Below, piece after piece: positions 1-23,057 of a stretch of 23,057 nucleotides of DNA (position 1 is the first letter of the stretch; every line of letters starts with the position of its first letter). The position numbers were made by a program, and so were the translations under genes. Under the pieces are notes generated by a model, which saw only the letters and a program-made list of their open reading frames with translations, had not been told where the DNA came from and did no database searches. The stretch lies in assembly GCA_964426185.1 (NCBI GenBank), contig CAYRPF010000007.1, positions 17,650 through 40,706 of the forward strand, written 5' to 3'. This stretch comes from an uncultured archaeon. GTDB lineage: Archaea > Asgardarchaeota > Lokiarchaeia > Sigyniarchaeales > Promethearchaeaceae.

Positions 1-259
1 GGTAGAATCATTCTATGGATTTTCAGTGAATATTGATTATGAAATTAGAGGTTAAGTGCATTCATCAAAAAGATTTCAATCTTTTAGAAGTTAATATTTC
101 CATTTGCGATAACATAAAAATAAATATGTAAATTTTCTTCCATTTTTCTAACGGATAAATCAAGAACTCTTTTTAAAAAATTTAGTTATTTTCATTTTAA
201 AATTGAAAATTCAACTAAAGTTGGGCTTGATTTATCAGATTTTTTAAGAGGGACTTAAG

Positions 260-3200
260 ATGTCAAAGCGAAGAAATAAATTTTTCAATATTGGAATTTT
301 GGTCGTTCTGATTATTGTTTCTGTCTCTGGAAGCATTAACCTTCAATACGATGCTAATTCTTCGGAAAACTCAAGCAATTCTCTCAAAAATGACCAAAAT
401 ATTATGAACATTGCAGATAGTAGCAAGCGTTATAATCTTCCTGATTTTATTCTGCCAAAAATTGCCTCTGAAACAGGATACAACGAACGATTGTATGTAG
501 ATATAAATCCTGAAGGATACGTTTATTCGGAATATGGTTTTGGTGGCCCGAATATTCAACTTGCCGGAAAAACCTTGGAGATGATAAAAAATAATTTTCC
601 GGAAGAATTTGCGGCTTTTAGATGGGGCGATTGGTGGTTGGGTTATTCAGACAATCCATGGGATTACAATTCAAGAGTAGAACTCACTTTTGAAACTGCC
701 GACCATGAGCAAGCACGAGGATGGGCAACTTGGATGATGGATTTCGTAAATGCGTTTGTTTACACAAGTTATTATGAAGATGGCATTTCGTCTTGGGATG
801 AGGAATGGGATGGAACGTGGCATACTATAACGAAAGTATCATTTGTAACTCATGTAGAATGGCCATTGGTCATGGAAGACTACAACAGTCTTATACCCCA
901 AGAATATGGTGGTATTGCCGCAACTATTAATATTAGTGGAGCGAATGCGTTGAGAATGTGGATGTGGAAAGGAGGTGATAGAATATATCAATCTTTTGGG
1001 GCATCTTGGCAAAATGAAGTATCTGCATTAGAAGGCGGTTTTCATTATGAGGTTAGGGATTTTATACCATTTACAATTTTGCAACGTTCTCCTTATCAAA
1101 ATTCAGAAGATCCTCTCGAAATAACTTGGAAACTTCCTGAATTATGGAATTTAAACTATTCCGCAGGATGTTGGCATGAATATCATCCAAATGTGGAGGA
1201 ACCTTGGAATAAACATGAGTATTATACAGTTCGTTTGGAGATAAATGAGGGCGATTCATATTCTGAATGCTGGGTGGAATTCGTTACCACATTTCATCCG
1301 TGGGAAACTTTACCTGTTGAAAAGGTCAGGAAAGAAATTAATCCATATGGATATGAATTCACAAGTATACAAGTGCAACATGAAAATGCTTATTTCTATG
1401 ATTTATATCAATATATTCCTATAATGCCAGATTTATTCCATATTTCTTTTAGAATCTCCAAAGCAGATCCGTGGAATAACCGTAATGCTTCAGTAGCTCT
1501 CTTAGATATATATTTTCTTAATCCAGGGAATCACCAAGCAAGTATTAATATTTTAATTAATGATTTACAATCTACCTATAATTGGGCTTTAACGTCAAGT
1601 TATAATTGGTCTGATTGGCTTAATTGGGGTGATTTTTATTCATCTGAATCTGATCATTGGGAAATTAAATTTAATACTTCAGATACTAGTACAAATTGGA
1701 CGCAATATTTGACCGATTCATGGATTTATAGTCAAAGCGAAATGCTTAAGAATTCTAATCTAAATGAACTAGATTCCTTTGTAGAATCTCTTGATTATTA
1801 TCAAAAAATGGGGGGATATTGGATGTCAGATCTAGAATGTTTTTGGAATTCTATTGATGTAATGACAAAAGATCCAATTAAAACTTATTCCGAATTTGAT
1901 CTTAATCCACACACATTTGATTTTGCCTCTCAATTGGGTTGGACTAGATTGAATGTAAGTGTTGGGTTCCATCACAGCGAGTTCTATGCCAGAATTCCAA
2001 TTAGTAATGATTGGGATGGATTTGATATTATCTATCCTGAATATAATAACGGCTATGGATTCAATATGTGGTACCGGTTTGACTGGAATTATTATAATGT
2101 TGAGATGCTCGAATTACAAGCTGAAATCTATAGTAACGATGCATATTATGAAAAAGATGCAACTTCCCATTATGTGAACAATTTTATGATTGATTTTGAC
2201 TATAATTTCCATTCGGACACTGATGATATTATACCACCAGGAGGAGAGTTTGGATGGTATAATCAAACCTTGCAAGAACCAATTTTTTGGGGACATGAAC
2301 AATTCTTGAATAAAGGTTCATACAATGATCAGGAGAGAATAACATTCAATGCTTGGGATAGCACTTGGTTGAATTTCTGGGGTAATGAAATCTATAATGG
2401 AACTGATATTAATGGAGATCCTCAGTTTTATCCCCGTTTTCCGACCAGTGAAATTGTCAATGTAACCTATGACATTTGGTGGGGTGATTTTTCTATTTGG
2501 CATGAAGATTTTCATTGGTTCTATCAAATGGAGTATAATTCCACCCAAAATTATTGGTATCATGATTTGAATACTACAATGATGGCAGATGGATGGTATA
2601 ATTTAGATGCTAATATAGAAGATGCTTCTGGAAATGTAGGATACTCAGTTTCTGGGATTTTTGTGGATAATTTCAATGAATCATATGTAAATCCTGCAAC
2701 TGTTGAATTCTTAGAGCCAACACCTTTAAATGGTAGTGTGGTGAATAACACGGTTACCTTTAAGTTGAATTTAACCGATGATATTGGTGTTTTTGCGGCG
2801 GTTTACACCAAAGACGGCACCGGCTATGTTTTGGATGAAGATAATTACGTGTCTGAGGGAGTCTATGAAATCACATGGGACACTTGGAAAGAAGAAGAAA
2901 ACAGTTGGCATCTCTTTAGTATCACCGTCTGGGATATGGAAGGACATAAAACTATAGTTTATTACAGTTTACAAGTAGATAATCTACATCCCGGCGTAGA
3001 ACCCTTTATTGAGATAATTTCACCTGCCACTTCAGGCGAAAAATTGCAAGGATTTTATACATTTGAAGTTAATATCACTGATGATTGGGGTATTTCTTCC
3101 GTGCAAGGCCGTATTGATGAAAGAGTAGAAGAAGACTTAGTTTTCAATAATATAACTCAATTATGGGAATATACTTATGATATTACTTCCCTTATTCATG

Positions 3201-4393
3201 GTACGCACAATTTTACTGTAAGGGTAATAGATGTTGATGAAGAGCAACACATTAGAGAAGTTTCGATTGATTTCTTTGTAGATAAGCTACCAAAGATCGA
3301 ATTTATCTCACCCTCGGAGAACGGCTTAGTTTTAAGTGGTGAAATCACTTTCACTGTAAATGTCACAGATGACGAAGGAATCCAGTTAGTGCGCGTACAA
3401 TTTGATTCTGAGCCCTTTGAAGCTATGACACTAAATGAAGGGACTGGTTTTTATGAAATAACACGCAATGTTACGATACTGGTTAATGGAACACATACTT
3501 TAACGGTAGAAGCACGAGATATCGATGTGTATCAGAATATTATAACCGAGACTTTGATATTTGAAGTTAATGATTCTGTTACCATCCCATCTGGTGATGA
3601 TCCGATAATAACATGGATTAACCCAACAGCAGAGGGCGAACATTTAGGTGCCGAAATGTTTACTTTCACAATTCGATTAACTGATGACTACGGAATAACA
3701 AGTGTCAAGGCACAAATAGACTCTGGAAATTTCATCGCCATGTCTTATGATTCAACAGACGATGTATGGATTTTTAATTACAATCTACAATCTTTATCGA
3801 TGGGGGCCCATACTATTACTATTGAGGTGATAGATAGTGATCCAACACCAAATATAGTCCAATTCAGCCGAACATTTTATGTTGAAGTAATAACCCCGCC
3901 TGATTATCGGAATGTAGTACCAGGAAATTTCACCAGTGCTGACGATATCTTTACCGATCCGATTGATTTTTCAATTGAAGTTTCAGATGATGATGGAATT
4001 GCCACCGTTAGGATTCAAATATACGAAGTAACTGGAGTTACCCTTACGGATGTGAATTCCCCAGGTGATGTGGATCTTTCCGATGTGCGAATTTTAGATG
4101 GATATCCTATGGACATGGATGAAGGAGCAACTGTAGATGATTGGACTAGATATACTAATACTTGGGATATTTCTCAAGCAAGTTCAGGGTTATATTTGGT
4201 AGAAATCATCATTGCAGATAATAGCGTCTTACAAGGGTCCACGACGGTAAAGATGCTGGTGATCGTTCGAAATTCCAGCATAGCTGAAAATCCGTTCGGT
4301 AATATTCCTGGATTTCCGCTGGAAATTTTCACTATTTTGCTCGGAATTGCGGTAATCTCGCAGTATAAACGCATTAAAAAGGTAAAAACTTAG
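260..4393 (+). CDS. Large secreted, C-terminally anchored cell-surface glycoprotein with tandem Ig-like (Big-type) domains and a PGF/Loki-CTERM-like sorting tail
   Basis: Basic N-terminus plus hydrophobic stretch (MSKRRNKFFNIGILVVLIIVSVSG). At least five ~95-100 aa repeats with a P-x-I-x-(F/I/W)-x-x-P...F(T/E)V(N)xTDDxG(I/V) pattern. Many NxS/T sequons and acidic composition. C-terminus IPGFPLEIFTILLGIAVISQYKRIKKVKT. Confidence 0.85.
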   Translation: MSKRRNKFFNIGILVVLIIVSVSGSINLQYDANSSENSSNSLKNDQNIMNIADSSKRYNLPDFILPKIASETGYNERLYVDINPEGYVYSEYGFGGPNIQLAGKTLEMIKNNFPEEFAAFRWGDWWLGYSDNPWDYNSRVELTFETADHEQARGWATWMMDFVNAFVYTSYYEDGISSWDEEWDGTWHTITKVSFVTHVEWPLVMEDYNSLIPQEYGGIAATINISGANALRMWMWKGGDRIYQSFGASWQNEVSALEGGFHYEVRDFIPFTILQRSPYQNSEDPLEITWKLPELWNLNYSAGCWHEYHPNVEEPWNKHEYYTVRLEINEGDSYSECWVEFVTTFHPWETLPVEKVRKEINPYGYEFTSIQVQHENAYFYDLYQYIPIMPDLFHISFRISKADPWNNRNASVALLDIYFLNPGNHQASINILINDLQSTYNWALTSSYNWSDWLNWGDFYSSESDHWEIKFNTSDTSTNWTQYLTDSWIYSQSEMLKNSNLNELDSFVESLDYYQKMGGYWMSDLECFWNSIDVMTKDPIKTYSEFDLNPHTFDFASQLGWTRLNVSVGFHHSEFYARIPISNDWDGFDIIYPEYNNGYGFNMWYRFDWNYYNVEMLELQAEIYSNDAYYEKDATSHYVNNFMIDFDYNFHSDTDDIIPPGGEFGWYNQTLQEPIFWGHEQFLNKGSYNDQERITFNAWDSTWLNFWGNEIYNGTDINGDPQFYPRFPTSEIVNVTYDIWWGDFSIWHEDFHWFYQMEYNSTQNYWYHDLNTTMMADGWYNLDANIEDASGNVGYSVSGIFVDNFNESYVNPATVEFLEPTPLNGSVVNNTVTFKLNLTDDIGVFAAVYTKDGTGYVLDEDNYVSEGVYEITWDTWKEEENSWHLFSITVWDMEGHKTIVYYSLQVDNLHPGVEPFIEIISPATSGEKLQGFYTFEVNITDDWGISSVQGRIDERVEEDLVFNNITQLWEYTYDITSLIHGTHNFTVRVIDVDEEQHIREVSIDFFVDKLPKIEFISPSENGLVLSGEITFTVNVTDDEGIQLVRVQFDSEPFEAMTLNEGTGFYEITRNVTILVNGTHTLTVEARDIDVYQNIITETLIFEVNDSVTIPSGDDPIITWINPTAEGEHLGAEMFTFTIRLTDDYGITSVKAQIDSGNFIAMSYDSTDDVWIFNYNLQSLSMGAHTITIEVIDSDPTPNIVQFSRTFYVEVITPPDYRNVVPGNFTSADDIFTDPIDFSIEVSDDDGIATVRIQIYEVTGVTLTDVNSPGDVDLSDVRILDGYPMDMDEGATVDDWTRYTNTWDISQASSGLYLVEIIIADNSVLQGSTTVKMLVIVRNSSIAENPFGNIPGFPLEIFTILLGIAVISQYKRIKKVKT
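2693..4270 (+). repeat. Protein-level tandem Ig-like repeats (at least 5 copies) within the surface protein
   Basis: Recurring motifs LTDDIGV, ITDDWGI, VTDDEGI, LTDDYGI, VSDDDGI, and G(T/A)H(N/T)(F/L/I)T(V/I) strands. Confidence 0.8.
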
Positions 4394-4415
4394 AAAATAT
4401 GGAAAAAATCACCAA

Positions 4416-4490
4416 ATTCTTTTTTTTAGTTTATTTATTTATTTTTTTTGTCTCTCTTTTCTTTTTTCGCTTTCTTCTCTTTTCTTCTAT
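4416..4490 (+). terminator. Oligo-T/pyrimidine-rich archaeal terminator region between convergent genes
   Basis: Several T5-T9 runs in an almost purely pyrimidine tract directly after the stop of the surface-protein gene. Confidence 0.55.
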
Positions 4491-5452
4491 TTTAATCGAA
4501 AGAATCGGGTTGAGCCATAAGAAATTTCTTGCACTTGTGGATTGCTTTCCAACTCTGAGATTATTTCTTTCTTTAACTTCTCAATTTCCTCCAAATCTTG
4601 AATGTTTCTCCCATTTAAAAATGTTTCAATATCTTCCTCTCTCATTGGATGTCTCCCTATAATGTCTAAAACGGCATTTATGGGATTATTTTGCAGTGAA
4701 GTAAAACCTCCTACCGGTAAATAATCCATCCGATGAGCACTTAATATTTCACGAGCTTTTATAATATTTTGTTCATCAGGAATTTTTACCCATAATTCTG
4801 CTGGTGGTCTTACCGGAACATTGACAAAAACAATGTTTGGATGGATATCTTTAATTAGAGCGGAAATTTTAGTTAAGTTTTCAATATTATCATTTATCCC
4901 TTTAACCAACATTACTTCTAAATATAAAATTCCTGAAAATTCTTCCCGAAATTTCTTGTAACCTTCATAACGCGCTTTGAAATCAATCGATTTAAGAGGT
5001 CTATTTATTTTTTTGAAGCTTTCAGCATTCCAACTGTCAAAATTGAGAAGCACCACGTCTGCAAGTGTCAATTCTTTTCGAACTTGTTCATCAGCCATAA
5101 GAGAACCATTAGAAATAACTGCTACTGGCTTATTTTGGATTTTTTTAATTTGCTTGATAATTTCACCCAATTCCTCATAAAGAGTGGGCTCTCCGTCTCC
5201 CACAATGGTAATAATATCATATTCGGATTCAGAAACTTGTGTGAGATATTCTTCTAATTCCTGTATTATATCTTGAACTTTAAAGAATAATCTGCGTTTT
5301 TTTGTATATTTTAGGGTTCTTCCAAGCTGACAATAAATACAAGAAAAATTGCACGTCTTCTTTAAAATTGGGCTGATTCCAAGCGATTGACCCAATCTGC
5401 GGGATGGAACAATTCCGAAAACGATCTTTCTCTTGAATTTAGTTTTATTCAT
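4487..5452 (-). CDS. Radical SAM Fe-S protein (COG0731/Tyw1-related group), function unknown
   Basis: CNFSCIYC (CxxxCxxC) motif, N-terminal FGIVPSRRLGQSLGI, GDGEPTLY, ISNGSL, EVMLVKGIND and PVRPPAE, all typical of this subfamily. Confidence 0.85.
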   Translation of the reverse strand: MNKTKFKRKIVFGIVPSRRLGQSLGISPILKKTCNFSCIYCQLGRTLKYTKKRRLFFKVQDIIQELEEYLTQVSESEYDIITIVGDGEPTLYEELGEIIKQIKKIQNKPVAVISNGSLMADEQVRKELTLADVVLLNFDSWNAESFKKINRPLKSIDFKARYEGYKKFREEFSGILYLEVMLVKGINDNIENLTKISALIKDIHPNIVFVNVPVRPPAELWVKIPDEQNIIKAREILSAHRMDYLPVGGFTSLQNNPINAVLDIIGRHPMREEDIETFLNGRNIQDLEEIEKLKKEIISELESNPQVQEISYGSTRFFRLK

Positions 5453-5475
5453 AGATGAAGAATAATATCATCCCG

Positions 5476-5489
5476 CTTAAAATTTTTTC
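5476..5489 (-). promoter_or_regulatory. Putative BRE/TATA promoter for a leaderless radical SAM transcript
   Basis: The minus strand reads gaaaaaa-ttttaag about 24 bp upstream of the ATG at 5452. The AT-rich background weakens the call. Confidence 0.35.
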
Positions 5490-5616
5490 AAATTGAATTA
5501 TGGTTTTCTCGCTAAATTAGTGAGAAGCACATTAACGTGATGATATTTTTCGACCATAACAACAAAAAATTACGTAATGCTAAAAAATTATATATAATGA
5601 ATCCTACTGCAATATT

Positions 5617-6093
5617 ATGAAAATAGCAAAAATCTTCAGCAAAAGCGAAAAGAATTCTGAAAATAATAAAAGTAAATTGAATGCCCCCTTTATTGGGCGA
5701 CAACTGTCTAGATTTAAATTAGGAATGTCTTATTTAACTTTAGCGATGAGTAGCATCACAGCCGTTATGACAACAAAATTTGCCTATGATTCTATTAGTA
5801 TTTGGATCATTCTGGCTGTATTAGTTCCAGTTGCTTTTGTAGGAACCATATTGCTCGGTTATTTTCTGGATAAACTGGATATTTCCACTCAAGATCAACG
5901 AAAAAGCAACGAAATGACCCACCGCTTTTTGCTAACAAGCGATATCAAAAATCAAGAATTTCAACTGCTTCAAACTAAAATGCTGCTGAAAGCGTTACAA
6001 AACATTAAGGAGAACAGAGATATCAATATTAATGAGATCATGCAAGATTATGAGCACTATTTAGAGAAATGGAAATCACCAGAGCAGAAGTAA
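5617..6093 (+). CDS. Hypothetical membrane protein (about two TM segments, soluble helical C-terminus)
   Basis: 158 aa ORF filling the intergenic space, with hydrophobic stretches LGMSYLTLAMSSITAVM and ISIWIILAVLVPVAFVGTILLGYFL. Confidence 0.7.
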   Translation: MKIAKIFSKSEKNSENNKSKLNAPFIGRQLSRFKLGMSYLTLAMSSITAVMTTKFAYDSISIWIILAVLVPVAFVGTILLGYFLDKLDISTQDQRKSNEMTHRFLLTSDIKNQEFQLLQTKMLLKALQNIKENRDININEIMQDYEHYLEKWKSPEQK

Positions 6094-6123
6094 GTTATTT
6101 TATTGATATTATTCTTCATTAAT

Positions 6124-6624
6124 ATGAGTGAAATGAAAATAGAATTTCATCCGATCGGCACCATTCATACACCATACAAAAAAAAAGCACCTTTTCAACC
6201 TAAATCTAATGATAAAGGCACCTTCTACCTCGAAATCCAAGAAAAATACCTAACTGGGCTTCAAGGATTGGAAAAATTCCGTTATATTTATGTATTATTT
6301 TTTCTAGACCGAATTATTCACAAAGAAAACATAAATATCGCTCACCCTCCCTTGGGGGGAGATATTAAAGTAGGTGTTTTTGCTTCACGATCTCCACACC
6401 GTCCGAATCCAATTGGATTATCTATTGTAAAATTGAAAAAAATTGAAGGAAATCGCATTTATACTTCAGGTTTAGATGCATTTGATAATACACCTATATT
6501 GGATATAAAACCGTATATTAATGACTTGGATTCCAAAAAGGATGCTAATTATGGTTGGATTAAATTTAAGAATCTGGATGATAAAGAGCATTTTATGCTT
6601 CATATTAAAGGATTACCTCATTAA
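6124..6624 (+). CDS. tsaA: TrmO/TsaA-family SAM-binding tRNA methyltransferase (single-domain archaeal type)
   Basis: PIGTIHTPY, GLQGLEKFRYIYVLF, GVFASRSPHRPNPIGLSIV, GLDAFDNTPILDIKPY. ATG at 6124 preferred over the TTG at 6103. Confidence 0.9.
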   Translation: MSEMKIEFHPIGTIHTPYKKKAPFQPKSNDKGTFYLEIQEKYLTGLQGLEKFRYIYVLFFLDRIIHKENINIAHPPLGGDIKVGVFASRSPHRPNPIGLSIVKLKKIEGNRIYTSGLDAFDNTPILDIKPYINDLDSKKDANYGWIKFKNLDDKEHFMLHIKGLPH

Positions 6625-6714
6625 ATCGCATTAAGATAGAAATAAAAATTAAAAAAGTCATGAAATTGAAGTTTTATAAATAGAAGATAAATGAAATTGG
6701 TTGAAAATGGTTAA

Positions 6715-7905
6715 TTATTCAATAATTTTTAGTTCTTTTCCAACGCGCTCCATAATTTCTAAGGCATCATCCACATCTTTTTCTGAATGCGTGGCAATAA
6801 TGCTCGTCCGAAGCAATTCGTGGCCGATAGGCACTGCTGGCTCCATATATGGATTGGTATATACTCCTTCATCCAATAATCTTCTCCATAATCTAAAATT
6901 CTTAACTTGTTCACCTACAACTATCGGTACGATAGCAGCTTCGCTGTGTACGGTTTCAAATCCTAAATCTACCAAACCCTTTCGATATCTTTTTAATAAT
7001 CTTCTAACGTTCTCTCTCATATAATCTCCTTTCCGAATTAATTCAGTTGCCTTTATCGCGCTGGCCACCGATGCAGGAGGCATACTGGCACTGAAAAGAA
7101 AACTTCGCGCGGTATGTTTCAAATAATTAATAACCTCCTCGCTACCACTGGCAAAACCCCCAATGCTTGCAAAAGATTTAGAAAATGTGCCTGATAAGAT
7201 ATCTACATTCTCATTTTTAACTTTCAAATGGTTTGGAGTCCCCTCCCCATGTTCACCTAAAACCCCTGTCCCATGTGCATCATCCAGCATTATTTTTACA
7301 TCGTATTGTTTAGCCACTTCTACAATTTCTTTTAATGGAACCATATCGCCTTCGATGCTAAAAACACCTTCGGTAACCAGAAGCTTTCCAGCTCGTGGGG
7401 GTAGTTCTTTTAATTTTGCTTCCAAGTCATGGTAGTCGTTATGTTTATAAACAACAGTTTTTGCTTTTGATAGTCTGCAACCATCTATAATAGAAGCATG
7501 ATTTTTCTCATCGGATATTACAAAATCTTTTGGTCCCGTTAACGCGCCGATTATCCCAGTATTTACTTGAAAACCGGTAGTAAAAGCGATAGTATCTTTA
7601 TATCCGAGAAAATCGGAAAGGTCTTTTTCTAGTTTATTGTGGAGGTCCATAGTCCCATTAAGTAATCGAGATCCAGTGCATCCAGTTCCAAATTGATCAA
7701 TGGCTTCTTTAGCGGCTTGTAACATTTCAGGATGGTTGGTCAATCCCATGTAATTATTACTGCCCAGCATAATCGTTTCTTTGCCTTCTATTATAGTTCG
7801 TGGTCCAATTGTCGCTGAGAATGGAACAAAATAAGGATAAAGACCATATTTCTTAAATCTCTGCGGTTCTTTGAACCGTCTGGCTTTTTTAAATAAATCT
7901 CCCAT
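6715..7905 (-). CDS. PLP-dependent alpha-oxoamine synthase (aminotransferase class II), closest by motifs to bacterial serine palmitoyltransferase; BioF/KBL are alternatives
   Basis: GSNNYMGL, GSRLLNGT, NHASIIDG, EGVFSIEGD, DDAHGTG, PLP-lysine motif GTFSKS (7174-7191), FSASMPP. The family call is secure; substrate specificity is inferred. Confidence 0.85.
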   Translation of the reverse strand: MGDLFKKARRFKEPQRFKKYGLYPYFVPFSATIGPRTIIEGKETIMLGSNNYMGLTNHPEMLQAAKEAIDQFGTGCTGSRLLNGTMDLHNKLEKDLSDFLGYKDTIAFTTGFQVNTGIIGALTGPKDFVISDEKNHASIIDGCRLSKAKTVVYKHNDYHDLEAKLKELPPRAGKLLVTEGVFSIEGDMVPLKEIVEVAKQYDVKIMLDDAHGTGVLGEHGEGTPNHLKVKNENVDILSGTFSKSFASIGGFASGSEEVINYLKHTARSFLFSASMPPASVASAIKATELIRKGDYMRENVRRLLKRYRKGLVDLGFETVHSEAAIVPIVVGEQVKNFRLWRRLLDEGVYTNPYMEPAVPIGHELLRTSIIATHSEKDVDDALEIMERVGKELKIIE

Positions 7906-8097
7906 GATGACATCTACTCAATTTTACTGAGATGTTAAATAACTTTACTTGGTATTTTAAAAATATTTTGTTTCACTTATTCACTAAAGCGGTAATCCCG
8001 AAAATTGAAATAAAAATAACGAAAAATTAAAAAAATATTATGGGAGTTAAATATTAAGTAAAATTTCCGCCTTTTAAGGCTTGGTGTAGTTTTTGTG

Positions 8098-11000
8098 ATG
8101 AACGATCTTCATTTTATTCAAGAATATAAACCGATTGCGATTAATTTTAAGGATTTTTCTTCTAAACAAATTAATATCACATATAATTTTCCTCTGTTTT
8201 GCACCATCTCGAAAATGCTCCAAACAAATCAAGAAAAGGGTTTCACTTCTGTAATGATTGAGGATGTAAAAGGAGAACAAATGCTTGGATTTGTCTATCA
8301 ACAAGCTGCCGAAATATTAGCCCGATTATCGCCTTCATTATTTCCTTTAACGGTAATTGTATTCAAAGGGGTTTTTAAAACATTACCTTCTAAACAACGA
8401 TTTTTAGAAATTCATCATATAATTTTAGATAATTTTACGTTTATCAATTCCAGCGCAATTGGTGGCCATGAATACTGTGAAATTCAATCTTTTCTAGATT
8501 TATATTATGGTGTATCAAGTGAACCCAACGAATATTTGTTATGGGGAAATTTAATTCATGATTATTTAGCGGAACTATTTGGGGAATTAAATTCATGGAA
8601 AATGATAAAAAAAATATCCAAAATGTCAATATTGAGGGCATTTGAGATTGCATTGGCTCATAACTGGCAGTATCTGGCAGTTTTAGGGAAATCTGAGAAT
8701 GAAATTCGAGAAGAATTCTTGCAAAATTTTGCAGTCAATGAATGGGAATTTTTACAAACCCATTTTCAAGAATATCGAAAAAAATATAATTCTTTTGAAG
8801 TTTTTTGTGAAAAATTCGTGCAATCTCCTGTAATTGGATTGCAAGGACGCATTGATAGATTGATTTTAGACAATCAAAACCACCAATGCACTATTATTGA
8901 AACTAAAACTGGCCGAAGTAAACGATCTTCTCAGTTAATTGCCTATTATCAAGGTTTAACCTATGGGGTGATTTTGAATGATTTATTTAATTGGCGGATT
9001 TCCGAGATTTTAATTGAATATCCCCGTCATCCACCTTCAGAACGCTTTGCTTTTTATCCAGTTTGCCAAAAAAAAGCAGAAAGCAAGGATGTTAACAGAA
9101 ATAAAAAAGATGAGAATACTAAGGAAAATGACTTTTCACTCTATGAAACGCCTGATTTTTTGCGGATCATTCAAATTCGGAACAAAATTTGGAGTTTTTT
9201 GAATGGTTTAGCTCCAAAGAAAATTCCCGATACTCCTTGTGCCCAGTGTAATTCTAAATCTAAGTGTGTGAATTATCGTTGGCTGTTTCCTGAAAAATTT
9301 TATCCACAATCAACATCAGCCATCACTCCAGATAAAAATCCTAGTTTAACTAATTATATTAGGCAAGAAATTTTAGATGATTTAATTCGCCAAAATCTCA
9401 ATTTGGGTAATATTTCGCGCTCACTGAAGCAATGTTTGCGTTTTTATTTAGAATGGTTCTATTACTTTATCGATCAAGAATTTTTGATGCAAAAGCATAT
9501 CAGATTGGAAAGTTTTAATAATATTTCCATTCAAGAAGAAAAAGGGCTTGCAATAGGCGGATTAAAACTAAAACTTAATAATATCGGCAAATTTCCCACA
9601 GAAAGACAAGAAAATGAAAATGGTTCAGCGCAGTATATGTTTGAGATGTATTTCACCCACCAAATTGAATCTCAAAATTCTCGATTTCGTGCAGGAGATT
9701 ATGTAGTTATAACACCCGAAACTTTAAATAAATATAAAATTGGGGGTTTATCTGGCATTTTAGTGGAAATAACTGCTAATTCTTTGATTGTAAGCACTAT
9801 TGAATCGTTTACAAAATTTGGATCGAATTATAATGAACAAGTTTATCGCATTGATTTTTCTGTTTCCAATTATCACCTTTGGCAGTATAAAGGAGCAATT
9901 GACCAATTTCTACAAGCAGCACTTCAACCCGCTTATCCTCATCATTCTTTACTGAGAGATATCCTACTAAATCAGCAATTTCCTCGAAGTATTCCAAAGA
10001 AATTGGATCAAATTTACAAAAACTCCAAACTTAATCAATTATCAAATGAATCTTCTGATAGTAGATCTATCATATCTCTCAATGAGAGTCAAGAAGAAGC
10101 CGTAAAATGCGCTCTTCAAGCAAAACGGTTGGCTTTAATTCAAGGTCCTCCTGGTACTGGCAAAACGACAGTTATTGTTGAAATCATTCATCGGTATTTA
10201 TCTTCATTGACCTTGTCCAGTCAAGATTCACAATCACACAACTCGGGAATGTCGGGGACAACAGAAAAAAGAAGAAAAGGGACCTTAAACCGCTTCATTC
10301 AAACCAAAAATCGCTACGTTCCGCCAAGAATTCCCATCTTGTTGTGTGCTTATACTAATAAAGCGGTAGATACTGTAGTTGAAAAATTAGTGCAATCTTA
10401 TCCAAAAATCAAATGTATTCGGGTGGGAAATGTTCATAGTTCTAGCTCGACTGTGGTAAAAAGTTATAATTTGGAGGTTCTTTCAACCGTAAAGAAGAAA
10501 ATTCAAACCTCTTCGGGTGAAAAAGAACAGTTTACAGTAGATCCATTAAAAGTCCGAATGTTGCTGGAAAGTGCTGATGTTATCGCCACTACTACTATTA
10601 AGGCAGGAACGTTATTATTGCAACCCTATTCATTTGTATTGACAATTATTGATGAAGCGGGGCAAGTGGTGGAACCTGGTGTGTTAATTCCCTTATTGAA
10701 GGGGAAAAAGGGAATTTTAGTGGGTGATCATCAACAATTACCTCCTATTACACATTTTTCTCCCGATATAGAAGAGAAAAATCTTCAAATTTTGCAGAAT
10801 TCTTCTATTCGCGAAAAATTAAATTTTGATTGGAGCAACGGCATAAATAGAAGTCTTTTTGAGCGTCTTATCCCACAATTTAAGGGTACGAACAATTTCA
10901 GTTTATTGAAAATCCAATATCGCATGCATAAAACAATTTCTCAGTTTATTTCTCAAACTTTTTATCAAGGAGAATTAATTCCTGGTGAGATCGAGGGTCG

Positions 11001-11697
11001 AAATATTGGAGAAATTTCTTGGTTGGATATTTTTACCAAATACTATGAAAAATTTGATCTTGAAGAAATCAAAACCCGTCTTAAATCGCCTGTAAATCAA
11101 TTAATTTGGGCTTCGGAACAAAGCATGATCTTTTTAGATACTGCAGATCTTCAAGCATTTGACTCTTCAAAAATTAACTCGAAAAATATTGCTAGTTCAA
11201 AATTTAATACAACTGAAGTTAAGATAATAGCTTCTATAACTAAAGCTTTTCTCGATTTATTGCAAATATCAAACTTCTCGCAAGAAGTAATCCAAGAAAT
11301 TTTCAGCAATCTTGGAATTATATCGCCTTACCGGGCTCACAACGCAAAAATCATTAAAATGATTAAAAAAACAGAAATTTTCGAACATATATCGGTGGAT
11401 ACGGTAGACAGATTTCAAGGCAATGAAAAAGAGGTAATTATTTACAGTTTTGTGGATTCATGCCCTGAACATATTATCAGTTCCTTGACCGCTGATTATC
11501 GACGTTTAAATGTAGCCATCAGTCGAGCCCGCAGTAAGATTATTTTTATCGGCGATTCAACCACACTTACAACCATATCTACTGAAATTTCCCCACAAAC
11601 AGCAAAAATTAAATCAATTATCTCTCAATTAATAGTACATGTAAAAAAAAATGGCGGATATTGGTTAATGCAACCAAATGATTACTATTTAAATTAA
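8098..11697 (+). CDS. Dna2-like nuclease-helicase: Fe-S PD-(D/E)xK (Cas4/AddB-like) nuclease fused to an SF1B (Upf1/Dna2-type) helicase
   Basis: Nuclease: C at 8476, GNLIHDYL, EKFVQSPVIGLQGRID, IETKTG, QGLTY, CAQCNSKSKC. Helicase: LNESQEEAV, GPPGTGKT, AYTNKAVD, IIDEAGQ, LVGDHQQLPP, SLFERL, QYRMH, TVDRFQGNEKE, RRLNVAISRAR. Confidence 0.9.
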   Translation: MNDLHFIQEYKPIAINFKDFSSKQINITYNFPLFCTISKMLQTNQEKGFTSVMIEDVKGEQMLGFVYQQAAEILARLSPSLFPLTVIVFKGVFKTLPSKQRFLEIHHIILDNFTFINSSAIGGHEYCEIQSFLDLYYGVSSEPNEYLLWGNLIHDYLAELFGELNSWKMIKKISKMSILRAFEIALAHNWQYLAVLGKSENEIREEFLQNFAVNEWEFLQTHFQEYRKKYNSFEVFCEKFVQSPVIGLQGRIDRLILDNQNHQCTIIETKTGRSKRSSQLIAYYQGLTYGVILNDLFNWRISEILIEYPRHPPSERFAFYPVCQKKAESKDVNRNKKDENTKENDFSLYETPDFLRIIQIRNKIWSFLNGLAPKKIPDTPCAQCNSKSKCVNYRWLFPEKFYPQSTSAITPDKNPSLTNYIRQEILDDLIRQNLNLGNISRSLKQCLRFYLEWFYYFIDQEFLMQKHIRLESFNNISIQEEKGLAIGGLKLKLNNIGKFPTERQENENGSAQYMFEMYFTHQIESQNSRFRAGDYVVITPETLNKYKIGGLSGILVEITANSLIVSTIESFTKFGSNYNEQVYRIDFSVSNYHLWQYKGAIDQFLQAALQPAYPHHSLLRDILLNQQFPRSIPKKLDQIYKNSKLNQLSNESSDSRSIISLNESQEEAVKCALQAKRLALIQGPPGTGKTTVIVEIIHRYLSSLTLSSQDSQSHNSGMSGTTEKRRKGTLNRFIQTKNRYVPPRIPILLCAYTNKAVDTVVEKLVQSYPKIKCIRVGNVHSSSSTVVKSYNLEVLSTVKKKIQTSSGEKEQFTVDPLKVRMLLESADVIATTTIKAGTLLLQPYSFVLTIIDEAGQVVEPGVLIPLLKGKKGILVGDHQQLPPITHFSPDIEEKNLQILQNSSIREKLNFDWSNGINRSLFERLIPQFKGTNNFSLLKIQYRMHKTISQFISQTFYQGELIPGEIEGRNIGEISWLDIFTKYYEKFDLEEIKTRLKSPVNQLIWASEQSMIFLDTADLQAFDSSKINSKNIASSKFNTTEVKIIASITKAFLDLLQISNFSQEVIQEIFSNLGIISPYRAHNAKIIKMIKKTEIFEHISVDTVDRFQGNEKEVIIYSFVDSCPEHIISSLTADYRRLNVAISRARSKIIFIGDSTTLTTISTEISPQTAKIKSIISQLIVHVKKNGGYWLMQPNDYYLN

Positions 11698-11716
11698 AGG
11701 GAAAAGAATCGAAACT

Positions 11717-14005
11717 ATGAATATTTTAATTATATCAGAGAAAAATAAAGCAGCTCAAGCCATTGCAGAAGCACTAGGCAATACAAAAAAAATAAAAGTA
11801 AACAAAATTGTTTCTGTTTACGAAGTTTCATCTCAAAATATCTATGTTCTCCCTTTACGAGGTCATATTCAACAATATAAAAATACCCCTCCTTATGAAA
11901 AATGGACGGCAAAAGATCCTCGCGATATAATTACCGATCCACATGCAATCGCTAAAATTCCTAATGATTATGCTGGCGCCTACATCTCTGCCCTCAAGAT
12001 ATATGGAAAGAAGTGTGATACATGTATTGTAGGCACTGATGCTGACGTAGAAGGTTGTAATATCGGTTTGATGGATGCCGTTCCCTTTGTTAAAGCCCAA
12101 AATCCCAAAATTAAACTGCAGCAGTTGTGGCTCAATGATTTACAAAAAAAAACCATTCAACATGCTTTTCAGCAGCTAATTCCACCCAAATGGTCGTGGG
12201 CATATTCCGGCGAAGCCCGGGCTCAAATAGATGCAATTATTGGTTTTTCCGCCACTCGAGAAGTTTCCCTGACTTTGAAACCCGTTTTAAATTCCTTAAA
12301 TGTTAAATTTGCTTCTATAGGCCGTGTTCAAACATCTTTATTATATTTAATATATTTACGGGAAGATATCATCCGAAATTTCAAACCTATTCCTTTTTGG
12401 ACTATTTCAGCAGATCTTCAGATAGGAAACTCAATTCTTCGAGTGAACCATCAAGGAAACAATTTTAAGGATAAAAAAATCGCAGAAACTATCTACCAAA
12501 AAATCCAACATGAAAAGTCAGCCCAACTCGAGAAAATCCAAACGAATACGCGTGAGATTTCTCCCCCTCCACCTTTGAATACCTCTCGAGCTTTACAGTT
12601 GATTACAAAAAATTTAAAGATTAACGCTAAGCAAGCATTGCAGGTTTTAGAAGAGTTATATTTGAATAAAATGATTACCTACCCTCGCACCGATTCGGAT
12701 GTTTATTCGCCAAATTATGATCATAAATCTACCTTGCAAAAATTCTTAACACATTCTATTTACGGCAATTATACTGTAGATTTATTCAATAAAAAGCGCA
12801 TATCGCCGCGTCAAGGGCGTGTGAATGCTGGAGATCATTCTCCCATCAGTCCTTTAAAATCTTTGGAGCCGGGTGCAAAAGAATTTGAAAATTCCCGCCA
12901 AGAACGAGTATATAACTTAATTACACGATATTATTTGGCTCTTTTTGGCGAGAAGGCAAAGGAAGCCGACACACGGGTACTTTTCGATATTAAAAAAGAA
13001 AAATTCTTGGGACAGATCAAAATTCTATTATCCTCTGGATTTTATACTATTGCTCCTTTTCTTTCTCCAAAATATGCATGTTCTATGCCAGAATTGACCA
13101 AATTTGTGGATTCAAATCTCCCAAAACCGTCATTTCCGATTAAGAAATTAAATTTTAATGAAAAGGAAACCCAACCACCTCCTCGATATACCGATACATC
13201 TTTACTTCAATTAATGGAGCAAAAAAAGCTTGGAACCAAATCCACTCGCCCAGCCATGATTCAGATTCTAATCGATAGGCAATATATTCAACGGAAAGGT
13301 CGTTCTATATATCTGATGGATTTAGGATTTCTATTGATTGATGCTTTGAAGACCATTTGGACTCCTTTTCTCGATCCTTCTTTTACTGCAAAAGTAGAAA
13401 ACTTATTACAGCAAGTTCAAAACAATCAAATAAAATTCGATTTTGCAGTCAATACCATTAAGGCGGAATTTTTGCAACTTTTTGACCTGTTCCGAACTCA
13501 AAGATCCAAAATTCTTAGTAAAATGCAAGCCATTCAACAAACTGGAAACGTTATTCGGGGAAGAAATAACAAAATTATCTCTTCTAATGCTTCAAACAAA
13601 TTATCTGGTAAATCCCAAAGCAATTATCTTACTAATACAAATTCAAAGACAGGAAATTCAGCACCAGCACCACTCACCACAGCCATGTGTCCAAAATGCA
13701 AAAATATTCCCATGAAATTAGTAATCAGCCCACAAAAGAAGAAAAAATTTCTAGTATGCACCGATCCCAATTGCCAAACATACCTAAGTCTCCCACAAAA
13801 GGGAACACCTCGATTATTAAGGGCCACTTGCTCGATTTGCAATTTCAATATTGTAAAAATCAGCACTTCAAAAAATGGGCATAAATTCCACTATTATATT
13901 TGTCCTCTCTGCTGGAATCACGGATTAGCTCATCAAACGGGTGAAGGTTTCTGCAGCAGTTGCAAAGCCTATCATATCGTAAAAGGAAAATGTGTTAAAC
14001 GCTGA
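11717..14005 (+). CDS. topA: Type IA DNA topoisomerase (archaeal TopA/Top3-like) with a C-terminal multi-Zn-ribbon domain
   Basis: TOPRIM SEK...GHI...TDADVEG, SIGRVQT, catalytic ITYPRTDS (Tyr codon 12680), DHSPISP, TQPPPRY, LGTKSTR, and a C-terminus with 11 Cys. Confidence 0.93.
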   Translation: MNILIISEKNKAAQAIAEALGNTKKIKVNKIVSVYEVSSQNIYVLPLRGHIQQYKNTPPYEKWTAKDPRDIITDPHAIAKIPNDYAGAYISALKIYGKKCDTCIVGTDADVEGCNIGLMDAVPFVKAQNPKIKLQQLWLNDLQKKTIQHAFQQLIPPKWSWAYSGEARAQIDAIIGFSATREVSLTLKPVLNSLNVKFASIGRVQTSLLYLIYLREDIIRNFKPIPFWTISADLQIGNSILRVNHQGNNFKDKKIAETIYQKIQHEKSAQLEKIQTNTREISPPPPLNTSRALQLITKNLKINAKQALQVLEELYLNKMITYPRTDSDVYSPNYDHKSTLQKFLTHSIYGNYTVDLFNKKRISPRQGRVNAGDHSPISPLKSLEPGAKEFENSRQERVYNLITRYYLALFGEKAKEADTRVLFDIKKEKFLGQIKILLSSGFYTIAPFLSPKYACSMPELTKFVDSNLPKPSFPIKKLNFNEKETQPPPRYTDTSLLQLMEQKKLGTKSTRPAMIQILIDRQYIQRKGRSIYLMDLGFLLIDALKTIWTPFLDPSFTAKVENLLQQVQNNQIKFDFAVNTIKAEFLQLFDLFRTQRSKILSKMQAIQQTGNVIRGRNNKIISSNASNKLSGKSQSNYLTNTNSKTGNSAPAPLTTAMCPKCKNIPMKLVISPQKKKKFLVCTDPNCQTYLSLPQKGTPRLLRATCSICNFNIVKISTSKNGHKFHYYICPLCWNHGLAHQTGEGFCSSCKAYHIVKGKCVKR

Positions 14006-14048
14006 TTGTGGGTGTGGAAAGGTTTCTTTGATATTTGTTTGCACCGAA

Positions 14049-14110
14049 GATCCTAATAGGAAGCAAGTTCAAATTAATACTATAATTGATCCTAATAGGA
14101 AGTAAGTTCA
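14049..14110 (+). repeat. Two 23-bp direct repeats, each containing the palindrome TCCTA-A-TAGGA; putative tandem operator
   Basis: gatcctaataggaagcaagttca (14049-14071) and gatcctaataggaagtaagttca (14088-14110), one mismatch, separated by a 16-bp AT-rich spacer. Confidence 0.8.
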
Positions 14111-14919
14111 TGCCTCAACCAACAAAAGAAGAGCAAAAGAAAAATCCAAAAAAAAAAAAGAATTCGGAATTTAAAAAGAAATTAATCATTTTAGCCAAAT
14201 TCTTAACTCGTAGTCTAATGTTACGGGTGTTTATCTTGGTATTTTTCCTAAACTTGTTGCTGGGTGTAATTTACTCCATATTAGAAGGAATTCCATTTTA
14301 TTTAGGTATTTATTGGGCTACAGATACTCTTACAAACACGGGTTCTGGGCTTGTACCTCCATCTCAAACCCGTACATGGCTGTTAACCACTTTTTTTATG
14401 TGGATTGGTTTAGGCATCACATTATTGTTTGTTGAGTTTGTTTATGTACATATTTTTCAAAAACTAAAGGGGGACCGTGAAATAAAATTCTCGAATCATA
14501 TTATATTGATAGGTTGGAATCCAAAAGTTCGTCATTTCCTTAAAAACTTGCCTGGAGATTTAGGTGGAGATCATAATTACGTGTTAATTGCGGATATTAA
14601 AGATCGTCCGTTTGATTTACCTAAGGTGGTAGAATTTATTAGAGGAAATCCAGAAGAAGAGCGAATTTTGAAGCGTGCTGGAATTGAGCGCGCTCAGCAA
14701 GCGATGATTGTTGTAGAAGATGATGCAGAAGCGGTTTTAATTGCCATGACGATTCAAAGCTTGAATATTGATGTAAGAATCAGCGTAAATTTGCAGAATG
14801 AAGAAAATGTTAAACATCTTAAGAGATTAGGTATTGAAGAAATTGTTTGCGATGAGGAATTAACGGGAAATGCTTTAATCGAAGCGTTTTATAAAAATCA
14901 AGAAGATTATTTTTTGTAA
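14110..14919 (+). CDS. 2TM ion channel with C-terminal RCK/TrkA-N domain (MthK-like) and a non-canonical filter
   Basis: TM1, pore helix (IYWATDTLTNTGSGLVPP), TM2, then RCK: HIILIGW, FIRGNP, LKRAGIERA, AVLIAMTIQSLN, HLKRLGIEEIV. ATG at 14110 preferred over the TTG at 14086. Confidence 0.85.
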   Translation: MPQPTKEEQKKNPKKKKNSEFKKKLIILAKFLTRSLMLRVFILVFFLNLLLGVIYSILEGIPFYLGIYWATDTLTNTGSGLVPPSQTRTWLLTTFFMWIGLGITLLFVEFVYVHIFQKLKGDREIKFSNHIILIGWNPKVRHFLKNLPGDLGGDHNYVLIADIKDRPFDLPKVVEFIRGNPEEERILKRAGIERAQQAMIVVEDDAEAVLIAMTIQSLNIDVRISVNLQNEENVKHLKRLGIEEIVCDEELTGNALIEAFYKNQEDYFL

Positions 14920-14930
14920 TAAACGAAATC

Positions 14931-15659
14931 TCAGAAATTTTCAGTACCCAGCAAGAAAATTGTTTCAATTTGTTCTATAGGAAACATCATAAAATGTTCA
15001 TAAGAAATAAGAATATTTGATTCATGGTTATTATTTTCTATTTCTTCTTCAAATATGCCCTGATTCTCATGATTTTTCGACAGTGAATCATTCTGATTCT
15101 GATCACTACTTTCTTCTACTTTTTCTTTTAAATAAGGGATTCCCCCGATGATGATACAATCGTAGAAGACTAGATGCATATCTTCATCTCCCACCAAGCG
15201 ATCTCCAATAATAATTCCGTGATTTTTTAAAATGGCTACTGGACGGTGGAGTATTTCACCAGCTACAAAATCTAAATGATCAATGAGTTTAGAACCAGGG
15301 TTATGGTAAAGAACTGCGGTATGTAATAGACGGACAATATTTGGATAAATCGCTGAAAAGCGCGCACTGTCAAATTCTTTGATAATTTCGGGAGTTAAAC
15401 GAACAATATAAATAATATCATTGAATGAATTGAGATGTAATTTCTGTTCAGTAGAAAAGGCTCTGCCTTGGCGTAACCCTACGGCCAAACCTGAAATATC
15501 CAGAAAAAATTCGTTAATCACCACATGGTCGGAGAAAATCATCTTAACAACTTGATTCTGCAATTTTATGATAATTCCCCCTGTATATTCTCCTGGATGT
15601 AGTACATTAGCATATTTATCGTAAATAATAATAGGATCGGGGTTTTCTTCTGTTTCCAT
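14931..15659 (-). CDS. Hypothetical protein, beta-rich, possibly with Sm/LSm-like domain(s)
   Basis: Long ORF filling the gap between two + strand genes. Start is ATG 15659 or GTG 15677. The fold suggestion is a weak motif resemblance only. Confidence 0.65.
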   Translation of the reverse strand: METEENPDPIIIYDKYANVLHPGEYTGGIIIKLQNQVVKMIFSDHVVINEFFLDISGLAVGLRQGRAFSTEQKLHLNSFNDIIYIVRLTPEIIKEFDSARFSAIYPNIVRLLHTAVLYHNPGSKLIDHLDFVAGEILHRPVAILKNHGIIIGDRLVGDEDMHLVFYDCIIIGGIPYLKEKVEESSDQNQNDSLSKNHENQGIFEEEIENNNHESNILISYEHFMMFPIEQIETIFLLGTENF

Positions 15660-15739
15660 GGTGTGATTTTCTCCCACTCTAATTGTTTTAAATTAATCAA
15701 CACCTATATATTTTTAGCGCTTGGGTGTATGATTTACTT

Positions 15740-16987
15740 ATGGATTTTTCGGAAACAGAGAAAGCGCTTTTGAATCATCTTCAAACCTCTTTAGGTCCAT
15801 TTGAAAAATTCGTAGCTAAAATGGATATTGAGGAAGTCCTCCCTCTTGTTCCCGATCGAGCTTATGTCATTGATAAGATTTCTGAACTTCTAAATAACCC
15901 CCAGAATAATGTTATTATTCCCATTATTGGGGAAGTTGGCATGGGTAAAACTCACTTATGCTGGCAAATTAAAAAATCTTTAGATATTCATGCAATTCCA
16001 GTTTTCTTAGAAATTCCAGAAGAAGCTAAATTTTTCTATTATAATTTATATACTGAATTGGTGGAAAATCTTGGAGCCGAGAGATTGCGGGATCTATCCA
16101 TTCAAATATCTGATTTATGGGGTGCACAAGAGAAAAAATATGGGCTCTTTCGTTCCAGTAACGTCGATAGAGTCCTTTCTCGAGCTAAAGAAAGTAAGTT
16201 ATTTAAAATGAGCGAACATCCTTCAGAGCTTGAAGATGTAATGCGCTGTATTATAACTCATGCCATCGATCCAGATAAATCTCATTCCGCAGAACGTTGG
16301 TTATTGGGTGAGGTTATGGATCCTGATGAACTATATTATTTAGGGCTTTCTACTAATCTAAATGCCCCCTTTGTAGCAATGGAGTTATTACAACTGTTAT
16401 TAAAATTTCTTCCCGAGGGTTTACTATTAATAATCGATGATTTGGATGAATCTTGGTCGAGATATAATAATCCATATCATATTGAAGATGACTGGACCAT
16501 GATACCTTTCACTTCAACCATATCAAATAATCAAGGGCTTGAATCTTCCACATCAGAAATTAAAAATGGAGAAAAACAACATTTGGTCAAAATTCCCGAT
16601 TTTTTTCAAGATTTATATCAACTTTTTGCAACTTTTCCCAATATACACTTGGTCTTTACCATTAAACCTGATAACGAAGGAGAAATCATGCAGTATTTTG
16701 AACCATTAATTGAAGAAACGGAAGCAATTAATAGCATTATTTTACCTGCATTCTCGGAAAATGATCTTAAAAATTTCTATAATTCAGCAATTCAAATTTA
16801 CTGCAAATTAAAAGGATTAAATTATAATAAGATTACGCCGCTTTTTCCGTGGAATTCCGAATTCTTTCACCTTATTTATAATAAAACTAGTGGAAATCCA
16901 CGTAAAATCATTCGCAAATTGCAAGATGCGTTTGATTATTACTTATATGATCGTAAGCCTGTGGATAAAATAGTAAATTTAATCTAA
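15740..16987 (+). CDS. P-loop AAA+ ATPase of unknown function
   Basis: Walker A GEVGMGKT, Walker B LLLIIDDLDE, sensor-2-like SGNPRKIIRKL, and a helical insertion containing AERWLLGE. ATG at 15740 (GTG at 15725 is the alternative). Confidence 0.8.
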   Translation: MDFSETEKALLNHLQTSLGPFEKFVAKMDIEEVLPLVPDRAYVIDKISELLNNPQNNVIIPIIGEVGMGKTHLCWQIKKSLDIHAIPVFLEIPEEAKFFYYNLYTELVENLGAERLRDLSIQISDLWGAQEKKYGLFRSSNVDRVLSRAKESKLFKMSEHPSELEDVMRCIITHAIDPDKSHSAERWLLGEVMDPDELYYLGLSTNLNAPFVAMELLQLLLKFLPEGLLLIIDDLDESWSRYNNPYHIEDDWTMIPFTSTISNNQGLESSTSEIKNGEKQHLVKIPDFFQDLYQLFATFPNIHLVFTIKPDNEGEIMQYFEPLIEETEAINSIILPAFSENDLKNFYNSAIQIYCKLKGLNYNKITPLFPWNSEFFHLIYNKTSGNPRKIIRKLQDAFDYYLYDRKPVDKIVNLI

Positions 16988-17013
16988 TTTTTCAAAAAAT
17001 TGAGCGAATAGTG

Positions 17014-17715
17014 ATGATAGATATTAATTTTTCATCGAAAATTTTGAGTAATAACATAAGATTGTTCGTAATGACTTGGGAAATTTATGGTTTTAAATAT
17101 AATGGTTCAAAATACGATTTCTCACCTATTACTCAATTATTAGTTGAACAAATAACTCAGAAATATACTCTGGATACCATTAAATCTCATCCTATTATCC
17201 GAACATTACGACAATTCTATTGGCAAAAACTGCATATTGACCCTACCAAAATTCGACCTTCAAGTGAAGCTCTAGTTCGAAGAGTTCTCCGTAAACATTC
17301 TCTTCCCACCATTTCTCCTTTTGTAGATGCATATAATTGGGCGAGTGCATATAGTTTCATTCCTATGGGAGCTTATGACTTAGAACATATAATTCCTCCT
17401 TTAGAATTGCGTTTATCCGTTGAAGGTGAATCATTTACTCCAATAGGAAAGGCAAAAACCATCTTACCGAATAAAACTTTGGTATTGGTTGATTCCGAGC
17501 AAAAAATCATCTCTCAATTTCCTTATCGCGATTCACAACTCACGAAAATTACACCACACTCACAATCTCTAATTCTTATAGCCTGTGGTGTAGAAAATAT
17601 CCCACAAAAGCAGTTAATTTCAGCATTAGCTAAGACTAAAGAGCACCTGAATTGGTTTGCGCAGCAAGGCTTACTTCAATATAAAGATGGTGGATTTAAT
17701 TTTTTTAAGTCGTAA
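17014..17715 (+). CDS. Stand-alone B3/B4 domain protein (PheRS beta editing-domain homolog; putative trans-editing aminoacyl-tRNA deacylase)
   Basis: IDPTKIRPSSEALVRRVL, LPTISPFVDAYNWAS, PMGAYDL, GESFTPIG, YRDSQLTKIT. Confidence 0.88.
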   Translation: MIDINFSSKILSNNIRLFVMTWEIYGFKYNGSKYDFSPITQLLVEQITQKYTLDTIKSHPIIRTLRQFYWQKLHIDPTKIRPSSEALVRRVLRKHSLPTISPFVDAYNWASAYSFIPMGAYDLEHIIPPLELRLSVEGESFTPIGKAKTILPNKTLVLVDSEQKIISQFPYRDSQLTKITPHSQSLILIACGVENIPQKQLISALAKTKEHLNWFAQQGLLQYKDGGFNFFKS

Positions 17716-17770
17716 GAATTAATTTTTTAAAGGAAAACGTTTTTTATTAGCGTTTTCTTCTCATGCTCAT

Positions 17771-18529
17771 ATGTCGAAGAAGCGATCAGATAAATTCTCA
17801 AAGAATAATGAGAAAGACACATTTAATCAGATTTCTAAGCCTAATTCTAAATCAAATAATCCAAAACCTTCTAAAAAATTAACAGTAAACATCAATGAAA
17901 ATAAATCTGAGAATCTTATTTCTTATAAAGGAATTACAATTCGTGGAGCACATCATTCTGAAAGTTATGATGAATATCTTGAATGTATTTATCGTCTTTC
18001 GTTAAATAACCCCGCAGGTTGGGTTAAAAATGGTCAAATAGCAAAAAAATTAAATGTTAAAGCACCATCTGTTACAAACATGCTCGAAAAACTCTCAAAC
18101 GCCAACTTGGTCGATTGGAAACCTCGTAGCGGAATACGACTAACTGAATTAGGTCGAGAAAGGGCAAAAGAAATCGTGTTGTATCATAGCATTATTGAGA
18201 TTTTTCTTTCCCGTGTTTTAGGGATGACCGATCCAGAGCAAATTAACGAGATAGCATGTGATTTTGAGCATCATATTACTAAAGAATTTAGTGATCATTT
18301 AATTGATTTATTGGGAATTTCTAAAGATTTGAAAAATGTTAATAATTTTATTTTAGAAGACAAATTACCTATGCATATTGAAAGTCGACCGATATATTCA
18401 GAGAAGCAAGTATTTTCTCTTCTTCATGATTTTTATTCAAGATTAAAAGCACGAATAGAGTCTACACCTTTAACCTCTTCCATTTTAAAAGAAGAATATC
18501 AAAATTTTGTTGCAAGCTTACAACACTAA
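17771..18529 (+). CDS. DtxR/MntR-family metal-dependent transcriptional regulator
   Basis: DEYLECIYRL, wHTH IAKKLNVKAPSVTNMLEKL, LTELGRERA, HSIIEIFL, ACDFEHHI metal site. About 60 aa of low-complexity N-terminal extension. Confidence 0.9.
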   Translation: MSKKRSDKFSKNNEKDTFNQISKPNSKSNNPKPSKKLTVNINENKSENLISYKGITIRGAHHSESYDEYLECIYRLSLNNPAGWVKNGQIAKKLNVKAPSVTNMLEKLSNANLVDWKPRSGIRLTELGRERAKEIVLYHSIIEIFLSRVLGMTDPEQINEIACDFEHHITKEFSDHLIDLLGISKDLKNVNNFILEDKLPMHIESRPIYSEKQVFSLLHDFYSRLKARIESTPLTSSILKEEYQNFVASLQH

Positions 18530-18556
18530 CAAGGAAAAGAGAAAAAATAAATGAAA

Positions 18557-19786
18557 TTATGCGGTTAAATAGCGGTATGCATCCAGTAAAGGACTACAAC
18601 CACCGCATCTTATACATCCAGCTTTGTGTTTTAATGGATTAACACCGTATTGCAAGCATTTTTTAGCAGCAAAATCCACTATCTTAAAAAAATCATCTGG
18701 ATGTGTATAATGATCTCCCAAATTCGTTCCAGGAATAATTCGAACTGGTGTGATTAAAGGTACTACACCAATTTTTATCACTTTTTCAAGCTCATGAAGA
18801 AAGCGGTCTAAATCTGGTTCAAATCCCGTAATGATGAAAGAGCTGACTTGATTTTGATCAAAAACATTGATTGCCTCTTTCCAATGATGAAAATAAATCT
18901 CTTTACTTATCTTACTTTTACCAGGGCAAATTTCTTTCCGGATTTCATCATCCAGAATTTCAAGATGTATACCTATAGTATCGGTTCCTGCATTTTTCAA
19001 TCGACGATACCAGCCTATATCTTGCATGGGTTCTATTTGAATATGAATTTGTAAATCTGGAAAGACAGCCTTAAGTTGAGAAACCGTTTTTTCGAAAATT
19101 GCCATTCCCTTATCTTTTGTGGGTTGTGTACCTATGGTAAGGGTGATATGCTTTGCATAATTCGGATTTTCATTTTGAGCAGATTTAATAGCTTCAATTA
19201 ATTGATCCGTGGATTTTTGTTCAATAGTAGCACCCGATTTTAAAGATAGTTCAATACCGCAGAACTTACATTGTTGACCGCCCCGCCAATAACAGCACTT
19301 TTGTTGAATTGTGGAAGCAATAGTCTCATCTCCATGCAGTAATGCAATTTTCTTCAGTAAAATTCCACTAGATGAATTAATAGTATAGTATTCAGGGGTA
19401 GGAATCAGTTTAATAGATGGCCACGGCTCGGAAATTTCAAGTTGTATTTGCTTTTTGTATTCACTTGACGGGGAAGAAATTTTTGGATCAAATTCTAATG
19501 GTTCTTTCCTCTTGACTAGTTGAACTTTCAAATCTTCTGAAATATCAGCTATCTCCCATCTAGAATATGCAGAAGGAGCATGATATAAAGGTGTATTAAC
19601 AATTGATCCATTAATAAATTTGAAATATCTACCACCTGCTGGACCTGCACCTCCTCTTCTTCCAAAATCAAATTTAATACCTTTTGCTCGGATTTTTTCG
19701 ATGGTTTGTTCGGTAATCTGCAATCCGTTGCACAACATCTCTGTTTTCATTTTAAAAATTTCAAGTAAGTCTTCTTTCATAGTCAT
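18557..19786 (-). CDS. Radical SAM protein, MSMEG_0568/NitD-like family
   Basis: RRGGAGP, IALLHG..IASTIQQKCCYW...CKFCGIE (widened Cys motif), IGIHLE, PGK, C-terminal KAGCIRCGGCS. Start is ATG 19786 or 19780. Confidence 0.85.
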   Translation of the reverse strand: MTMKEDLLEIFKMKTEMLCNGLQITEQTIEKIRAKGIKFDFGRRGGAGPAGGRYFKFINGSIVNTPLYHAPSAYSRWEIADISEDLKVQLVKRKEPLEFDPKISSPSSEYKKQIQLEISEPWPSIKLIPTPEYYTINSSSGILLKKIALLHGDETIASTIQQKCCYWRGGQQCKFCGIELSLKSGATIEQKSTDQLIEAIKSAQNENPNYAKHITLTIGTQPTKDKGMAIFEKTVSQLKAVFPDLQIHIQIEPMQDIGWYRRLKNAGTDTIGIHLEILDDEIRKEICPGKSKISKEIYFHHWKEAINVFDQNQVSSFIITGFEPDLDRFLHELEKVIKIGVVPLITPVRIIPGTNLGDHYTHPDDFFKIVDFAAKKCLQYGVNPLKHKAGCIRCGGCSPLLDAYRYLTA

Positions 19787-19800
19787 TAATCTCAAAAGGA

Positions 19801-19860
19801 TTAATTTCCAAAAGTAATTTAGGGTTCTGATTTATTTCAAAAAGTAATTTAGGGTTTGAA
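19801..19860. repeat. Tandem 30-bp imperfect duplication in a divergent intergenic region
   Basis: ttaatttccaaaagtaatttagggttctga / tttatttcaaaaagtaatttagggtttgaa, with an identical 17-bp core aaaagtaatttagggtt at 19810-19826 and 19840-19856. Confidence 0.8.
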
Positions 19861-19882
19861 ATTTTACTAGGAATATCCTCTC

Positions 19883-20707
19883 ATGTCACTTAAAATTCTT
19901 CTCATTTATTTTTCTGGAACTGGTTCTACTGCTGAATTTGCTCTTAATCTGGGAGATTTTATTCAAGAAAAAGGTAATACCGTTGATTACATCCGATTGA
20001 CTCGTAAAGTTATGGAAAAATCAAAAGAAAATTTTGACAAATACGATTTAATTGGTTTTGGATCCCCAGTCTGGTCATGGAGGACCCCTAGAATTATTAC
20101 CAGATATGTTTCCACCCTTAAACTTCCAAAAATACCGTATTTCAACTTTTTTTCCTGTGGAGGTTCCCTTGGAAACGCCCCATGGAGTCTGTATAAAGCA
20201 CTTAGAAATTCTGGTGGTATCTATCTTGGTACAGTAATTGCCACTGGAACCAATAATATTCGAAGTTGGCGCCCTAAATTAGATAAGCCGGGAGATCAAT
20301 TTAATGAACTTAATAGCACAGAAATTCAAACTTCACAAAAATTTATCTCAAGTTTGCTTGAACTATTACATCATCAAGAATTAAAGGAAGGTCCTGCCCC
20401 ACCCAGGATATGGTACTGGTCTTTAGTAAATTCAGTTTTTTCATATCCCTTTGAAATGCGCAAGTTTGTTGGGACTAAAAAAATTAATCAAGAAAAATGC
20501 ACTAAATGTGGTTTGTGTGCAACTCGAATTTGTCCTTCCAATGCAATTTCTATCGGTTCAGATGGATTTCCACAAATAAATGAAAAACTCTGCTATGGAT
20601 GCCATGGATGCATAAATCTCTGTCCTACTTTGGCGATAAATACTAAATTATCTCAATCTCATCATCCATTCACCAACTATGGAAAAAATATACTTAAATC
20701 ATTTTAA
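19883..20707 (+). CDS. EFR1-family flavodoxin-ferredoxin fusion (FMN domain plus 2x[4Fe-4S])
   Basis: IYFSGTGST, IGFGSPVW, and C-terminal CTKCGLCATRICP and CYGCHGCINLCP. Confidence 0.88.
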   Translation: MSLKILLIYFSGTGSTAEFALNLGDFIQEKGNTVDYIRLTRKVMEKSKENFDKYDLIGFGSPVWSWRTPRIITRYVSTLKLPKIPYFNFFSCGGSLGNAPWSLYKALRNSGGIYLGTVIATGTNNIRSWRPKLDKPGDQFNELNSTEIQTSQKFISSLLELLHHQELKEGPAPPRIWYWSLVNSVFSYPFEMRKFVGTKKINQEKCTKCGLCATRICPSNAISIGSDGFPQINEKLCYGCHGCINLCPTLAINTKLSQSHHPFTNYGKNILKSF

Positions 20708-20717
20708 CCTGCTAAGA

Positions 20718-20768
20718 AGAAAGTAAAAATAAAAAGAGAAAAGAGAAAAAAACACTAAGTAATAAAAA
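20718..20768 (-). terminator. Oligo-T terminator region of the uL16 gene
   Basis: Purine/A-rich tract on + (T runs on -) immediately downstream of the uL16 stop. Confidence 0.45.
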
Positions 20769-21356
20769 TTAAACAGTTATGAATTTGCTGATATGAGGAA
20801 GTGGTACTTTAGATATCCAATTCTTATCTTGTGCGTCTAGTAATACAATTCGAGTAGTCGTGCACAATTTTTTATCTGCAATTTGAAATGCTCGTTTAAC
20901 TTCTTCAACATGTTTCAAAGCACAACCGCATTGCATAATCACATCTCCTGCACGAGTTCGAGCACACTTTCCTACTGGTCTTCCAAAACCGTTTCTCATT
21001 CCAGATGATAGCCGGTCGGCTCCAGCGAAAGACATCATTGCATGTTCTCGATAAGTTGTATATGGATGCTTACGTATCTTCAAGTGAAAATTTGCTCGAC
21101 CGATCTTTTTTTGAAGACGACGATTTATTGAAGTACGAACTGCTTCCAGAGCAAAATGACTTATATTAATATTATGGTTAGAAATCATGCCGATTGTGAC
21201 TTCCCAATCAATTTTTTTCCGGTTTCCAATATCAAAAAGAGTAATTTTTGAATCGGCGCCACCTCGAACAAATTCTCGTCGATGTGAACGGCTACGTTTT
21301 TTTTGATAACCTTTGGTTTTGAACACTGAAAAACATTTCCATCTGCGTTTAGCCAT
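20769..21356 (-). CDS. rpl10e: 50S ribosomal protein uL16 (archaeal L10e)
   Basis: REFVRGGADSKI, ALEAVR, FHLKIRKHPY...REHAMMSFAGADRLSSGMRNGFGRPVGKCAR. ATG at 21356. Confidence 0.96.
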   Translation of the reverse strand: MAKRRWKCFSVFKTKGYQKKRSRSHRREFVRGGADSKITLFDIGNRKKIDWEVTIGMISNHNINISHFALEAVRTSINRRLQKKIGRANFHLKIRKHPYTTYREHAMMSFAGADRLSSGMRNGFGRPVGKCARTRAGDVIMQCGCALKHVEEVKRAFQIADKKLCTTTRIVLLDAQDKNWISKVPLPHISKFITV

Positions 21357-21398
21357 TAAAATCACAATTTCAAATATAATTATGAGAGTGAATGAGGC

Positions 21399-21417
21399 AT
21401 ATAATAAAATTTTTTTG
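21399..21417 (-). promoter_or_regulatory. Putative BRE/TATA promoter of rpl10e
   Basis: The minus strand reads caaaaaaa-ttttattatat about 45 bp upstream of the ATG. Confidence 0.35.
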
Positions 21418-21660
21418 AAAATAGGGGGGAAAATTAATATAAAATGGAAAAAATCAAATACTAAGAAGATCGAATGAATATTTTTCTCTGATAATAAGAA
21501 ATGGCCAGTTAAAATATTTCAAATATAGTTTTAAGCGCAAGATAAAAGTCGACAATATTTGTTGATTAAGGAATAAAGTAAATTCATTTTAAATAAATTA
21601 CAAAATTAATTTCACATTCAAGGGAAAACCTCTTTTAGGATGGTTCGCTGAGATTAGTTG

Positions 21661-23052
21661 ATGGGAATTTTAGAAGACTTTCAGTGCTTTTTTGCGCCTA
21701 AATCTATTTTAATCATTGGAACATCACGAAATGAATATACAGCAAATGGTGTGGTGTTGAAAAATCTTTTAGAAGCACGGTATAACGTCCCACTCTTCAT
21801 TTTACATCCATATACCAAAAGAATTATGAATATTCCTACGATTCAATCTTTAGCAGACCTTCAAACGATAACTCCCAAACCTGAATTAGTAATTATCCTT
21901 ACTCGACATAATTTGATTGAAACCCTCGAAGCTCTTGGACAAAATGGAATAAAATATGTTTTACTTCAGACGGACTTAATTTATATTTCGAAAGAAACGG
22001 AATATGAGAAATTAACATTACAAATTCGAGAAATCGCTTCCCAATATAATCTCCGCATCTTGGGACCATCTATGATCGGGATTATTGATTTTTTTTCTGG
22101 ATTTACTTCATCAATCATTCCAATTCGATCTCATATCCTTCAGATGACCCGAAAAAACAAGTGGGAATCAGGTGTAAGTTTTTTTGCTCAAAGTGGTGGA
22201 CTTTCTGGAGCATGTGGATGGTGGAATCTACCCCAACCTGTTCCTTTTGCAAAAGTTTTTCATATAGGCAAGCAAATTTTAATCACAGAAGCAGAAATGC
22301 TGGAATTTTTGTTTAATGACCCCCAAACCCGAGTGATTACCTTATATTTGAAATCCATTTCCGCTGATTTAATAAGGGTAGCCAGAAAATATATGGGAAT
22401 TAAGCCTATTCTCTTTAAATATGTTGGAAAAGATCAAAATAAAGAATATAAATTTCAGCAAGCAGGCGCTTTAGAAGTTGAGAATTATATCGAATTGTTT
22501 GAATATGCCAAAGTTTTGATGTGGTGCCCACCGCCTTCAAATGATAAAGTCGGTATTATAGGTCCTTCTTCTGGAGCCATAAATCTTTTGATTGCAGAAA
22601 TGCGGAGACAAGAAATTCATTTGGCTTTATTACGAAAAGAAAATCGCGATTTCATTCTTTCTCGAATCGGTGGTTCAACTTGTGAGTTGGGAAATCCAGT
22701 TGACTATTGGCCTCCAAAAGAATTTGTGGGAACTCAAGTGTGCCAAGTATATTTTGAAGCCAGTAAATCCCTTCTGCGCGATCCAAATGTAGGAACATTA
22801 TTCTTAGCATTAGAATTCTTTACTGAAATTGAATTTGATTTCGGAATTTTTGAAACGATCCAAAAGAGATTTCCTGAAAAACCAATTATTGCAATATTGA
22901 TACAAGCGGAACATGAAGGAGCTCAGCGAATTATTCAAATAGGTAATGAATTGCATATTCCTGTATTTATTAATGAAGTAGAAAGGGGTGTGCGAGCCTT
23001 AAAAATTTTGTGGAAGTATTATAATAAAATACATCGTTCCACTCAAGAATGA
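21661..23052 (+). CDS. Acyl-CoA synthetase (NDP-forming) alpha-subunit-like CoA-binding protein, divergent and apparently lacking the catalytic His loop
   Basis: FFAPKSILIIGTS, LRILGPSMIG, FFAQSGGL, EMLEFLFNDPQTRVITLYL, FQQAGA, GNPVD, LLRDPNV. No SHTG motif. Confidence 0.82.
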   Translation: MGILEDFQCFFAPKSILIIGTSRNEYTANGVVLKNLLEARYNVPLFILHPYTKRIMNIPTIQSLADLQTITPKPELVIILTRHNLIETLEALGQNGIKYVLLQTDLIYISKETEYEKLTLQIREIASQYNLRILGPSMIGIIDFFSGFTSSIIPIRSHILQMTRKNKWESGVSFFAQSGGLSGACGWWNLPQPVPFAKVFHIGKQILITEAEMLEFLFNDPQTRVITLYLKSISADLIRVARKYMGIKPILFKYVGKDQNKEYKFQQAGALEVENYIELFEYAKVLMWCPPPSNDKVGIIGPSSGAINLLIAEMRRQEIHLALLRKENRDFILSRIGGSTCELGNPVDYWPPKEFVGTQVCQVYFEASKSLLRDPNVGTLFLALEFFTEIEFDFGIFETIQKRFPEKPIIAILIQAEHEGAQRIIQIGNELHIPVFINEVERGVRALKILWKYYNKIHRSTQE

Positions 23053-23057
23053 AATAT

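Follow-up and report, generated by a model that had tools for sequence, protein, structure and literature searches.

Sphingolipids are regarded as lipids of eukaryotes and bacteria. The described systems closest to the enzyme considered here are the serine palmitoyltransferases (SPTs) of S. multivorum (PDB 3A2B and 8GUH) and of Bacteroidota (NF047600), which are soluble, single-domain proteins, whereas eukaryotic SPT (LCB1/LCB2, or SPTLC1/SPTLC2) is a membrane-bound heterodimer of the same superfamily. Ding et al. 2024 (ISME J, PMC11334938) defined an 'Spt-like' clade B, bacterial and spread over about 40 phyla, whose genes often lie beside those for bCerS and CerR; theirs, the largest published survey of such genes, explicitly found none among archaeal MAGs, and other amino-acid substrates were proposed as well. 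In S. multivorum SPT, Tyr25, Tyr27 and Phe28 form part of the wall that binds the acyl chain, and Gly80 and Ser81 belong to the water network around the serine carboxylate and hydroxyl (PMC10196870). In ThAOS, a promiscuous BioF/KBL enzyme of Thermus (7POA), Val79 has been shown experimentally to determine amino-acid selectivity, the V79S variant favouring L-Ser (PMC11906848), and for the cysteate enzymes the residues of a remodelled side-chain pocket have been listed (PMC13692747).

Our search of the literature found neither a published report of archaeal Spt-like genes nor a paper joining serine palmitoyltransferase with Asgard; archaeal sphingolipids appear neither in the archaeal lipid database nor in the Asgard lipid-transfer preprint, and a Nature 2026 paper does not name SPT. 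At the level of the pathway, an 'Asgard association' of sphingolipid metabolism has been described (PMC12872458).

The gene and its host

The window, that is, the whole stretch of 23,057 nucleotides analysed here, carries on its minus strand an intact open reading frame (ATG at 7905-7903, stop codon at 6717-6715) for a protein, P0001, of the alpha-oxoamine synthase (AOS) superfamily of PLP fold type I enzymes. An earlier note on this DNA had singled out the gene by its motifs, without naming a strand; all of them were located at the checked coordinates on the minus strand (Table 1), and the set is not a product of chance, because the Pfam family Aminotran_1_2 (PF00155) matches the protein with 212 bits and S. 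multivorum SPT with E = 3e-111. Its neighbours are a TrmO gene, a small unassigned ORF and genes for a radical SAM protein, a Dna2-like nuclease-helicase and a type IA topoisomerase; the remark that no bio or tdh genes are adjacent is thus correct for the window. The divergent intergenic region upstream is presumed to be the promoter region of the AOS gene.

Table 1. Features of the gene and the encoded protein, with equivalent residues of S. multivorum SPT unless another enzyme is named
Feature	Window position	Strand	Remarks
SPT-like AOS coding sequence (P0001)	6715-7905	minus	396 aa, stop codon counted in
Divergent intergenic region	7906-8094	none	189 bp, 25% G+C; between AOS gene and Dna2-like helicase gene
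GLYPYF, residues 21-26	7828-7845	minus	Y23, Y25, F26 = Tyr25, Tyr27, Phe28
GTGCTGSRLLNGT loop, residues 73-85	7651-7689	minus	G78, S79 = Gly80, Ser81
TGFQVN, residues 110-115	7561-7578	minus	F112 = Phe114 (PLP phosphate), N115 = Asn117
His136	7498-7500	minus	His138 (PLP stacking, substrate carboxylate anchor)
S-I-E-G-D, residues 183-187	7345-7359	minus	S183 = Ser185
DDAH, residues 208-211	7273-7284	minus	D208 = Asp210 (PLP N1), H211 = His213 (PLP O3')
GTFSKS, residues 239-244	7174-7191	minus	K243 = Lys244, PLP Schiff-base lysine; T240, S242 = Thr241, Ser243
FSASMPPA, residues 271-278	7072-7095	minus	A273 = Ala274 (PLP phosphate)
Arg366	6808-6810	minus	AOS arginine chelating the substrate carboxylate; Arg366 in ThAOS

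The labels on the closest homologs read Ca. Harpocratesius, Kariarchaeaceae, Promethearchaeota and Lokiarchaeum, with the nearest ortholog (80% identity) in Ca. Harpocratesius; an Asgard host, as the earlier note had supposed, is also indicated when related genomes are surveyed by phylum. Anaerobic bacterial phyla contain many homologs of about 45-50% identity, and three bacterial-labelled or unlabelled sequences sit inside the Asgard clade I described below, but it is most improbable that the gene entered the bin as bacterial contamination or is a recent, decaying transfer. The same genes flank it in the same order in Ca. Harpocratesius, one of the genomes being a closed, single-contig assembly from the same genus; the protein lies within an Asgard-only subclade (99/95); and the intact reading frame is under purifying selection, with a dN/dS of 0.0087/0.351, or about 0.025, between two close orthologs. 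In addition, the G+C content of the gene fits that of the window (0.32-0.36), an L10e/uL16 ribosomal protein gene is present in the same window, and SPT-like genes occur in four Asgard families. On all these grounds contamination was rejected. As to function, the gene neighbourhood is uninformative both in the window and in Harpocratesius, where the synteny reflects kinship only.

Family assignment

Among the sequences of solved structures, S. multivorum SPT is the best match to P0001 (375 bits, in a near-gapless alignment over residues 2-393 with about 45% identity, the two proteins having the same length), followed by ThAOS and KBL (about 300 bits and about 41% identity), CFAT structures (220-231 bits) and CqsA-type structures (116 bits). 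A structure model generated with AF2 (pLDDT 83.7) is likewise closest to this SPT, with a TM score of 0.92 to 8GUH/3A2B in Foldseek; because all AOS structures reach a TM score of about 0.9, the fold does not separate the subfamilies from one another. The protein corresponds to the soluble, homodimeric form of SPT found in bacteria and is itself presumably a homodimer.

Of the family models, too, one for SPT fits best: against NCBIfam NF047600 the protein scores 470.7 bits, below the curated cutoff of 640, and the thresholds of NF047599 (397.2 bits, cutoff 500) and NF047603 (335.4 bits, cutoff 670) are also missed. The SPT cutoff is narrower than SPT function, because ten bacterial Spt proteins whose genes have bCerS and CerR neighbours score only 483-586 bits against NF047600, and Corallococcus Spt, at 511.7 bits, stays below 640 too; a Bacteroides member of the same bacterial clade, with 717.8 bits, passes it. 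P0001 leads its next-best family by 73 bits, less than the ten context-validated proteins do (98-135 bits).

Public JGI and NCBI records label several homologs of P0001 as '8-amino-7-oxononanoate synthase', the KBL and BioF models still match it with 380-393 bits, and the fold is as compatible with these enzymes as with any other AOS. Even so, a housekeeping short-chain function, either as KBL in threonine catabolism or as BioF in biotin synthesis, is improbable. The scores against the KBL model NF005394 (392.7 bits) and the BioF model TIGR00858 (379.5 bits) lie below the respective cutoffs of 460 and 426.45, and Bacteroides SPT gives the same background scores to the two families; the phylogeny separates the protein from labelled KBL and BioF sequences, and it matches only 1 of 15 KBL-specific alignment columns. 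In the host genome, contig C62 carries a separate KBL-like paralog next to the gene for an SDR-type threonine dehydrogenase, and a profile search detected neither bioB (best score 43.7, cutoff 225) nor bioD (39.7, cutoff 83.3). A biotin ligase gene is present, which together with the absence of bioB and bioD fits biotin scavenging. As the two housekeeping roles are either covered by another gene or absent, and the cutoffs and the tree agree, the KBL and BioF identities were rejected, and the public BioF annotations of these Asgard genes are probably wrong.

Active site and acyl tunnel

Residue equivalences were taken from the gapless alignment of P0001 with S. multivorum SPT, the contacts being those named in PMC10196870. 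The residues characteristic of the AOS superfamily (K243 within the motif G-T-[FL]-[ST]-K, H136, D208, H211 and R366) are all in place, as are the catalytic His, Asp, His, Lys and Arg in KBL and ThAOS. Every named contact of S. multivorum SPT with PLP and serine, whether direct or through water, is kept, and N50, G78, S79, F112, N115, S183, T240, S242 and A273 are identical. S79 aligns with the selectivity-determining Val79 of ThAOS, KBL having Val here as well. Along the acyl tunnel, Tyr25, Tyr27, Phe28 and Phe338 are retained (Y23, Y25, F26 and F337 in P0001), whereas Phe83 and Met271 are both replaced by Leu (L81 and L270). A further difference is Thr in place of Ala79.

Further features set the protein apart from the other AOS families. 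The YPYF segment is common to the Asgard and bacterial Spt clades, is not found in KBL, BioF or ALAS, and takes the place of the KBL N-terminal segment. L82, N83, Q113, A273 and S368, the last shortly after Arg366, are Spt-specific: position 83 is Cys in KBL and Ala in the C62 paralog and ThAOS, and position 273 is Asn or Thr in KBL, ThAOS, BioF and ALAS. Glu185 is shared with bacterial Spt, as opposed to Asp in KBL, BioF and ALAS. In all, P0001 matches 18 of 21 Spt-specific columns. The sites that are remodelled in cysteate acyltransferases are SPT-type (F112-Q113-x-N115, S183, S242 and G78-S79), and the altered side-chain pocket of CFAT/SulA is not present. The motif rule GSRxLNGT, given in the earlier note as typical of SPTs, holds for bacterial SPT but does not extend beyond it.

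Phylogeny

A careful tree was computed with IQ-TREE under the LG+C20+F+G4 model. The trees were built without alpha-/betaproteobacterial and eukaryotic SPT sequences, and the labelled references were drawn from plasmid records, which supplied KBL, BioF and ALAS and no labelled SPT. Relatives were recovered by an alignment-based scan, a single-protein scan of species genomes for close relatives having returned no matches. Asgard and bacterial Spt sequences form a superclade (100/99) with KBL, BioF and ALAS outside; P0001 belongs to an Asgard-specific clade I (100/99), and this clade and a second Asgard one are jointly the sister group of bacterial Spt (98/89 for the latter). KBL groups with the C62 paralog of the host genome (97/85), and FastTree and quick trees give the same picture. 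The phylogeny that the earlier note had called for thus places KBL with another paralog. The clustering with BioF or KBL that the note had named as refuting did not appear, and its view of the enzyme as SPT-like, not BioF or KBL, is upheld both by the superclade and by the match of serine-site and tunnel residues to a solved SPT.

The bacterial sister clade is taken as Spt because its gene context validates it: 80 loci were inspected, with a bCerS-like GNAT gene at 42, a CerR-like epimerase gene at 38 and a PAP2_C protein gene at 12. In its phyla and its bCerS/CerR/PAP2 neighbours it resembles clade B of Ding et al., and its signature residues recur in the Asgard proteins; the latter differ in lying outside the bacterial clade as sampled here and in having no bCerS/CerR context. 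Since P0001 is sister to the clade of known SPTs, and not nested in it, its function is not phylogenetically bracketed. On this point the interpretation in the earlier note lacks support, the protein being a member of an Asgard sister clade that misses the curated cutoff.

Proposed reaction

On balance, we lean towards P0001 being an Asgard clade I enzyme, sister to bacterial SPTs, that would condense serine with a long-chain acyl thioester to a 3-ketosphinganine-like base; both substrates and product are inferred. PLP, carried by K243, would take up L-serine as the external aldimine, with the serine carboxylate positioned by H136, R366 and the G78-S79 loop. A long-chain acyl-CoA or acyl-ACP would enter the hydrophobic tunnel formed by Y23, Y25, F26, L81, L270, F271 and F337, and a decarboxylative Claisen condensation would then give the 3-ketosphinganine-like long-chain base. 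As the gene is intact, conserved and from the archaeal sister branch of the bacterial Spt enzymes, the host probably makes a sphingosine-like lipid base.

The same scaffold could have another role, accepting Gly, Ala or another small amino acid and/or an acyl-ACP that is short, medium-length or polyketide-derived, and releasing a soluble aminoketone, a signal or a specialised metabolite instead of a membrane sphingoid base. We consider this possible, though clearly less probable than the serine reaction. It would be consistent with the position of the Asgard clades outside the bCerS/CerR-linked bacterial Spt clade, with the lack of a ceramide-forming partner in the genome, with the existence of non-serine enzymes, such as those using cysteate, in the SPT-related superfamily (PMC13692747), and with the proposals of Ding et al. 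on other amino-acid substrates (PMC11334938). Two diverged SPT-like paralogs in one genome, with 49% identity, also differ at tunnel positions 11, 17, 81, 112, 270, 271 and 337, which hints at differing acyl preferences. Conversely, all serine-contact residues of S. multivorum SPT are conserved in P0001, the cysteate-remodelled sites match SPT, the aromatic residues that line the tunnel persist, and the CqsA-type and CFAT scores fall well behind that of SPT.

Possible acyl supply and downstream steps

For the serine condensation, the acyl chains may be provided by the type I FAS/PKS megasynthase of the lineage, possibly by way of the eight acyl-CoA-synthetase-like (AMP-binding) genes that the host genome contains. 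The megasynthase has the domain order ER-KS-AT-ACP-KR-DH-PPTase, and its gene adjoins carboxyltransferase and biotin ligase genes. It could be a PKS and not an FAS, which would suit a polyketide-derived substrate. Megasynthase and SPT-like genes occur in largely the same Asgard families, the megasynthase being encoded in 26 of 33 genomes with an SPT-like gene versus 31 of 268 without one, counts that include related genomes; this co-distribution could result from shared ancestry alone.

The sphingolipid pathway implied by the earlier note found no backing in the search for later enzymes. Neither in the window nor in the genome, which is 92% complete, was bCerS detected (best match 22.7 bits, against at least 173 for members) or a specific CerR (148 bits, against at least 238), the latter matches being generic SDRs by this difference. 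The TLC-type ceramide synthase family (PF03798) has no match in the genome, a weak result in that no control genome was positive either, and no conserved partner gene of the SPT-like gene emerged across 26 Asgard loci. An adh_short SDR gene lies directly upstream of the SPT-like gene in one family, represented by one genus (f7), and GNAT and MFS genes lie beside it in another (f29); being family-restricted and without a close counterpart in the host genome (best 31% identity), these neighbours were not counted as pathway evidence. It is conceivable, though rather doubtful, that a number of Asgard families, the Harpocratesius lineage of this window among them, make sphingoid bases or sphingolipid-like lipids from megasynthase-derived fatty-acyl chains with downstream enzymes unrelated to the bacterial bCerS/CerR and the eukaryotic KDSR/CerS.

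Relation to eukaryotic SPT

The earlier note had further connected the gene to the origin of eukaryotic sphingolipids. P0001 and eukaryotic SPT belong to the same superfamily and presumably share the reaction type, but the Asgard protein lacks both an N-terminal membrane segment and an LCB1-like partner. Its scores to the LCB2 structures from human, yeast and plant are 183, 153 and 180 bits, those of Bacteroides SPT 217, 204 and 190 bits. Because LCB2 is thus farther from P0001 than from the bacterial enzyme, and P0001 is of the soluble bacterial type, the proposed connection is unsupported, and these comparisons give no evidence that eukaryotic SPT descends directly from this Asgard enzyme. 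To this extent they temper the 'Asgard association' reported for the pathway as a whole (PMC12872458), at any rate where its first step is concerned.

The enzyme nevertheless bears on the 'lipid divide', as it raises the question of acyl-based lipid synthesis among the relatives of the eukaryotic host lineage. A direct test of whether Asgard archaea form sphingoid bases is now within reach, since a clade I member (P0032) is present in Lokiarchaeum ossiferum, which is in culture.

A native Asgard gene

The earlier note had proposed a serine palmitoyltransferase (SPT)-like enzyme in an archaeon, and its coordinates hold a genuine gene, encoded on the minus strand as an intact open reading frame, whose re-translation recovered all the motifs quoted. 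The product (the query) has the PLP-dependent class I/II aminotransferase fold (PF00155, 212 bits) of the α-oxoamine synthases (AOS). The sequences closest to it carry the labels Ca. Harpocratesius (80% identity; assigned to Promethearchaeota by NCBI), Kariarchaeaceae, Promethearchaeota and Lokiarchaeum ossiferum, the flanking gene order matches Harpocratesius contigs and a same-genus genome closed as one contig, and G+C content is uniform throughout the window. Because of these Asgard homologs, the shared gene order and the uniform composition, the gene is native to an Asgard chromosome, as suspected. Two close orthologs differ by dN = 0.0087 and dS = 0.351. The neighbours encode TrmO, a small unassigned ORF, a radical SAM protein, a Dna2-like nuclease-helicase and a type IA topoisomerase, with no bio or tdh gene among them, as had been observed; the remainder is ordinary archaeal chromosome, including a ribosomal protein L10e/uL16 gene. 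The topoisomerase gene directly follows that of the nuclease-helicase, and both, like the gene for a protein with Ig-like repeats, are syntenic in Harpocratesius.

Features of the host genome and of related Asgard genomes (C, host contigs; L, examined loci with their own coordinates)
Feature	Location	Strand	Remarks
SPT-like AOS (query)	window 6715-7905	-	ATG 7905-7903, stop 6717-6715; 396 aa
Big_7 Ig-like repeat protein	window 260-4393	+	1,377 aa
Dna2-like PD-(D/E)XK nuclease fused to SF1 helicase (AAA_11/AAA_12)	window 8095-11697	+	1,200 aa
Second SPT-like paralog	C40:6181-7338 (L002:1465-2727)	-	49% identical to query; NF047600 470.5 bits
KBL-like AOS (C62)	L003:952-2139	-	divergent pair with next
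SDR-type L-threonine 3-dehydrogenase (C62)	L003:2219-3436	+	
Fourth AOS paralog (C38)	L004:1477-2658	-	very divergent, 25% identity, long branch
3-keto-5-aminohexanoate cleavage enzyme (Kce)-like	L004:332-1324	-	beside C38 paralog
Type I FAS/PKS-like megasynthase	C9:53466-60842 (L118:9467-16843)	+	open frame ~2,459 aa, ends at contig edge
Complete megasynthase homolog, closed same-genus genome	L141:4088-15475		3,795 aa
adh_short SDR, family f7	L125:6028-6858	+	276 aa; ~130 bp upstream of clade II AOS (6986-8197), same strand; also L128, L133

Membership in the SPT-like branch

The best NCBIfam model for the query is the CFB-type serine palmitoyltransferase NF047600 (470.7 bits), followed by beta-proteobacterial SPT (397), a BioF/KBL-related subfamily (393), KBL (392.7) and BioF (379.5); none of their curated cutoffs is reached. 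Among solved structures, Sphingobacterium multivorum SPT gives the highest score, 375 bits; S. wittichii SPT (302), the Thermus enzyme ThAOS (301) and KBL (295) score lower. On NF047600, Bacteroides SPT scores 717.8 and a Corallococcus homolog 511.7, and ten bacterial homologs that adjoin both bCerS-like and CerR-like genes, the ceramide-synthesis partners of Spt, score only 483–586; the SPT cutoff therefore marks a taxonomic subgroup, not activity. The query lies slightly below the range of these context-validated proteins, with a margin of 73 bits above the next family versus 98–135 for them.

Phylogenies were built from 120 homologs taken from databases, 80 named loci of bacteria and another 20 of Asgard archaea, together with the three other AOS paralogs of the host and context-backed references (KBL with an adjacent tdh, BioF with bioA/D/C/B alongside, and ALAS), all of them prokaryotic. 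A FastTree of 213 rows, a quick IQ-TREE of 104 and a careful IQ-TREE of 64 (LG+C20+F+G4, UFBoot/SH-aLRT) were concordant. In the careful tree, Asgard and bacterial Spt-like sequences form a superclade (100/99) without KBL, BioF or ALAS. It contains Asgard clade I (100/99; the query, its C40 paralog, L. ossiferum and family f16), Asgard clade II (100/100; families f7 and f29 and one f2 genome) and a bacterial Spt clade (98/89), the grouping of all Asgard sequences reaching only 89/47. The query thus does not cluster with BioF or KBL, but it is sister to, rather than nested in, the clade in which known SPTs lie.

When neighbouring genes at the 80 bacterial loci were clustered, three families recurred: a ~377-aa GNAT-type protein (bCerS-like) directly downstream in 42, an NAD-dependent epimerase-family reductase (CerR-like) in 38 and a PAP2_C protein in 12, in contexts that occur throughout the whole bacterial clade. 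This is the same Spt-bCerS-CerR cluster that was described by Stankeviciute et al. and on which Ding et al. 2024 (PMC11334938) based their definition of the "Spt-like" clade B, and it validates the bacterial sister clade as Spt.

The alignment of the query with S. multivorum SPT has a single gap of one residue. Of the residues named from substrate complexes of that enzyme (PMC10196870), the PLP and serine contacts Asn52, Gly80, Ser81, Phe114, His138, Ser185, Asp210, Ala212, His213, Thr241, Ser243, Lys244 and Ala274 are kept, as are Tyr25, Tyr27, Phe28 and Phe338 of the tunnel, whereas Ala79, Phe83 and Met271 are replaced by Thr, Leu and Leu. Ser79 of the query aligns with Val79 of ThAOS, an experimentally established determinant of amino-acid selectivity whose V79S variant is most active with L-Ser (PMC11906848), and at the residues by which cysteate acyltransferases differ from SPT (PMC13692747) the query is of the SPT type. 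At 21 columns conserved in bacterial Spt and different in KBL, BioF and ALAS, many of which line the active site or tunnel (YPYF, L82-N83, Q113, E185, A246, A273, S368), the Spt state is found at 18 in the query and 16 in the C40 paralog, and only 1 of 15 KBL-specific columns is matched by the query, counts that are not independent of the tree. Confidence in the AF2 model is high (pLDDT 83.7) outside residues 21-32, a segment whose counterpart in SPT is part of the packing at the tunnel and dimer interface (PMC10196870).

The housekeeping alternatives were weighed against the host genome (3.26 Mb, 92% complete), which has four AOS paralogs. Models of the KBL type fit the C62 paralog best, it groups with KBL (97/85), and the dehydrogenase gene beside it scores 400–458 bits against solved SDR-type L-threonine 3-dehydrogenases; the pair is likely the genome's threonine-to-glycine route. 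BioB and bioD were not found in this genome, which does encode a biotin ligase. The genome thus leaves the query no open position as KBL or BioF, and both were rejected. The C62 dehydrogenase carries an N-terminal extension of ~80 aa.

Of the original claim, then, membership in the SPT-like branch, apart from BioF and KBL, stands: the query is a real, well-conserved Asgard member. Equation with known SPTs does not follow, since it falls outside their clade and below the curated cutoff. Its most likely product, at moderate confidence, is a sphingoid-type long-chain base.

Eukaryotic enzymes and previous reports

A bearing on the origin of eukaryotic sphingolipids had also been suggested. The query reaches 183, 153 and 180 bits against LCB2 of human, yeast and plant, below the genuine Bacteroides SPT in every case (217, 204 and 190), and against alphaproteobacterial SPT it does as well as that enzyme (302 versus 281); neither a special Asgard-eukaryote relationship nor the suggested eukaryotic origin is supported by these sequence comparisons. 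Our literature search turned up no published SPT from Asgard or any other archaea. Ding et al. 2024 (PMC11334938) found an Spt-like gene in no archaeal MAG; a Nature 2026 paper (PMC12872458) describes an Asgard association of sphingolipid metabolism at the level of the pathway without naming SPT, and SPT is also missing from the list of a 2026 preprint, which does include GBA2, SGPL1 and SGPP1.

Acyl supply and downstream partners

The acyl donor could carry chains from the FAS/PKS-like megasynthase of the host, possibly by way of the products of its eight acyl-CoA-synthetase-like (AMP-binding) genes. The host megasynthase frame contains ER(NMO), KS, AT and ACP domains and lies downstream of carboxyltransferase and biotin ligase genes, with archaeal exosome genes further upstream; the complete homolog reads ER(NMO)-KS-AT-(KS-like)-ACPs-KR-DH-PPTase and is followed by an alpha/beta hydrolase gene. 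The literature search turned up no published account of this megasynthase. In a sample of 301 genomes of the phylum, 57 encode one, concentrated in families f7, f16 and f29. It is present in 26 of 33 genomes with an SPT-like gene versus 31 of 268 without; these genomes are kin, so the counts carry no statistical test, and the co-distribution is suggestive.

SPT-like genes (E <= 1e-100) and megasynthases in Asgard families
Family	SPT-like	Megasynthase
f1	5/6	2/6
f7	14/28	25/28
f16	3/11	10/11
f29	9/11	11/11
f2	1/69	5/69
f9	0/76	0/76
f14	0/19	0/19
f24	0/21	0/21

A search of the host genome for downstream steps, along the lines that the earlier note had advised, returned nothing specific: profiles from the bacterial families gave at best 22.7 bits for bCerS-like (member minimum 173), 148 for CerR-like (238) and 25.6 for PAP2 (285) proteins, and no TLC-domain protein was found in a search run without a positive control. 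It is less likely than not that the putative long-chain base goes on to become a sphingolipid. In the 26 Asgard loci compared, conservation of neighbouring genes does not extend past the family level. Directly upstream of the f7 gene lies an adh_short SDR, placed as expected for a 3-ketosphinganine reductase, though in one genus only, and it may be a chance neighbour; GNAT and MFS transporter genes occur nearby in f29, and a thioesterase-like hydrolase or a CoA-transferase-GNAT fusion at single loci. No close counterpart of the informative ones among these neighbours was found in the host genome.

Other AOS paralogs

The C40 paralog, which adjoins an EutA-like gene, falls with L. ossiferum P0032 in a separate subclade (100/100) and differs from the query at tunnel positions 11, 17, 81, 112, 270, 271 and 337. 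Nested in this subclade are the database proteins P0073, P0064 and P0080 (the last labelled Smithellaceae), all bacterial-labelled or unlabelled, which suggests Asgard-to-bacterium transfer or mis-binning. In the C38 paralog several active-site residues are altered, for example K for R366.

Follow-up and report, generated by a model that had tools for sequence, protein, structure and literature searches.

A nuclease-helicase gene and a topoisomerase gene in tandem

The window, that is, the whole stretch of 23,057 nucleotides analysed here, carries two adjacent genes on the forward strand whose coordinates, strand and order are as originally predicted. Gene A (8098..11697; called as an open reading frame from 8095 or 8098, and recognised with Pfam) codes for a Dna2-like nuclease-helicase of 1199 amino acids, and gene B (11717..14005; Pfam Toprim and Topoisom_bac) for a Top3-like type IA topoisomerase of 762 amino acids. 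The TAA stop codon of gene A ends at 11697 and the ATG of gene B lies at 11717, leaving 19 bp which, as had been claimed, contain no T-rich terminator: runs of five or more Ts occur neither in this gap nor in the final 150 nt of gene A, and the closest T5, at 11543, is in coding sequence. The genome was thought to be probably that of an Asgard archaeon, and it is indeed placed in the same genus as Ca. Harpocratesius repetitus FW102. Base composition in the window shows no anomaly, and none of the window genes checked near the pair is a mobile-element gene.

Gene A has the architecture, the Fe-S cysteines and the fold of Dna2. A beta-rich N-terminal domain (residues ~26-110) is followed by an Fe-S PD-(D/E)XK nuclease (~115-400), a helical/beta-barrel middle (~415-640) and an SF1B helicase (~660-1160), the same domain order as in eukaryotic Dna2 and canonical archaeal Dna2 (the Pyrococcus Dna2-like protein and the Heimdall, Hod and haloarchaeal 'DNA2/NAM7 family helicase'). 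In Pfam, the Dna2 family (PF08696) matches residues 109-233 with 29.4 bits against a gathering cut-off of 22.4, a modest margin, alongside PDDEXK_1 (40.7 bits), AAA_11 (158.7 bits) and AAA_12 (147 bits). Nuclease residues D253, E268, K270, Q285 and Y289 are invariant across 19-20 homologues, as is a putative 4Fe-4S staple, C127 plus C381-x2-C384-x5-C390; this motif occurs in all close homologues, and eukaryotic and canonical archaeal Dna2, where catalytic motifs are likewise intact, have in common with gene A a nuclease stapled by C...CX2CX5C. Helicase motifs I-VI (GPPGTGKT, DEAGQ, GDHQQLPP, QYRM, TVDRFQG and RRLNVAISR) are invariant too and, judged by these residues, the active sites are intact. 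The top Foldseek matches of an AF2 model (pTM 0.82) are the mouse Dna2 structures 5EAN, 5EAW and 5EAX (E 1e-50), with 5EAN aligned over ~1250 columns, or full length (TMq 0.65, TMt 0.74); further matches reach the helicase core alone (TMq ~0.4). The Pfam match over cut-off, the cysteines and the full-length fold thus bear out the assignment as a Dna2-type nuclease-helicase, and gene A is the sole Dna2-like gene found in its 92%-complete genome.

In gene B, the Toprim domain (30.6 bits) and the Topoisom_bac core (315.7 bits; both Pfam) occupy residues 1-~610 and are followed by an N/S-rich linker and a Cys-rich C-terminus (658-759). Among 11 orthologues, the catalytic residues E8, D108, D110, E112 and Y322 (in YPRTDS) are invariant, and so are 11 C-terminal cysteines (658/661/681/686, 705/708/729/732 and 746/749/759), which we group as about three putative Zn-ribbon-like motifs. 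Gene B, TOP3B, TOP3A and Sulfolobus Topo III have in common the Toprim and core domains, the catalytic Tyr and a C-terminal zinc domain rich in Cys. The best match in the PDB is human TOP3B (197 bits), followed by TOP3A (135 bits), Sulfolobus Topo III (112 bits), E. coli Topo I (96 bits) and E. coli Topo III (88 bits), so by bit score gene B resembles Top3 more than it does bacterial Topo I, and its domain core and best PDB match agree with its identification as a Top3-type enzyme. The best NCBIfam matches are archaeal 'topoisomerase I' models, all under cut-off. As gene B is the only PF01131 match in the 92%-complete genome, and hence the sole type IA topoisomerase found there, it presumably serves general housekeeping functions as well.

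Transcription signals

The AT-rich intergenic region upstream of gene A (7906..8097, forward strand) holds a TATA-like TTTTAA ~20-24 nt before the ATG, a putative promoter. At the junction (11690..11716, forward strand), a TATA-like TTTAAA overlaps the tail of gene A, stop codon included, just ahead of the 19-bp gap, at -27..-22 from the topoisomerase ATG. This position fits the promoter of a leaderless topoisomerase mRNA, such matches being found at ~7% of background positions, and a similar box precedes the topoisomerase in Lokiarchaeum ossiferum. The topoisomerase may thus have its own promoter, and co-transcription is not the sole reading of the tight spacing. No clear Shine-Dalgarno sequence lies in the junction 11690..11716. 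In the Promethearchaeum loci (gap 27-33 nt), a GGTGAT Shine-Dalgarno precedes the topoisomerase start by 4 nt, which is what one would expect of a gene inside an operon, and in two further genomes (G005 and G006) the gap holds T5-T6 runs that could terminate archaeal transcription. On sequence features, the pair in the window would pass for an operon: it lies on one strand with a short gap that lacks a terminator, and the arrangement is kept across genera.

Distribution of the tandem

The tandem is present in 11 of 15 genomes from two sister families of Lokiarchaeales, f1 and f2 (G000, G001, G002, G005, G006, G007, G010, G011, G012, G013 and G014), spanning at least five genera. Named carriers are Harpocratesius repetitus FW102 (G001), Lokiarchaeum ossiferum (G010) and Promethearchaeum syntrophicum MK-D1 (G011), and two named strains with complete genomes carry it. 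Gene order and strand are constant across all 11 tandems, with gaps of 11-110 bp. One further genome (G008) has a contig break within the locus, consistent with a tandem; in genus g3 the topoisomerase gene is inverted, with two genes, X and Y, between it and the Dna2-like gene; and G003 has no topoisomerase gene after its Dna2-like gene.

Does this conservation require anything beyond descent? The two could be independent housekeeping genes with their own promoters, adjacent merely as members of a little-rearranged block within one family. A block of ~9 genes is syntenic in many of the tandem genomes, so part of the conservation of the pair is plain shared ancestry; B3_4, DtxR-like and radical-SAM genes, as well as X and Y, are found in synteny at 5-10 of these loci. 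The correctly spaced TATA-like box before the topoisomerase ATG and the inversion in g3 are also as expected under descent alone. So is the situation in a sister family, f3 (135 genomes), which has an orthologous topoisomerase (46-49% identity) and in which no Dna2-like gene was found; the topoisomerase is therefore not dependent on the Dna2-like protein. However, surroundings and pair do not behave alike. Upstream of the tandem lies an aminotransferase gene, a gene for a 1300-aa protein or unrelated genes, and downstream a TrkA-like gene, X/Y or unrelated genes; upstream neighbours change by genus while order, strand and short gaps persist, and the pair is kept in f2 and in G005, where the flanks are entirely different. 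An adjacency that extends to at least five genera and two families and survives such changes makes descent alone, though possible, the less likely explanation.

Neighbouring genes and a possible role in defence

Downstream of the pair, X (14931-15677, reverse strand; 248 aa, no family) and Y (15725-16987, forward strand; 420 aa, an ORC/KAP/BrxD-like P-loop ATPase) are divergently oriented. Y resembles BrxC/D/KAP ATPases, and X has Sm-like structural matches with TM 0.24-0.28 on a poor model (both Atlas). Synteny places X/Y often beside the pair, yet their phyletic distribution is not linked to that of the Dna2-like gene: Y was found in 22 of 22 genomes searched from f3, the family without a detected Dna2-like gene, and is thus order-wide and independent of it. 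Elsewhere, canonical Hod Dna2 genes adjoin genes for Eco57I/MmeI-type methylases.

Gene A might accordingly be read as a defence-type helicase-nuclease of the Mokosh/Hhe-like kind, beside a topoisomerase by chance and perhaps acting with Y. The helicase domain matches PADLOC MkoA (261 bits) and the NCBIfam models PLuB, ProA and Hhe, the resemblance of Y and the methylase neighbours of Hod Dna2 point the same way, and gene A is patchily distributed and evolves much faster than the topoisomerase (28-53% versus 39-78% protein identity for the same genome pairs). But all of these model matches are under their cut-offs and limited to the generic Upf1-like helicase core, whereas the Fe-S nuclease and the full-length fold are those of Dna2. 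Moreover, the Dna2-like gene is single-copy, lies at one chromosomal locus and was found in all 13 other f1 genomes searched, the window shows neither compositional anomaly nor nearby mobile-element genes, and Y has a distribution of its own. We therefore regard a defence function as improbable.

Relationship to eukaryotic Dna2 and Top3

The original prediction went further, proposing a Dna2-Top3 partnership that predates eukaryotes. Under this reading, the pair would be an ancestral end-resection module inherited by eukaryotes, and several observations are in its favour: gene A has the architecture and fold of Dna2 and comes from an Asgard genome, the topoisomerase is more similar to TOP3B than to Sulfolobus Topo III, and eukaryotic Dna2 has been reported to be related to some Asgard homologues (PMC12680538). 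If correct, the linkage might be expected in the Asgard lineages nearest eukaryotes or widely in archaea, but in a survey of 400 Asgard genomes the tandem turned up in f1 and f2 alone. The Dna2 proteins closest to the eukaryotic enzyme are also elsewhere. In phmmer searches of the PDB, gene A does not favour eukaryotic DNA2 over other Upf1-like helicases, as an orthologue would, scoring 110 bits to IGHMBP2 and UPF1 and 99 bits to mouse DNA2; Hodarchaeales Dna2 and that of another family, f13, reach 221 and 203 bits to mouse DNA2, above their scores to UPF1 (126-133 bits). Neither is linked to a topoisomerase: no topoisomerase neighbour is present at any of six Dna2 loci, from Hodarchaeales, f13, f18, Heimdallarchaeum, a 'Thor'-labelled genome and Halobacterium.

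A helicase-domain tree, built without eukaryotic sequences, indicates where the lokiarchaeal protein belongs. The Loki sequences are monophyletic (SH-aLRT 97) and nested in a clade (support 99) of all nuclease-bearing Dna2-like proteins, including Heimdall, Hod and haloarchaeal Dna2, but as a neighbour of the canonical archaeal Dna2 group rather than a part of it. On this evidence, the Loki protein belongs to the archaeal Dna2-like clade as a divergent branch. Compared with canonical archaeal Dna2, it is ~200 aa longer, has an additional domain at the N-terminus and contains low-complexity inserts, and it forms a Lokiarchaeales clade of its own, the sole form found adjoining a topoisomerase.

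The topoisomerase gives a similar picture. A Hodarchaeales paralogue is nearer than gene B to TOP3B (230 bits) and TOP3A (205 bits), and in a published tree the relatives of eukaryotic Top3 are the Top3 proteins of the Heimdall clan, Sif and Wukong, not that of Loki (PMC12680538). As had been noted, there is no RecQ or Rmi1 among the genes of the window. Genome-wide, the search for RecQ likewise gave nothing over cut-off in the 92%-complete assembly (TIGR00614, best 62.5 bits against 219.8), which leaves the helicase role open; PF08585 (Rmi1) was without a match, though this model matched no control genome either, and a NurA gene is present. The lack of a RecQ hit and the presence of NurA add to the case against a eukaryote-like resection module, and with the restricted tandem, the unlinked Hod and f13 homologues and the Top3 tree, they make a partnership older than eukaryotes very improbable. 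No more probable is an RNA-directed module of an Upf1-like helicase, a TOP3B-like RNA topoisomerase and possibly an Sm-like X, as the best PDB sequence matches (IGHMBP2/UPF1 and TOP3B) and the weak structural matches of X might suggest, given that the Cas4/AddB/Dna2-type Fe-S nuclease has a DNA-end nuclease fold, the whole protein superposes on Dna2, and X, with its low TM values on a poor model, is not tied to the pair.

A proposed lineage-specific helicase-topoisomerase pairing

Pairing of a helicase with a type IA topoisomerase is of a known kind; here the partner is Dna2-like and the arrangement lineage-restricted. E. coli RecQ-Topo III, Sgs1/BLM-Top3-Rmi1 and Sulfolobus Hel112-SsTop3 all pair a helicase with a type IA topoisomerase, as does the tandem, by gene linkage alone. 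In reverse gyrase, the domain order, helicase then topoisomerase, is mirrored by the gene order of the tandem. In contrast to the SF2 helicases of RecQ partnerships, the helicase here is SF1B, 5'-3' and Upf1-like, with a built-in nuclease. Type IA topoisomerases need single-stranded DNA. A stable SsTop3-Hel112 complex and cooperation between RecQ and Topo III are known (PMC11894792), and a review describes an interaction of DNA2 with the reverse gyrase of P. abyssi, an enzyme that includes a type IA module (PMC8185306).

The reading we favour, and to which we give an even chance, is that of a derived, lokiarchaeal pairing of a helicase-nuclease with Top3, probably functional, and not a precursor of the eukaryotic Dna2/STR machinery. 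In this reading, gene A, with active sites intact by sequence, is a rapidly evolving branch of the archaeal Dna2-like clade that is specific to Lokiarchaeales, and gene B is the single housekeeping, eukaryote-like (TOP3B-like) type IA topoisomerase of the organism. In the common ancestor of f1 and f2, the Dna2-like gene would have been placed directly in front of the topoisomerase gene already there, and the tandem would have been retained since then despite several rearrangements of its surroundings. By analogy with the pairings above, the most likely reason for retention would be functional cooperation. We infer co-expression, cooperation and substrates as follows: the 5'-3' SF1B motor and single-strand nuclease may unwind and trim flaps, forks that are stalled or converging, and intermediates of recombination, and the single-stranded DNA thus exposed would let the type IA enzyme decatenate or dissolve these substrates, in a genome in which no RecQ was found.

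The pair is conserved, yet it was found in a single lineage only; it would therefore probably represent a local cooperation rather than an ancestral form of the eukaryotic Dna2-Top3 machinery. A bolder possibility, which we put forward as speculative, is that in Lokiarchaeales a Dna2-like SF1B nuclease-helicase serves a eukaryote-like Top3 as its dedicated motor, and that together they make up an undescribed 'Dna2-Top3' machine for dissolution or decatenation. If true, such a machine would correspond to reverse gyrase or to the RecQ-Top3 dissolvasome, but in split form and equipped with a nuclease.

A Dna2-like gene and a topoisomerase gene in tandem

Two open reading frames lie one behind the other on the forward strand of the window, the first (8095/8098-11697) coding for a Dna2-like nuclease-helicase and the second (11717-14005) for a type IA topoisomerase. 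The TAA stop codon of the Dna2-like gene ends at 11697 and the topoisomerase ATG is at 11717, leaving a 19-bp gap free of T-runs; the original prediction of a tight same-strand pair with no T-rich terminator between the genes is borne out by these coordinates and the gap sequence. Alignments support both start codons, M1 and the first conserved residues falling at the same positions as in homologues. GC content is even across the region, and around the pair are chromosomal genes usual for archaea (radical SAM, TrmO, aminotransferase, ribosomal protein L10e, ACD-like).

Support for an operon comes from the shared strand, the short gaps and the absence of oligo-T from the window's gap, and in Promethearchaeum, where the gap is 27-33 nt, a GGTGAT Shine-Dalgarno sequence lies 4 nt ahead of the topoisomerase start. 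Judged by these features, co-transcription is likely. A TTTAAA box is present 22-27 nt before the topoisomerase ATG in the window, paralleling the TTTTAA box ahead of the Dna2-like ATG, and Ca. Lokiarchaeum ossiferum has a similar one; TATA-like matches turn up at only ~7% of sites within these coding regions, which makes a separate leaderless mRNA for the topoisomerase plausible. Two genomes carry T5-T6 runs inside the gap. Bacterial sigma-70 and intrinsic-terminator models are inapplicable to an archaeon and were disregarded.

Further downstream is a divergent gene pair: X (14931-15677, reverse strand), coding for an acidic 248-aa protein with no family and weak Sm-like structural leads, and Y (15725-16987, forward strand), coding for a 420-aa P-loop ATPase, ORC/KAP/BrxD-like by Atlas. 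Separating the topoisomerase from X is a TrkA-N/RCK K+-channel-like gene (14086-14919, forward strand). Of the loci compared, only the two from the window's genus have homologues of it, and it looks like a genus-specific insertion into a conserved block. X and Y adjoin the pair in many genomes of the window's family (f1) and its sister family (f2). Y occurs across the order, including 22 of the 22 genomes searched from f3, where no Dna2-like gene was detected; Y is therefore not bound to the presence of that gene. A four-gene module was rejected on this basis, Y also being unlinked to the pair in one f1 genome (G005).

Distribution and conservation of the tandem

Of the 40 genomes nearest to the window's, all 13 in f1 and the one in f2 carry the Dna2-like gene, which f3 and f4 all but lack; nearly every genome has the topoisomerase. 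The Dna2-like gene stands directly upstream of the topoisomerase on the same strand in ten f1 genomes and the f2 genome (G014). The gap is 11 bp in G002, 19 bp in the window's genome (G000), 21 bp in G013 and G014, 27 bp in Promethearchaeum syntrophicum MK-D1 (G011), 33 bp in G007 and G012, 45 bp in L. ossiferum (G010), 96 bp in G006, 105 bp in G005 and 110 bp in Ca. Harpocratesius repetitus FW102 (G001), a member of the window's genus. In MK-D1 (NZ_CP042905.2) the Dna2-like gene occupies 2,137,031-2,140,414 and the topoisomerase gene 2,134,706-2,137,003, on the minus strand; in L. ossiferum (CP104013.1) they occupy 5,961,425-5,964,778 and 5,964,824-5,967,085, on the plus strand. In FW102 the spacer (L011 9717-9826) consists of about six tandem copies of ATTAGATTAAAAA, and the gap can thus grow without parting the pair. 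Other arrangements occur: in G008 the genes are split between facing contig ends, the topoisomerase is inverted with X and Y in between (Dna2> X> Y> <Top) in G004 and G009 of genus g3, and in G003 no topoisomerase follows the Dna2-like gene, none being found in that assembly (80% complete).

Could this be synteny without function? A longer block is likewise syntenic in many of the tandem-bearing genomes, so shared ancestry accounts for part of the conservation. The tandem is kept while its flanks vary between genera, and in G005 neither flank is common to any other locus, which argues for some selection on the linkage. We regard mere synteny as a possible explanation, but the less probable one.

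In a survey of 400 genomes from the phylum, only f1, f2 and f17 gave strong matches to the nuclease domain of Loki type. In f17, as in three further families (f16, f13 and f18), the Dna2-like and topoisomerase genes are on separate contigs or far apart, and no topoisomerase lies within ~8 kb of Dna2 at any of six loci from Hodarchaeales, f13, f18, Heimdallarchaeum aukensis, a 'Thor'-labelled source and Halobacterium. A more distant Loki-type homologue (P0020) has a topoisomerase 4 kb off on the opposite strand, and two others lack a topoisomerase nearby. The 135 genomes of f3, which belongs to the same order and includes many near-complete assemblies, carry an orthologous topoisomerase (46-49% identical), with no Dna2-like gene near it and none detected in the genomes. 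The tandem thus spans 11 genomes of f1 and f2, the window's among them, and is found nowhere else among the 400 Asgard genomes; it follows that the linkage arose as a derived trait within a single lokiarchaeal lineage.

The nuclease-helicase is a Dna2 by fold and distant by sequence

The protein has PDDEXK_1, Dna2 (29.4 bits; cut-off 22.4) and AAA_11/AAA_12 domains in Pfam. An alignment of 19-20 homologues shows invariant nuclease residues (D253, E268-x-K270, Q285...Y289), every SF1B helicase motif, and four invariant cysteines (C127 and C381-x2-C384-x5-C390), predicted to form an Fe-S 'staple' as in Dna2, AddB and Cas4. The AlphaFold2 model built from this alignment is confident (pTM 0.82, mean pLDDT 78.8), and three crystal structures of mouse Dna2 are much its closest matches in fold (E 1e-50, TM 0.65/0.74, ~1250 aligned columns); Upf1, IGHMBP2 and Sen1 align to the helicase half alone. 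Architecture and modelled fold identify a Dna2, as originally proposed. In sequence the kinship is distant: phmmer against PDB gives 110 bits for IGHMBP2 and UPF1 and 99 bits for DNA2. A defence-type helicase-nuclease is an improbable reading, since matches to MkoA, Hhe and PLuB span the generic helicase core only, and an RNA-directed module appears more improbable still.

The nuclease domain contains a K/D/N-rich insert (residues ~326-345, window ~9070-9130), missing from most homologues, and helicase domain 1A an S/T/Q-rich insert (residues ~709-737, window ~10220-10310); both are of low complexity, with pLDDT <50. Two metagenomic Loki-type proteins, P0018 (1571 aa) and P0019 (1566 aa), are ~370 aa longer, owing to insertions ahead of and inside the helicase; they contain no topoisomerase domain, which rules out Dna2-topoisomerase fusions.

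A word-indexed protein search with the nuclease domain returned eight close relatives only, and a locus search with a 12-row nuclease alignment close lokiarchaeal relatives only. A nuclease-domain profile recovered weaker homologues of ~970-1150 aa in other Asgard families. Two of them, from f16 and f13, have stronger Pfam Dna2 matches than the window's protein and score 221 and 203 bits with mouse DNA2, against only 126-133 bits with UPF1. Matches to the f16 protein are labelled as Hodarchaeales, Heimdallarchaeaceae, Heimdallarchaeum aukensis, Thorarchaeota and Halobacteria, with annotations including 'DNA2/NAM7 family helicase' and 'DNA replication ATP-dependent helicase Dna2'.

In a maximum likelihood tree of helicase domains, 14 Loki-type proteins are monophyletic (SH-aLRT 97) and nested in a clade (support 99) joining all nuclease-bearing Dna2-like proteins, next to the canonical Dna2 group and separate from the 20 generic helicases of Upf1-like type. 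Two seeming exceptions within the nuclease-bearing clade both possess a PD-(D/E)XK domain. A second, canonical Dna2 was not found in the window's genome. The window's protein is therefore a divergent branch, specific to its lineage, within the Dna2-like clade of archaea. Comparisons with eukaryotic DNA2 and TOP3 are drawn from PDB-chain similarity and published trees (PMC12680538), not from this tree.

The canonical genes have neighbours of their own. At two loci of Hodarchaeales-type genomes (L038 5528-7291, reverse strand; L045 10972-12714, forward strand), an Eco57I/MmeI-type DNA methyltransferase gene comes immediately after canonical Dna2, with a stop/start overlap in one of them, an unexpected restriction-modification-like neighbour for a replication/repair gene. 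In H. aukensis (CP084166.1, L042 8001-12533), Dna2 is convergent with an RFC/Rad17-like clamp-loader subunit gene, 16 bp apart; this context is replication-linked, unlike the lokiarchaeal one.

The topoisomerase is the sole type IA enzyme found

Pfam identifies Toprim and Topoisom_bac (316 bits) domains, and the Toprim acidic residues, catalytic Y322 and 11 C-terminal cysteines are invariant in the alignment; we tentatively group these cysteines as about three zinc-ribbon-like motifs. The gene is the only PF01131 match in the window's genome (92% complete), which contains no detected reverse gyrase, and thus codes for the cell's general type IA enzyme. The Top3-type assignment was correct, the best PDB relatives being human TOP3B (197 bits), TOP3A (135 bits) and Sulfolobus Topo III (112 bits). 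Against the Sulfolobus enzyme, the score of a classical archaeal Topo III taken from a different Asgard family is 382 bits. The Hodarchaeales genome G099 has two type IA paralogues (L054 1888-4383 and L053 1819-4137), one of which (831 aa) is closer than the lokiarchaeal protein to TOP3B (230 bits) and TOP3A (205 bits), the other scoring ~128 bits. By these scores the lokiarchaeal Top3 is not the most eukaryote-like one, in agreement with a published Top3 tree (PMC12680538).

A possible helicase-topoisomerase partnership

The genome search for RecQ was run, and no RecQ-family gene in the window's genome reaches the family cut-off. A solitary NurA-domain gene (557 aa; contig C73, L052 7520-9193) lies among metabolic genes, with no HerA, Mre11 or Rad50 beside it in the 12 kb covered. 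The organism has thus probably retained an archaeal-type resection nuclease, and probably does without Top3's helicase partner of bacteria and eukaryotes.

We suggest that the Dna2-like motor-nuclease would make or trim single-stranded DNA at flaps, stalled or converging forks or recombination intermediates, which the adjacent Top3 would then decatenate or dissolve. This scheme is modelled on RecQ-Topo III, Sgs1-Top3-Rmi1, Sulfolobus Hel112-SsTop3 (PMC11894792) and reverse gyrase. In Pyrococcus abyssi, reverse gyrase interacts with DNA2 according to a review (PMC8185306), and the Dna2-like protein binds RPA (PMC3820547). Complex prediction for the full topoisomerase with Dna2-like residues 1-113, one of many domain pairs, gave no answer for or against binding (score 0.02, mark 0.32).

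The original prediction suggested that the pair is a functional partnership predating eukaryotes. An ancestral Dna2-Top3 resection module is very unlikely: the linkage is derived in one lokiarchaeal lineage, and the more eukaryote-like Dna2 and Top3 genes are in Heimdall-clan genomes, unlinked. The tandem is not to be used as evidence for a eukaryotic Dna2-STR resection machinery pre-assembled in an archaeal ancestor, and this negative result weighs as much as the pairing itself.

None of the gene families is new, and Asgard homologues of Dna2 and archaeal Top3 have been described before; no description of the conserved tandem of Lokiarchaeales, or of the pairing, was found in the literature searched. 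Its occurrence in P. syntrophicum MK-D1 and L. ossiferum makes it testable at the bench. Partnerships of helicases with type IA topoisomerases are a mainstay of genome stability in every domain of life, and the tandem would be a further case of such a pairing. To our knowledge, the helicase in the well-studied examples is always SF2, whether RecQ-like or the reverse-gyrase module. If true, conserved pairing of a type IA enzyme with an SF1B nuclease-helicase of Dna2 shape would meet the same need in a new way.
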